Source: a virus. From it: a stretch of DNA of 39,670 bases. Within the stretch, counting starts at the first letter, position 1, and the number at the start of each line of letters is the position of its first letter. The position numbers were made by a program, and so were the translations under genes. Location of the stretch: the UHGV virus genome UHGV-0120812. The stretch is one strand, 5' to 3'. Under the pieces are notes generated by a model. That model ran no database searches. It had not been told where the DNA came from and worked only from the letters and a program-made list of their open reading frames with translations. This document shows positions 1 to 39,670 of the stretch, one piece after another.

Positions 1-49
1 TTGATTGGAATGGTGTTTTTTAGATGTGAGAAATATTTTACCCGCTATT

Positions 50-250
50 TTACCCATTGGCGCGGCTTAAGAGCTTATTTTTAAATTCACAATGGTCACG
101 ATATAACCATCTTGCTCGTCCGTGGATAACTTTGGCTTTAGGAAGGTCGCCGGACTTAATCCGGTCATAGATGAAGGTTTTACCAAAGCCAGTATCGGCC
201 ATGATGAATTTCAAATCAACCAGTGAATCAGGCTGTAGTTCGTGTTGCAT
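50..250 (-). CDS. torI: AlpA/TorI-family excisionase (recombination directionality factor)
   Basis: 66 aa MQHELQPDSLVDLKFIMADTGFGKTFIYDRIKSGDLPKAKV...; winged-helix AlpA-like pattern; recognised from memory as TorI-like of the E. coli KplE1 (CPS-53) prophage. Confidence 0.85.
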   Translation of the reverse strand: MQHELQPDSLVDLKFIMADTGFGKTFIYDRIKSGDLPKAKVIHGRARWLYRDHCEFKNKLLSRANG

Positions 251-824
251 GAGTGCTATCTCCGAATAGGGAATCGAACCTGCAAATCAGGCAATAAAAA
301 ACCGCCATCAGGCGTCTTGGTGTTCTTTCAGTTCTTCAATTCGAATATTGGTTACGTCTGCATGCGCTATCTGCGCCCATATCATCCAGTGGTTATAGCA
401 GTCGTTGATGTCCTCTGCTTCGATAACCCTGTCGAATGGCTCTCCATTCCATTCACCAGTGACTCGGAAGTGCATTTATCATCTCCATAAAACAAAACCC
501 GCCGTAGCGAGTTCAGATAAAAGAAATCCCCGCGAGTGCGAGGATGTTATTCATTGCCGATATTCACCTTTATCGCGAACACCTTTACCGGTTTATCACC
601 GAAGTGTGGATGTATGATTGTCTTGATTTCATACCCGTCATACGGGACGTCAATTCTACGGCTGGAATCGTCGCGCTTCGGATATCCCTTTGTGATAATC
701 AGACGGTCATATTCCCGGAACATAATTCGCTTATTCCAGTAGTCATTGCACAGGCGATACTCTTCCGTTTTCTCCCCCGCGAATCATGGCATCGAAGTAT
801 TCACCTTTGACGGCAAGTTGCAGG

Positions 825-1112
825 TTAGCCACGACCTTCCTCCTTTGGCTTGTGAATTTGTATCGTCATGCCGCTTTGAGTGGTGACTACAATGACAGAA
901 CCAGGCTGAAGGCTGTTAAGATTGAATGCTTCGTAAAACGAATCCAATGCCAGTGCTTTTTTATTCTTTCGGTTCCACCAACGCCATCCCTTGCTACAGG
1001 CTACACTGACAATCCACTGTCCACTCCTGTAAGCCATATAAAACCAGATGAGCAAAACCTGAAGAAATGCTATCCAGTCAATAATCGTATATTTCGCGAA
1101 GGAGTCCATCAC
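825..1112 (-). CDS. Hypothetical small membrane protein
   Basis: 95 aa with hydrophobic N-terminal segment (IIDWIAFLQVLLIWFYMAY); start overlaps the stop of the upstream gene (ATGA), suggesting translational coupling. Confidence 0.4.
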   Translation of the reverse strand: MMDSFAKYTIIDWIAFLQVLLIWFYMAYRSGQWIVSVACSKGWRWWNRKNKKALALDSFYEAFNLNSLQPGSVIVVTTQSGMTIQIHKPKEEGRG

Positions 1113-1606
1113 TTCACCTCCTGCGGCGGCTCCGGTAGCAGCATCCAGTGGGTTACACCGCCAATTGGCTCATCGTCGTCGTACTCCAATGCGGCTATAT
1201 AGAACCCGTCACGACGAGAATAAGAAATCCCTGACATTACAATGCCATCCGAAACAACAATAATGTCACCCGTTTCTTCCGGCATTCGCTCACTACAGCT
1301 TATCCAACCATCCGGAGTTACCGGCACTGGCTTGGCGGTATAAAGCGGTGTTATATCTGCCCGAAAATTACATGCTTTATGCAGCCGCACCCACCGTTCG
1401 ACTTCTGCTTTGTCAGAATACATACCAGTGAACGTGTTATATTCACGGTCAATTTGCGTGAATGTTACCTTCCACGCCACCGGCTCTGCTTCCAGCGATG
1501 CCAGTGCGATTTCATAAGCCCGACGCTCAATATTGTCTCGCACGTCCAGGCTGCCGATTCGCTCTTTGATTTCTTTAATCAGTTCTTTGTCGGTTAAAGT
1601 GGTCAT
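1109..1606 (-). CDS. DUF551-like phage protein
   Basis: 165 aa; C-terminal GGVTHWMLLPEPPQ matches the WMPLPEPP signature I associate with DUF551 proteins of lambdoid early-left regions. Confidence 0.7.
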   Translation of the reverse strand: MTTLTDKELIKEIKERIGSLDVRDNIERRAYEIALASLEAEPVAWKVTFTQIDREYNTFTGMYSDKAEVERWVRLHKACNFRADITPLYTAKPVPVTPDGWISCSERMPEETGDIIVVSDGIVMSGISYSRRDGFYIAALEYDDDEPIGGVTHWMLLPEPPQEVK

Positions 1607-1812
1607 TTGTTAATCCTCAAAACTTTATGCCCGGGCGCAAAAGCACGCGTTTTGTCTTTGCTTATTCGCCAGCCATCTTTGCGCGCCTCTTTTGCACAGC
1701 CAGCCCATGACGTACCGATATACTCACCGAAGTCTGGCGTTTGATATTTACCATTTGTACACTGGCGACAATCACAGTAGAGATGCATGGTGTAACTTGC
1801 GGCAATAGCCAT
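1603..1812 (-). CDS. Hypothetical Cys-rich small protein
   Basis: ORF-track ORF 1603..1863; internal start MAIAASYTMHLYCDCRQC... at 1812 preferred because the upstream ORF stops 1 nt before it. Start uncertain. Confidence 0.45.
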   Translation of the reverse strand: MAIAASYTMHLYCDCRQCTNGKYQTPDFGEYIGTSWAGCAKEARKDGWRISKDKTRAFAPGHKVLRINK

Positions 1813-1813
1813 A

Positions 1814-2002
1814 TCAGGCTCCTTTAGTGCGTAAGTGGTTTTTCCAGCGGTTTTGCGCCGCACTGGGCTTTTTGCAACAACTGTGCCCCATAACCCCGCA
1901 ACACCCCGTCAACCTCACTCGTCTGTTACTAATCCTCAACCATCGCCAGACCCCAACACCGTTTCTGCGAGCTAACAGAATCTTTGCCTTACGGTTTTTC
2001 AT
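1814..2002 (-). CDS. Hypothetical small basic protein (doubtful)
   Basis: 62 aa R/W-rich ORF, stop abutting the next start; composition looks atypical and it may be non-coding. Confidence 0.2.
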   Translation of the reverse strand: MKNRKAKILLARRNGVGVWRWLRISNRRVRLTGCCGVMGHSCCKKPSAAQNRWKNHLRTKGA

Positions 2003-2174
2003 CGCTTTGCTCTCCTGCGTTTCTTTGCTGCTCGTCGTGCCGCTGCAATACCAGTATGGCGGCGCTTTGGTGCCGGGATGATGTTGTCAGCCATCAGGAC
2101 ATGTGGCTTTGCAATTAGCGCAGAAGCCCAAAAACGAGTCGGGTACGGTAACAAGCCGATACATGCCACACGCA

Positions 2175-2729
2175 CTACTCACCTCCGTTGATGCGAATGC
2201 CTGTTGCAATGCTGTTTATGATGCTGTCAGTGCATGGGGTAGAAAGCTGGGCATCTCCAGCAATTTTCATGACATCAACATCTGCATATCGAATACCGAG
2301 GTGTATCAGACCGGCTATACCTGACTTAAGCCGAGCATTTTCCATAAACAGATCCTTTGCCCGCTGTTTTTCTGCCTCAAGCTCAACGCGCAGCTTCCCT
2401 ACCGTTAGCGCAATATCCTCGTTCTCCTGGTCGCGGGATTTGATGTATTGCTGGTTTCTTTCCCGTTCATCCAGCAGTGCCAGCACGGTAGCCGGATTGG
2501 CTGCAGCGATGAATTCAGCATTGGCCTGCTGTTCCATTTGGAAATCTTCATCGAAACCGCTTTCAGGATGCGCTCCTTCAATTCTGCAAATAGGAATATA
2601 TCCAGCAACTTCACGATGAATTAGCGCATCATCACCATCAAATCGGCTTTCTCCATATTCGAGCGACCACTCACCACACGTTGCTTTTTCTGCCGCTTCA
2701 CGCAGTGCCTGATAGTTAATTTTGGTCAT
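2175..2729 (-). CDS. Ead/Ea22-like early protein
   Basis: 184 aa MTKINYQALREAAEKAT...; N-terminal pattern and coiled-coil middle typical of Ead/Ea22-like proteins in lambdoid early-left operons (from memory). Confidence 0.6.
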   Translation of the reverse strand: MTKINYQALREAAEKATCGEWSLEYGESRFDGDDALIHREVAGYIPICRIEGAHPESGFDEDFQMEQQANAEFIAAANPATVLALLDERERNQQYIKSRDQENEDIALTVGKLRVELEAEKQRAKDLFMENARLKSGIAGLIHLGIRYADVDVMKIAGDAQLSTPCTDSIINSIATGIRINGGE

Positions 2730-2730
2730 A

Positions 2731-3030
2731 TCACATCACCCTGAAGCCGTTGCATTTACGTAAGAAATCGCAGATATAGCCCTTCATTTTTTCATGCCAA
2801 TCTCGATCATTCCCATTGCACCAACCATCAGGTGGAGTCCAGTTTTCTATCAGAGCAGCCATTTTCTTTGCTTTCGCCGGAGTAGCTGTTGCGGTATCGC
2901 AGTAATGACGAGTTTCAACCAACGCATCCATACCATCGATATCAAGTACGCAAAACCATGTGTGATTCGGCATTCCAACAGATGGTATTTGTTGCCCACG
3001 TCGACGTTTATCAATAAGACATACAGTCAT
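2731..3030 (-). CDS. Hypothetical protein
   Basis: 99 aa ORF, tightly packed in the leftward operon (2-nt gap to upstream gene). Confidence 0.55.
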   Translation of the reverse strand: MTVCLIDKRRRGQQIPSVGMPNHTWFCVLDIDGMDALVETRHYCDTATATPAKAKKMAALIENWTPPDGWCNGNDRDWHEKMKGYICDFLRKCNGFRVM

Positions 3031-3572
3031 GGTTCCACCTTCTCTATTTGCTTAAGACCGTCTCTCACTGCATTAAGTACGCGTTCCAGATACTGGTATT
3101 TCGGGTTTGGTGCCGTTGGCCAGTCGGCATACCATGGATCATCACCAAAGAGATTCAGCAGTTTGTTACCGACGCCGAAACAACAGCAGCTTTCTTTTAC
3201 GTCATCGGCGTTTTCCGCCTCGTCCCACATTTCGCGAGCCTGTACCGCGTCGATTTCTCTCTCTCTTCGTAATTTTATGATTTCTGACTTCACGAAAAGC
3301 AGATTTGCATCGTTGTCATCGTCGACCGTGCTTCGCAGTTGAGGGTCGAAATAGCCGATTAGATACTCGTTGCTGACCCGCTTAATGAACGTCTGCACAT
3401 CATCACCGCCCATAGCAAACCAAGCCGCAGTCCACGCTTTTCCGTAGCAGGTGATGGTGATTCTTCCCTTACCAGGTTCGTAGTTTTCAATCATCACTCG
3501 AACCGGATCTAGTCGCTCTGCACCGGTTATAACGAATGACAACACATCAATCTTTTCAACCGTTACACTCAC
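3027..3572 (-). CDS. Hypothetical protein
   Basis: 181 aa ORF starting with GTG that overlaps the stop of the upstream small ORF (GTGA). Confidence 0.6.
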
Positions 3573-3736
3573 TGGTTGCCTCCTTTGCGCAACATCGCAT
3601 TCAGATATTTGTTGTCGTTAACAGAACCGAAACTCTTTCTTTTAAGCAATTCCTCTCTCGATGGCATTGGCTTTACGCGTTGGCGAATAATCATTTCTGC
3701 CGGAAGAATGCCGGGATTGTATGCAAGTCCTCTCAT
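3569..3736 (-). CDS. Hypothetical small protein (55 aa, below the ORF-track cutoff)
   Basis: Hand translation: [55 protein letters not shown]; stop overlaps downstream GTG start. Confidence 0.35.
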
Positions 3737-3752
3737 GATTAATTCCTCTTTG

Positions 3753-4067
3753 TTAATTTATTTGTATGCCTGCTCTTTCTTCATCGAGTTTTTTTAGCTT
3801 GTATCGCATAGCCCTTACTGAATAAATTGAGCGGCAGGTTGCAATTGCTATTTCTTCTGCGGAGAACTTACCGAAAAGTGATACTTCGGCTCTTGTCCAG
3901 CGTCTTCCACGAAGTCGGCTAACAATGTCAGCGCCAATCCTTGTTGCTTTCGCCATAACTGCTTTTTCAGTCCTTTCCAGTTTTTCAGCGATAACTTCAA
4001 CTGGCATTGTCGCCGCCACTTCGCGCAAGAAATCGACTTCCCATTTCTCCCATGGAGTCTTTTTCAT
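3753..4067 (-). CDS. Hypothetical protein, possible duplicated helix-turn-helix
   Basis: 104 aa; two similar segments ([13 protein letters not shown]... and [20 protein letters not shown]...) suggesting a DNA-binding fold. Confidence 0.55.
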
Positions 4068-4078
4068 AGGCGATACCG

Positions 4079-4567
4079 TTATTTGATAAGAAGTGAAGGT
4101 TTCCCAACTTTGAGTTGAGCGCCGGGGATATTTATTCCTGCTTTTAGTTGGTGTTTGATTGCCAGTTTGTCGGCTTTAATTGTCGTTTCAAACTCAACGT
4201 ATTCAGGAGGAAGGGCGCTTGAGTCGATGATTTCTACAGTTTCTGACGGTTTGCGGATTGTTACCTGGTGAATACCTGCTCGAATCTTTTTCTTGCCAAC
4301 CATTTCAAGCGATGACGCTATATACGCCATAATGCTGTCAATCTTGTTTTGAATTACTGCGGCTCGCTCATTTAGTGACTTTGCCTCTTCCTTGAGGCGT
4401 TCAGCATAACCAGATTCATTTTTAATAATGGCAAGAAGTTGCTCTATTTTATCGGTAAATTCTCCTTCCATGCCTTCTATTGTGTCAGCAATCATCTCTG
4501 GTTCTAAATCTGAATCCATCAATTTTGCGTATTCATTGGCAATTTCATACAGTTTGCTCACTGGCAA
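4079..4567 (-). CDS. Gp157-like protein (tentative)
   Basis: 162 aa, acidic/coiled-coil, immediately downstream of the RecT-like gene, where siphovirus Gp157-family genes are commonly found. Confidence 0.5.
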   Translation of the reverse strand: MPVSKLYEIANEYAKLMDSDLEPEMIADTIEGMEGEFTDKIEQLLAIIKNESGYAERLKEEAKSLNERAAVIQNKIDSIMAYIASSLEMVGKKKIRAGIHQVTIRKPSETVEIIDSSALPPEYVEFETTIKADKLAIKHQLKAGINIPGAQLKVGKPSLLIK

Positions 4568-5447
4568 CCTCCAGTTTCGCTTTGCATTCTATGTAAATGG
4601 CTTGTACGTTCTGCTGCAATTTCATTCCAGATGTCAGGCGATATGCTTCTGCAAAATATCGCTTCAAATCGTCCATGTTTTCTGCCTGAGCCATTTCATC
4701 GCAAAGAAGTTGTGCTTTATCCATTATTTCCTGCTGGCGTTTCCGTTCATCTTCGCGGATATCTTCCTCTGATTTGTGCGGCATAACTGGTTCCTGATGC
4801 ATACCTTCATCTTCGTTAAGAAGGTGAATGGCATTATCCAGTCTCTGGGCTTTAGGCCAGTATTTGCTGGCGCGTTTAACTATTGTTTTACGCGCCATCT
4901 CTTCCCAGAATGTTTTCCACGGTCCATTCTTTGCCTTGCTCGTTGCTTCCACAGCTTTAATTTCTGCCAGACTCATTTCTTCAGTCAGGTAGTCACCATC
5001 TGCTGTTTTAACCGTGCAATAACCTCCAACAATAGAGCCTCGCTCACCAAATGCGTTGTATTTGTGGGTTGGTGCTGAATCAAGGCCATTTGATTCATAG
5101 GTGTCGTTTGAGTACACCAGTTTGCATTGCCCCCACTTAATTGATCCTGTCGATTGCGCAAGATGAAGTAATCCCATGTAACTGATATCAAGGCACACCA
5201 TGCCGTCGCGAGGAACCAGATAAGCCAGTTTGCTGGCCGGGTTTAAGGTGATGCCGATCGCCGCAACATTGATGATGGCGTTCTGTGCGCTGGTTGGATT
5301 TGCCAGTGCTGTTTTAGCCAGGTAATCGTTTTTCTGGAAATACTGAATTGCAAACTGGCTTTCCTTAGCCCATGTCACCGTCTGTTCAGTCAATGCTCCG
5401 CAGAATAACTGCTCCTGCTGTTTAACGAATTCAACGATATTGCTCAT
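4545..5447 (-). CDS. recT: RecT-family single-strand annealing protein
   Basis: 300 aa; GPWKTFWEEMARKTIVKRASKYWP resembles the RecT motif GPWVTHWEEMAKKTAIRRLFKYLP. Confidence 0.8.
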   Translation of the reverse strand: MSNIVEFVKQQEQLFCGALTEQTVTWAKESQFAIQYFQKNDYLAKTALANPTSAQNAIINVAAIGITLNPASKLAYLVPRDGMVCLDISYMGLLHLAQSTGSIKWGQCKLVYSNDTYESNGLDSAPTHKYNAFGERGSIVGGYCTVKTADGDYLTEEMSLAEIKAVEATSKAKNGPWKTFWEEMARKTIVKRASKYWPKAQRLDNAIHLLNEDEGMHQEPVMPHKSEEDIREDERKRQQEIMDKAQLLCDEMAQAENMDDLKRYFAEAYRLTSGMKLQQNVQAIYIECKAKLEVASEQTV

Positions 5448-5755
5448 GCAGCTTCTCCAAAAATGTGTCTGCGTTTGAATATTGCGAAGGCATATTCAGC
5501 CTTAACTCTTTCGGTTATTGCATCCCAGAACCATTCAGCGGCTTTTTCCTGATAGTTACAGTCATCATCTTCCAGCCAGTCGATAGCGTCCTTAGTGTGT
5601 TCATCTGGTTTATATGAGCGAAGCATTTCGCTTATTGGGTCGCAACGTTTGCAGAGGCGATCAACTTCACTGTTGATTCGTTCGTAATCTTCATCAGTAA
5701 AACTTGCGATTATTTGCGATATTTCACGCTTATCATTCAGAGTCAGAATCATCAT
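5444..5755 (-). CDS. Hypothetical acidic protein upstream of RecT
   Basis: 103 aa ORF overlapping the RecT start by 4 nt; occupies the position where lambdoid phages carry Gam/Kil/Abc-type genes, but no similarity recognised. Confidence 0.55.
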   Translation of the reverse strand: MMILTLNDKREISQIIASFTDEDYERINSEVDRLCKRCDPISEMLRSYKPDEHTKDAIDWLEDDDCNYQEKAAEWFWDAITERVKAEYAFAIFKRRHIFGEAA

Positions 5756-5836
5756 CTTTCTCCTGTTCTTTGTGCTGATTGAGCATTTTGTTCATCTGAC
5801 GAATGAATTCTTCGTCTGACCAGTTATCTGTAAAAC

Positions 5837-6007
5837 TCATGGACGGCCTTGTTGTTTCAAAATATCCCAAAGCTTTTCGAGCAAACTTTTCATTCTTGGT
5901 TGTTTAAAGTCTGCTCCGGTTAAAATATTTTTTCGTGAATGCTGTACCGATAAAATCGGGTTGAAAGGGCGAACCGATGCCGCCCCTGCAATAGCGAACT
6001 GTTGCAT
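5837..6007 (-). CDS. cIII: CIII-like protein (FtsH inhibitor)
   Basis: 56 aa from internal ATG with AAGGAG RBS 7 nt upstream: MQQFAIAG...MKSLLEKLWDILKQQGRP, resembling lambda CIII (MQYAIAG...LLERITRKLRDGWKRLIDILNQPG). Confidence 0.6.
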   Translation of the reverse strand: MQQFAIAGAASVRPFNPILSVQHSRKNILTGADFKQPRMKSLLEKLWDILKQQGRP

Positions 6008-6190
6008 AGGATGCTCCTTCTGTTTGATTGCATAACGAAAACGCCTCGAGTGAAGCGTTATTGGTATGCATATAAAAAGGCCCTCACACTGGAGGGCAAA
6101 GAAGATTTCCAATAATCAGAACAAGTCGGCTCCTGTTTAGTTACGAGCGACATTGCTCACATAGCAGACTCGTAAATCTGCTATAGGCGC

Positions 6191-6349
6191 TTATTCGCAT
6201 CGCATGACAACATCAAATTTTTCGAGATTACTTTGTCGCAACAATCCTTCTTCTACGCGGTCAGCTTTTCTATAATTATCAAATTCGAAATGTTTAATTA
6301 CTTCTTTTGTTCCTCGCTCTATAACTTCAACAATGTATTTCTTATTCAT
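6191..6349 (-). CDS. Hypothetical small protein (52 aa, below the ORF-track cutoff)
   Basis: Hand translation MNKKYIVEVIERGTKEVIKHFEFDNYRKADRVEEGLLRQSNLEKFDVVMRCE; ATG overlaps the stop of the upstream gene (ATGA); AT-rich. Confidence 0.4.
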   Translation of the reverse strand: MNKKYIVEVIERGTKEVIKHFEFDNYRKADRVEEGLLRQSNLEKFDVVMRCE

Positions 6350-6645
6350 CATTCTTCCCCAAGAGCTTTTCTGATTGCTGCAAGACCTTTATTAACAGCT
6401 CCATACCATTCTGGATATGTTGTCGTTGTTCTATTTTTGGTTTGCTTAAGTAATAACTGAAGTGCTTCGAGAAGGTCAGGTGCTGCCGCTATTAGATTGG
6501 CATCTTCAATGCATTGAACTTCCTCACAGATTGCAATATACGAACGCCAGCCTGTGCCATTTTCAAGTGAGTCTGCCTGGATGATTTTAATCTCATCGCC
6601 ATCCATCATTATTTCCCACTTACCTTCAGTACCTTTAAATTCCAT
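6349..6645 (-). CDS. Hypothetical protein
   Basis: 98 aa ORF in the AT-rich block between N and cIII-like. Confidence 0.55.
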   Translation of the reverse strand: MEFKGTEGKWEIMMDGDEIKIIQADSLENGTGWRSYIAICEEVQCIEDANLIAAAPDLLEALQLLLKQTKNRTTTTYPEWYGAVNKGLAAIRKALGEE

Positions 6646-6682
6646 GTTAGCCTCTGTTGTTTATGCCAAAAATAAAGGCCGA

Positions 6683-7306
6683 CTATGCGGCCTCGGAAGG
6701 AAGTCCAATCATCTTATTCAAATCTTCTACCCGTAAAGCAGGAAGTGCTGTACTTGCTTTATCTGCTTCTTTTGGTAGCAACTCTTTGCTTTCAGGCCAA
6801 ACCTCAATAAGTCGCTTAACTGTTGTGACTGAGTTTAAAGCAGCCCATACATTTGATTCGATATCCTTTTTCTTTGCTTCAAGTTTTTGTTGTAATGAGC
6901 AGATTTCATCAAACCTTTTTGTTATTTCGTGCTCTGCGTCAAACATGCATTTATCTTTTGTCGGAGTAGGGAGCAATATATCTTCGCCGTTGCCGTCTTT
7001 CCCATATGAATGCCAGCCAACCCTTCTTCCAGATACAGTCAGATAAATCGAAGTAGAACGAACATCGCATGAGTAAAATGAACATCCCATCTTCTCAAGT
7101 TCTTCACTTATAGCTGCTAACTTGGATGATAACCGATCCACTTCCTCAGTTTTCTTTTTACCGCCAAACGCAATAACTCTGGCGTCAAGTGCAAGCTGGT
7201 TCTTTAACTTTGTTACTTCTTCAAGCTCAGTGAAAACCCCAGACTTAATTAAAGCGTTACGAGCGATTTCCTCTTTCATTCTCGTAGTTAAGCGGATTGA
7301 TGACAT
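6683..7306 (-). CDS. Hypothetical protein (207 aa)
   Basis: Start chosen at MSSIRLTTRMKEEI... (GAGG RBS about 8 nt upstream) rather than the ORF-track start at 7321; coiled-coil-rich; AT-rich. Confidence 0.55.
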   Translation of the reverse strand: MSSIRLTTRMKEEIARNALIKSGVFTELEEVTKLKNQLALDARVIAFGGKKKTEEVDRLSSKLAAISEELEKMGCSFYSCDVRSTSIYLTVSGRRVGWHSYGKDGNGEDILLPTPTKDKCMFDAEHEITKRFDEICSLQQKLEAKKKDIESNVWAALNSVTTVKRLIEVWPESKELLPKEADKASTALPALRVEDLNKMIGLPSEAA

Positions 7307-7342
7307 ATTAATTCCTCTCAAATAAGAAAATAAAGGCCACCA

Positions 7343-7594
7343 TCAGGCAGCCTTGTTGTAAATGTTGCAGGTATCAAGTAAGTAATTAGATGGAGCGCCA
7401 TAAATTATGAATTCATCGTTTGTCGGGTCCATCTCCATCTCTTGGCCTATTGCCATTCTTGCGTCAGTGTCATCAGAGGCGAAGCATAAAACAGCCCACG
7501 CACCCATTGTTTTAAAAAGAACTGCAATTGGCTGTGGTTTTACTGAATTTGCGTTAGCGCGAAAATCATAAATCGCACTTTCATGAAACTCCAT
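7343..7594 (-). CDS. Hypothetical protein
   Basis: 83 aa ORF immediately downstream of N in the leftward operon. Confidence 0.55.
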   Translation of the reverse strand: MEFHESAIYDFRANANSVKPQPIAVLFKTMGAWAVLCFASDDTDARMAIGQEMEMDPTNDEFIIYGAPSNYLLDTCNIYNKAA

Positions 7595-7602
7595 ATCTCA
7601 CC

Positions 7603-7929
7603 TCAAATAAGTGGTTTGCTGCCTAATTTCATTTTCTGGCGACCAACACAAGTCACACCCATTTCACTACGTGGCTTGCTGTACCATGTGCGCTGATTCT
7701 TGCGCTCAATACGTTGCAGGTTGCTTTCAATCTGTTCGTGGTATTCAGCCAGCACCGTAAGGTCTATCGGATTCAGTGCGCTTTCTACTCGTGATTTCGG
7801 TTTGCGATTCAGCGAGAGAATAGGGCGGTTAACTGGTTTTGCGCTTACCCCAACCAACAGGGGATTTGCTGCTTTCCATTGAGCCTGTTTCTCTGCGCGA
7901 CGTTCGCGGCGGCGTGTTTGTGCATCCAT
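7603..7929 (-). CDS. N: Antitermination protein N
   Basis: MDAQTRRRERRAEKQAQWKAANPLLVGVSAKPVNRPILSLNRKPKSRVESALNPIDLTVLAEYH... matches lambda N (arginine-rich motif), with a divergent C-terminus. Confidence 0.92.
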   Translation of the reverse strand: MDAQTRRRERRAEKQAQWKAANPLLVGVSAKPVNRPILSLNRKPKSRVESALNPIDLTVLAEYHEQIESNLQRIERKNQRTWYSKPRSEMGVTCVGRQKMKLGSKPLI

Positions 7930-8125
7930 CTGGATTCTCCTGTCAGTTAGCTTTGGTGATTGGATGGCCGGCGCTGAACCCCGGCTTACTGGTTAGAGCG
8001 CCCGCACTACCAGTGACGCTGTCTTGAGGCGCAGATTGGTTACTGCTTGCCATGAGCGCTGTTTATACATTGGTCGAGCATCAGCCTGCTCATTCATCCA
8101 ATCCCAAAGCCTTCTGCTTTGAATG

Positions 8126-8158
8126 CTGCCCTTCTTCAGGGCTTAATTTTTAAGAGCC
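8126..8158 (-). promoter_or_regulatory. nutL (boxA plus boxB hairpin)
   Basis: Minus-strand reading gives GCTCTTAAAAATTAA followed by GCCCTGAAGAAGGGC, the lambda nutL boxA/boxB arrangement. Confidence 0.8.
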
Positions 8159-8197
8159 TCACCTTCATGGTGGTCAGTGCGTCCTGCTGATGTGCTT

Positions 8198-8260
8198 AGT
8201 ATCACCGCCAGTGGTATTTATGTCAACACCGCCAGAGATAATTTATCACCGCAGATGGTT
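8198..8260 (-). promoter_or_regulatory. pL promoter with oL1-oL2-oL3 operators
   Basis: 17-mers TATCACCGCCAGTGGTA, CAACACCGCCAGAGATA, TATCACCGCAGATGGTT; minus-strand -35 TTGACA and -10 GATACT. Confidence 0.85.
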
Positions 8261-8418
8261 ATCTGTATGTTTTTTATATAGATTTATTTTTTGCAGGGTT
8301 GTGTGGATTGAAGGTGATCGAGAGATCTGAATTGCGATGTTTAGTGAGTTGTATCTATTAATTTTGAAATAAATACAATTGGTTATGCGTTTTTTGGGGG
8401 GGGGCGTTAGGCAAAGAA

Positions 8419-8443
8419 AACCCGGCGCTGAGGCCGGGTTGTG
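8419..8443. terminator. Bidirectional hairpin terminator downstream of the cI operon
   Basis: AAAACCCGGCGCTGAGGCCGGGTT: GC stem flanked by A-run and T-run; lies 9 nt past the stop at 8453. Confidence 0.7.
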
Positions 8444-8452
8444 AGGAATTAA

Positions 8453-8638
8453 TTACAGAGCAAAGAGATCATGCATTAGGTTGCTGTTCATCTGGTGGTT
8501 GAATTGATACGGCTCCAATTCCTTCTTGATCTCGTTCAGGTGTTGTTCCGCTTTTTTTGCCAGATCGTGACCTTCTTGGATCTGGCTTTCCAACATCTTG
8601 TTGAGAATTTCCATCTCCGGTTGCAGATTCTTCGGCAT
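8453..8638 (-). CDS. Hypothetical small helical protein, overlapping the 3' end of the peptidase-like ORF in another frame
   Basis: 61 aa from internal ATG (AGGA RBS about 8 nt upstream): MPKNLQPEMEILNKMLESQIQEGHDLAKKAEQHLNEIKKELEPYQFNHQMNSNLMHDLFAL; composition more protein-like than the overlapping frame. Confidence 0.4.
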   Translation of the reverse strand: MPKNLQPEMEILNKMLESQIQEGHDLAKKAEQHLNEIKKELEPYQFNHQMNSNLMHDLFAL

Positions 8639-9470
8639 TAGCTTTTTCCTCTTTTTGTAGATACGTTGTACAATCAATAACCCTCGGCTTTCCAAATGTT
8701 GGAATGTCACCATTATGAATTTTGTCACAGAAAAGATTATAGAGTATTTCTGTTATACCTTTAGGATGCTCAACACACTTGAAAAGTTCCTTGGCTTCTT
8801 TTCTGTCGATAACAAATCCATGTGAAGGATATGAGGCTATTAGTTTGCCTAACGCCCCTTCTTTTAGGCTGCTTGGTTTGTCTGCTAATCGTTGGCCATA
8901 AGTGATAGCTATACTCATTGCGCGCTGATGTTCACCAAGCTTTATTGGATCTATCTGTGCGGCCATAGGTGCTATCAACGCTTCTGTAAGTCTGGTCGCG
9001 ATATCAGCAGACATTTTGGTACTTATCTGATTTTCGTATCTTATCTTAACAAGGTGTGAGTTAAACGCTGAAATAGAGCGTTCCTTTAGAGCATCAAGAG
9101 CTGTCATGATAGCTAAACCAGAACTCATCTCACCTATTTCATCGTTTTTTTTCAGTTGGATATCTAATGGCCCAAGCTCCCCCATGTCACCAATAACAAG
9201 TTTATTGGCTGCTATAGCTATTAGTGTACCAGCACTTTTGCATGGTCCAACAACTAAAAGTGTTACCGTTTCATAATGGTGCTGTAGAGCTCTACCTATA
9301 CGATAACCTGCATTTGGATCACCGCCATAAGTAGCAACACAGAAGATAACATTCTCTTTTAATCCATGTTGTGACTTACGTTTCTTGATTTCATTGGTGA
9401 GATCAAGATAACCATCACGATGAATATCGCCTGTATACACATAAACATCATGATTTTCAATAGAATTCAT
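8469..9470 (-). CDS. Clp-fold (ClpP/SppA/SDH-like) serine peptidase-like protein in the rexAB position; 3' end uncertain
   Basis: 333 aa ORF co-oriented with cI, 115 nt downstream of it; motifs VIFCVATYGGDPNAGYRIGRAL and VVGPCKSAGTLIAIAANKLVIGDMGELGPLD resemble the Clp-protease fold; last ~55 residues are low-complexity. Confidence 0.65.
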   Translation of the reverse strand: MNSIENHDVYVYTGDIHRDGYLDLTNEIKKRKSQHGLKENVIFCVATYGGDPNAGYRIGRALQHHYETVTLLVVGPCKSAGTLIAIAANKLVIGDMGELGPLDIQLKKNDEIGEMSSGLAIMTALDALKERSISAFNSHLVKIRYENQISTKMSADIATRLTEALIAPMAAQIDPIKLGEHQRAMSIAITYGQRLADKPSSLKEGALGKLIASYPSHGFVIDRKEAKELFKCVEHPKGITEILYNLFCDKIHNGDIPTFGKPRVIDCTTYLQKEEKANAEESATGDGNSQQDVGKPDPRRSRSGKKSGTTPERDQEGIGAVSIQPPDEQQPNA

Positions 9471-9585
9471 TCGTTAAACTCCCTGCTGTGGTTACGATGA
9501 ATGTATTCATGTTGAAGCTAAGCCATAGCGGCTTGTCATCATCACCAATCTGGCGGAATTGACTGTTCATAAATCACAATTGGAA

Positions 9586-10302
<717 letters not shown>

Positions 10303-10309
10303 TTAAATC

Positions 10310-10380
10310 TATCACCGCAAGGGATAAATATCTAACACCGTGCGTGTTGACTATTTTACCTCTAGCGGTGATAATAGTTG
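10310..10380. promoter_or_regulatory. oR3-oR2-oR1 operators with divergent pRM and pR
   Basis: TATCACCGCAAGGGATA (oR3), TAACACCGTGCGTGTTG (oR2), TACCTCTAGCGGTGATA (oR1); -35 TTGACT and -10 GATAAT of pR. Confidence 0.85.
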
Positions 10381-10390
10381 CATGTACTAA

Positions 10391-10600
<210 letters not shown>

Positions 10601-10606
10601 ATAACC

Positions 10607-10639
10607 CCGCTCTTACACATCCAAGCCCTGAAAAAGGGC
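10607..10639 (+). promoter_or_regulatory. nutR (boxA plus boxB hairpin)
   Basis: CGCTCTTACACATCCA followed by GCCCTGAAAAAGGGC downstream of cro. Confidence 0.8.
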
Positions 10640-10718
10640 ATCAAATTAAACCACACCTATGGTGTATGCATTTATTTGCATACATTCAATCAATTGTTAT
10701 CTAAGGAAATACTTACAT

Positions 10719-11012
10719 ATGGTTCGTGCAAACAAACGCAACGAGGCTCTACGAATCGAGAGTGCGTTGCTTAACAAAATCGCAATGCTTGGAACTGAGA
10801 AGACAGCGGAAGCTGTGGGAGTTGATAAGTCGCAGATAAGCAGGTGGAAGAGAGACTGGATTCCAAAGTTCTCAATGCTGCTTGCTGTTCTTGAATGGGG
10901 GGTCGTTGACGACGACATGGCTCGATTGGCGCGACAAGTTGCTTCGATTCTCACCAATAAAAAACGCCCGGCGGCAACCGAGCGTTCTGATCAAATACAA
11001 ATGGAATTTTAA
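10719..11012 (+). CDS. cII: CII transcriptional activator
   Basis: 97 aa MVRANKRNEALRIESALLNKIAMLGTEKTAEAVGVDKSQISRWKRDW..., matching lambda CII; start at internal ATG of the ORF-track ORF. Confidence 0.93.
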   Translation: MVRANKRNEALRIESALLNKIAMLGTEKTAEAVGVDKSQISRWKRDWIPKFSMLLAVLEWGVVDDDMARLARQVASILTNKKRPAATERSDQIQMEF

Positions 11013-11034
11013 CAACATCCAACGAGGTAATTAT

Positions 11035-11307
11035 ATGCGAAACAAAGGCTTTAATCCACCTGATACACACAAAGAAGCTAAGCGTTTGCGCTTCCTTCGT
11101 TCCATTGATGAAAGAACTCAAATCTCTTTTGTGAAAGTTGCCAGAACTGAGCTTCTGAAGGCTGAGGCGAGGGCGTTGCTCTCGTCTCTACCAAAAGAGG
11201 AGGGATATACGTTCATTCCAAACGCATTTCTGGAAAAACTTCTCAAAGAAGACATATCCGTAAGTCAGTTTAACGATGTTCTTAAGGTCTTTCGTCAAGG
11301 CAGGTAG
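11035..11307 (+). CDS. Hypothetical protein between cII and the replication initiator
   Basis: 90 aa from ATG with GAGGT RBS: MRNKGFNPPDTHKEAKRLRFLRSIDERTQ... Confidence 0.55.
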   Translation: MRNKGFNPPDTHKEAKRLRFLRSIDERTQISFVKVARTELLKAEARALLSSLPKEEGYTFIPNAFLEKLLKEDISVSQFNDVLKVFRQGR

Positions 11308-11309
11308 TT

Positions 11310-12257
11310 ATGAGCAATACAGCAAAAATCTACGATTTCAGCGCCGCACACGAGCGCAGGAGCAACAGGATGGAGAACCAGAAAACTGGTTACATTCCGT
11401 TGTACCGGAGCATTCTGAAACAGTCATGGGCGAAAGATGTTTATCTTCGCACCCTGTGGGAAAACCTTCTCCTGAATGCCGCCAGAAAGCCATACAAAGC
11501 GAATTTCAAAGGTCATGAATGGCATCTGCAACCCGGTCAACTGGTTGTGACAGCAGCTGATTTAGGTCTTCAGTTATGCGACAGACATGGCAAGCCAGCA
11601 AGCCGTGATCAGGTTGAGCGGATGCTTCAGGTTTTTGTGAAAGAGGGGATGATCTCCATTGATGGAGAGAAGCAAAAAGGTCGTGTGATAACCATCACAA
11701 ATTACCATGAATATGCTCAAAAAATGGACGATTTACCCGCACATGAAGCCGCACAAACAACCGCACATGATGCCGCACATGATGAAGCCAGCAATGGCGC
11801 GGCTTTCAGCGTACATGCCGCACATGAAAGCGCACATGAAGCCGCACAAACAACCGCACATCATGAACAAGAAGGTATTAACAAGAATATAAATAATACC
11901 CCCCTACCCCCCAATGGGGGAGGCGATGGGCAGGTTAAACCTGAACGTCGCAAGGCAGAACGAATCGACTACGAATCCTTCCTGAACGCCTACAACACCG
12001 AAGTCGGTGACAGACTGCCACACGCTGTTGCGGTCAACGAGAAACGCAAACGCCGCCTGAAGAAAATCATCCCGCAACTGAAAACGCCAAACGTGGACGG
12101 TTTCAGGGCGTATGTCAGGGCGTTTGTGCATCAGGCCAAGCCGTTTTACTTCGGAGACAACGACACGGGCTGGACGGCAGATTTTGATTACCTGCTGAGG
12201 GAAGATTCGTTAACGGGAGTTCGGGAAGGGAAGTTTGCAGACAGGGGGATTGCATGA
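11310..12257 (+). CDS. Replication initiator (O-like / P22 gene 18-like)
   Basis: 315 aa at the O position, followed by the helicase gene; central repetitive [10 protein letters not shown] segments encoded by iteron-like DNA repeats. Confidence 0.75.
11737..11865. repeat. Iteron-like direct repeats inside the initiator gene (candidate replication origin)
   Basis: At least five copies of CGCACATGA(A/T) within about 130 bp, plus GCCGCACAAACAACCGCACAT twice. Confidence 0.6.
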
Positions 12258-13630
12258 GACAGGATATCGAAGCTAGCGTTATCGGTGGCCTGCTGATTGG
12301 TGGATTAACTCCAACCGCCAGTGACGTTCTGGCAACGCTGGAGCCGGAAGCGTTTTCAATTCCGCTCTACCGGAAAGCCTTCGAGGTTATTCGCAAGCAG
12401 GCGAGAAACAGAAACCTAATCGATGCGCTGATGGTTGCCGAGGCGTGCGGAGAGGAGCATTTCACGTCAATCCTGATGACCAGCAAAAACTGCCCGAGTG
12501 CCGCAAACCTGAAGGGATATGCCGGAATGGTCGCGGATAACTATCACCGCCGTCTGGTGCTGGAAATCATGGATGAAATGCGTGAACCAATTCAGAGCGG
12601 AACCATCGACGCATCGAGTCAGGCGATGGACGAGCTTGTAAAGCGTCTTTCAGCCATCAGAAAGCCCCGTGACGAGGTTAAACCTGTACGGTTAGGGGAA
12701 ATCATTACTGACTACACTGACACGCTTGACAGGCGTCTGAGGAACGGAGAAGAGTCCGATACCCTGAAGACCGGAATCGAAGAACTTGATGCCATCACCG
12801 GAGGGATGAACGCAGAAGACCTGGTGATTATCGCCGCTCGTCCTGGTATGGGGAAAACCGAACTGGCTCTGAAGATTGCCGAAGGCGTGGCAAGCCGCGT
12901 TATTCCTGGTTCTGACGTCCGGCGCGGGGTATTGATTTTCTCGATGGAAATGAGCGCATTGCAGATTGCAGAGCGAAGCATTGCCAACGCCGGGAGGATG
13001 TCGGTTAGCGTACTGCGAAATCCTGCATCGATGGATGACGAAGGCTGGGCGCGTGTTGCTAACGGCATGAGTCAGCTTGCAGATTTGGATGTATGGGTAG
13101 TCGATGCCTCGCGGTTATCGGTCGAAGAAATACGCTCAATCGCAGAACGGCACAAACAGGAAAATCCAAACCTGTCACTCATCATGGCGGATTATCTTGG
13201 CCTGATTGAGAAGCCGAAAGCAGATCGCAACGACCTCGCAATTGCTCACATCTCAGGAAGCCTGAAGGCGATGGCGAAAGACCTGAAAACACCGGTTATC
13301 TCCCTGAGTCAGCTTTCACGCGATGTTGAGAAGCGACCAAACAAACGCCCGACAAACGCAGATTTGCGTGATTCAGGAAGCATTGAACAGGACGCAGACT
13401 CAATCATCATGCTCTATCGGGAAGCGGTATATGACGAGAACAGTAGCGCCGCGCCATTTGCTGAAATCATCGTGACGAAAAACCGTTTTGGCTCGCTTGG
13501 TACGGTTTACCAGCGGTTCTGCAACGGACACTTTGTTGCATGTGACCAGGATGAAGCCAGACAGATTTGCACAACATCAAATGCACCCGCTGCACGTGGC
13601 AGACGATATGCACAAGGGGCTGACGTATGA
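12254..13630 (+). CDS. DnaB-family replicative helicase (P22 gene 12-like)
   Basis: 458 aa; Walker [18 protein letters not shown] and DnaB-like C-terminal domain; start overlaps the initiator stop. Confidence 0.88.
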
Positions 13631-13655
13631 CCATCTACATCACTGAGCTAATAAC

Positions 13656-13687
13656 AGGCCTGCTGGTAATCGCAGGCCTTTTTATTT
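13656..13687 (+). terminator. Rho-independent terminator downstream of the helicase gene (tR2-like position)
   Basis: AGGCCTGCTGGTAATCGCAGGCCT hairpin followed by TTTTATTT. Confidence 0.65.
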
Positions 13688-13702
13688 GGGGGATGGTAAA
13701 TC

Positions 13703-13909
13703 GTGGTTGAGTTGATTTTTTCTGCATTGAGGATTCTCGGTGCTATGTGGATGGTGGCGACGTTCATTGTGGTTGCCAGCAGTTTTGTCCGGCTGGTAGG
13801 CGAAGGTAAAGACCTGGTTGGTGTGCTTTTCGGTAGCATTTTCCTGTGGGTGATTATCGGTGTTGCGCCTGTCGCTGTAGCAAAAATGGCGTGGCGTTTT
13901 GTGAGTTGA
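13703..13909 (+). CDS. Hypothetical small membrane protein (two predicted TM helices)
   Basis: 68 aa GTG-start ORF, highly hydrophobic (MWMVATFIVVASSF...; FLWVIIGVAPVAVA). Confidence 0.4.
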   Translation: MVELIFSALRILGAMWMVATFIVVASSFVRLVGEGKDLVGVLFGSIFLWVIIGVAPVAVAKMAWRFVS

Positions 13910-13916
13910 GGTGACA

Positions 13917-14363
13917 ATGAAGCAAATATACATGCTTCGCAACGAAGCAATCAGAAACAACGCCATAGACGCAATACTCTCACTTCCGATCGACGACAAG
14001 TCACCTCACGAAGTCCACATTAAAGAACCAAAGCGGAGCAATCCTCAAAACCGCCTTATGTGGGCGTTATTGCAGGACGTATCACGTCAGGTGCTTTGGC
14101 ATGGACAGAGACTTGCGCCGGAGGACTGGAAAGACCTGTTCACTGCCCTGTGGCTTAAGACCAAAAAACTGGAGCAACGAAGTGTGCCTGGTATCGATGG
14201 TGGCGTTGTCATGCTTGGCGTGCGTACCAGCAAAATGCGAAAGGCCAGCATGACTGAGCTTATCGAAATCATGTTTTGGTTCGGCTCAGAGCGCAACGTG
14301 CGGTGGAGTGATGACTCCCGGCGAGAGTATGAATGGTCACAACGAAAAGGTAGGGCTGCATGA
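13917..14363 (+). CDS. ninB: NinB (Orf-family recombination mediator)
   Basis: 148 aa; NPQNRLMWALLQDVSRQVLWHGQRL and C-terminal WSDDSRREYEW align with lambda NinB; GAGGTG RBS 5 nt upstream of ATG. Confidence 0.82.
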   Translation: MKQIYMLRNEAIRNNAIDAILSLPIDDKSPHEVHIKEPKRSNPQNRLMWALLQDVSRQVLWHGQRLAPEDWKDLFTALWLKTKKLEQRSVPGIDGGVVMLGVRTSKMRKASMTELIEIMFWFGSERNVRWSDDSRREYEWSQRKGRAA

Positions 14364-14887
14364 CTATCAAATCAAATACGCCAGCACACGACAAGGACTG
14401 CTGGCAAACGCCGCTTTGGCTTTTTGATGCACTGGATATTGAGTTTGGATTCTGGCTGGATTCGGCAGCGAGCGACAAAAATGCTCTGTGTGCTCACTGG
14501 CTAACTGAGGCCGACGACGCGCTCAATTCTGAGTGGGTAAGCCACGGTGCAATCTGGAATAACCCACCGTACAGCAATATCAGGCCGTGGGTGGAAAAAG
14601 CCGCTGAGCAGTGCATACAACAGCGACAGACGGTAGTTATGCTTGTGCCAGAGGATATGTCAGTCGGATGGTTCAGCAAGGCTCTGGAGAGCGTTGACGA
14701 AGTTCGCATCATCACTGATGGACGGATTAATTTTATCGAACCATCGACGGGGCTGGAGAAGAAGGGAAACAGCAAAGGTTCCATGCTGCTGATTTGGCGA
14801 CCGTTCATCAGTCCTCGACGGATGTTTACTACCGTATCCAAATCGGCATTGATGGCGATCGGACAGGGCGCCAGGAGGGCGGCATGA
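14360..14887 (+). CDS. DNA N6-adenine methyltransferase (phage Dam-type, orphan)
   Basis: 175 aa with NPPYS motif (motif IV of N6-adenine MTases); no adjacent restriction endonuclease gene. Confidence 0.78.
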
Positions 14888-15066
14888 GACGACAGCGACG
14901 AAGTATCACCGACATAATCTGCGAAAACTGCAAATACCTTCCAACGAAACGCTCCAGAAATAAACGCAAGCCAATCCCAAAAGAATCTGACGTAAAAACC
15001 TTCAACTACACGGCTCACCTGTGGGATATCCGGTGGCTTAGAGAACGTGCGAGGAAAACAAGGTGA
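14884..15066 (+). CDS. ninE: NinE
   Basis: 60 aa [60 protein letters not shown], near-identical to lambda NinE as recalled. Confidence 0.85.
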
Positions 15067-15233
15067 TTGACCCAAATCGAAGTTACGAACAAGAAAGCGT
15101 CGAGCGGGCTTTAACGTGCGCTAACTGCGGTCAGAAGCTGCATATGCTGGAAGTTCACGTGTGCTCCGATTGCTGCGCAGAGCTGATGAGCGATCCGAAT
15201 AGCTCAATGTACGAGGAAGAAGACGATGAATGA
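15063..15233 (+). CDS. ninF: NinF
   Basis: 56 aa GTG-start hand translation [56 protein letters not shown], resembling lambda NinF; below the ORF-track cutoff. Confidence 0.7.
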
Positions 15234-15951
15234 GTTAATAAATGGCAACGCCATCAAAATGACAAGCATTGAAATCGCTGAGTTGGTAGAAAGCCGCCAT
15301 AGCAATGTAAAAGTATCCATAGATAGATTGGTGAAACGTGGCGTTATCAAGCCTCCTGCATTGCAGCACACTAACATAATCAATGATTTAGGTGTTATTA
15401 CCGGGAAGCGTTATTTCTACGTCTTCGAGGGCGAACAAGGAAAGCGAGACAGCATTATTGTCGTCGCCCAATTGTCGCCAGAGTTCACCGCTCGCCTTGT
15501 TGACCGTTGGCGAGAGCTTGAAGAAGCTGCGGTTAATATCCCAAAAACGCTACCGGAAGCGTTGCGCCTTGCTGCTGATCTTGCTGAGCAGAAAATGCAG
15601 CTGGAAAACCAGCTCGCAATTACCGCACCTAAAGTTGAGTTTGCCGATCGCGTTGGCGAGGCCAGCGGAATTTTGATTGGAAACTTTGCAAAGGTTGTTG
15701 GAATTGGTCCAAACAAACTGTTTGCGTGGATGCGAGATCACAAAATCCTTATTGCTTCAGGTTCCCGGCGAAATGTGCCAATGCAGGAATATATGGATCG
15801 CGGCTATTTCACAGTGAAAGAAACAGCGGTCAACACAAATCACGGAATACAGATATCGTTCACCACAAAAATCACCGGGCGTGGTCAACAGTGGCTGACC
15901 AGAAAGCTGCTCGATAACGGAATGCTGAAAGTAACAGGTGAGGCTGCTTAA
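15226..15951 (+). CDS. Rha-family regulatory protein with KilA-C/ANT antirepressor-like C-terminal domain
   Basis: 241 aa; N-terminal region typical of phage Rha proteins, C-terminal region resembling the antirepressor KilAC domain (from memory). Confidence 0.65.
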   Translation: MNELINGNAIKMTSIEIAELVESRHSNVKVSIDRLVKRGVIKPPALQHTNIINDLGVITGKRYFYVFEGEQGKRDSIIVVAQLSPEFTARLVDRWRELEEAAVNIPKTLPEALRLAADLAEQKMQLENQLAITAPKVEFADRVGEASGILIGNFAKVVGIGPNKLFAWMRDHKILIASGSRRNVPMQEYMDRGYFTVKETAVNTNHGIQISFTTKITGRGQQWLTRKLLDNGMLKVTGEAA

Positions 15952-16241
15952 TGGCTAATCTACGCAAAGAAGCACGCGGCAGAGAATGCCAGGTACGTAT
16001 TTACGGCGTATGCAATGGCAACCCTGAAACTACAGTTCTGGCACATTATCGGATGGCTGGAATTTGCGGAACGGGAATGAAGCCTGACGACCTGATCGGC
16101 GCATGGGCTTGTAGCGCGTGTCACGATGAAATCGACCGACGCACCCATAATCTCGACAACAAAGACGCCAGACTTTACCACCTCGAAGGCGTGATCAGGA
16201 CGCAGGCGATACTGCTGAAGGAGGGGAAGATTAAGTCATGA
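15951..16241 (+). CDS. ybcO: YbcO-like DUF1364 zinc-binding protein
   Basis: 96 aa MANLRKEARGRECQVRIYGVCNGNPETTVLAH...CSACHDEIDRRTH; closely resembles E. coli DLP12 YbcO as recalled. Confidence 0.72.
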   Translation: MANLRKEARGRECQVRIYGVCNGNPETTVLAHYRMAGICGTGMKPDDLIGAWACSACHDEIDRRTHNLDNKDARLYHLEGVIRTQAILLKEGKIKS

Positions 16242-16600
16242 ACGAATATCAGTTTGTGCTTCCATACCCGCCGTCGGTGAACACCTACTGGCGAAGACGG
16301 GGAAGCCAATACTACATCAGCGATAAAGGCCAGAAATACCGAAAAGACGTTCAGCAAATCATCCGCCAACTCAAGTTAGACATTTTCACCAAATCACGAC
16401 TCCGCATCAAAGTCATCGCAGACGTTCCAGACTCCCGCCGCCGCGACCTCGACAACATCCTGAAAGGTTTACTCGATTCCCTTATCCACGCCGGATTTGC
16501 GGAAGACGACGAGCAATTCGATGACATTCGCGTAATTCGTGGTGTGAAAGTACCAGGCGGACGGCTTGGAATAAAAATCACCGAACTGGAGAACGCATGA
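16238..16600 (+). CDS. rusA: RusA Holliday junction resolvase
   Basis: 120 aa; LPYPPSVNTYWRRRG and DSRRRDLDNILKGLLDSL match RusA motifs, including the catalytic aspartates region. Confidence 0.88.
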   Translation: MNEYQFVLPYPPSVNTYWRRRGSQYYISDKGQKYRKDVQQIIRQLKLDIFTKSRLRIKVIADVPDSRRRDLDNILKGLLDSLIHAGFAEDDEQFDDIRVIRGVKVPGGRLGIKITELENA

Positions 16601-16785
16601 ACGCCACAATTCAAACGATACCAGAGCTTCTTATCCAGACACGAGGCAATCAGACCGAAGTGGCAAGGATGCTTTCCTGCGCAAGAGGAACAGTGCTCAA
16701 GTACAACCGAGACAGCAAAGGCGAGCGTCACGCAATAGTTAACGGCGTCCTGATGGTCAAACAGGGCAAGAGGGGAAGACGATGA
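16597..16785 (+). CDS. ninH: NinH
   Basis: 62 aa; YGNQTEVARMLSCARGTVLKY...HAIVNGVLMV resembles lambda NinH. Confidence 0.78.
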   Translation: MNATIQTIPELLIQTRGNQTEVARMLSCARGTVLKYNRDSKGERHAIVNGVLMVKQGKRGRR

Positions 16786-17405
16786 GACTCGAAAGCGTAG
16801 CTAAATTTCATTCGCCAAAAAGCCCAATGATGAGCGACTCACCACGGGCTACGGCTTCTGACTCTCTTTCCGGTACTGATGTGATGGCTGCTATGGGGAT
16901 GGCGCAATCACAAGCCGGATTCGGTATGGCTGCATTCTGCGGTAAGCACGAACTCAGCCAGAACGACAAACAAAAGGCTATCAACTATCTGATGCAATTT
17001 GCACACAAGGTATCGGGGAAATACCGTGGTGTGGCAAAGCTTGAAGGAAATACTAAGGCAAAGGTACTGCAAGTGCTCGCAACATTCGCTTATGCGGATT
17101 ATTGCCGTAGTGCCGCGACGCCGGGCGCAAGATGCAGAGATTGCCACGGTACAGGTCGTGCGGTTGATATAGCAAAAACAGAGCAGTGGGGGAGAGTTGT
17201 TGAGAAAGAGTGCGGAAGATGCAAAGGCGTCGGCTATTCCAGGATGCCAGCAAGCGCCGCATATCGCGCTGTAACGATGCTAATCCCAAACCTTACCCAA
17301 CCCACCTGGTCACGCACTGTTAAGCCGCTGTATGACGCTCTGGTGGTGCAATGCCACAAGGAAGAGTCAATCGCAGACAACATTTTGAATGCGGTCACAC
17401 GTTAG
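16782..17405 (+). CDS. Q: Late-gene antiterminator Q
   Basis: 207 aa MRLESVAKFHSPKSPMMSDSPRATASDSLSGTDVMAAMGMAQSQ..., near-identical to lambda Q as recalled. Confidence 0.95.
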   Translation: MRLESVAKFHSPKSPMMSDSPRATASDSLSGTDVMAAMGMAQSQAGFGMAAFCGKHELSQNDKQKAINYLMQFAHKVSGKYRGVAKLEGNTKAKVLQVLATFAYADYCRSAATPGARCRDCHGTGRAVDIAKTEQWGRVVEKECGRCKGVGYSRMPASAAYRAVTMLIPNLTQPTWSRTVKPLYDALVVQCHKEESIADNILNAVTR

Positions 17406-17446
17406 CAGCATGATTTCCACGGATGGCAACATATTAACGGCATGAT

Positions 17447-17476
17447 ATTGACTTTTTGAATAAACTTGGGTAAATT
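17447..17476 (+). promoter_or_regulatory. Late promoter pR' (with overlapping qut region)
   Basis: -35 TTGACT, 17-bp spacer, -10 TAAATT; same arrangement as lambda pR' downstream of Q. Confidence 0.75.
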
Positions 17477-17482
17477 TGACCC

Positions 17483-17677
17483 AACGATGGGTTAATTCGC
17501 TCGTTGTGGTAGTGAGATGAAAAGAGGCGGCGCTTACTACCGATTCCGCCTAGTTGGTCACTTCGACGTATCGTCTGGAACTCCAACCATCGCAGGCTGA
17601 GAGGTCTGTAAAATGCAATCCCGAAACAGTTCGCAGGCAATAGTTAGAGCCTGCATAACGGTTTCGGGATTTTTTAT
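17483..17677 (+). ncRNA. 6S late leader RNA ending at tR' (approximate ends)
   Basis: Sequence from pR' to hairpin AATCCCGAAAC...GTTTCGGGATTTTTTAT matches the lambda pR'-tR' segment as recalled; ends not determined. Confidence 0.5.
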
Positions 17678-18073
17678 ATCTGTGTAACAGGTAAGAGCAT
17701 TCTCCCTTATGGAGCTTGTCTTAAATGCACCGAGTGCTCTTTCCGTTGTGCTGAATTAAGCGAATGCCGGAAGCAGAACCGGATCACCAAATGCGTACAG
17801 GCGTCATCGCCGCCCAGCAACAGCACAACCCAAACTGAGCCGTAGCCACTGGCTATCCTGAATTCATCAGTGATAGTTACGCTGCGGCCTTCTACACATG
17901 ACCTTCGTGAAAGCGGGTGGCAAGAGGCTGCGCTAACAACCTCATGCCGCTTTGCCCGTGCATATCGGTCACGAACAAATCTGATTACTAAACACAGTAG
18001 CCTGGATTTGTTCTATCAGTAATCGACCTTATTCCTAATTAAATAGAGCAAATCCCCTTATTGGGGGTAAGAC

Positions 18074-18397
18074 ATGAAGATGCCAGAAAAACATGACCTG
18101 TTAGCCGCCATTCTCGCGGCAAAGGAACAAGGCATCGGGGCAATCCTTGCGTTTGCAATGGCGTACCTTCGCGGCAGATATAATGGCGGTGCGTTTACAA
18201 AAACAGTAATCGACGCAACGATGTGCGCCATTATCGCCTGGTTCATTCGTGACCTTCTCGACTTCGCCGGACTAAGTAGCAATCTCGCTTATATAACGAG
18301 CGTGTTCATCGGCTACATCGGTACTGACTCGATTGGTTCGCTTATCAAACGCTTCGCTGCTAAAAAAGCCGGAGTAGAAGATGGTGGAAATCAATAA
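18074..18397 (+). CDS. S: Holin S (dual-start S107/S105 motif)
   Basis: 107 aa [41 protein letters not shown]..., matching lambda S. Confidence 0.95.
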
Positions 18398-18857
18398 TCA
18401 ACGTAAGGCGTTCCTCGATATGCTGGCGTGGTCAGAGGGAACTGATAACGGACGACAGAAAACCAGAAATCATGGTTATGACGTCATTGTAGGAGGAGAG
18501 CTATTCACTGATTACTCCGATCACCCTCGCAAACTTGTCACGCTAAACCCAAAACTCAAATCAACAGCCGCCGGGCGTTACCAGCTTCTTTCCCGTTGGT
18601 GGGATGCCTATTGTAAGCAGCTTGGCCTGAAAGACTTCTCTCCGAAAAGCCAGGACGCTGTGGCACTGCAACAGATTAAAGAACGTGGCGCTTTACCGAT
18701 GATTGATCGCGGTGATATTCGTCAGGCAATTGACCGTTGCAGCAATATCTGGGCTTCACTTCCGGGCGCTGGTTATGGTCAGTTCGAGCATAAGGCTGAT
18801 AGCCTGATTGCAAAATTCAAAGAAGCGGGCGGAACGGTCAGAGAGATTGAGGTATGA
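18381..18857 (+). CDS. R: Endolysin R (lytic transglycosylase)
   Basis: 158 aa [42 protein letters not shown]..., matching lambda R. Confidence 0.95.
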
Positions 18858-19291
18858 GCAGAGTCACCGCGATTATCTCCGCTCTGGTTATCTGCATCAT
18901 CGTCTGCCTGTTATGGTCTGTTAATCATTACCGTGATAACGCCATCGCCTACAAAGAGCAGCGAGATAAAGCCACATCCACAATCGCTGACATGCAGAAG
19001 CGTCAACGTGATGTAGCAGAACTCGACGCCAGATACACAAAGGAGCTTGCTGATGCTAACGCGACTATCGAAAGTCTCCGTGCTGATGTTTCTGCTGGTC
19101 GTAAGCGCCTGCAAGTCTCCGCCACCTGTGCAAAGTCAACGACCGGAGCCAGCAGCATGGGCGATGGAGAAATCCCAAGACTTACAGCAGATGCTGAACT
19201 CAATTATTACCGTCTCCGAAGTGGAATCGACAGGATAACCGCGCAGGTTAACTACTTGCAGGAGTACATCAGGACGCAATGCCTTCGATGA
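18854..19291 (+). CDS. Rz: Spanin inner-membrane subunit Rz
   Basis: 145 aa [31 protein letters not shown]...; N-terminal TM plus coiled coil; lambda Rz-like with a divergent C-terminal half. Confidence 0.9.
19047..19238 (+). CDS. Rz1: Spanin outer-membrane lipoprotein Rz1 (embedded in Rz, +1 frame)
   Basis: 63 aa [30 protein letters not shown]...: signal peptide, lipobox VSAC and proline-rich segment, wholly inside Rz. Confidence 0.75.
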
Positions 19292-19669
19292 TAGCGATAA
19301 TTTTACTCATCATCCTTCACATCTGGCTCTGTAGACAGGGTGGTGATCACTTCTGGAGTGAATCCAGATTAAACATCTCATTGCTGATGCTTGAAGTTGA
19401 GCATCTGGCGCGCGGTAAGGGGCTGCGTTGAGATAAGAGCCAGTTCATTACAAAGCCTATCTACGGGTGGGCTTGATAATGAAACCGGAATTTATTCTGG
19501 GCAACCAGTTACGGCAGTACCGCGAAACAACCCAAGCCAGTAAGTGGGGAAATAACACTGGCAGCCACTGAAAGATGAACCTCCTGCCTGATGGCAAAAA
19601 AGATTCTTTGTGGTGGCGGACTGATGGAAAGACATCCTAATCAAGCAACCACTCCACAGGGTCATAATT

Positions 19670-20050
19670 ATGAACGACCAGCAAATCGAAAAAGAAATCG
19701 TTGAGAAAGGCAAAACGGCACCGCGAATCACTCCGCAGCACATCGAAGACGTGATTAAAAGCGAGCATTACTTTACTGCTTATGATGGACGTAATGGTGC
19801 CATTTCCAGCAACGAATATTGTGGCAGGGAAAAACCAGAAGAAGGCGATCGTGATTTATCACCATTGAAGTTGCTCACTTTCTGCGTACTGGTGCTGAAG
19901 AATGGCTTCACCGTCACCGGAGAGAGTGCCTGTGCAAGCACGGAAAACTTTGATGCAGAAATTGGTCGGAAGATTGCCCGGCAAAATGCTGTAAACAAAA
20001 TCTGGATGCTCGAAGGTTACTTGCTGAAGCAGAAGCTAAGCGAACAGTAG
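19670..20050 (+). CDS. Hypothetical conserved phage protein
   Basis: 126 aa ORF between the lysis cassette and the terminase genes; no function recognised. Confidence 0.55.
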   Translation: MNDQQIEKEIVEKGKTAPRITPQHIEDVIKSEHYFTAYDGRNGAISSNEYCGREKPEEGDRDLSPLKLLTFCVLVLKNGFTVTGESACASTENFDAEIGRKIARQNAVNKIWMLEGYLLKQKLSEQ

Positions 20051-20153
20051 TTATTACAAAAGCCATTCCCTACAGAGTGGCTTTGATAATGGCTTATACC
20101 CTACACGGGATAACTTAACTGATATCCCTTTTAACGGATAAACGGAGCCAACA

Positions 20154-20396
20154 ATGGCAGAGATTATTCCCATGACTGAAGAACAGAAATTCCAGTTAGA
20201 GATTTACAAACTGGTCATGAACCAGAACGCAGCCGCAGAGGAAGCATTTCAGTTCATTGGCACTGACGAACTGAAGCTTGAGCTATTCAAAATTCACTTC
20301 CAGTCAGGCGGCGCTAATTCGGATATCACGATCCGCACATTCGAAGCGGTGCGTAAATCTAAGGAAGCGTTAGACCTGTTCACTACCGGAGCATGA
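20154..20396 (+). CDS. Hypothetical protein
   Basis: 80 aa ORF directly upstream of the small terminase gene. Confidence 0.5.
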   Translation: MAEIIPMTEEQKFQLEIYKLVMNQNAAAEEAFQFIGTDELKLELFKIHFQSGGANSDITIRTFEAVRKSKEALDLFTTGA

Positions 20397-20431
20397 TGCT
20401 CAACCTGAAATAACAACTAAGTGAGATGAAT

Positions 20432-20920
20432 ATGGCAGCACCAAAGGGCAACCGATTTTGGGAGGCCCGCAGTAGTCATGGGCGAAACCCTAAATTCGAA
20501 TCGCCTGAGGCGCTGTGGGCTGCTTGTTGTGAATACTTCGAGTGGGCTGATGATAACCCGCTATGGGAGGGTAAGGTATTTTCATATCAGGGAGAAATAA
20601 TTAAGGCTAATGTCCCTAAGATGCGAGCCATGACTATTTCAGGATTGTGTACCTTCCTTGATATCACCAGGCAAACATGGGGGACCTTCCGGTCAATGGA
20701 AGGTTTTTCTGACGTCACATCACGAGCGGAAGACATCATCTACGACCAGAAATTCTCTGGCGCAGCCGCTGACCTTCTCAACGCTAACATCATCGCCCGT
20801 GATTTGGGCCTCAAAGAGCAGTCGCAAGTTGAAGACGTGACACCTGATAAGGGAGATCGCGATAAGCGACGCTCTCGTATCAAGGAGCTATTCAACCGTG
20901 GAACTGGACGCGATTCTTGA
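20432..20920 (+). CDS. Terminase small subunit (P22 gp3-like)
   Basis: [40 protein letters not shown]... and C-terminal [24 protein letters not shown] match P22 gp3 as recalled; start taken at the third Met. Confidence 0.9.
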
Positions 20921-22394
20921 TAACCTGAGCGACGAAGAGCAAATCGAATTGCTCGAGCTACTCGAAGAAGAAGAGAACTACCGTAACACACACCTGCTAT
21001 ATGAATTTACGCCATACAGCAAACAGCGTGAGTTCATCGACGCCGGGCATGACTATCCAGAGCGATGTTTTATGGCTGGTAACCAGCTTGGTAAGTCATT
21101 TACTGGTGCTGCTGAAGTCGCGTTTCACCTTACAGGGCGTTATCCGGGCACAAAAGGCTATCCTGCTGATGGTAAATATGGCGGTGAGTGGAAAGGTAAG
21201 CGTTTCTATGAGCCTGTTGTCTTCTGGATTGGCGGCGAGACAAACGAGACGGTAACCAAAACGACTCAACGCATCCTGTGCGGTCGTATTGAAGAGAATG
21301 ATGAACCGGGCTACGGTTCAATACCGAAAGAGGACATCATTAGCTGGAAGAAGTCTCCTTTCTTTCCGAACCTTGTTGATCATCTTCTGGTTAAGCATCA
21401 CACGGCTGATGGCGTTGAAGATGGCATTTCAATCTGCTACTTCAAGCCATACTCGCAAGGCCGTGCTCGCTGGCAGGGTGACACAATCCACGGCGTGTGG
21501 TTTGACGAAGAGCCACCATACAGCATTTATGGCGAAGGTCTTACCCGTACCAACAAATACGGGCAATTCTCAATTCTGACGTTTACCCCGCTGATGGGGA
21601 TGTCTGACGTTGTTACCAAGTTCCTGAAGAATCCAAGCAAGTCGCAGAAAGTGGTCAACATGACCATCTACGACGCTGAGCACTACACAGACGAACAGAA
21701 AGAGCAAATCATCGCATCCTATCCTGAGCATGAGAGAGAGGCGCGTGCTCGCGGTATTCCTACGATGGGTAGTGGTCGAATCTTCCAGATACCGGAAGAG
21801 ACGATTAAGTGTCAGCCGTTCGAGTGTCCTGATCACTTCTACGTCATCAATGCAATGGACTTCGGATGGGATCACCCACAGGCACACATCCAGCTTTGGT
21901 GGGATAAAGACGAGGACGTGATTTATCTTTCTCGCGTCTGGAAGGCCAAACAGAAGAAGGCGACAGAGGCATGGGGTGCTGTTAAAGCATGGAGCAAAAA
22001 CACCCCTACGGCTTGGCCTCATGACGGGCATCAGCACGAAAAGGGAGGTGGCGCTCAGCTCAAGGAACAATACGCCGACGCTGGGTTCGACATGTTGCCA
22101 GATCATGCAACATGGCCTGATGGAGGTAATGCGGTCGAACCCGGGATAGCAGAGATACGCGACATGATGCTCGACGGTCGTTTCAAGGTATTTAACACCT
22201 GCGAGCCATTCTTTGAAGAGTTTCGCCTGTATCACCGCGATGAGAACGGGAAGATCGTCAAGCTAAATGACGACATCCTTTCTGCTGTTCGCTATGGCTA
22301 CATGATGAGGCGTTTTGCAATACAGATGCGAGACATCAAAGATCCTAAAGAGATTGATTACTCAAGCTACAACATACCTTGCGGAGTTGGATGA
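20898..22394 (+). CDS. Terminase large subunit (P22 gp2-like)
   Basis: 498 aa [30 protein letters not shown]...; P22 gp2-like; overlaps the terS 3' end. Confidence 0.92.
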
Positions 22395-24595
22395 TGGCTG
22401 ATGATAGAAAGATGACTGACTGGCATCGCAAGGTGCTGTGCAACTTTGATAATGCCTGGTCAGCAACGCAGGATATGCGTGAGCAGATTATTGAGGCTCA
22501 ACGTTTCGTCCGGGTATCCGGCGCACAGTGGGAAGGCAGCACAAACGCTGGTTACTCATTTGATGAAGGCAGGTTTGAGCATTATCCGCGTTTTGAACTG
22601 AATAAGATTGCCCGTGAATGTGATCGCATCATTGGCGAGTATCGACAGAATCGCATCAGCGTTAAATTCAGGCCGAAGGATGACAAGGCATCGGAAGCGT
22701 TAGCCGAAAAGATGAACGGCAAATTCCGCGCTGACTATCAGGAAACATCCGGTGGCGAAGCGTGTGATAACGCATTTGATGATGCTGTAACGGGCGGATT
22801 CGGTTGTTTCCGCATGTGTGCCGATTACGAAGATGAAATGGATCCGAGTAACGAGCAACGCCGTATAAGCCTTCTCCCGGTTTACGACCCAGCGACATGC
22901 GTCTTCTTCGATCAGGACAGCAAGCAATATGACCGCTCTGATGCTATGTGGGCTATGGAAATGTTCTCCATGACGCCTAAAGCGTTCGAGGCTGAATACC
23001 CTGATTCCATCGCGGCAAGTCTTTCTCGTGATGACACTGGCACTCAATATGACTGGTCAACTCCTGATGCTATCTATGTTGGTCGCTACTACGAAGTTCG
23101 CATAGAGAAGGTGAAGCTCACAGCATGGCGTAACCCTGTTAGCGGAGAAACGGCAATCTATGATGAAGAGCAAATCAAAGATATTGTCGACGAGCTGACC
23201 GATGGTGCATTCGAACTGATTGGTGAGCGGACAGTGAAGAAACGCCGAGTTTATTGCGGTCTTCTGTCTGGCGCTGAATGGCTGGAAGAACCGAAGCGTA
23301 TTCCGGGCGAACATATTCCTCTCATCCCGGTATATGGGCGTCGTTCATTTGTTGATAATCAGGAGCGAATCGAAGGCCACGCAGCAAAAGCGATGGATGC
23401 ACAGCGTCTTGAGAACCTGATGGTTTCCATGATTGCAGATAACGCTACTCAGGCTGGCGGTGATGGCATTCCTGTAGTTGATGTTGACATGATTCCTGGT
23501 CCTCTCGCCACTCATTGGGCGGAGCGCAACAAAAAGCGCCCGGCGTTCCTGCCGATGGTCAGTCTGAAAAACAAAAACGGAGATATTACTGCGCAGGCTC
23601 AGGTCAGCAGTTATACGCCTCCGACACAAATGCCTCCAGCTCTTGCCGGGCTATTGCAGTACACCGGAACGGCTATTCAGCAAATTACAGGTGCGTCGCA
23701 GCTTGAGAACATGCCGAGCAACGTCGCCACCGATACCGTTGATAGCATCTTTAACCGGATGGACACGCAGTCCTATATCTACATGGACAACATGGCTAAA
23801 TCCATGCGCCGCGCTGGCGTCGTGTGGCTTTCTATGGCGCGTGAGGTCTATGGCAGCGATACGCCAATGCGCATCGTTAACGAGGACGGCAGCGATGACG
23901 TGGCGCTGATGACTGGTGAAGTGGTTGACCGTCAGACAGGGCAGGTTATCGCGCTTAACGACCTTTCGCAGGGAAACTATGAAGTGACTGTCGATGTCGG
24001 TCAGTCGTTCGCTACTCGCCGTGATGCAACGGTTAAGTCGTTACTTTCCATGCTGGCACTTATCCCACCAGGAACGCCGAAGCACGACCTTGTATCGTCG
24101 ATGATTCTCGACAATATGGACGGCGAAGGGATGGACGACCTTAAAGAATACAACCGCAATCAGTTGCTTCTGTCTGGGGTTATCAAGCCGAGAACACCAG
24201 AAGAACAGCAGATGGTTGAGCAGGCGAAACAACAACAGGCCAGTCAGCCGGATCCGGCTATGGTTGCTGCGCAAGGTCAGCTTCTTGCTGGTCAGGCTGA
24301 ATTGCAGAAAGCGCAGAACGAACAAGCAGCCATTCAGGTTAAAGCATTCCAGGCACAGACGGATGCTCAGGTTGCTGCGGCAAATGTTGTGAAAATCCTC
24401 GCATCTGCCGATAGCCAGCAAAAATCTGATATCCGTGAGGCGCTGAAACTGCTCGGACAGTTCCAGCAACAGCAAGGAGACAATGCCCGTGCTGATGCAG
24501 AGCTTGTCCTTAAGAGTCAGGCGCAGGGCCATGCGCAGCGCATGGACATCAACAGCATCCTGCAAAAATCAACCCGGCAACAACCACAGCAGTAA
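22391..24595 (+). CDS. Portal protein (P22 gp1-like)
   Basis: About 734 aa; GEHIPLIPVYG and the Q-rich C-terminal barrel region resemble P22/Sf6 portal; start overlaps the terL stop (ATGA). Confidence 0.88.
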   Translation: MMADDRKMTDWHRKVLCNFDNAWSATQDMREQIIEAQRFVRVSGAQWEGSTNAGYSFDEGRFEHYPRFELNKIARECDRIIGEYRQNRISVKFRPKDDKASEALAEKMNGKFRADYQETSGGEACDNAFDDAVTGGFGCFRMCADYEDEMDPSNEQRRISLLPVYDPATCVFFDQDSKQYDRSDAMWAMEMFSMTPKAFEAEYPDSIAASLSRDDTGTQYDWSTPDAIYVGRYYEVRIEKVKLTAWRNPVSGETAIYDEEQIKDIVDELTDGAFELIGERTVKKRRVYCGLLSGAEWLEEPKRIPGEHIPLIPVYGRRSFVDNQERIEGHAAKAMDAQRLENLMVSMIADNATQAGGDGIPVVDVDMIPGPLATHWAERNKKRPAFLPMVSLKNKNGDITAQAQVSSYTPPTQMPPALAGLLQYTGTAIQQITGASQLENMPSNVATDTVDSIFNRMDTQSYIYMDNMAKSMRRAGVVWLSMAREVYGSDTPMRIVNEDGSDDVALMTGEVVDRQTGQVIALNDLSQGNYEVTVDVGQSFATRRDATVKSLLSMLALIPPGTPKHDLVSSMILDNMDGEGMDDLKEYNRNQLLLSGVIKPRTPEEQQMVEQAKQQQASQPDPAMVAAQGQLLAGQAELQKAQNEQAAIQVKAFQAQTDAQVAAANVVKILASADSQQKSDIREALKLLGQFQQQQGDNARADAELVLKSQAQGHAQRMDINSILQKSTRQQPQQ

Positions 24596-24685
24596 TTAAC
24601 CCATAACGTGCAATGGCTGTCTTTATGAGGCCTGGCACCCTATTGCCTTCCGATGGGCTGAACATCGAGTAAACAGGGGTAACAA

Positions 24686-25579
24686 ATGGACCAGATGGCA
24701 GAAAACACACCAGAAGTTGAAATCGAAACCGATGCGTCAGAGCAGATTCCTGATGATGTCGAACTGGCTGAAGAAGTCGAAACAGAAGATGGTAGTGAGT
24801 CCTCCGGCAATGATGCAAAGGAAGCTACTGAAACTGATGACGACGAATCAGAACAGGAATTCTACTTTGGTGACGAAAAGCTGGATTCGCCAACCAGCGA
24901 AGATGGCGCAGAGCATGGACTGGTAAAGCACCTGCGCAAGACGATTAAAGAGAAAGACCGCGAGCTGAAAGAGATGATGCGTCAGTCTCAGAAACCCGTC
25001 GAGCAGCAGCCGGTAATCACTCAACCACCGCGAATGCCAAAACTGGATGATGAGGACATCGGTTTCGATGAAGAAATCTACCAGCAACGCATGACTAAGT
25101 GGGCAGAGGATAACGGCAAGTACCAGCAACAGGAGATGGCTCGCAAGCAGAAGGAACAGGAGCTTCATGCTGCCTATCAAGAGCGATTATCCAAATATCA
25201 ACAACGTGTTAAGGCTCTCAAGGTCCCTGGCTATCAGGAAGCAGAACAGGCCGTACTCGAGGAAATCCCCATCGAGACACAAAACGCGATCCTGTTTGAG
25301 TCAGAGAAGCCGGAAATCGTTGTTCTGGCACTCGGTCGCAACGCTGAACTGCGCAAGCAACTGGCAGAAGCTACCAACCCCGTAGCAATTGGTCGTCTGC
25401 TGGAACGTATCGAATCGAAGGCCAGAATCATGCCAAAAGCAAAAACCACGGCAGCCACAACCCCGACAGTTAAGGGGAGCAACGGCGCAGTAATCAACAA
25501 CCTCGACAAATTGAAAGCCAAGGCGCTGGAAACTGGTGACTGGACGCCGTATTTCGCCGCTAAAAAGGCAAAAAAATAA
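24686..25579 (+). CDS. Scaffolding protein (by position and composition)
   Basis: 297 aa, acidic N-terminus, helical K/E-rich body and basic C-terminus; sits between portal and coat as in P22. Confidence 0.7.
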   Translation: MDQMAENTPEVEIETDASEQIPDDVELAEEVETEDGSESSGNDAKEATETDDDESEQEFYFGDEKLDSPTSEDGAEHGLVKHLRKTIKEKDRELKEMMRQSQKPVEQQPVITQPPRMPKLDDEDIGFDEEIYQQRMTKWAEDNGKYQQQEMARKQKEQELHAAYQERLSKYQQRVKALKVPGYQEAEQAVLEEIPIETQNAILFESEKPEIVVLALGRNAELRKQLAEATNPVAIGRLLERIESKARIMPKAKTTAATTPTVKGSNGAVINNLDKLKAKALETGDWTPYFAAKKAKK

Positions 25580-25597
25580 CCTATCGGAGCATTAAGC

Positions 25598-26851
25598 ATG
25601 GCTAACCAATTAGCAAAAGACCTTGAAATCATGTTCGAAAACTACGTTGAAGGCTTTGAGGCCGCCTGCGTAGTTTCCCGTAACGCTAAAAAATTCCGTC
25701 CCGGTGATACAGCAATGCAGCGAGCAGGTGATGTTCTGTATCGTCCGCAGCATTACCACATGAACATTGAGGAAGGCCTCGACCTCAGCAGCAAAACGCC
25801 AACAGCACTGGTTCAGCGCCTTGTTCCTTCTGTGTTCAAGGAGCCTAAAAACATTCTGTACACTCTGGATGCGCGTGAAATGCGTGACCCGGAACATAAA
25901 ACTGAAGCTGGTCGCGCCGCAGGTATGCGCCTTGCTGCACAGATTGACTCTGACCTGATTTCCATGGTCACGCAGCGTGCTACTAACGTGATCACAATGG
26001 CTGACTCAACCACTGGTTCACAGGGCCGTGATTTGTGGAACTGTGCGGCAGGTATTGATGCCACCATGACGGCGATTGGTGTACCGCAGGGTATCAACCG
26101 TCGCTCTTTCTGGAACCCCTTCAACTACAAAGATCTTGCTGGCGAGCTTGGTCACCGTGCCTATGCTCAGGGCGCAACCCTGACAGCATACGAAAAAGCG
26201 CAGATCCCTCCGGTTGCTTCCTTTGATAGCTACAAGACCGATATTTCTGGTCGTGTTCCGAAGGGTACAGCAACTTCCATTACGCTGGCAGCAGCACCTG
26301 CGCACAAGGTTGAAGCGAAAGATGCTAACGATATGCCAGTGGATAACCGACAGGGGACCATTACGGTATCTACTGAAGGTTTGCAGGTTGGCGATGCGTT
26401 TACCATCGCAGGGGTGAATTCTGTACACCAGATTACCAAAGATACCACCGGGCAGCCGCAGGTATTCCGCGTTCTGGCAGTAAGCGGAACGACAGTAACT
26501 ATCTCCCCGAAAATTCTGCCGCCTGACAACGCGGATGTCGCCAGCCGACCATATGCAAACGTTGATGCTAATGCGGCAAGTAGCGCAGCAATCACCATTC
26601 TCAACAAAAATGCCGCACCGGCTAACCTGTTCTGGGCTGATGGTTCTGTTGAACTGATGTACGGCAAGCTGGCGTTCCCAACTGGTCAGGGTCCACAGGT
26701 AATGACGGCAACCACCGAGCAGGGCGCTACGCTGATCATGTCTTACGCCTTCGACCACATCAAAGGCGTAACTACTGCTCGTTTCACCACTCTGTATGGT
26801 TGCTCTGTACTTGTTCCTGAATATACGGGCATCGTTATTGCCGGGCAGTAA
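25598..26851 (+). CDS. Major capsid (coat) protein, P22 gp5-type
   Basis: 417 aa; partial similarity to P22 coat (NLFWADGS vs NVFWADDA); AGGAG-like RBS; followed by a terminator hairpin. Confidence 0.88.
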   Translation: MANQLAKDLEIMFENYVEGFEAACVVSRNAKKFRPGDTAMQRAGDVLYRPQHYHMNIEEGLDLSSKTPTALVQRLVPSVFKEPKNILYTLDAREMRDPEHKTEAGRAAGMRLAAQIDSDLISMVTQRATNVITMADSTTGSQGRDLWNCAAGIDATMTAIGVPQGINRRSFWNPFNYKDLAGELGHRAYAQGATLTAYEKAQIPPVASFDSYKTDISGRVPKGTATSITLAAAPAHKVEAKDANDMPVDNRQGTITVSTEGLQVGDAFTIAGVNSVHQITKDTTGQPQVFRVLAVSGTTVTISPKILPPDNADVASRPYANVDANAASSAAITILNKNAAPANLFWADGSVELMYGKLAFPTGQGPQVMTATTEQGATLIMSYAFDHIKGVTTARFTTLYGCSVLVPEYTGIVIAGQ

Positions 26852-26858
26852 TTTTGGT

Positions 26859-26878
26859 GGGGCTTCGGCCCCATTTTT
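26859..26878 (+). terminator. Hairpin plus T-run downstream of the coat gene
   Basis: GGGGCTTCGGCCCC followed by ATTTTTATT. Confidence 0.6.
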
Positions 26879-26892
26879 ATTGGGAGAAGACA

Positions 26893-27081
26893 ATGGCACG
26901 AACAATGCTCTATAAGCCGGGCAACATGATCACCTGTGGTCAGTTTGCTGTCGATTACATCATTGTTGATGACGAAGAAGTTAAATCTCACCTGAAAAAA
27001 GGCTGGGTAAAAACTCCTGAAGAAACCGCAACGAAGCATAAAGTGGCTAAGGCGGAAGAAGATGGCGAAAACGAAGGGTGA
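26893..27081 (+). CDS. Hypothetical small protein after coat gene
   Basis: 62 aa MARTMLYKPGNMITCGQFAVDYIIVDDEE...; GGGAGAAG RBS; ORF-track start at 26854 would overlap the terminator. Confidence 0.55.
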   Translation: MARTMLYKPGNMITCGQFAVDYIIVDDEEVKSHLKKGWVKTPEETATKHKVAKAEEDGENEG

Positions 27082-27523
27082 TCTCGTTCTTAAGGCCTTA
27101 CGAAAAGCCGGGCTGTATTCCAATGCCACGTTGACAGATGCTGACCCTCAGGCAATTGAAGATGCCATTAATGACCTCGAAGACATGATGGCAGCATGGC
27201 AGGCTAAAGGTATCGAGCTTGGATATCAGTTTGCTGATACAGAAAACGGCATCATGCCGTTACCTGACGATGATTCAGGTATCCCTGCATGGGCAAATGA
27301 TGGCGTCGCCTTGAAACTCGCTGTGCAAGTGTGCATGGATAACGTCATTCAGCCGTCAGACGCTCTCCTTACCGCTGCTGACAGTGCATACCAGACAATT
27401 TGCATCGCTTTAACCAAAATACCACCACTTGAGCGGCGAAATGACATGCCTCGCGGTAGTGGTAACAAAAGCGCGTTTACGTGGAATCGGTTTTACATCG
27501 AGAAAGATGATCCGAGTACGTGA
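27062..27523 (+). CDS. Head completion / tail adaptor protein (P22 gp4-like)
   Basis: 153 aa; KGDLVLKALRKAGL...ATLTDADPQAIEDAINDLEDMMAAW resembles P22 gp4. Confidence 0.82.
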   Translation: MAKTKGDLVLKALRKAGLYSNATLTDADPQAIEDAINDLEDMMAAWQAKGIELGYQFADTENGIMPLPDDDSGIPAWANDGVALKLAVQVCMDNVIQPSDALLTAADSAYQTICIALTKIPPLERRNDMPRGSGNKSAFTWNRFYIEKDDPST

Positions 27524-27532
27524 GGTGAATAA

Positions 27533-28951
27533 ATGCCGATTCAGCAACTTCCGCTTATGAAAGGTGTCGGCAAAGACTTTCGAAACGCCGACTATATCGA
27601 CTATCTGCCAGTGAATATGCTGGCCACACCCAAAGAAATCCTGAACAGCAGCGGATATCTTCGCTCATTCCCGGGCATTGCCAAACGTTCTGATGTGAAC
27701 GGTGTATCTCGCGGCGTCGAGTACAACATGGCGCAGGGTGCTGTTTATCGCGTGTGTGGTGGCAAGCTGTACAAAGGAGAAAGTGAAGTCGGTGATGTTG
27801 CCGGAAGTGGTCGCGTATCAATGGCGCATGGTCGAACATCACAGGCGGTAGGCGTTAACGGGCAACTGGTCGAATACCGCTATGATGGCACGGTTAAAAC
27901 CGTCTCAAACTGGCCTGCAGACAGCGGGTTTACGCAGTATGAGTTAGGTTCGGTTCGTGATATTACGCGCTTACGTGGGCGTTATGCGTGGTCAAAAGAC
28001 GGTACTGATTCATGGTTTATCACTGACCTTGAAGACGAATCGCACCCTGACCGATACAGTGCACAATATCGGGCAGAATCACAGCCTGACGGCATCATCG
28101 GCATCGGCACATGGCGAGACTTCATCGTCTGCTTTGGTTCATCGACGATTGAATATTTCTCCCTGACTGGCGCAACCACTGTTGGTGCCGCTTTGTATGT
28201 CGCACAGCCATCGCTGATGGTGCAGAAAGGTATTGCCGGAACCTATTGCAAAACGCCATTCGCTGATTCCTATGCGTTCATCAGCAATCCGGCAACAGGT
28301 GCGCCGTCTGTATACATCATCGGCTCCGGTCAGGTGTCACCAATCTCCAGCGCGAGCATTGAGAAAATACTCCGCTCCTACACTGCTGATGAACTGGCTG
28401 ATGGCGTGATGGAATCGCTGCGATTTGATGCGCATGAGTTGCTGATTATCCACCTTCCGCGCCATGTTCTCGTGTACGACGCATCTTCAAGCGCTAATGG
28501 TCCGCAATGGTGTGTGCTGAAAACAGGCCTGTATGACGATGTGTACCGCGCTATCGACTTCATTTACGAAGGCAATCAGATAACGTGCGGAGATAAGCTG
28601 GAATCGGTTACCGGCAAATTGCAGTTCGATATCAGCAGCCAGTACGACAAGCAGCAGGAACACCTGCTGTTTACTCCGTTGTTCAAAGCGGATAACGCCA
28701 GATGCTTCGATCTGGAGGTGGAATCATCCACTGGCGTAGCTCAGTACGCCGATCGACTGTTCCTCTCTGCAACCACTGACGGAATCAATTACGGGCGTGA
28801 GCAGATGATTGAGCAGAATGAACCGTTCGTTTACGACAAACGCGTTTTGTGGAAGAAAGTAGGGCGCATCAGGAAAAACATTGGTTTCAAATTGCGCGTT
28901 ATCACGAAGTCACCTGTCACTCTGTCTGGCTGCCAGATAAGGATCGAGTAA
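27533..28951 (+). CDS. Tail accessory protein (P22 gp10-like)
   Basis: 472 aa, the same length as P22 gp10 and in the same position. Confidence 0.85.
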
Positions 28952-29904
28952 TGGCTGATTCGAATCTCAATGAGCCGGTAATCATTCAGGCTACACGACT
29001 CGACACATCAGTCCTTCCACGCAATATCTTCTCGCAGTCATATCTGCTGTACGTTATCGCACAGGGTACTGATGTTGGTAACGTGGCTAACAAGGCCAAC
29101 GAAGCAGGGAAGGGAGCTTATGATGCACAGGTGAAGAATGATGAGCAGGATGTCACCCTTGCAGACCATGAATCCAGAATTGCTGCTGCTGAAGCAACTC
29201 TCGTCAATCATGAACATAGAATCGCAGCAGCGGAAAGCACTCTTGCAGATCATGAAACAAGGATTACGGCTGCCGAAACAGAGCTGGCTGATCACGAGAC
29301 GCGAATTGCTGCCAATGAATCTGAGTTAGCAAACCATGATGCGCGAATAACTCAGAATACAACCGATATCAACGCACTTGATACCAGGCTCACAGCGGCA
29401 GAGGGAAGTATTTCGACGCTACAAAGCACAGTTGGTGATCACTCAACAAGAATATCTGCGCTTGAGTATGCCACCACGCGCAAGAAATCAGAGGTTGTTT
29501 ACTCAGGAGTATCGGTAACCATTCCAACAGCGCCGACCAACCTTGTTAGCCTGCTGAAAACGCTCACGCCGTCATCCGGGACGTTGGCACCATTCTTCGA
29601 TACTGATAACAACAAGATGGTTGTTTTCAACGAGAACAAAACCCTGTTCTTCAAGCTGTCGATTGTCGGGACGTGGCCCAGCGGAACCGCAAACAGGTCA
29701 ATGCAGCTAACCTTTTCCGGATCTGTTCCTGACACACTGGTAAGCAGTCGCAACTCGGCGACAACAACCGATAACATCCTGTTAGCTACGTTCTTCAGCG
29801 TGGATAAAGACGGCTTTCTTGCCACAAATGGCAGTACGTTAACCATCCAGTCAAATGTGGCGGCGTTTACTGCCACAACCATCAAGATAATCGCGGAGCA
29901 GTGA
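28951..29904 (+). CDS. Tail needle (P22 gp26-like) with C-terminal knob extension
   Basis: 317 aa from [43 protein letters not shown] (gp26 N-terminus), then heptad-like ADHETRI repeats and a roughly 120-aa non-helical C-terminal domain. Confidence 0.85.
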
Positions 29905-30359
29905 TGATTCAGTTCAACCCAACGCGAAACATCGACCTGATCGAAGCAGTCGGAAATCACCCTGACATTATTGCCGGGAGCAACAACGGTGATGGATACG
30001 ACTACAAGCCTGAATGCCGTTACTTCGAGGTGAACGTGCACGGGCAGTTCGGCGGCATTGTTTACTATCAGGAGATTCAGCCTTTGACCTTTGATTGCCA
30101 CGCCATGTACCTGCCAGAGGTTCGTGGATTCAGCAAGGAAATCGGGCTGGCGTTCTGGCGATACATTCTGACTAACACCACTGTTCAGTGTGTCACATCG
30201 TTCGCTGCACGCAAATTCCGCCACGGGCAGATGTACTGCGCAATGATTGGCCTTAATCGTGTAGGAACCATCAAGAAATACTTTAAAGGCGTGGATGACG
30301 TGACGTTTTACAGCGCCACACGCGAAGAACTAATCGACTTCCTGAATCACGGGAGATAG
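29901..30359 (+). CDS. gp14-like head/ejection-associated protein (positional call)
   Basis: 152 aa ORF between the tail needle and gp7-like genes, as P22 gene 14. Confidence 0.6.
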
Positions 30360-30361
30360 CC

Positions 30362-31057
30362 ATGTTATATGCATTTAAGCTGGGCAGAAAACTGCGCGGC
30401 GAGGAACCTTATTGCCCTGAAAAAGGCGGGAAAGGTGGCAGTTCTGATAAAAGCGCAAAGTATGCAGCAGAAGCCCAGAAGTATGCTGCAGACCTGCAAA
30501 ATCAGCAGTGGCAGACGATCATGAAAAACCTTGCTCAGTTCACGCCTCTTGCGGAGCAGTATGTTAACCAGCTTCAGAGCCTTTCCAGTTTAGAAGGTCA
30601 GGGGCAGGCACTTAATCAGTATTACAACTCTCAGCAGTATAAAGACCTTGCAGGGCAGGCTCGTTACCAGAGTCTTGCTGCTGCGGAGGCGACGGGTGGA
30701 CTTGGTTCGACAGCCACAAGCAATCAACTGGCTACGATCGCGCCGACACTCGGTCAGTCTTGGTTATCAAATCAGATGAGCAATTACAACAATCTGGCAA
30801 ACGTTGGGCTTGGTGCTCTGCAAGGTCAGGCAAACGCCGGGCAGACGTACGCCAACAACATGAGCAGCATTGCACAGCAAAGCGCAGCTCTTGCCGCTGC
30901 TAATGCCAATAAACCATCAGGCCTTCAGACAGCAATTAGCGGAGGAGCTTCAGGGGCTATGACTGGCGCTGCTCTTGGCTCTATTGTTCCAGGACTTGGC
31001 ACTGGATTAGGTGCGGCAATTGGCGGCGGACTTGGCCTGCTTGGATCGTTGTTTTAA
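30362..31057 (+). CDS. Ejection protein (P22 gp7-like)
   Basis: 231 aa MLYAFKLGRKLRGEEPYCPEKGGKGGSSDKSAKYAAEAQKYAADLQNQQ..., closely matching P22 gp7 as recalled. Confidence 0.88.
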   Translation: MLYAFKLGRKLRGEEPYCPEKGGKGGSSDKSAKYAAEAQKYAADLQNQQWQTIMKNLAQFTPLAEQYVNQLQSLSSLEGQGQALNQYYNSQQYKDLAGQARYQSLAAAEATGGLGSTATSNQLATIAPTLGQSWLSNQMSNYNNLANVGLGALQGQANAGQTYANNMSSIAQQSAALAAANANKPSGLQTAISGGASGAMTGAALGSIVPGLGTGLGAAIGGGLGLLGSLF

Positions 31058-31066
31058 GGGGTAATC

Positions 31067-32473
31067 ATGGCTACTTGGCAAGGAACAAATGGCGGATTGT
31101 TGGCTGGTATCGGTGGTGTCAACTCAAACGCTCCGAGCGTAAATGACATCGGCAACACGCTTCAGCTTATCAGGCAGAACAATGATATTGAGCGTTCAGG
31201 CGCTAACAATGTTGGGCTGACAGCTTTGCAAGGTCTTTCTGGTATTGCGGGGGTGTTTCAGCAGGAAAAGCAGGCTCAGCGGCAGAAAGAATTTCAGCAG
31301 GCGTACGCTAATGCTTATGCGTCTGGTGATCGCGGTGCTTTGCGTAAGTTGGCTACTCAATATCCAGACCAGATTGAATCCGTTCGTAAAGGCATGGGAT
31401 TCATTGATGAAGAGCAGCGTAATTCTATCGGCACCTTAGCGGCTGGCGCACGCCTTGCGTCATCGTCTCCAGAAGCAATGCAATCATGGCTGCAAAACAA
31501 CGCCAAGGAACTGACTCGCGTCGGTGTTGACCCTAACAGCGTTGCTCAGATGTATCAGCAGAATCCTTCAGGATTTGGTGAGTTTGTTGATCACCTTGGA
31601 ATGGCTGCTCTTGGTCCGATTGATTACTTCAATGTTCAGGACAAGATGGCTGGTCGTGAGATTGACCGAGGCGGGCTGGCAGAGACAATCCGCAGCAATC
31701 AGGCTGGTGAAGCACTTCAGGCGAGAGGGCAAAACCTTTCCTATCAGTCAGCAATGACTGGGCACAATATCGCAGCACAACGCTTGGCTCTGGATCAGCA
31801 AGAGTTCGGGTTTAAGATGCAGCAAGCGCAGGAAAAGGCTCAGCAGTTGATTAGCGAAGCACCTAAGCTGTCAGTAAACATGGAAAAAGGCATCGAGACG
31901 GCTGTAAACAATGCCACAGCATCATCAAACTCAGCCAATTCCATGAGTGCGCTTGCTCAACAGTTCAGAGCAGAAAAACCAACGACCGGCTTGTTCGGTA
32001 ACGCACAGAACATGTTCGCAAAACTTACCGGAAGCGATACGACATTGCGTGATTTGCGCATTCGCCAAAATGCCCTTGTTAACAGTCAGGTTCTTAAATT
32101 CCTACCTCCCGGCCCAGCAACGGATAAAGACGTTGAGATCGTTCGACAGGGTGCGCCAACTGACATGGATAACCCTGAGACGGTCGCAAGATGGCTTGAT
32201 GCAATGGCAAACCTTGAGCGACGAAACGCGCAGTTTAATGAGTTTAAAGCTGAGTGGATGAGCGCGAATGGCAACCCTGGACAATCGCGTAATGGCGGTC
32301 AGATATTGGGGTTGGATGTTAAAAAAGGTGAATCATTGGGGAGTGCCGTTAAGCGGTATATGTCAATGAATACTGACGCAGCGCCAGCACAAGATTCGAC
32401 ACCTTCAGGAGAACCACGGAATCAGGTTGGATCATATACCTCAAAATCAGGCATTCAATTTACGGTGGAATGA
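31067..32473 (+). CDS. Ejection protein (P22 gp20-like)
   Basis: 468 aa ORF at the gp20 position and of similar length. Confidence 0.8.
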
Positions 32474-34317
32474 TGAAAGTAACTGCAAACGGTAAGACAT
32501 TTACCTTTCCTGATGGTACGAGCACCGAAGATATTGGCACCGCCATTGATGAGTATTTTGCTGGTCAGGCTGTTCAGCAACAAACAGTTAATCAGGCCAA
32601 TAATGCACCAACACGGGAAGAACCATCATTGATGCAACAAGCTGGCGATTGGCTCACTGGTGGTCAAAGTGCAGGGCAAATTGCGGAACAGGCTGGTCGT
32701 GGTCTGGTAAACATACCATTTGACGTATTGCAGGGCGGCGCAAGTCTGATTAATGCAATCAGCCAGGGGCTTGGTGGCCCCAAGGTTTTGGACGATGTCT
32801 ATCGTCCAGTCGATCGACCAACAGACCCTTATGCGCAAGCTGGAGAAACAATTGGCGGGTATTTAGTTCCAGGAGTTGGAACGGCAGGAAGCATGGCTAT
32901 TGGATCACTGGCAGAGGCCGCAAATCAGAAAGGCGATTTCGCACAAAATGCAGCTAAAAATGCCGGAGTTAACCTTGCCGCTCAGGGGGTTCTTTCCGCA
33001 GCAGCAAAGGGAATATGGCGTGGAATAACGGCTATAAAAGGTGATATTGCGCCAGAAGTGGCGAAGAAAATTGCCACATCAGAATCGATGGGCGTGACAC
33101 CAATGACATCTGATGTTATCCCGCCGAAAAATGCTTTCACTCGCGGCCTAACTCAGGATGCCGAGGGGGCTTTGCTCGGGACAGGCTCAAAGCGAGCGGA
33201 GCAATATGCAACGCGTAGTAAGCTGGTAAGTAATTATTTTGACCGTTTTGGTGAGTACAACCCTGATGATGTGGTGAAATCTCTTACCACCACGTTAAGG
33301 GGGCGGAAGGATGCCGCTGGCGCTGTTATCAATGACGTCACCAATAAAATGGGTAATGCCGCAGTTGATACCACAAATACCATGAATGCTCTGAATACAG
33401 CGATCGCAAGACAGGAACGGCTTGGGACGTCTGCCAATCAAAGCCTGCTTACATCCTTGCGTAACCTACGTGAAGAATTAGCAAACCCTGCAACTGATTT
33501 GGATGTTACGTTTGATCTCTTGCGTCAGCACAGAACAGCATTTAGATCTAATGTTCAGGGAGATGCTATGGTCTTCCCAAACCAGGCAAAAGCAGCTACC
33601 AATATGGTAGAGAATGCAATGTCAAAAGATCTTCGTAACGCAGTTGCAAAAAACCTCGGTGCATCAGACGCAGCAAAATACCTTAAAGCAAATTCCGATT
33701 ATGCAAACGTTTATAATAAGGTGCTTAATAAAAACATTGCTAACAAGCTCAACAAGGCAAGCAGTGAAGCCAGTCCTGAACTTATAAATACCGTTGTATT
33801 AAGCAGAAAACCATCTGACGTGAAACGAATCTGGAGCGCATTGGATAATAAAGGGAAAGATGCTATGCGTGCAGCTTATGTCAGCAAAATAGCGGAAAAG
33901 GCCGGTGACTCTCCAGCCAAGTTCATCACTGAAGTTAATAAGCTGAAATCTCAGTCAGGCGGTGAAATTTACAACACTATTTTTTCTGGAAAGCACATGA
34001 AAGAGCTTGATTCTCTTCATGAAGTTCTACAGCAAACAGCAAGGTCAGACACCGCAAATGTAGTAACTCAGACGGGGCAATCGCAAGCCAACAGGATAAG
34101 GACGATTGGCGCAACTGCGACTCTTGGCGTATCAATGGGGCTTGAGGCTGGTTTCGGTGCAATGATGCGCTTGTATGAGTCAAAAGCAGCAAGGAATGCT
34201 CTCTTACGTTTGGCAAACACCAAAGCAGGAACACCAGCCTATGAAAGAGCGCTAAATAATGCTGCAAATGCGATACGCCCTATACTTTCAAGCCAAATTA
34301 CAGCAGAACAGCAATAA
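32470..34317 (+). CDS. Ejection protein (P22 gp16-like)
   Basis: 615 aa ORF at the gp16 position and of similar length. Confidence 0.8.
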
Positions 34318-34330
34318 AAATAAGATATAA

Positions 34331-34816
34331 CTATCTGATATTACTGCTACTGTTGCATGTTACCGTGTTTCCAAATCCTGAATTGCAGTTTGTATATGTG
34401 TCAACGCGTGTTGGGTAAGGTTGAGTTATAACAGGCTGGCGCGCTTTTTGCTCGATCGCTTGCATTGTGTTTACAGCCTGATAATTCAATAAAGCCTGCT
34501 GGAATGCTTGGCTTTGTGCTATTTGTTGTGCTTGTTCTTGGCTTTGTAATTGAACATAAAGATTCTGAAGTTCAAGTCTTGCCTGTGTGTCACTTATCTT
34601 GCCTTCATCGACACCTTGCCCGAGCATCTTCGCAGCAAGGACATACAGCTTAGGTGTTGGTGCTGATGCCATGCGAGAGTCGTTCTTCAAGCTGGCATCA
34701 AGGCAATTAGCCATATCGCTAAGCTTTGGATAGCGTTGCTCGCAACTTGCCTGATAGTCGCTTACTTTTGCGCACCCAGCCAGCAGAAGCGGGATAATTA
34801 ACAGTGATTTTTTCAT
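34331..34816 (-). CDS. Lipoprotein, accessory gene (candidate superinfection-exclusion or conversion factor)
   Basis: 161 aa from MKKSLLIIPLLLAGC (signal peptide plus LAGC lipobox); Q-rich helical middle; convergent with gp16. Confidence 0.65.
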   Translation of the reverse strand: MKKSLLIIPLLLAGCAKVSDYQASCEQRYPKLSDMANCLDASLKNDSRMASAPTPKLYVLAAKMLGQGVDEGKISDTQARLELQNLYVQLQSQEQAQQIAQSQAFQQALLNYQAVNTMQAIEQKARQPVITQPYPTRVDTYTNCNSGFGNTVTCNSSSNIR

Positions 34817-34850
34817 ATAATTAACTCTCCTTAGTTTTGCGCAGGATACC

Positions 34851-35216
34851 ATGAAAAAAGTTAACATTGGAAACGTACCAAAGATGCTCGTTCCGCTCTT
34901 TGAGAGCGGTACAATTGTGTTTTGTAGAGACTTTCCAGAATGGCAACGCCTGCATCAAAAACTTGGCGTTGACGTGCATGACTCGGACGCCAACGGAGCG
35001 TCTCATACAATGAGTAGCGAGAATGGTGTTTTGCATGTGATAGGCGTGTTCAATGGCAAACTATCTACTATTGCCCATGAGTGCGCTCACATGGCATTCG
35101 ATATCTGCTCAAGGGTAGGTGTTGATGTTGAACCAGGAAGAGCCAACGAGACTTACTGCTACTTAATGAGCAGGCTTGTTGAGTTCTGCGAGCGACATAT
35201 CAAAAAGCCGGAGTGA
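34851..35216 (+). CDS. Hypothetical protein with HExxH motif (possible small zinc metallopeptidase)
   Basis: 121 aa; AHECAHMAFD contains HExxH; divergent from the lipoprotein gene across a 34-bp gap. Confidence 0.55.
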   Translation: MKKVNIGNVPKMLVPLFESGTIVFCRDFPEWQRLHQKLGVDVHDSDANGASHTMSSENGVLHVIGVFNGKLSTIAHECAHMAFDICSRVGVDVEPGRANETYCYLMSRLVEFCERHIKKPE

Positions 35217-35229
35217 CCCGGCTTGATTA

Positions 35230-35409
35230 TTACTTTTTGCTGTCTGGAGTTCGCTTATCCAATACCCAGCCATGACCTGGCTTTGTTGTTGGTGGAAGCC
35301 TTTCGTTGTCCTTGACGGTTGCAAAATTGTCTTTCTTACCGCCGCGTGGGCCAACTTCTTGGTATATTCCGCCGTTTTTTCCTGTGTTTTCACCTGGTTT
35401 TTTCGCCAT
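35230..35409 (-). CDS. Hypothetical small Gly/Lys-rich protein
   Basis: 59 aa MAKKPGENTGKNGGIYQEVGPRGGKKDNFATVKDNERLPPTTKPGHGWVLDKRTPDSKK; GAGGT RBS 7 nt upstream; hairpin plus T-run downstream. Confidence 0.45.
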   Translation of the reverse strand: MAKKPGENTGKNGGIYQEVGPRGGKKDNFATVKDNERLPPTTKPGHGWVLDKRTPDSKK

Positions 35410-35508
35410 GATATACCTCAACATACACCCGTTATTGGGCGATTAAATATTGATCTCATTTTATAAGTAGTCAATATGGCCCAGGTAAATGCAAAAATTA
35501 ACCCACCT

Positions 35509-35760
35509 TCAGGTGGGTTTTTTGTACAAATCCTTCAGCGTATCAAACACCATCTTCTTAACAAGCTCTGACTGCTCATCAGCGATGCGTTCCGCATCGT
35601 CTCGATAGCCTGAAATTTTGGATGGCTTTGATACAGCATCAGTCACTATCTGAACTAATTCTGAATTAAGAGAGCGGCCATTGGATTTGGCTCGCTGTTT
35701 TAGTTTTTCCTTTAATTCGTAAGGTAGCCGCAGATTAAATTGCGGGTCATCTCTTCCCAT
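35509..35760 (-). CDS. mnt: Mnt repressor (ribbon-helix-helix, Arc/MetJ family)
   Basis: 83 aa; DDPQFNLRLPYELKEKLKQRAKSNGRSLNSEL...YRDDAERIADEQSELVKKMVFDTLKDLYKK resembles P22 Mnt. Confidence 0.85.
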   Translation of the reverse strand: MGRDDPQFNLRLPYELKEKLKQRAKSNGRSLNSELVQIVTDAVSKPSKISGYRDDAERIADEQSELVKKMVFDTLKDLYKKPT

Positions 35761-35820
35761 TCTTGATGCCTCGCTTTTGTGAGTGGATCGGCATCTTATT
35801 ATCTGCTGATTGCATCCTCA

Positions 35821-35841
35821 ATAAGACCACGGTGGTCGTAT
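35821..35841. promoter_or_regulatory. Mnt-operator-like palindrome
   Basis: ATAAGACCACGGTGGTCGTAT, a near-perfect 21-bp palindrome with the CACGGTG centre, between mnt and the tailspike gene. Confidence 0.65.
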
Positions 35842-35907
35842 TTTTTTGATTAATAATGCATCACTGCGGCAATGCTGCGGCGATTCCTTGTATCTGGAGC
35901 AAATTAA

Positions 35908-38046
35908 ATGACAGACATTACAGCCAATGTTGTAGTGAGCATGCCTTCGCAACTCTTCACTATGGCGCGTTCTTTTAAAGCCGTAGCTAATGGCAAAATT
36001 TATATCGGTAAAATTGACACTGACCCGGTAAATCCTGATAACCAGATTCAGGTCTATGTTGAGAACGAAGATGGTTCTCACGTTCCTGTTGCACAGCCAA
36101 TCGTCATCAATGCCGCTGGGTATCCAGTATATAACGGACAGATTGCCAAGTTCGTAACTGTGCAAGGCCATTCTATGGCTGTTTATGATGCGTATGGTAC
36201 ACAGCAGTTCTATTTTCCGAATGTGCTGAAGTATGACCCTGATCAACTACGGCAGCAATTAGAAGACCCGGATGGAGCTAAAAAATATCCTGAATTGCAG
36301 ATATCTCGGTGGAGGGACGATTGTGATGTAAGAGGGTGGGGGGCAAAAGGCGATGGTATAACAGATGATACATCTGCATTGATCTTGGCTGCAGAATATG
36401 CACGAGAATCATCCAGAACATTACGAGCGGAAGGTAATTTTATTATTACGGAGACATTAAATCTTCGTAATGTCAGCCTCGAAATGACCAATGCTGTTTT
36501 TACCATATCCCACTCAGGAATAGGGGTATTGCTTGGCGGGAATGCATCAAACCCTAACAACCCAAGACAAAACTTCGGAACGATTATCAGAAATTCTGGT
36601 ATTTCATCTGAAACGACACCGGATATTCGTATTATCGGGGCAAAAGGGCAGCATATAAACATTGAGCGTTGCGACTACTTACAGTTATATGCAAATTATA
36701 ATGCTTCGGTGGCATCGACGGATTATTCAATAGCATACTCAACCTTTAACCTGAAAAAGGTCGATACAATTCATTTTCTTGGAGTTGAGAAAGGATGGAT
36801 AAATGAAAACTATTTTTATCTGAATCGTACGAATAATATCATTTTCGCTGATAATCCATATCATCATAACCACAATAAGTTTTATGGTGGAACTATGGAG
36901 GGGGCAGGTAAAATTGATATTCAAAGAGGTGATAACAATTACTTCTACGGGTTTCGTTTTGAACGATATCCATCATCCCCAACTAACCAACAGTTGATAA
37001 TTAACTTTGGTGAATATACGTGGAATAACTCAATTGAAGCTACATGGCTTTCATCTCCTGCGTATACAAATGAGCCATACAATCCATCGCCTTACACTTA
37101 TGTCGAGGTAACTGATAATGGCAAGGGGAATGCAGTATTTCATATTCAGGAAAATATATCCGATGAAGTAACATTGTTTTCTTTAAATGCTAACACCCCA
37201 TTTATATCCAGTGCTAACAATGGAGAAGTTGGTGCATTAGCATATCAAACAGATGTTGATGGTTTATATAATATCCGTCACCTGGTTTCTTCTAAGTTTG
37301 CTTTTATGCGGAATTTTGGGTTGTTATGGGAATCTGGAGATGTACCAGTAAGAAATGGTGATATGTTTACATTCTCAGCAGATACGGCATCGTTTCGCAT
37401 TTACCTGTATGCATTAGATAGAGATGGGAATGTCATAACCTCACAAACAGAAGCCATAACTTCTTCTATGCAATGGGATTCTGCCAACCATAGGTATGTC
37501 ACTGCTGTTAATATTTCTTCCATTAAGATCAGGATTAATAATGAAGGGGTTCCAGTTAGTGCAATTCGTTTAGCTGTGTATTCTGGTGGTAATGTAGTGA
37601 ATACTGCATTTTCATGGCTATGCTTTACTGGTAGATATTACAAAAATAGCACATCCTTACCAAGGAAAAGTAAAAATACTTTTACTTTAAAACAAGGGAA
37701 AGCACTTACTTATTATAGTGATACTGATATTAGTATGGCTAACATTGGTTCAGGAATTACCTGTTATAAAACCGATTTATCTGAACTCAAAATTAATCTT
37801 GTAAGGGGCAGGTATGTAGTGAAATCGATTTCAGGTAGTGAAATATATGTATACCAAGGAACAATCACTTATTACCCTCCACTCAGTGATATCAAATTGG
37901 TATATACGGATGGGATTGAAAATAAATTATTAGATGTGCAAAGCATCTCTTCAGGAAAGATTACTCTTGCAGATACAGTACCATCAGCTATATCTGCAGG
38001 CGATTTTGTAGATGTTATTGTTACAAAGACGAAATCTATTTTATGA
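35908..38046 (+). CDS. Tailspike: P22-type head-binding domain plus divergent beta-helix-like receptor-binding domain (candidate polysaccharide depolymerase)
   Basis: 712 aa; first ~113 residues [43 protein letters not shown]...NVLKYDPDQ match P22/HK620 tailspike N-termini; remainder unrelated to P22 and AT-rich. Confidence 0.9.
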
Positions 38047-38080
38047 TGTGTTTATTTATCCTTATGTTAAAGGAGCGATA

Positions 38081-38368
38081 ATGGATATAACACCTTTCCT
38101 TCATGCGTTTTGTGCTGTGGCTGCGCAGGTACTGATTGGTCTTTTTACCGGAAACTGGGCTTACGGTGCGATAGCCGGTTGTACGTTCTTCATTGCGCGT
38201 GAACACACCCAGGCAGAATATCGCTGGACAGAAAGGTTTGGGAAAGGGAAACGTATCAACATGCCGTGGTGGGGCGGTTTTGATCCGCGCGTGTGGGATG
38301 TGGGAAGTCTGTTGGATTTTTCTTTCCCAATTATCGGATGCTTATTGGTATGGATTCTTGCATCGTAG
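38081..38368 (+). CDS. Hypothetical small membrane protein between tailspike and integrase
   Basis: 95 aa from MDITPFLHAFCAVAAQVLIGLFTGNWAYGAIAGCTFFIA...; AAGGAG RBS 7 nt upstream; two predicted TM helices. Confidence 0.6.
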   Translation: MDITPFLHAFCAVAAQVLIGLFTGNWAYGAIAGCTFFIAREHTQAEYRWTERFGKGKRINMPWWGGFDPRVWDVGSLLDFSFPIIGCLLVWILAS

Positions 38369-38462
38369 CGAACACATAATTACCGATGAAACAAAACTGA
38401 GACACACAAAGCTTTGCACTGGATTGCAAGGCTTTGTTCTCTTCGATAGTGGTTAAGGTGGA

Positions 38463-39620
38463 TTACTCCACCTTTTCATCAATCCAGTCAGCCCACCACT
38501 GCATCATTTCTCTGCGCTTATCGAGATACTGAGCATGGTTGTAAATTCCGCGCACAGATCCGCCGTTGGCATGTGCCAGTTGCACTTCAATAGCATCAGC
38601 GGGCCATTCGTGCTCGTTCATAATCGTGCTGAATTCATGCCTGAATCCGTGACCGCTTTCCAGACCCTCATAGCCTATTTGTTTGATCACAAGCAATACC
38701 GCGTTCTCGCAGATTGGCTTCTTCTTATCGTTGCGCCCGGCAAAAACAAACTCTGATACTGGTTTGGTGATGGAGCTTAGCGTAGTGAGAAGTTCAATAA
38801 CCTGGTCCGACATCGGAACCACATGAATCTTGCGTCCCTTCATCACATTGGCGTCGATGGTGATAATCCCGTTTTCAAAATCGACGTTCTTCCATAGCAT
38901 GGAACGAAGCTCTTTTGTTCTGAGGGCTGTGTAGCGTAAAACTTTGGTCGCAATGAGCGATACGATACTTCCTGAAAATGTTGCCAGTGCTTTGTTGAAT
39001 GCCGGGATCTGGTCTGCTGGAAGAAACGGGAAGTTCTTCTTGCGGTATCCCTTCATGGCGTCAGCAAGGTCAGGTGCCGGGTTGTATTTAGCCCTTCCGG
39101 TGACAATAGCGTAACGGAAAACTTCGCCGCATCTTCTGCGGGCTTTGTTGGCTCGCTCCATTGCACCGCGATCTTCAAACCTGCGGATTACTTCCAGCAG
39201 TTGCATCGGCTCAATATCCTGAATCTCAAGACCGCCGATGATGGGTAAAATGTCGTCATCAAACATTTTGGCAAGTTCAGTCGCATACCCTACTGACCAT
39301 ACTTGCTTCTTGTGCTCGTACCATTCTTTGTAAATCGCACTAAAGGAATTGTTGTTAGACGAAGCCTTTTTCGCCTTTACCGGATCGATGCCAACCGAGA
39401 TGTCTTTCCTCGCAGTCCATGCCTTATCCCTTGCCTCCTGCAAAGTCATTAGCGGATATTTTCCTACGGTCAGGACTTTCTCCTTACCGTCAATCTTGTA
39501 GCGAAGCTGCCATACCTTTTTCCCTGATACAGGGACATAAAGGTACAGGCCATTACCATCGAGTAGGCGGTATGGTTTTTCTTTCGGCTTAGCTGCTTCA
39601 ATCTGCTTAACGGTGAGCAT
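38463..39620 (-). CDS. intS: Tyrosine integrase, P4 family (N-terminal arm-binding domain)
   Basis: About 385 aa from MLTVKQIEAAKPKEKPYRLLDGNGLYLYV...; C-terminal HGFRHEF and VQLAHANGGSVRGIYNH catalytic motifs; resembles KplE1 IntS as recalled. ORF-track GTG at 39656 is an alternative start. Confidence 0.9.
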   Translation of the reverse strand: MLTVKQIEAAKPKEKPYRLLDGNGLYLYVPVSGKKVWQLRYKIDGKEKVLTVGKYPLMTLQEARDKAWTARKDISVGIDPVKAKKASSNNNSFSAIYKEWYEHKKQVWSVGYATELAKMFDDDILPIIGGLEIQDIEPMQLLEVIRRFEDRGAMERANKARRRCGEVFRYAIVTGRAKYNPAPDLADAMKGYRKKNFPFLPADQIPAFNKALATFSGSIVSLIATKVLRYTALRTKELRSMLWKNVDFENGIITIDANVMKGRKIHVVPMSDQVIELLTTLSSITKPVSEFVFAGRNDKKKPICENAVLLVIKQIGYEGLESGHGFRHEFSTIMNEHEWPADAIEVQLAHANGGSVRGIYNHAQYLDKRREMMQWWADWIDEKVE

Positions 39621-39665
39621 GGGTAAAAATCCGGTGGGTAAAATTATTTTATCCACTTTTTACCC
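39621..39665. promoter_or_regulatory. Clustered GGGTAAAA/TTTTACCC motifs upstream of int (candidate Int/RDF binding sites of the att region)
   Basis: GGGTAAAAA at 39621..39629, GGGTAAAA at 39636..39643, inverted TTTTTACCC at 39657..39665; TTTTACCC recurs at 36..43 and 48..55. Confidence 0.5.
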
Positions 39666-39670
39666 GTCAT

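Follow-up and report, generated by a model that had tools for sequence, protein, structure and literature searches.

A lone mnt gene and its predicted operator beside the tailspike gene of a P22-like prophage: a putative self-regulated remainder of immI

The 147 bp that separate mnt from the tailspike gene (35761..35907) in a P22-like (Lederbergvirus) prophage of E. coli are probably the control region of a cut-down immI, i.e., an mnt-only ant moron, which would work as an autonomous, self-regulated cassette and perhaps provide immunity in trans, with the tailspike gene expressed via the late operon. The window, the whole stretch of DNA that was analysed, is the 39,670-nucleotide UHGV virus genome UHGV-0120812. 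As a genome feature this interval is minor, and its interest is functional: whether mnt without its former partners is a relic or has acquired a new job. Conservation favours a working gene and operator over a relic, and natural phages carrying the same operator on an antirepressor operon were identified. The mnt-operator-tailspike arrangement is already described and widespread, not new; what the analysis adds is the purifying selection indicated for mnt, the conservation of the operator half-sites, and the metagenomic full immI loci with the same operator.

Layout of the locus and its relation to P22 immI

The features of the locus are listed in Table 1. The mnt product has an Arc-like ribbon-helix-helix DNA-binding domain (residues 3-50; Pfam Arc PF03869, 2.8e-22) and the Mnt C-terminal tetramerisation domain (residues 53-80; Pfam Repressor_Mnt PF11423, 2.2e-18). 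It aligned end to end with the solved P22 Mnt structure 1MNT (2.8e-34) and also matched the P22 Mnt structure 1QEY (3.1e-12). Together with the ORF itself, these matches confirm the mnt gene of the original prediction, and a Head_binding domain (4.5e-67) does the same for the tailspike ORF starting at 35908. The near-perfect 21-bp palindrome claimed between the two genes is present at 35821..35841 and reads ATAAGACCACGGTGGTCGTAT. The claimed absence of arc and ant between mnt and the tailspike gene also held, as tblastn with P22 Arc and Ant matched only mnt itself and the ORFs in 35761..35907 were chance ORFs of 27-40 aa. For the arc gene and the Arc operator there was neither an ORF nor similarity to the P22 Oarc region, and ant with its sar antisense RNA and t_ant is absent, P22 14771-16156 having no counterpart by BLAST. 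An immI-derived mnt and an Mnt-type operator adjoining gene 9, without arc or ant, are what the window contains. The cassette is placed between the gene 16 and gene 9 homologues (34317 / 35908), as in mnt-only ant morons.

Table 1 Features of the mnt-tailspike locus in the window.
Feature	Position	Strand	Details and basis
Gene 16 homologue	end at 34317		ORF list
t_mnt, bidirectional intrinsic terminator	35500..35519		AACCCACCT-tc-AGGTGGGTT, T-runs either side; terminator scan, both strands
mnt	35509..35760	-	ORF of 83 aa
mnt Shine-Dalgarno	35769..35772	-	GAGG, 8 nt before ATG; read from sequence
Pmnt-like promoter	35793..35821	-	-35 TTGAGG (35821..35816), 17-nt spacer, -10 TAAGAT (35798..35793)
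Predicted Mnt operator (Omnt variant)	35821..35841	.	core AAGACCAC-g-GTGGTCgT at 35823..35839, centre 35831
Variable junction filler	35842..35860	+	T-run, TTGATTAATAATGCA; between immI remnant and tailspike module
Tailspike 5' leader	35861..35907	+	7-bp hairpin 35864..35880; Shine-Dalgarno GGAG 35896..35899
Tailspike gene (P22 gene 9 homologue)	35908..38046	+	head-binding N-terminal domain conserved, receptor-binding part divergent
Integrase gene	38463..39656	-

The terminator t_mnt stops the mnt transcript and faces late transcription coming rightward. Its RNA fold has a free energy of -13.4 kcal/mol (z -2.8), and the homologous site in HK620 carries the annotation tMNT. Further to the left, at the P22 sieA position, a 178-aa ORF (34331..34867, minus strand) with a lipoprotein-type signal (MKKSLLIIPLLLAGC) and without a Pfam match is unrelated to sieA; similarity to P22 near this position begins only at 34827.

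In P22, the mnt-gene 9 region contains the overlapping divergent promoters Pmnt and Pant, an Arc operator between the Pant hexamers and the Mnt operator over the Pant start, and further holds arc, sar, ant and t_ant. By BLAST, window 34827-35760 corresponds to P22 13837-14770 with 92% identity, spanning the hkcC and orf59a homologues, the terminator and mnt, and window 35861-36246 corresponds to P22 16157-16542. The alignment with P22 immI that the original prediction proposed for defining the deletion endpoints thus sets 35761-35860 against P22 14771-16156: 100 bp stand in place of 1386 P22 bp with Pant, Oarc, arc, sar, ant and t_ant. Inside these 100 bp, only ...CTCAATA-[A/G]G-[A/T]CCACGGTGG... 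could be seen by eye to be shared with P22.

The arrangement is not a fresh deletion of a P22-type immI: Pmnt, the operator and the part of mnt for DNA binding are of another specificity class, an old one that phages of E. coli, Salmonella and Klebsiella have conserved. The gene is a mosaic with its junction near 35600-35640: the 3' half, for the tetramerisation domain, is nearly identical to P22 mnt, whereas the 5' half, for the DNA-binding domain, is strongly diverged from P22 and is of the SE1/ST64T class together with Pmnt and the operator. The Mnt of ST64T and L combines the same N-terminal domain with a C-terminal part that is unrelated. The DNA-binding domain appears to travel together with promoter and operator as an exchangeable unit.

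The junction at 35842..35860 has no P22 counterpart and showed no BLAST similarity to P22. The segment that follows, 35861..35907, aligns to P22 16157..16203 and is the ordinary tailspike leader of P22-like phages. HK620 and CUS-3 have it upstream of their gene 9 although both lack mnt, and in Sf6 the matching part starts just ~15 bp upstream of the ATG. Its 7-bp hairpin (CTGCGGC-AAT-GCTGCGG) is kept upstream of gene 9 with or without mnt and is part of the minimum-energy fold, with 93% of the alignment cells paired and both-side changes at 3 pairs. The left arm of this hairpin is missing in a few relatives (L045, L051, L052), and part of its sequence is repeated in P22 just after t_ant.

Elsewhere in the window, the original prediction had pointed to a Rha/KilA-C antirepressor-like gene in the nin region (15226..15951). 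The KilAC/ANT domain (1.5e-32) and the nin/Q location hold, but the Rha match was below the Pfam cut-off. The gene is roi of HK97/HK022, in a stretch ~97% nucleotide-identical to HK97, and Roi is not an antirepressor of the P22 Ant type.

Promoters, operator and transcription of the tailspike gene

Promoters were sought with a position-weight scan that used our own matrix, with hexamer frequencies after published compilations, so its scores are approximate and apply to sigma-70 only. As controls, P22 Pant (15.25), Pmnt (12.97), PL, PR and Plate all ranked at the top in the P22 genome. The strongest candidate in the interval is the leftward site TTGAGG-17-TAAGAT, which scored 9.85 (top 0.003% of window positions) and whose offsets from the operator centre (-10 and -33) are those of P22 Pmnt; its predicted start lies near 35786. 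A leftward promoter at identical geometry was found in every distinct lone-mnt intergenic sequence, with scores of 9.1-9.85, including that of L172, whose Mnt is only 72% identical. The built-in sigma-70 consensus scan gave no site within 35761..35907 in either orientation.

In the rightward direction, the best score in 35761..35907 was 5.63, a background level (top 0.1%) equalled by hundreds of sites in the window. No equivalent of Pant toward the tailspike gene was found in this interval or in ~38 distinct relatives, and no rightward candidate was conserved in position. According to the original prediction, the tailspike gene now adjoins the ancestral Pant/Omnt, and Mnt may directly gate a tailspike promoter. 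This was not supported: a rightward promoter with the geometry of Pant is absent (best rightward score 5.63, against 15.25 for P22 Pant), and promoter prediction yielded only the leftward Pmnt-like site, here and in the relatives. The sequence therefore speaks against an ancestral Pant now driving the tailspike gene, and a Pant remnant or other operator-overlapping promoter under direct repression by Mnt is quite unlikely. In its favour, an operator conserved in cis lies 67 bp upstream of the ATG of the tailspike gene, the Klebsiella phage phiKp_30 keeps the operator DNA beside its tailspike gene without mnt, and there are two weak rightward candidates. One, TTTTGT-16-TATTAT, would have its start (~7 nt past the -10) some 20 bp upstream of the centre of the operator; the other, TCCTCA-18-TATTTT, spans that centre. 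However, these candidates score 3.8-5.6, a level reached by ~0.1-0.3% of window positions; where P22 has the -35 and -10 of Pant, TCGGCA and TGCATC stand in the window; and a genuine Pant with the same operator looks different (TTGACA-17-CATTAT). HK620, Sf6 and CUS-3, which have neither mnt nor the operator, express the same tailspike leader from the late operon.

In P22, the tailspike gene is read by antiterminated late transcription. By analogy, the tailspike gene of the window would be read by antiterminated late-operon polymerase that crosses the cassette antisense to mnt. The mnt gene itself would be transcribed leftward from Pmnt, with the transcript ending at the 35500-35519 terminator.

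The palindrome consists of two 11-nt arms (35820-35830 and 35832-35842) that are 1 nt apart and 91% complementary, with one mismatch. Its 17-bp core, AAGACCACgGTGGTCgT at 35823..35839, is the sole match in the 39.7-kb window at <=3 mismatches (0.08 expected by chance), so that no second Mnt operator, for example ahead of the roi/KilAC gene, is present in the window at this threshold. The operator centre is at about -45 from the predicted Pmnt start, and the core ends 2 bp upstream of the -35. When 38 distinct mnt-tailspike intergenic sequences, all related by descent, were aligned, conservation extended from mnt through the right operator arm, and similarity was lost directly after GTGGTC. The 16 half-site positions are almost invariant across these 38 related sequences, with few singletons, while the central base is G, A, C or T depending on the lineage. 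Conserved half-sites around a free central base are the pattern expected of a symmetric protein-binding site, and from palindrome and conservation pattern together we infer that an Mnt tetramer binds this operator. Bound at about -45 of the Pmnt start, it would regulate its own synthesis. In P22, stimulation of Pmnt by Mnt is reportedly indirect, via repression of Pant; Pant, the route of this supposed effect, is absent in the window.

Between mnt and the operator, the inverted repeat GATGCC-N19-GGCATC was not taken as a feature, because 6-base arms at such a spacing are expected by chance and the predicted transcript start lies between the arms. The operator with its T-run was likewise rejected as an intrinsic terminator: operator stem and junction form a weak hairpin followed by T7 (-6.3 kcal/mol, z -0.65), which is no better than shuffled sequences, and the T-run is not conserved among the subtypes.

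The same signals could be read as a roadblock or attenuator, in which operator-bound Mnt, helped in the subtype of the window by the hairpin and T7, would cut the number of rightward polymerases reaching the tailspike gene, whether from the late operon or from stray prophage transcripts, and so tune its dosage or silence it in lysogens. The terminator scan flagged GACCACGGTGGTC followed by GTATTTTTTT, the operator, directly at the left edge of the tailspike module, has been conserved in cis, and in P22 the frequency with which late transcripts get as far as the tailspike gene is affected by the ant moron, with Mnt and Arc possibly taking part (Villafane et al., PMC2629481). However, the hairpin is just -6.3 kcal/mol and the T-run is found only in the window subtype, being absent from the Gally and ST64T subtypes, so the sequence argues only weakly for such a mechanism. 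Antiterminated polymerase (of the lambda Q type) generally ignores such signals, and if this extends to the phage in the window, it also counts against a roadblock, which we consider unlikely. Operator-bound Mnt could still have some effect in cis on rightward transcription.

Conservation of the lone mnt cassette

The arrangement occurs in 101 of the 5426 complete E. coli genomes (~2%). Over the mnt-tailspike region, identity is 95% with the phages Gally and vB_EcoP-720R6 and 83% with SE1, ST160 and their relatives; with ST64T, ST104, L, SPN9CC and others it is 79% over the stretch from mnt to the operator. Single BLAST pieces run from mnt to gene 9, and the 38-sequence alignment confirmed that intergenic region and operator are homologous. 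A scan of species-representative bacterial genomes for CAATAAGACCACNGTGGTC gave 8 matches only, in unrelated taxa and at about chance level.

We examined 80 viral contigs encoding a relative of the window Mnt. In all of those with an Mnt >=92% identical, the tailspike ATG is 135-148 bp from the mnt ATG, the exceptions being later rearrangements in the tailspike 5' end, and none of them has arc or ant; in the same survey, the P22-type Mnt is always accompanied by ant. The longer mnt-tailspike spacings were considered as a sign of a cargo gene under Mnt control and instead turned out to reflect either AT-rich DNA that replaces the tailspike 5' end or an IS1 inserted in the tailspike gene. The former is seen ~150-430 bp from the mnt ATG in L026, L037, L054-L058, L063, L067 and L072, where the tailspike gene is cut after its first ~13 bases (ATGACAGATATTA...TAG) and is followed by a ~280-bp AT-rich segment and another tailspike start that has an AGGA ribosome-binding site of its own, which looks like the swap of a tailspike module along with its own upstream region. 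In L034, an apparent IS1 (with an InsB-like ORF, recognised by eye) interrupts the tailspike 5' end 200-920 bp from the mnt ATG, in a prophage that is otherwise identical.

The coding sequence of lone mnt is under purifying selection. Comparison of the window copy with that of ST160 gave a dN/dS of 0.09 at a dS of 0.51, all lone mnt ORFs in the fetched loci were intact (91/91; E. coli, Salmonella and more distant hosts), and 25 distinct lone-mnt coding sequences encode only 12 proteins. The same operator is kept in distant lone cassettes, namely L156, with an Mnt 60% identical, and L172 (72%), in which the tailspike N-terminus is 52% identical. Since mnt and operator are both kept by selection, the cassette is likely to be functional.

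These data bear on the view that mnt and operator are decaying, functionless remains of an immI that was deleted. For phage L, in which genetic work found no functional immI (cited in PMC8022706), the option is left open by Zaworski et al. (PMC8022706), and degraded mnt and ant fragments occur in neighbouring morons such as that of HK620. Against it stand the low dN/dS and the ORFs that stayed intact in all the hosts named above, the promoter and operator at exact geometry even where Mnt is just 60-72% identical, and half-sites that stayed conserved though the central base drifted through all four bases. An intact, selected mnt and a conserved operator in distant cassettes make a decaying relic very improbable.

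In phiKp_30 (L006, 3001-3149), the whole mnt-tailspike intergenic region is kept at 87.6% identity, with the operator AAGACCACCGTGGTC, and, from precisely the start codon of mnt onwards, unrelated DNA with an unannotated lipoprotein-like reading frame takes the place of the gene. That operator DNA is kept without mnt hints that this DNA may matter for the tailspike side.

Cognate immI loci, possible role in trans and comparison with known systems

Pattern scans of viral contigs for the operator core returned many chance matches besides real loci. Among the real ones are six IMG/VR contigs of three lineages (L088, L218-L222) with a full immI and the identical operator core AAGACCACGGTGGTC. In these, a strong Pant (TTGACA-17-CATTAT/CATCAT) is overlapped by the core; arc comes next and, in all but one of the six, ant as well, and the arc homologues are 60-64% identical to P22 Arc. 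Their Mnt is ~60% identical to that of the window over the N-terminal domain, while the C-terminus is unrelated; the beta-strand reads RDDPQFNLRM in the full immI contigs, RDDPQFNLRL in the window and RDDPHFNFRM in P22. One of the full-immI contigs comes from metagenome 3300045988, which is also the source of many lone-mnt contigs. A full immI with exactly the operator of the window was found neither among the cultured phages nor in the complete E. coli genomes examined, and the cognate loci are metagenomic. Plausibly, the lone-mnt class descends from a full immI of the same specificity, and since full immI loci with the identical core exist, there are natural targets for trans-repression by lone Mnt.

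The likeliest role of the cassette is a trans-acting secondary immunity: the Mnt made by the prophage would silence Pant-arc-ant in related phages that enter the cell with the same operator, and would in this way shield the lysogen from antirepressor-driven induction. If so, the resident prophage would not be inducible by a foreign Ant. A conceivable further reading, which we put forward only tentatively, is that lone mnt is a stand-alone 'anti-antirepressor' immunity gene against superinfecting phages sharing AAGACCACNGTGGTC, with the diversity of Mnt/operator classes in enterobacterial prophages reflecting an arms race over this secondary immunity. In a weaker variant of this reading, Mnt on the operator would also tune the amount of late transcription arriving at the tailspike gene. 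The conservation of the operator in cis points to some role in cis as well, because an Mnt acting purely in trans would not need an operator there; it is the piece least well explained by immunity in trans, and leaves room for a roadblock.

Operator classes in E. coli prophages include GGTCCAC, AGACCAC, GAACCAC, which CH4794-like prophages have, and TAGTAC. With those of P22 and the window counted in, E. coli and its phages show at least four specificity classes of Mnt, and such a diversity fits selection on phage-phage interactions. Complete mnt-arc-ant loci with the further operators AGTAGTACGGTGCTATCA and TGAACCACGGTGGTTCA were seen in the E. coli prophages L208/L209/L225/L226 and L223/L224; TGAACCACGGTGGTTCA is paired with the Mnt SREDPQFKLRLP, and AGTAGTACGGTGCTATCA with ARNDPQFNVRMP. 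A strict His6/Gln6 operator code was considered, as the GACCAC-type loci all have Gln6 and the GTCCAC-type loci all have His6, yet FREC5-type prophages of E. coli break the rule. Residue 6 alone does not set the specificity, since these prophages combine Gln6 with a quite different operator. In two further contigs (L114, 7690-7760; L117, 8180-8240), the same operator family is represented by three palindromes in tandem (GGACCACCGTGGTCC, AAGACCACGGTGGTCC, AAGACCACCGTGATCC) directly upstream of a longer RHH gene, whose product in L114 has 140 aa and begins MSREDPQFKLRMP, a different and apparently autoregulated use of this operator type.

Compared with P22, the window has a homologous mnt with 76% amino-acid identity and an almost identical 3' half, a Pmnt equally distant from a palindromic operator of the common CCACNGTGG core, and the same place within the late operon. 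It differs in being without Pant, Oarc, arc, sar, ant and t_ant, in its operator half-site, AAGACCAC against AGGTCCAC in P22 (where the operator is AGGTCCACGGTGGACCT), and in Mnt residue 6, which is Gln in the window and His in P22.

The closest known systems are the mnt-only ant morons of ST64T, ST104, L, SE1 and ST160, and of Gally and 720R6, all at the same site between gene 16 and gene 9. The variable region was named 'ant moron' by Villafane et al. 2008 (PMC2629481), who described ST64T, ST104 and Para1 as having only mnt along with a gene whose function is unknown. Zaworski et al. 2020 also describe the arrangement and left it open whether it is a relic in phage L (PMC8022706). Phage L has the same class of Mnt as the window and is historically known to lack immI function; the Dam undermethylation reported for phage L was set aside, as it concerns gtrABC and not mnt. 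The mnt-only morons share their order with the window: a leftward mnt, ~60 bp, the operator AAGACCACNGTGGTC, a short junction, and the tailspike ATG at 135-148 bp. The window is distinguished from the others by its central operator base G, the right-arm mismatch (GTGGTCg) and the T7 run after the operator, by the C-terminal half of its Mnt, which is P22-like whereas ST64T has another, and by the receptor-binding domain of its tailspike.

Follow-up and report, generated by a model that had tools for sequence, protein, structure and literature searches.

The window analysed here, 39,670 nucleotides of a viral genome (UHGV-0120812), is a P22-like (Lederbergvirus-type) prophage in which the tailspike gene lies at the end of the late operon, beside immI (mnt/arc) and the integrase. 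Its first 25 kb are 95-97% identical, over 35-57% of their length, to Kapi1, E212, Gally and CUS-3. An Arc/Mnt repressor gene (35509-35760) precedes the tailspike reading frame, which encodes 712 amino acids (35908..38046, plus strand) and is followed by a reading frame for a membrane protein of 95 residues (38081..38368, plus strand; GC 0.49). The prophage ends with an IntS-type tyrosine integrase gene on the minus strand (38463..39656; Pfam Phage_integrase and Arm-DNA-bind_3). In the near-identical prophages of E. coli strains PEC011 and MB1159 the annotations give intS, then tRNA-Arg (argW) and yfdC, and the prophage is integrated at argW.

The tailspike is an ordinary modular P22-type phage tailspike. 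Residues 1-113 (35908..36246, plus strand) constitute the head-binding, or particle-attachment, domain, an N-terminal domain of about 110 residues as Pfam describes for P22-like tailspikes, delimited by its match to Head_binding (PF09008; E 4.5e-67, 223.8 bits against a cut-off of 24), by matches in the PDB, and by comparison with the sibling prophage of MB1159. In a sequence search of the PDB, residues 1-118 matched Sf6 gp14 (7sg7; E 1.9e-64) and residues 1-117 matched the P22 tailspike (E 1.4e-50), with similarity ending at those points; 8tvr and 1lkt were further matches of this domain. The first-pass annotation had described the N-terminus as matching those of P22 and HK620 almost exactly, which is apt for HK620, whose DNA is 90.8% identical to nucleotides 1-335 of the gene, and would be so for Sf6 gp14 (about 92% identity over residues 1-113, counted on printed alignments), but is too strong for P22 (about 76% by the same count). 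The P22, Sf6 and HK620 tailspikes thus resemble the present protein in the head-binding domain (76-92%) and in having an N-terminal adaptor ahead of a beta-helix, whereas they differ in being O-antigen endoglycosidases and in having no sequence similarity to it past residue ~114. Head_binding was the sole domain recognised in the tailspike by Pfam and NCBIfam, with no catalytic domain. Nor did Pfam detect a Peptidase_S74 (PF13884) C-terminal chaperone domain in the tailspike; PF13884 is found in other head-binding tailspikes having just the linker described below in common with it (P0052, P0059, P0062, P0064).

This linker, a helical neck of residues 114-144 (36247..36339, plus strand), was delimited by predicted helices and by its sharing among tailspikes, and is the 5' recombination joint. 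Together with the first beta-helix rung it makes up residues 114-157, over which the DNA is still ~87-90% identical to that of the CUS-3 endosialidase tailspike and of phage 720R6 (nucleotides 1-470 of the gene), and the linker turns up again in tailspikes with other N-termini, including the PF18668 type. An initial description of complete divergence from about residue 113 is accurate with respect to P22, Sf6 and HK620, from which the sequence departs at about residue 114, but does not extend to CUS-3 and 720R6.

AlphaFold2, given 51 homologues, modelled residues 111-712 with a mean pLDDT of 90.4 and a pTM of 0.79; the model consisted of a helical neck (helices at model residues 2-34), a beta-helix at about 149-430, and two beta-rich domains. 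The predicted anatomy of the module is therefore a right-handed parallel beta-helix of residues ~145-430 (36340..37197, plus strand), opening with the first rung and forming the putative catalytic domain, followed by a first C-terminal beta-sandwich domain of residues ~456-580 (37273..37647, plus strand) and a second of residues ~599-712 (37702..38046 with the stop codon, plus strand), the latter delimited by the model and by alignment with the Pasteurella phage depolymerase Dep-ORF8. The second C-terminal domain holds the conserved CYKxDLSExKINLVR motif and a C-terminal TKTK motif. The predicted beta-helix is of the single-chain, right-handed kind with ~10 or more rungs, in keeping with the fold originally suggested for the diverged part from its composition; that suggestion would have fallen had structure prediction returned no beta-helix.

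Pectate_lyase_3 (PF12708) gave no Pfam match in the tailspike at E<=1; PF12708 is present in distant homologues of the module, and the 51-sequence family profile matched just the GAKGDGxTDDT start of PF12708-type proteins. Searched against the PDB as a single sequence and as the 51-sequence profile, the module matched nothing beyond the N-terminal domain and the first rung with its GAKGDGxTDDT sequence, and neither search returned an informative catalytic homologue. Y277, W297, E300, Y318, N323, E331, R350, E352 and N374 are invariant in the 51 homologues, down to 22% identity, and most fall in a candidate active site (36796..36963, plus strand) where invariant polar residues occupy successive rungs and the motifs are shared with Dep-ORF8: WINEN (W297, E300), YxHNHNKF (Y318, H320, N323), GTMEG (E331) and RFER (R350, E352). 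N374 lies just 3' of this cluster, at 36.9-37.0 kb. The pattern is that expected of an active-site groove, and the three invariant glutamates and one arginine would suit a Ca2+-assisted lyase using arginine as base as well as a Glu/Glu hydrolase; enzymes of both kinds are among the top fold neighbours of the module.

Comparison with other prophages defined the limits of the exchanged segment. The whole prophage is in none of the complete E. coli genomes, and the best match to its chassis is the prophage of E. coli MB1159 (O25b:H4-ST131), whose tailspike differs. By BLASTN the window matches the MB1159 prophage at 34001-36245 (99.6%) and at 38393-39670 (96.2%), with no match between, so that the cassette exchanged relative to this sibling on the same chassis (36246..38392, plus strand) comprises tailspike residues 114-712 and the 95-residue reading frame. 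Position 36253, where divergence had been placed from the sequence itself, lies no more than 8 nucleotides from this real recombination breakpoint at 36245. A second comparison came from a non-P22 prophage of strain S87, inserted beside yfgI, which has 36340-38320 in common with the window at 97.2% identity and whose 771-residue tailspike otherwise differs. At 93% protein identity or more, the module is fused to three N-termini, namely PF09008, PF18668 and the unrelated 771-residue type of S87; the contig bearing the PF18668 fusion (93-94% identity) is 59.7 kb long and encodes an SU10-type portal. At 34-46% identity, module relatives are fused to PF12571 (Aeromonas) and to PF27114 (Pasteurellaceae prophages). 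Base composition agrees with these boundaries: the GC content of 36340-38046 is 0.365 (GC3 0.28), against 0.437 for the head-binding domain and 0.473 for both the linker and the window as a whole, which bears out the AT-richness reported for the diverged part. Horizontal acquisition, as the first-pass annotation proposed, is thus supported by an 11-point drop in GC, by sharp breakpoints relative to a sibling prophage, and by the occurrence of the module on at least three N-termini. Temperate and probably also lytic phages have exchanged the module as a cassette, and the locus provides a clean natural case of such exchange, its breakpoints being placed with a precision of a few nucleotides and the cassette occurring on no fewer than three phage chassis.

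The 95-residue reading frame downstream of the tailspike (phrog_1443, E 1.2e-53) lies in the 97.2% segment common with the S87 prophage and is absent from the MB1159 sibling. It was considered as a module-specific specificity partner or a lysogenic-conversion gene, and this was rejected since phrog_1443 is also found behind different, unrelated tailspikes (Gally, JEP4, HZ41, 611R6 and various lambdoid phages); for the same reason it is regarded as the conserved 3' flank of the cassette. The CUS-3 boundary sequence bsq1 was also rejected as an intragenic junction, being the intergenic region upstream of the tailspike.

CUS-3, from E. coli K1 strain RS218, is among the known systems closest to the present one. 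It is a P22-like prophage at argW with a backbone 97% identical over 45% of the window's first 25 kb, its tailspike has the P22-type head-binding domain and the linker (87% DNA identity over nucleotides 1-470), and that tailspike targets a group 2 capsule, not O-antigen. The catalytic part of the CUS-3 protein differs, however, in being a polysialic acid endosialidase, unrelated in sequence after residue ~157, while the module described here has a beta-helix and two beta-sandwich domains and is without a detectable C-terminal chaperone domain.

The module belongs to phrog_18162 (E 3.9e-300). Its best match among deposited phages is in Vectrevirus PDP21P3/P6, at 48% identity over 96%, in unannotated records of a lytic member of the Autographiviridae, unlike the prophage here; no paper on these phages was found in the literature, a search for their host PDP21 gave nothing useful, and the same was true of literature searches for strain MS14385 and PDB entry 9VVR. 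The next phage matches are at 31% identity in Pasteurella multocida phages PHB02, Pa7, Pmp1, ZA29 and F108, with Vibrio phages at 28%. Among characterised relatives the nearest, at 31% identity, is the 109.6-kDa protein Dep-ORF8 of Pasteurella phage vB_PmuP_PHB02, which corresponds to PHB02 gp17, a tail fibre of 968 residues. BLASTP aligned gp17 with tailspike residues 133-711 (E 5e-79), up to the last residues, so that the homology covers the beta-helix and both C-terminal domains and includes the WINEN, HNHN, RFER and C-terminal motifs. Dep-ORF8 is unlike the window tailspike in its T7-type gp17 N-terminus, its host genus and its low identity. With 48% to an unannotated protein and 31% to a characterised one as the closest phage matches, the module is not a near-identical copy of a known tailspike, the other finding that would have undone the first-pass reading of this region. 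The capsule of P. multocida type A is hyaluronan, the C4-epimer analogue of chondroitin. Recombinant Dep-ORF8 produced translucent spots on 31 of 31 P. multocida capsule type A strains, had no action on capsule-deletion mutants, and was described as specific for serogroup A (PMC6090149).

The module is present, as DNA at least 96.5% identical, in 15 of 5,426 complete E. coli genomes, and kps region 2 of all 15 was inspected individually. Fourteen carry a K4 or K4-like locus with a homologue of the K4 chondroitin polymerase, against a background of ~70 (at most 110) K4-family loci in the 5,426 genomes, an enrichment with a Fisher p of 1e-26 to 1e-23 that overstates the significance because the genomes are phylogenetically non-independent. 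K4-like loci are a recognised group (PMC13171598), and KfoC is described as making the GalNAc-GlcA chondroitin backbone (PMC7764085). In MS14385, region 2 encodes an epimerase, a KfoB-like protein, a bifunctional GT2 of 690 residues, a pyruvyl-transferase-family protein, a UDP-sugar dehydrogenase and a KfoG-like GT2; the 690-residue polymerase aligns with the E. coli K4 chondroitin polymerase (PDB 2Z86) at 1124 bits, and EC11 has the same K4-like locus. This region 2 is found at 80% coverage or more in just 45 genomes, 27 of the MS14385 type and the other 18 of a second, which is 86.9% identical in DNA and has no pyruvyl-transferase gene, and 11 of the 15 module hosts are among these 45. Nine module hosts have the second locus, the polymerase of which is 86% identical to that of MS14385 and EC11. 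Two further hosts, 23CRST013 and PEC011, have the K4 locus proper, held by only 20 genomes; the 23CRST013 KfoC is 100% identical to PDB 2Z86, and the PEC011 tailspike module is 100% identical to that of the window (36253-38046). The locus of S87 is unique to that genome; it lacks a 4-epimerase reading frame, and its polymerase and KfoC are 57% identical. Two additional genomes with a diverged copy of the module, similar over the first 900 nucleotides only, also carry a K4-like locus.

The sole exception is W46, with a region 2 that looks K2-like, of glycerophosphate type. In kps region 1, however, W46 and MS14385 encode identical proteins, which makes it plausible that W46 changed its capsule once it had become a lysogen. 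Confinement of the module to hosts of one capsule family therefore holds at 14 of 15, as a correlation. The hosts belong to several backgrounds and two prophage chassis, and include O166:H15 strains, MS14385, dog and prawn isolates, and one isolate from blood. Module alleles are 99.9-100% identical in hosts with the K4 locus proper and in those with K4-like loci, which implies that the tailspike either recognises the backbone common to these capsules or tolerates their side groups. The K4-family backbone is of chondroitin type, GlcA-beta1,3-GalNAc-beta1,4, from a KfoC-type polymerase; the K4 polysaccharide bears fructose branches, and K4-like loci vary in accessory genes. One enzyme serving all of these hosts would need to tolerate the fructose branches, the accessory-gene differences and the missing 4-epimerase gene of S87. 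The first-pass annotation had held that the specificity cannot be read from the sequence, and this is so for the tailspike sequence considered alone; comparison of host genomes, however, gives a strong lead in the form of the K4-family capsule loci.

With 14 of the 15 hosts in the K4 family, and an O-antigen cluster common to no more than 3 of the 15, a chondroitin-type K4-family capsule is the likely receptor, and the tailspike of this P22-like prophage is probably a capsule-specific depolymerase for such capsules, acquired as a cassette. The O-antigen figure was obtained by taking the O166 cluster of host JNE070796 and searching for it in all genomes. It was found in 18, including only three module hosts, the other 12 being without a match, and O166 genomes without a K4-like locus were also without the module. 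Within the O166 lineage the module occurs on both chassis, of P22 type in AST20 and AST240 and of S87 type in JNE070796. On this distribution it is the K-locus that the module tracks, and not the O type. For a P22-like phage the customary expectation would be an endoglycosidase specific for O-antigen, such as the P22, Sf6 and HK620 tailspikes, as most characterised P22-like tailspikes cleave O-antigen and the head-binding domain and general beta-helix fold are the same; against the O166 distribution, and with CUS-3 as proof that P22-like prophages can be capsule-specific, this explanation is strongly disfavoured and appears very improbable.

The association with the K-locus could instead reflect hitch-hiking, if the prophages simply circulate in K4-like lineages and use some other surface structure as receptor. 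Complete genomes are clonally biased, near-duplicate hosts are present (100117 and 100248, AST20 and AST240), and W46 has the module without a K4-like locus. Yet the association extends over four distinct K4-family loci, one of them found in a single genome, and over two prophage chassis in unrelated backgrounds and sources (O166:H15, ST131-like, dog, prawn) without a common O type, and hitch-hiking is accordingly considered unlikely. It is likewise unlikely that the module recognises the K4-family capsule without cleaving its glycan, whether as an esterase of side groups or as an adhesin and nothing more: adjacent rungs carry three glutamates, one arginine and several asparagine, tyrosine and histidine residues that do not vary even in homologues of 22% identity, as is typical of an active site, and the homologue Dep-ORF8 gives spots of the enzyme type at nanogram doses (PMC6090149).

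For a K4-family capsule depolymerase, a mechanism may be outlined. Residues 1-113 would attach the spike to the tail in the manner of P22 and Sf6, and the helical linker of residues 114-144 would connect this domain to the module acquired by recombination. The module would then bind and depolymerise the host group 2 capsule of the K4 family, and degradation of the capsule would allow the virion to tunnel to the outer membrane. Catalysis is predicted to occur in the groove lined by the invariant E300, E331, R350, E352, Y318, N323 and N374 on successive rungs, with the bond cleaved presumably in the chondroitin-type backbone and the chemistry possibly of either of the two kinds mentioned above. 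The cassette itself moves with conserved sequence at either end, the linker 5' and the small membrane-protein gene 3', and is found on several phage chassis.

Much of this has precedent. The architecture, the fold and the modular exchange were all already known, CUS-3 is a direct precedent for a capsule-specific P22-like prophage, and swapping of tailspike receptor-binding domains is textbook material, which makes the original observation of a diverged module on a conserved head-binding domain an ordinary one. The predicted K4-family specificity, in contrast, appears new to the searchable literature, in which no K4-specific phage enzyme was found, and what the analysis adds is a specific receptor assignment that can be tested. 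Extraintestinal pathogenic lineages are among those with K4 and K4-like capsules, and a depolymerase of the chondroitin backbone, if confirmed, could be of use in capsule typing, in anti-capsule therapy, and as an enzyme for turning the biotechnological K4 polymer into defined chondroitin oligosaccharides.

A broader but more tentative reading is that the module is the E. coli member of an unclassified beta-helix family that depolymerises unsulfated capsules of glycosaminoglycan type, chondroitin in K4 and K4-like strains and hyaluronan in Pasteurella, and that is unrelated in sequence to PL6, PL8, PL16, K5 lyase and GH56. Such a family might tolerate differing side-group decorations, given the identical alleles in K4-proper and K4-like hosts, and the module would then be the first K4-specific phage depolymerase defined by sequence, and might serve in producing chondroitin oligosaccharides. 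With the family profile, no sequence relationship was found at E<=1 to the K5 lyase KflA/ElmA, which acts on the heparosan capsule, or to chondroitinase B (PL6). The parallel between hyaluronan and chondroitin is suggestive but weak, because identity to Dep-ORF8 is 31% and the family is large. At E<=1e-30, a profile search of 1.84 billion representatives returned 498 clusters (50% identity), and in over 150 of them the match extends across the complete module; the family presumably covers many specificities, and the substrate need not match that of Dep-ORF8, 31% identity saying little on this point. A scan of genome contigs added only four distant loci, in [Haemophilus] felis, Actinobacillus ureae, Pigmentiphaga and Paenibacillus.

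The capsule loci found in genomes that carry the tailspike module (the beta-helix and two beta-sandwich domains of the predicted K4-family depolymerase) differ in their accessory genes. In one K4-like type, a pyruvyl transferase family gene replaces kfoD, I, E and H of K4, and the second K4-like type lacks accessory genes altogether; because these genes differ between the three loci, K4 and the two K4-like types probably specify a common backbone with differing decoration. In E. coli MS14385, a gene annotated "polysaccharide pyruvyl transferase family" lies in kps region 2 (L007 28487-29614).

The kps locus of E. coli S87 occupies L010 21778-39066, corresponding to NZ_CM151376.1 1871777-1889065. 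A locus of this type was present in only one of 5,426 complete genomes, and contains ugd, a KfoB-like gene, a KfoG-like gene and a bifunctional GT2 glycosyltransferase that shares just 57% identity with the chondroitin polymerase of K4; no 4-epimerase ORF was found in it. Its product may be an undescribed glycosaminoglycan-like E. coli capsule. Despite this unusual locus, the S87 genome carries the tailspike module at 97.9%.

Of the module-bearing genomes, only E. coli W46 lacks a K4-family locus. Its capsule region (L012 1476-16807, NZ_CP163115.1) has a region 2 of glycerophosphate type (K2-like), and the proteins encoded by its kpsF, E, D and U genes match their MS14385 counterparts exactly. 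It looks as though the W46 capsule was switched by recombination, later than acquisition of the prophage.

PDB chain 9vvr_A, from an 18-chain structure of an 843-aa "tail spike protein", matches tailspike residues 113-254 (36253-36660 of the window; E 2.8e-15), an extent comprising the linker and the initial rungs of the beta-helix; the searchable literature yielded no paper that names 9VVR. The complete module is also embedded in very large metagenome proteins (P0107, 3561 aa; P0134, 2688 aa; P0172, 1780 aa), and short tailspikes are therefore not its sole setting.

Directly 3' of the tailspike, on the plus strand at 38081-38368, is an ORF for a 95-aa predicted membrane protein (phrog_1443); an alternative upstream ATG at 38012 would give 118 aa and overlap the tailspike stop. 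This ORF moves together with the module, and also occurs behind the unrelated tailspikes of Gally, JEP4, HZ41 and 611R6 and in lambdoid phages, including phage 21 ("putative membrane protein").

Three small ORFs, which may be moron or accessory genes, lie at 34331-35424, a stretch that separates the DNA-ejection genes from the Arc/Mnt repressor: one of 177 aa (minus strand) and one of 121 aa (plus strand), both without a Pfam match, and a weakly YjzC-like one of 63 aa. The MB1159 sibling prophage, which has a different tailspike, carries this block at 99.6%. Two long minus-strand ORFs inside the tailspike gene, of 142 aa (35818-36246) and 139 aa (36243-36662), are probably spurious.

Follow-up and report, generated by a model that had tools for sequence, protein, structure and literature searches.

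T4 Imm, P22 SieA and HK97 gp15 are small phage inner-membrane proteins that act alone in superinfection exclusion; they come from temperate as well as virulent phages, and the gene for HK97 gp15 is surrounded by tail genes. These proteins are made from the prophage or in the early stage of infection, and they act on one entry route. Known exclusion proteins evolve fast and are expressed in lysogens. The exclusion genes cor (phi80, N15 and HK022) and llp (T5) sit beside receptor-binding or host-specificity genes at the end of the tail region, and their products are outer-membrane lipoproteins that block one receptor (FhuA). Holin genes can also follow a fibre gene, as in T7 (gene 17.5 after gene 17) and T4 (t after gene 38). 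In P22-type prophages, the slot between the tailspike and integrase genes is associated with O-antigen modification: P22 carries gtrABC in the corresponding position, on the integrase strand and annotated with its own promoter, and CPS-53/KplE1 of Escherichia coli K-12 carries yfdGHI next to intS, also on the integrase strand. GtrA is a protein of about 120 aa with four transmembrane helices and forms a Pfam family.

We analyzed a window of 39,670 nucleotides, the virus genome UHGV-0120812, which is a P22-like prophage integrated at argW. Between its tailspike and integrase genes lies a single ORF of 95 aa. Our analysis revealed that this ORF encodes a conserved protein from the last cistron of the receptor-binding unit, predicted to be located in the inner membrane, and that it is not a leftover of a gtr cluster. 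The product resembles Imm, SieA and gp15 in its predicted membrane location and small size; however, it has no sequence relation to them, and its family accompanies many different receptor-binding proteins. The gene resembles cor and llp in its position, but its product is predicted to be a polytopic inner-membrane protein. With GtrA (YfdG), the product shares the slot beside intS, between tailspike and integrase, and the predicted character of a small polytopic inner-membrane protein. In contrast, GtrA of P22 works with GtrB and GtrC and is encoded on the opposite strand under its own promoter, none of which applies to the ORF. Class I holins (lambda S and P22 gp13) are similar in size and have three transmembrane helices, as predicted for the ORF product, and T7 gp17.5 and T4 t share the position after a fibre gene and late expression, which we presume for the ORF. 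The ORF product differs from these holins in its conserved 35-residue loop, its uncharged C-terminal end and the existence of chromosomal orthologues.

Results

Genomic context of the ORF

Over its last 801 bases, the window matches chromosomes with 100% identity; in these, the tailspike gene, the ORF and intS follow one another without interruption, and in the RefSeq context of these lysogens the tRNA-Arg gene (argW) lies beyond the 5′ end of intS. The tailspike gene (35908–38046, + strand) shares a transcription unit with the ORF and precedes it. Its product carries the P22-type head-binding N-terminal domain (Pfam Head_binding, E = 4.5e-67) and matched the tail fibre family PHROG 18162 (E = 7e-300). 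The ribosome-binding site AAGGAG (38070–38075, + strand), which comprises the first conserved bases of a mobile cassette, is five bases from the ATG of the ORF. The ORF (38081–38368, + strand) encodes 95 aa, with the ATG at 38081 and the stop codon at 38366–38368, and is the only ORF between tailspike and intS, on the tailspike strand. RefSeq annotates the same 288-nt CDS in identical prophages. A longer frame from 38012 was dismissed, as it overlaps the tailspike gene and both the homologues and RefSeq begin at MDITP.

The spacer between the stop codon of the ORF and that of the integrase gene measures 94 bp (38369–38462). Downstream, the convergent gene (38463–39656, − strand; RefSeq start ATG at 39620) encodes a P4/IntS-type tyrosine integrase with the Pfam domains Phage_integrase, Phage_int_M and Arm-DNA-bind_3. 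Thus, the first-pass annotation, which had described a 95-aa ORF with an AAGGAG ribosome-binding site between tailspike and integrase, followed by about 95 bp of non-coding DNA before the 3′ end of int, was accurate in each of these points. Its statement that this slot carries gtr-type genes in P22-like and KplE1-like prophages also agrees with P22 gtrABC and CPS-53 yfdGHI. An attP in the spacer was ruled out, since tailspike, ORF and intS are unbroken in lysogens and argW lies past the 5′ end of intS.

The GC content is 30–38% over 36700–38050, the receptor-binding part of the tailspike gene, versus approximately 50% in the ORF. This jump suggests a mosaic joint just ahead of the ribosome-binding site. 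A holin, endolysin and Rz cassette belonging to the prophage itself is located at 18074–19291, 19 kb from the ORF. A search against Rfam found no family in the window, including no antisense RNA family. The small RNA svsR of a lambdoid prophage was considered and is unrelated to the ORF; svsR lies in cI.

Protein family and selection

The ORF product matched PHROG 1443 with its residues 1–94 on profile positions 1–94 of 97 (E = 1.2e-53). This family is already catalogued, without an assigned function, and unstudied. A full-text literature search by accession, family identifier and the name “Ybl63” found no publication on the family, and the source databases label the homologues only “hypothetical” or “Ybl63”. 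In Pfam, the sole signal was a sub-threshold match to the N-terminal PhoR domain (E = 0.19). The ORF product had no match in NCBIfam, none among the PADLOC defence models even at E values up to 10, and none in a profile search of PDB sequences at E values up to 10; nor was there a fold match, or sequence similarity to any enzyme, among the databases searched.

The first-pass annotation had called for a comparison with gtrA that would exclude a truncated remnant. Pfam gave no GtrA match, BLASTP against K-12 YfdG gave an E value of 25, and hhalign against P22 GtrA gave a probability of 0.2%; together with the full-length PHROG match, these results exclude such a remnant. The ORF is likewise not a fragment of a larger disrupted gene, a concern raised in the same annotation, as it has a full-length family match and intact homologues. 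As other candidates, SieA was rejected as a homologue at an hhalign probability of 0.06%, and the P22 holin (gp13) showed no similarity.

One protein collection yielded 180 homologues, and an exhaustive HMMER search of another gave 465 clusters at 50% identity; intact homologues number in the thousands. Their lengths ranged from 63 to 146 aa among the best 120 of the 180 and the best 150 of the 465. No Pfam domain was present on the 120 homologues with precomputed Pfam annotation (the best 120 of the 180), and domain fusions in distant relatives were sought without success among the best 150 of the 465, the longest of which have only an insertion in the loop. The family is mostly restricted to Proteobacteria and their phages; homologues come from alpha-, beta- and gamma-proteobacterial phages, with 55–60% identity across bacterial classes. 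Of 5426 complete E. coli genomes, 1881 (approximately 35%) gave a megablast match to the gene, CFT073, Nissle 1917, LF82 and E. coli B among them; carrier genomes have a median of two copies and a maximum of seven.

The frame was uninterrupted in all 80 copies on IMG/VR viral contigs. The dN/dS ratio was 0.15 for the whole ORF and 0.08 in the loop segment, where dS reached up to 0.34, which indicates that the ORF is under purifying selection. In an alignment of 169 diverse members, R40 was conserved in 100%, E41, Q44 and E46 in 99%, A45, W72 and P83 in 98%, H8 in 96%, R48 and R58 in 92%, and D79 in 87%. The invariant residues persist between bacterial classes at a protein identity of 45–60%, a divergence at which no DNA homology remains. 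These sequence comparisons indicate a genuine, strongly conserved phage protein and not a chance ORF.

Predicted structure and topology

An AlphaFold2 model built on a 57-sequence alignment showed three helices at residues 4–23, 26–53 and 74–94, with a pLDDT of 93.9. Residues 4–39 (38090–38197, + strand) form a predicted membrane helical hairpin, according to AlphaFold2, hydropathy and family conservation; it consists of helix 1 (4–23) and the membrane part of helix 2 (26–39) and bears H8 and Q16. In the model, helix 2 exits the membrane as the invariant segment REHTQAEYRW. This juxtamembrane helix and the Trp-rich loop MPWWGGFDPRVW make up residues 40–75 (38198–38305, + strand), which were delimited by conservation and charge bias and are the most conserved segment of the protein. 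The third predicted transmembrane helix, residues 74–94 (38300–38362, + strand; AlphaFold2, conservation and hydropathy), carries S76, D79 and P83. The protein ends in this helix, and its C-terminal tail is without charge, the family mean being 0.6 K+R and 0.2 D+E.

The first-pass annotation had proposed two hydrophobic helices flanking a basic and aromatic loop. We found the loop sequence EHTQAEYRWTERFGKGKRINMPWWGG as quoted there, and the hydrophobic blocks are present; the helix count, however, must be revised, since the first block is a hairpin in the AlphaFold2 model and three helices result. The topology prediction and homologue search that it had recommended thus yielded a predicted three-helix membrane protein and full-length membership in PHROG 1443.

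The mean number of K+R residues was 6.4 on the side of the N-terminus and loop versus 0.74 on the opposite side of the membrane. By the positive-inside rule, this bias suggests that the conserved loop, H8 and D79 are cytoplasmic and that the C-terminus is periplasmic. The protein is therefore predicted to be an inner-membrane protein of three helices with the N-terminus inside and the C-terminus outside, and almost no periplasmic exposure is expected from the model. A near-invariant polar cluster of H8, R40, E41, Q44, E46, R48, R58, W72, D79 and P83 is predicted at the cytoplasmic face. From the helix topology alone, we infer that H8, E41, E46 and D79 would cluster in three dimensions. A lipoprotein processed at IAGC (residues 31–34) was rejected: C34 is 38% conserved, there is no basic N-terminal residue, and the hydrophobic stretch is 28 residues long.

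Transcription and expression

Similarity among eight aligned contexts begins at the ribosome-binding site, with unrelated sequence upstream, and megablast matches begin at window positions 38068–38095. Conservation that starts at the ribosome-binding site indicates a cassette without its own promoter. A consensus scan found a weak sigma-70-like match (TTGTTA-18-TATGAT, 9/12; 38018–38047, + strand) within the tailspike gene, at its 3′ end. This site may be a context-specific promoter and lies outside the conserved cassette; sigma-70-like sites in the region numbered 11, against 10.8 expected from shuffled sequence.

Downstream of the ORF, RNA folding predicted a 13-bp hairpin followed by UCUCUUC (38406–38437, + strand), which is likely the intrinsic terminator of the tailspike–ORF transcript. 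A second hairpin, AAGGTGGA-ttac-TCCACCTT (38455–38474), overlaps the stop codon of intS and may terminate in both directions. The fold of 38360–38490 had an energy of −38.6 kcal/mol (z = −4.25 versus shuffles). The ORF is the terminal cistron of the receptor-binding-protein unit, and the predicted hairpin terminators abut the 3′ end of intS. Among the features that characterize morons, a downstream terminator, as predicted here, and a deviant base composition are present, while an own promoter and expression independent of the phage operon are absent.

Published RNA-seq data of E. coli LF82 (PMC9928086, S1 Table) cover three homologues, in the Gally, Perceval and Tritos prophages; we confirmed their identity by translation, and the values given are two replicates of log2(fpkm+5). 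The Gally homologue LF82_765, whose product is 92% identical to that of the window ORF, was at background in LB (3.75/4.53) and reached 8.38/8.72 after 6 h in macrophages, and the Gally tailspike gene rose from 3.95/3.85 to 7.77/7.78 (PMC9928086). The Gally copy increased approximately 20-fold in DMEM and in macrophages together with the tailspike gene, with the Gally terminase, portal and injection genes at background throughout (PMC9928086). The Perceval homologue, at about background in LB (3.19/3.79), was induced in DMEM and in macrophages and showed a modest rise (5.92/5.58 after 6 h in macrophages) alongside the side tail fibre gene (PMC9928086). The Tritos homologue was at background in LB (2.82/3.79) and at 3.29/3.55 after 6 h in macrophages, and its upstream fibre gene changed from 2.88/2.54 to 7.05/7.04 (PMC9928086). 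In Tritos, a GGGGC...GCCCC-TTTT hairpin separates the fibre gene from the homologue.

This pattern indicates that a homologue is transcribed only by read-through from the upstream tail gene, in the absence of an intervening terminator. The first-pass annotation had raised the prospect that the ORF is not transcribed; the Gally and Perceval copies are transcribed with the tail gene (PMC9928086). The authors of that study did not class the LF82 homologues as morons (PMC9928086). Antiterminated late transcription presumably also reads the gene. The main text of an LF82 gut CRISPRi screen does not mention the Gally copy.

Neighbouring genes in phages and chromosomes

The constant neighbour of the family is a receptor-binding-protein gene (tailspike or tail fibre), located directly upstream on the same strand. 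This arrangement was seen in siphoviruses, podoviruses and myoviruses whose hosts are alpha-, beta- or gamma-proteobacteria, and the stop codon of the upstream gene often overlaps the start codon. The gene follows the tailspike gene in P22-like prophages (the window and Gally) and the tail-fibre gene in lambdoid siphophages (phage 21, IdasGreatGrand, the “Lambda_ev” isolates and DLP12 of E. coli B). A receptor-binding gene is also upstream in Comamonas, Pantoea, Acidovorax and Chelativorans prophages, and in the P2-like phiHAP-1 and related contigs the gene lies between the fibre genes and the sheath gene. On IMG/VR contigs, an upstream tailspike or fibre gene on the same strand was present in 65 of 80, counted as matches to our own reference set of fibre and spike genes, with a median gap of 37 nt. 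In ten metagenomic look-ups, the upstream gene was a tail fibre, tailspike or tail accessory gene in all ten, some of these identities resting on size and position only, and stop and start codons overlapped or abutted in six of the ten.

The downstream neighbours vary, and include intS, a tfa remnant, the prophage end, sitABCD, a DGR avd-RT unit, head genes, Septu (PtuAB) and a lysis cassette. Many metagenomic phages with the gene have no nearby integrase, and the combined distribution indicates that the gene is not specific to the integrase-adjacent slot. Several copies adjoin Septu (PtuAB) or HerA defence genes, identified by matches of the neighbours to PtuA/PtuB and HerA. In strain CUVM3, the ORF shares its slot with a family-2 glycosyltransferase gene. 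Virulent Aeromonas jumbo phages carry homologues away from their tail genes. In Aeromonas, a single chromosomal copy has syntenic flanks in three species (four genomes), and in Leclercia a single chromosomal copy is located at a fixed boundary; these intact chromosomal copies are vertically inherited. A constant chromosomal neighbour was looked for, and pirin, RIO kinase, dcp, ligA, pnp and HerA genes were seen without a pattern.

Discussion

The first-pass annotation interpreted the ORF as a minimal membrane accessory gene (for exclusion, conversion or toxicity) that replaces a gtr-type cluster. A stand-alone membrane gene is what our predictions support. Replacement of a gtr cluster, in contrast, is contradicted by the opposite strand, by the co-occurrence with a glycosyltransferase gene in CUVM3 and by the same gene ending fibre operons elsewhere. 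The absence of a conserved promoter and the background expression of three homologues in LB (PMC9928086) also argue against it. A toxin-like role is unlikely in view of the intact chromosomal copies inherited vertically in Aeromonas and Leclercia. The narrower proposal of a truncated gtr or oac remnant, or of a small hydrophobic toxin, retains almost no probability. Its only support is the position in the conversion slot and the hydrophobicity of the product, together with the small toxic protein YodE in the same region of K-12 CPS-53. It is refuted by the match over positions 1–94 of the 97-position PHROG profile and the intact homologues in the thousands, and the lack of GtrA/YfdG similarity, the purifying selection, the stable chromosomal orthologues and the lack of an antisense RNA family in Rfam point the same way.

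Our best guess, which we offer as a tentative possibility by analogy, is a block at the inner membrane similar to superinfection exclusion. The protein would be made together with the tailspike late in infection and, in some lysogens, also by read-through from the tail gene; it would then engage a conserved inner-membrane component, and the cell would become refractory to further phage entry. Exclusion alone would be compatible with all three settings of the gene: temperate phages, virulent phages and domesticated chromosomal copies. The homologues in virulent Aeromonas jumbo phages, the vertically inherited Aeromonas and Leclercia copies, the nearby Septu (PtuAB) and HerA genes and, by analogy, the precedent of cor and llp beside receptor-binding genes are all consistent with a role in entry or defence. 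Against exclusion, the family is unusually conserved (dN/dS of 0.08 in the loop), and the near-invariant charged residues look more like a catalytic or ligand-binding site. Furthermore, the three LF82 homologues are silent in LB-grown lysogens (PMC9928086), and unrelated receptor-binding proteins of three tail types accompany the gene, so that its product cannot be directed at a single entry route. In at least five phage lineages, a lysis cassette immediately follows the gene, and PADLOC has no match for the protein itself. Our confidence in exclusion is low for three reasons: the family is highly conserved, it is silent in LB, and it accompanies receptor-binding proteins regardless of their type.

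The position at the end of the late unit also invites comparison with lysis proteins, and an accessory holin or lysis-timing factor, which would be the final product of the late transcript and would set or sharpen lysis timing from the inner membrane, is conceivable but unlikely. About 95 aa and three predicted transmembrane helices correspond to the size and layout of a class I holin, and the T7 and T4 genes provide a precedent for a holin after a fibre gene. The gene is located directly upstream of lysis cassettes in Comamonas (L098) and Acidovorax (L107), the latter having no other membrane protein ahead of its SAR-type endolysin, and upstream of Phage_holin_3_3 and muramidase genes (L146), a GH108 gene (L148) and Phage_lysozyme genes (L151 and L158). 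However, the window already has a complete holin–endolysin–Rz cassette (18074–19291), most of the adjoining cassettes already contain one or two holin-like proteins, and the lambdoid and P22-like copies stay with tail fibre genes and not with S-R-Rz. The charged C-terminal tail is missing, and the product matches no Pfam or PHROG holin family. Conservation centred on the soluble loop, and the occurrence of the same protein beside unrelated holins, argue against a holin-specific antiholin, and the intact Aeromonas and Leclercia chromosomal copies are also difficult to reconcile with lysis. That same conserved loop is what would favour a minimal membrane enzyme or ligand binder, which at the cytoplasmic face might act on a lipid-linked envelope precursor (e.g., undecaprenyl-phosphate-linked glycans) and alter the surface glycans seen by the neighbouring receptor-binding protein, a form of lysogenic or lytic conversion; we regard this, too, as improbable. 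H, R, E, Q, E, R, W, D and P residues are near-invariant in 169 members, the loop dN/dS is 0.08, and the conserved polar residues are all predicted on one face of the membrane. The family is largely limited to Proteobacteria and their phages, its genes are closely linked to those of tailspikes that bind or degrade glycans (pectate-lyase fold, Peptidase_S74), gtr genes occupy the same slot in P22 and CPS-53, and chromosomal copies are kept without any phage. DgkA, a 121-aa diacylglycerol kinase with three transmembrane helices, illustrates, as an analogy only, that some 100 residues in three helices, with conserved acidic residues at the cytoplasmic interface, can suffice for an enzyme. Nevertheless, the product resembles no enzyme in sequence or fold, a catalyst of 95 aa, 35 of them in the loop, would be very small, and no partner such as a glycosyltransferase is constantly present. 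Virulent jumbo phages carry the gene away from tail genes, and silence in LB-grown lysogens (PMC9928086) also speaks against conversion by an enzyme.

The DNA itself, with the protein incidental, might serve as a landing pad downstream of the variable receptor-binding region that aids swaps of tailspike or fibre cassettes. The AT-rich variable receptor-binding part lies between two conserved elements, the head-binding domain and the ORF, mosaic joints coincide with the ribosome-binding site and also occur within the final helix (near 38320), and the ORF travels with fibre cassettes, leaving tfa or intS remnants behind. We consider this very improbable as the main role, since selection acts at the amino-acid level (dN/dS of 0.15, with dS in the loop up to 0.34), the invariant residues persist where DNA homology is gone (45–60% protein identity) and the model is confidently folded. 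Such an effect could be an added benefit of the gene.

Beyond exclusion as our tentative choice, a more speculative and rather unlikely proposal is that PHROG 1443 represents a new class of phage late proteins: a three-helix inner-membrane module that would bind or modify a universal inner-membrane component, encoded by a gene translationally coupled to receptor-binding genes. Its invariant His/Arg-Glu/Gln/Glu/Trp/Asp site would act on a target such as a polyprenyl-phosphate-linked precursor or a conserved membrane machine, and the module would have been domesticated in some bacterial chromosomes. If this is true, phage recognition outside the cell would be linked to what the infected cell makes inside.

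This study also provides insights into one of the commonest unexplained genes of E. coli prophages, present in 35% of complete genomes. The rigid position behind receptor-binding genes and the near-invariant motif suggest one conserved job, either in host recognition or at the end of the late programme, and the family may turn out to provide a new exclusion mechanism, a lysis factor or a small membrane enzyme. Engineered tailspike or fibre swaps in phages or tailocins probably move or lose the gene unnoticed. With no fixed partner gene in the window, the ORF product presumably acts alone. A second family of about 93 aa (PHROG 1361/18574), absent from the window, often accompanies the gene elsewhere; under the new-class proposal, PHROG 1443 proteins may work together with it.

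Gene content of the tailspike-intS interval

Phage Gally, a prophage of LF82, is integrated at the tor locus and has its integrase at the opposite prophage end, yet the intS 3′ end persists after the ORF as an 84-nt remnant (L143:4892-4975; L-numbers denote compared loci, each with its own coordinates). Therefore, the ORF, its terminator, and the intS 3′ end were transferred together as a single block. In strain CUVM3, the tailspike gene is separated from the ORF-intS block by a minus-strand gene for a family-2 glycosyltransferase and by an IS3 element (L005:2770-5145); because of this arrangement, we conclude that one slot can hold both a conversion-type gene and the ORF. In K-12 CPS-53, the corresponding slot contains gtrABC (yfdGHI) followed by yodE, a small toxic protein gene (L142:5498-5644), without any member of PHROG 1443, the family of the ORF.

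The receptor-binding part of the tailspike (window 36700-38050) has a GC content of 30-38%, as against 42-50% elsewhere, which marks it as a recently exchanged specificity domain, flanked by the conserved head-binding domain on one side and the conserved ORF on the other. Ahead of the tailspike gene, the window carries a lipoprotein-like ORF (MKKSLLIIPLLLAGC...; 34331-34867, minus strand; PHROG 6067, function not assigned), a PHROG 1365 ORF (34851-35216, plus strand), and a Mnt/Arc-type repressor gene (35509-35760, minus strand), in that order, with no arc-ant pair. The PHROG 6067 ORF occupies the position at which P22 carries sieA.

Expression and termination

In macrophages and DMEM, the receptor-binding-end genes of the LF82 prophages Gally (L143), Perceval (L162), and Tritos (L144), namely the immI region and tailspike or stf and the 93-aa gene, were induced 10- to 40-fold, while the remaining late-operon genes were silent in each (PMC9928086 S1 Table). 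This pattern suggests promoters that lie within the AT-rich tail-fibre genes or upstream of them. In contexts of the Tritos/CFT073 type, the tail-fibre stop codon is separated from the ORF by an intrinsic-terminator hairpin (aaGGGGCcgagcGCCCCgttttatt; Tritos, L144:480-515, minus strand; CFT073, L137:4960-5000), and its position agrees with the drop in RNA-seq signal across the hairpin.

Neighbours of the family

Defence genes directly adjoin PHROG 1443 members at three loci: a Septu-like PtuA/PtuB (PDC-M01) pair in phage IdasGreatGrand (L003:4657-7121), PtuA in Silvania confinis (L106:2779-4771), and, in a Sphingomicrobium genome, a HerA of the defence type (L128:3186-4883). In Comamonas nitrativorans (L113:3785-7054) and Pigmentiphaga humi (L115:3824-7054), the PHROG 1443 gene is inserted between an unannotated gene, the probable tail-fibre target of a diversity-generating retroelement, and avd plus reverse transcriptase.

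A second uncharacterised family, PHROG 1361/18574 (~93 aa, apparently soluble, motif ..VDVIG..TG..G.P..GyhVN), has no member within the window. Across lambdoid phages of E. coli, prophages of Comamonas, and metagenomic phages, it repeatedly adjoins the three-helix gene, with copies in phage 21 (L002:4723-5001), E. coli B DLP12 (L138:3995-4276), and at L095:4714-5001, L098:4432-4998, L154:1548-1826, L148:4475-4999, and L151:5312-5596, and may be its functional partner.

What the first reader, a model, noticed from the sequence alone, without database searches (positions are those of the whole stretch)
39621..39670. Repeated GGGTAAAA/TTTTACCC motifs straddle the window ends between int and the excisionase gene
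Seen in sequence: three copies in the last 50 nt (two direct, one inverted) and two more at 36..43 and 48..55, at the 3' end of the excisionase gene. The window ends therefore fall inside a site-rich region linking xis (50..250) and int (starts 39620). Inference: these are arm-type Int or excisionase binding sites of attP/attL, and the window was cut at or near the att junction; in the circular phage form xis and int would be adjacent in tandem. Established knowledge: in KplE1, TorI binding near the int promoter controls intS.
Basis: partly seen in the sequence, partly recalled or inferred. Interest (0 to 1): 0.4.

Follow-up and report, generated by a model that had tools for sequence, protein, structure and literature searches.

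The report
Known IntS integrase arm-binding sites
The repeated GGGTAAAA words at the two window ends are the already mapped docking sites for the prophage integrase IntS on either side of its attachment site at the argW tRNA gene, so the finding is real but ordinary.

Summary
GGGTAAAA occurs 7 times in the window against 0.96 expected, and 5 copies, plus a sixth degenerate one (GGATAAAA), lie in the first 55 and last 50 nt.

These ends are 100% identical to the characterised attR and attL arms of E. coli K-12 prophage KplE1 (CPS-53). They are about 95% identical to phages HK620, Sf6 and Kapi1. In KplE1 the TAAA-containing words are the arm-type sites of integrase IntS. One overlaps the -10 box of the intS promoter, and IntS represses its own gene about 5-fold. 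The HK620 GenBank record already marks them as attP repeats.

- They are Int sites, not excisionase sites. TorI binds GTTCG-type pentamers, and none lies in the window.
- The two ends do not abut in the circular phage. 150 nt are missing: 110 nt of P' arm (five TorI sites and the -35 box), the 16-nt argW core, and 24 nt of P arm.

New support comes from relatives. The word is conserved while flanks drift. A sister clade at the same tRNA swaps all sites on both arms to GGGCAT, and the swap follows the Int N-terminal arm-binding domain.

Verdict: already known, low interest.

The parts
48..55 (-). P-arm (attR side) IntS arm-type site GGGTAAAA. It overlaps the last Gly codon and the TAA stop of torI.
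   Evidence: Exact motif. Identical to K-12 KplE1 attR. GGGTAAA is kept in the Klebsiella phage Chronis and the Erwinia phage Midgardsormr38. The equivalent place in g341c carries GGGCAT instead.
36..43 (-). P-arm (attR side) IntS arm-type site GGGTAAAA. It is a direct repeat of the previous site, 12 nt away and 7-14 nt downstream of the torI stop.
   Evidence: It lies inside the HK620 repeat_region 'attP' 1441-1463.
1..35 (-). Remainder of the P arm present in the window. The window starts 24 nt short of the att core.
   Evidence: Alignment to HK620, Sf6, K-12, W46 and Kapi1.
39658..39665 (-). P'1 IntS arm-type site GGGTAAAA, overlapping the -10 box of the intS promoter.
   Evidence: Identical to K-12 attL. 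PMC2951348 states that P'1 overlaps the -10 box TAaAAa. Conserved in all IntS-clade relatives while the flanks vary.
39657..39662 (-). -10 hexamer TAAAAA of PintS. The matching -35 box TTGACA lies outside the window, at the equivalent of 39681-39686.
   Evidence: PMC2951348, the K-12 sequence and the position arithmetic.
39647..39654 (-). Degenerate direct copy GGATAAAA, which is GAGTAAA or GGGTAAA in relatives. It is probably a further P' site. It covers the mapped intS transcription starts, which correspond to window 39651/39650.
   Evidence: The starts are at -31/-30 from the ATG by the coordinates in PMC2951348. Whether the authors count this copy as a P' site could not be checked, because the figure is not held.
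39636..39643 (+). P' IntS arm-type site, inverted relative to P'1 (TTTTACCC on the int-coding strand), in the intS 5' untranslated region.
   Evidence: It lies in the HK620 repeat_region 'attP' 1207-1232.
39621..39628 (+). P' IntS arm-type site, inverted, directly abutting the intS ATG. There is no Shine-Dalgarno sequence in between.
   Evidence: A word abutting the ATG is seen in 23 of 42 relatives by a strict exact-word test, against 0.16 expected.
38463..39620 (-). intS, a heterobivalent tyrosine integrase: Arm-DNA-bind_3 at residues 2-86, Phage_int_M, and the Phage_integrase catalytic domain.
   Evidence: Pfam scan. RefSeq 'prophage integrase IntS' in 100%-identical E. coli prophages.
50..250 (-). 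torI (xis, equivalent to HK620 hkaC), the recombination directionality factor.
   Evidence: Matches PDB 1Z4H 'Tor inhibition protein' over all 66 residues, E 6.6e-43. RefSeq annotates the same gene as torI in near-identical prophages.

Best explanation
The window is a P22-like (Lederbergvirus, Kapi1/HK620/Sf6-type) prophage in prophage orientation, with both ends trimmed inside attR and attL at the argW tRNA-Arg(CCU) site. The GGGTAAAA words are the arm-type sites of the integrase IntS.

Layout:
- Two direct copies on the P arm, at and just after the torI stop codon.
- Four copies on the P' arm: two direct, of which the second is degenerate, then two inverted. [quoted passage not shown]

Mechanism. 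The N-terminal Arm-DNA-bind_3 domain of IntS binds these words while the catalytic domain binds the 16-nt core CTGCAGGGGACACCAT, which lies outside the window. That bridges arms and core into the intasome for integration and, with TorI, for excision. Because the P' sites sit over the -10 box, the transcription start and the 5' untranslated region up to the ATG, IntS occupancy also represses intS about 5-fold. This holds integrase at the narrow concentration that excision needs.

What is shown and what is inferred:
- Shown here: sequence identity to the mapped sites, the missing 150 nt, conservation, and the concerted word change.
- Shown by others for the identical KplE1 sequence: P' sites defined by TAAA, P'1 over the -10 box, and autorepression.
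- Inferred: that each individual copy in this element is occupied, and that the degenerate copy is a true site.
For: 1. Window 72..1 and 39670..39618 (- strand) are 100% identical to K-12 KplE1 attR and attL.
2. PMC2951348 reports that the IntS arm-type P' sites all contain TAAA, that P'1 overlaps the -10 box TAaAAa, that IntS represses PintS about 5-fold, and that TorI sites are a different word located elsewhere.
3. The HK620 record AF335538 annotates repeat_region 'attP' at 1207-1232, 1232-1253 and 1441-1463. These map exactly onto the motifs. It places the attP core at 1368-1383.
4. IntS has an Arm-DNA-bind_3 domain with E 1.4e-25.
5. Phylogenetic footprint: in phages and prophages with Int down to about 67% identity the words and their spacing are kept while spacers and flanks diverge.
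6. Concerted change: a sister clade at the same tRNA has GGGCAT at the equivalent positions of the P' arm. In phage g341c it has GGGCAT on both arms.
7. Natural chimera L020: residues 89 to the end are 76% identical to IntS and 62% to the GGGCAT-type Int. Residues 1-88 are 58% and 78% respectively. L020 carries the GGGCAT word.
8. The layout of two direct copies plus an inverted copy at the ATG is found in 23 of 42 relatives with at least 8 different words. Shuffles predict 0.16, and 0 of 336 control windows show it.
Against: No binding was measured for this element. The two papers that mapped the sites by footprinting and mutagenesis (J Biol Chem 2007, 282:21798; Virology 2010, 404:41) are not held, and neither is the figure that shows the sites. 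The exact number and limits of the published P and P' sites therefore could not be compared copy by copy.

In PMC2951348, single TAAA-to-ATTT mutations of the P' sites other than P'1 did not relieve repression, so the contribution of each copy to autoregulation is unresolved. The relatives used in the layout test are phylogenetically related, so the 23 of 42 count overstates the number of independent events; the count of at least 8 distinct words is the safer figure. The window's own flanks are unknown. The position of the core is inferred from W46, K-12, HK620 and Kapi1.
Confidence: 0.93

Rival explanations
1. The words are binding sites of the excisionase/RDF TorI, the reader's alternative, through which TorI represses intS and bends the arm.
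For: TorI does bind attL and represses intS (PMC2951348). RDF sites are typically direct repeats about one helical turn apart, as the 11-12 nt spacing here is.
Against: The mapped TorI sites are GTTCG/GATCG/GTCCG pentamers at -158..-131 and -95..-68 from the ATG. In HK620 these lie only in the 150 nt absent from the window, and no such pentamer occurs in the window ends on either strand. TorI repression was lost on mutating I4 and I5, not the P' sites. The word also occurs inverted, and in L020 it tracks the Int N-terminal domain.
Confidence: 0.03
2. The repeats are codons of a small protein gene on the + strand starting at 39619, annotated as Kapi1 hyp25, HK633_026 and Chronis gp28. On this reading the repetition reflects a peptide repeat (MGKNPVGK...).
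For: An ORF is annotated at this place in three phage records. It begins ATG GGT AAA AAT CCG GTG GGT AAA.
Against: Across relatives the ORF runs from 2 to 76 codons. It changes frame just after the motif region, and it has no start codon in L021-L025 although the DNA words are kept. The same words recur on the P arm on the other side of attP, outside any such ORF. The Kapi1 authors found no phenotype for hyp25 (PMC8787464).
Confidence: 0.02
3. The inverted copies form an RNA hairpin, acting as a terminator or translational operator for intS, rather than acting as protein-binding DNA.
For: The 61-nt segment folds to -15.6 kcal/mol, z = -2.36 against shuffles. The last arm abuts the ATG.
Against: The mapped transcription starts (window 39651/39650) lie inside the hairpin, so the PintS transcript lacks the 5' arm. 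No terminator-like site was found. A hairpin does not explain the two direct copies on the P arm, or the concerted word change on both arms. The modest z-score is what inverted protein sites give by themselves.
Confidence: 0.02

Closest known systems
IntS arm-type sites (P, P') of the KplE1/CPS-53 attL and attR in E. coli K-12. Sources: Panis, Mejean and Ansaldi, J Biol Chem 2007; Panis et al., Virology 2010; Panis et al., PLoS Genet 2010 (PMC2951348).
   Same: The sequence of both arms is identical as far as the window reaches. The integrase (IntS), the RDF (TorI), the argW site, the overlap of P'1 with the -10 box and the promoter geometry are all the same.
   Different: Nothing in the sites themselves differs. 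The carrier here is a full-length, about 40-kb P22-like prophage rather than the 10-kb KplE1 remnant. The window lacks the central 150 nt.
attP of phages HK620 (AF335538, Clark et al. 2001), Sf6 (AF547987) and Kapi1 (MT813197, PMC8787464)
   Same: The xis-attP-int interval is the same, and the window ends are identical to the HK620 and Sf6 arms. HK620 already annotates the repeats as 'attP' and annotates the excision promoter over them. The Kapi1 record is cut at the core and shows the 41 + 109 nt that the window lacks.
   Different: HK620 also labels the copy inside int (829-839, equivalent to window 39243) as attP. That copy shows no DNA-level conservation here.
Satellite phage P4 Int/Vis control of int (Piazzolla et al. 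2006, as cited in PMC2951348)
   Same: Int binds at similar positions relative to its own transcription start and represses itself. The RDF also lowers Int.
   Different: The integrase, words and tRNA site are different. Vis is proposed to act on the mRNA rather than on DNA.
Lambda Int arm-type sites P1, P2, P'1-P'3
   Same: A heterobivalent integrase with multiple arm words on both sides of the core, distinct from the core sequence, assembles the intasome.
   Different: In lambda, int is not transcribed from within attL and the arm sites are not an operator for int. The number, spacing and orientation of the sites differ (PMC2951348 introduction).

Membership tests
KplE1/HK620/Sf6 argW recombination module: IntS arm-type sites | The integrase is an IntS orthologue with an N-terminal arm-DNA-binding domain. 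| tested here: met
   Pfam Arm-DNA-bind_3 at residues 2-86, E 1.4e-25, plus the catalytic domain. RefSeq annotates intS in 100%-identical prophages.
KplE1/HK620/Sf6 argW recombination module: IntS arm-type sites | The RDF is TorI/HkaC, encoded at the opposite prophage end and in tandem with int across attP. | tested here: met
   The 66-aa product matches PDB 1Z4H over its full length. Layout as in HK620, Sf6 and Kapi1.
KplE1/HK620/Sf6 argW recombination module: IntS arm-type sites | The arm sequences match the experimentally mapped attL and attR. Every P' site contains TAAA, and P'1 overlaps the -10 box TAaAAa. | tested here: met
   100% identity to K-12 over window 72..1 and 39670..39618. Description in PMC2951348.
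KplE1/HK620/Sf6 argW recombination module: IntS arm-type sites | A 16-nt core CTGCAGGGGACACCAT (the 3' end of argW) flanks the element. | tested here: inconclusive
   The core is absent from the window, and no tRNA was found in it. In the near-identical W46 prophage, K-12, HK620 and Kapi1 it lies 110 nt beyond the right end and 24 nt before the left end. The window's own flanks are not available.
KplE1/HK620/Sf6 argW recombination module: IntS arm-type sites | IntS protein physically binds the words. | not testable with these tools
   Published for the identical KplE1 sequence (PMC2951348 and the papers it cites). Supported indirectly here by the word changing together with the Int N-terminal domain.
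TorI (RDF) binding sites | GTTCG/GATCG/GTCCG pentamers in two blocks between the core and the -35 box of PintS. | tested here: not met
   There are none in the window ends on either strand. All five lie in the 150 nt that the window lacks (positions).
Intrinsic terminator or regulatory RNA hairpin | A G+C-rich stem followed by a T run, or a structure carried on the transcript. | tested here: not met
   0 terminator-like sites. The mapped transcription start lies inside the putative stem.

The most novel reading that the evidence does not exclude
The layout seen here may be a general self-operator design of Arm-DNA-bind_3 (P4/IntS-type) tRNA-targeting integrases. It consists of two direct arm words over the -10 box and transcription start, plus an inverted copy abutting the int ATG. 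The word would be dictated by the N-terminal domain alone.

The evidence is the GGGTAAA and GGGCAT clades, the natural chimera L020, and at least 6 further words in Aeromonas, Sulfurovum, Ruegeria, Sphingomonas, Alkanindiges and other genomes. If this holds, it gives a ready-made comparative data set for reading a recognition code for arm binding and for predicting att arms from sequence.

Panis et al. 2010 predicted widespread autoregulation from gene order. As far as the papers I could read show, they did not use the word-level covariation.
Probability: 0.55. Interest if true: 0.35.

Novelty: already known. Interest (0 to 1): 0.12.

Why it matters
For this window it matters mainly for annotation. 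It fixes the element as an argW-integrated, IntS/TorI-type P22-like prophage. It shows that the excerpt is trimmed inside attL and attR, so the att core, the TorI sites and half of the intS promoter must be sought in the flanks. It also warns against calling the small antisense ORF over the sites a gene.

Biologically the sites are a well-studied example of an integrase using its arm sites as its own operator. The only added value is the comparative evidence: the concerted word switch on both arms, and a natural domain chimera.

Tried and rejected
- Looked for a tRNA or core inside the window: none.
- Tried to read the two mapping papers (PMID 20494389 and 17545146): not held. The published site count and limits were therefore taken only from the text of PMC2951348.
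- Tested TorI-type pentamers in the window ends: none.
- Tested the strict IHF consensus WATCAANNNNTTR on the whole HK620 attP: no match on either strand. I make no IHF claim.
- Tested the hairpin or terminator reading: weak fold, and no terminator.
- Tested the antisense small ORF: not conserved.
- Tested whether the copy at 39243, labelled attP in HK620, is constrained: it is not. The copy at 27005 was not pursued beyond noting that about one chance copy per window is expected.
- The consensus promoter scan did not recover the experimentally mapped PintS. It returned a different weak match, so promoter positions are taken from the paper.
- Pfam gave no family for TorI at E <= 0.001. Its identity rests on PDB 1Z4H and on the RefSeq torI annotation.

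Full report
**1. The observation**

GGGTAAAA, counted on both strands, occurs 7 times in the 39,670-nt window. Dinucleotide-preserving shuffles give a mean of 0.96 and a maximum of 4, and none of 100 shuffles reaches 7. Allowing one mismatch adds GGATAAAA at 39647-54 (-), between two exact copies. Five exact copies within 115 nt is far beyond chance, about 1e-15 per span by Poisson. The six sites share YGGGTAAAAW.

The gene calls also hold. ORF 50..250 (-) gives a 66-aa protein that matches PDB 1Z4H, 'Tor inhibition protein', over all 66 residues with E 6.6e-43. RefSeq annotates the same gene as torI in near-identical E. coli prophages. The integrase ATG at 39620 (-) is the RefSeq intS start in E. 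coli prophages that are 100% identical over the last 771 nt.

**2. What the window is and where its ends fall**

The window is a P22-like phage genome; the best overall match is Kapi1, a Lederbergvirus. Its int region is about 95-96% identical to HK620, Sf6, CUS-3, Kapi1 and others.

In HK620 (AF335538) int starts at 1207 and the xis homologue hkaC ends at 1457. The 249 nt between them are attP, with the annotated core at 1368-1383. The window's last base corresponds to HK620 1257 and its first base to HK620 1408. The alignment shows this as a clean 150-nt gap in the joined ends.

The missing piece has three parts:
- 110 nt of P' arm
- the 16-nt core CTGCAGGGGACACCAT
- 24 nt of P arm

The same holds in three other places:
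- In the near-identical prophage of E. coli W46, tRNA-Arg(argW) begins 112 nt beyond the window end. The core copies lie 110 nt to the right and 24 nt to the left.
- In K-12 KplE1 the arrangement is the same.
- The Kapi1 record is cut at the 17-bp att site. It carries 41 more nt on the left and 109 more on the right (PMC8787464).

The window is therefore in prophage orientation, with xis at one end and int at the other, and it is trimmed inside attR and attL. Joining the ends does not recreate attP.

**3. What the words are**

On the int-coding strand the window reads as follows.
- P arm (72..1): ...AAT**GGGTAAAA**TAGC**GGGTAAAA**TATTTCTCACATCTAAAAAACACCATTCCAATCAA
- P' arm (39670..39618): ATGAC**GGGTAAAA**AGT**GGATAAAA**TAA**TTTTACCC**ACCGGAT**TTTTACCC**ATG

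Both stretches are 100% identical to K-12 KplE1 attR and attL.

For that sequence, Panis et al. (PLoS Genet 2010, PMC2951348) report the following:
- The IntS arm-type P' sites all contain TAAA.
- P'1 overlaps the -10 box (TAaAAa) of the intS promoter. The -35 box is TTGACA.
- Transcription starts at a T and an A residue. By the paper's own coordinates these are at -31 and -30 from the ATG, which is window 39651/39650 and inside the GGATAAAA copy.
- IntS represses the promoter about 5-fold.
- TorI binds a different word (GTTCG, GATCG, GTCCG) in two blocks, at -158..-131 and -95..-68.

Translated into window terms, all five TorI sites and the -35 box lie beyond position 39670. A direct search found no such pentamer in either window end, while HK620 has all five inside the missing 150 nt.

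The HK620 GenBank record already labels 1207-1232, 1232-1253 and 1441-1463 as repeat_region 'attP', with a 'prophage excision' promoter over them.

IntS carries the Pfam Arm-DNA-bind_3 domain at residues 2-86, as a heterobivalent integrase should.

**4. Independent comparative evidence**

*(a) Footprint.* In the Klebsiella phage Chronis and the Erwinia phage Midgardsormr38 (int DNA about 75-77% identical), every word position is kept while flanking bases change. The degenerate copy becomes GAGTAAA. One scan of species-representative genomes gave IntS relatives from 99% to 58% identity, nearly all next to tRNA-Arg(CCT). Most of those with Int at or above 67% identity keep GGGTAAA, GrrTAAA and two copies of TTTACCC, with the last copy abutting the ATG. 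L022 and L025 have a single inverted copy, L033 has degenerate ones, and L020 carries the other word.

*(b) Concerted switch.* A sister clade at the same tRNA (L020, L028-L031, L035) has the same layout with a different word: GGGCAT, GGGCAT, then ATGCCCAC-ATG. The complete attP of Salmonella phage g341c shows the switch on both arms. GTGGGCATaaatGCGGGCATaaa follows the xis stop, where the window has GGGTAAAAtagcGGGTAAAA.

*(c) Natural chimera.* The L020 integrase (Tatumella punctata) compares as follows.

| L020 Int segment | Identity to window IntS | Identity to L028 (GGGCAT type) |
|---|---|---|
| Residues 89 to end | 76% | 62% |
| Residues 1-88 (arm-binding domain) | 58% | 78% |

Its arm word is GGGCAT, so the word follows the arm-binding domain.

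*(d) Layout test.* I applied a strict exact-word test: at least 2 direct copies, plus an inverted copy ending within 8 nt of the start codon, in the 80 nt upstream. It is positive in 23 of 42 full-length loci, against 0.16 expected from shuffles and 0 of 336 control windows. At least 8 different words are involved, including in 30-38% relatives at other tRNAs. The loci are related, so the number of distinct words is the safer measure.

**5. Rivals**

- *TorI sites.* Excluded by the published mutagenesis and by the absence of the TorI word.
- *A small antisense ORF from 39619.* It is annotated as Kapi1 hyp25, HK633_026 and Chronis gp28. It is not conserved: it runs 2 to 76 codons, changes frame, and has no start codon in L021-L025, while the DNA words persist.
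- *An RNA hairpin between the inverted copies.* It folds only moderately better than shuffles (z = -2.4). The mapped start lies inside it, no terminator-like site is present, and it cannot explain the P-arm copies.
- *The copy inside int (39243), which HK620 labels attP.* It encodes conserved Ile-Leu-Pro with freely varying codons, and even another E. coli sequence has TTTTACCT there. It looks like a chance or coding match. The copy at 27005 fits the roughly one chance copy expected.

**6. Mechanism and status**

Most likely (0.93), IntS N-terminal domains dock on the two P and four P' words while the catalytic domains hold the argW core. This assembles the intasome. The P' set doubles as the operator of the intS promoter, covering the -10 box, the transcription start and the 5' untranslated region up to the ATG, and it gives negative autoregulation. 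TorI acts on separate sites upstream of -35 that the window does not contain.

The status of each step is:
- Binding and repression were shown by others on identical DNA.
- Identity, truncation, conservation and covariation are shown here.
- Occupancy of each individual copy, and the status of GGATAAAA as a site, are inferred.

**7. Novelty**

The finding is already known. The sites were mapped in KplE1, annotated in HK620, and the arrangement was generalised by Panis et al.. I score interest low, at 0.12. The one modestly new item is the word-level covariation across the integrase family and the L020 chimera. I record these as a side observation and as the novel case.

Noticed in passing
L009-L065 (int at about 1201 of each locus); L088:930-1203: The same upstream layout recurs across IntS relatives and distant Arm-DNA-bind_3 integrases at other tRNAs or tmRNA. 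It has two direct words about 11-12 nt apart near the -10 box, plus an inverted copy abutting the int ATG. The words are lineage-specific: GGGTAAA, GGGCAT, GGTATAC, TGGTACA, TTGCTC, TTGGTCT, ACGGGTA, TGGTGCT. The strict test gives 23 of 42 loci against 0.16 expected.
   Followed up: partly
L020:1201-2370 (Tatumella punctata): This is a natural integrase chimera. Its catalytic part groups with IntS (76%), but its N-terminal arm-binding domain groups with the GGGCAT clade (78%, against 58% to IntS). Its arm word is GGGCAT. It amounts to a natural domain-swap experiment.
   Followed up: partly
window 39243-39250 (HK620 829-839): The HK620 record labels this GGGTAAAA copy inside int as an 'attP' repeat. 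It encodes Ile-Leu-Pro, and the codons vary freely in relatives, so it is probably a chance or coding match and not a site.
   Followed up: yes
window 39619-39670 (+), running off the end; Kapi1_070, HK633_026, Chronis gp28: A small ORF is annotated antisense to the intS promoter and P' arm in three phage records. It is not conserved in length, frame or start codon across relatives, and it is most likely an annotation artefact lying over protein-binding DNA.
   Followed up: yes
L002 (HK633, JQ086377): 1388-1468 versus 2722-2970: The HK633 record annotates attP downstream of int, as 'similar to the ykgJ-yagV intergenic region'. Yet its xis-int interval contains a complete argW-type attP, including the core CTGCAGGGGACACCAT and all the arm and TorI words. 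The annotated integration site may be wrong, or the phage may carry two candidate sites.
   Followed up: partly
window 38463-39656 (-): The mechanical ORF for int extends to a GTG at 39656, giving 397 aa, and HK633 also annotates a longer int. That start lies upstream of the mapped transcription start (39651/39650), so the ATG at 39620 is the real start. It has no Shine-Dalgarno sequence, because an arm site abuts it.
   Followed up: partly
L015 (contig CAWCSS010000004.1, labelled as a Solirubrobacteraceae MAG): An IntS relative 82% identical to the E. coli protein sits on a contig assigned to an actinobacterial MAG. This is probably a binning or contamination artefact.
   Followed up: no
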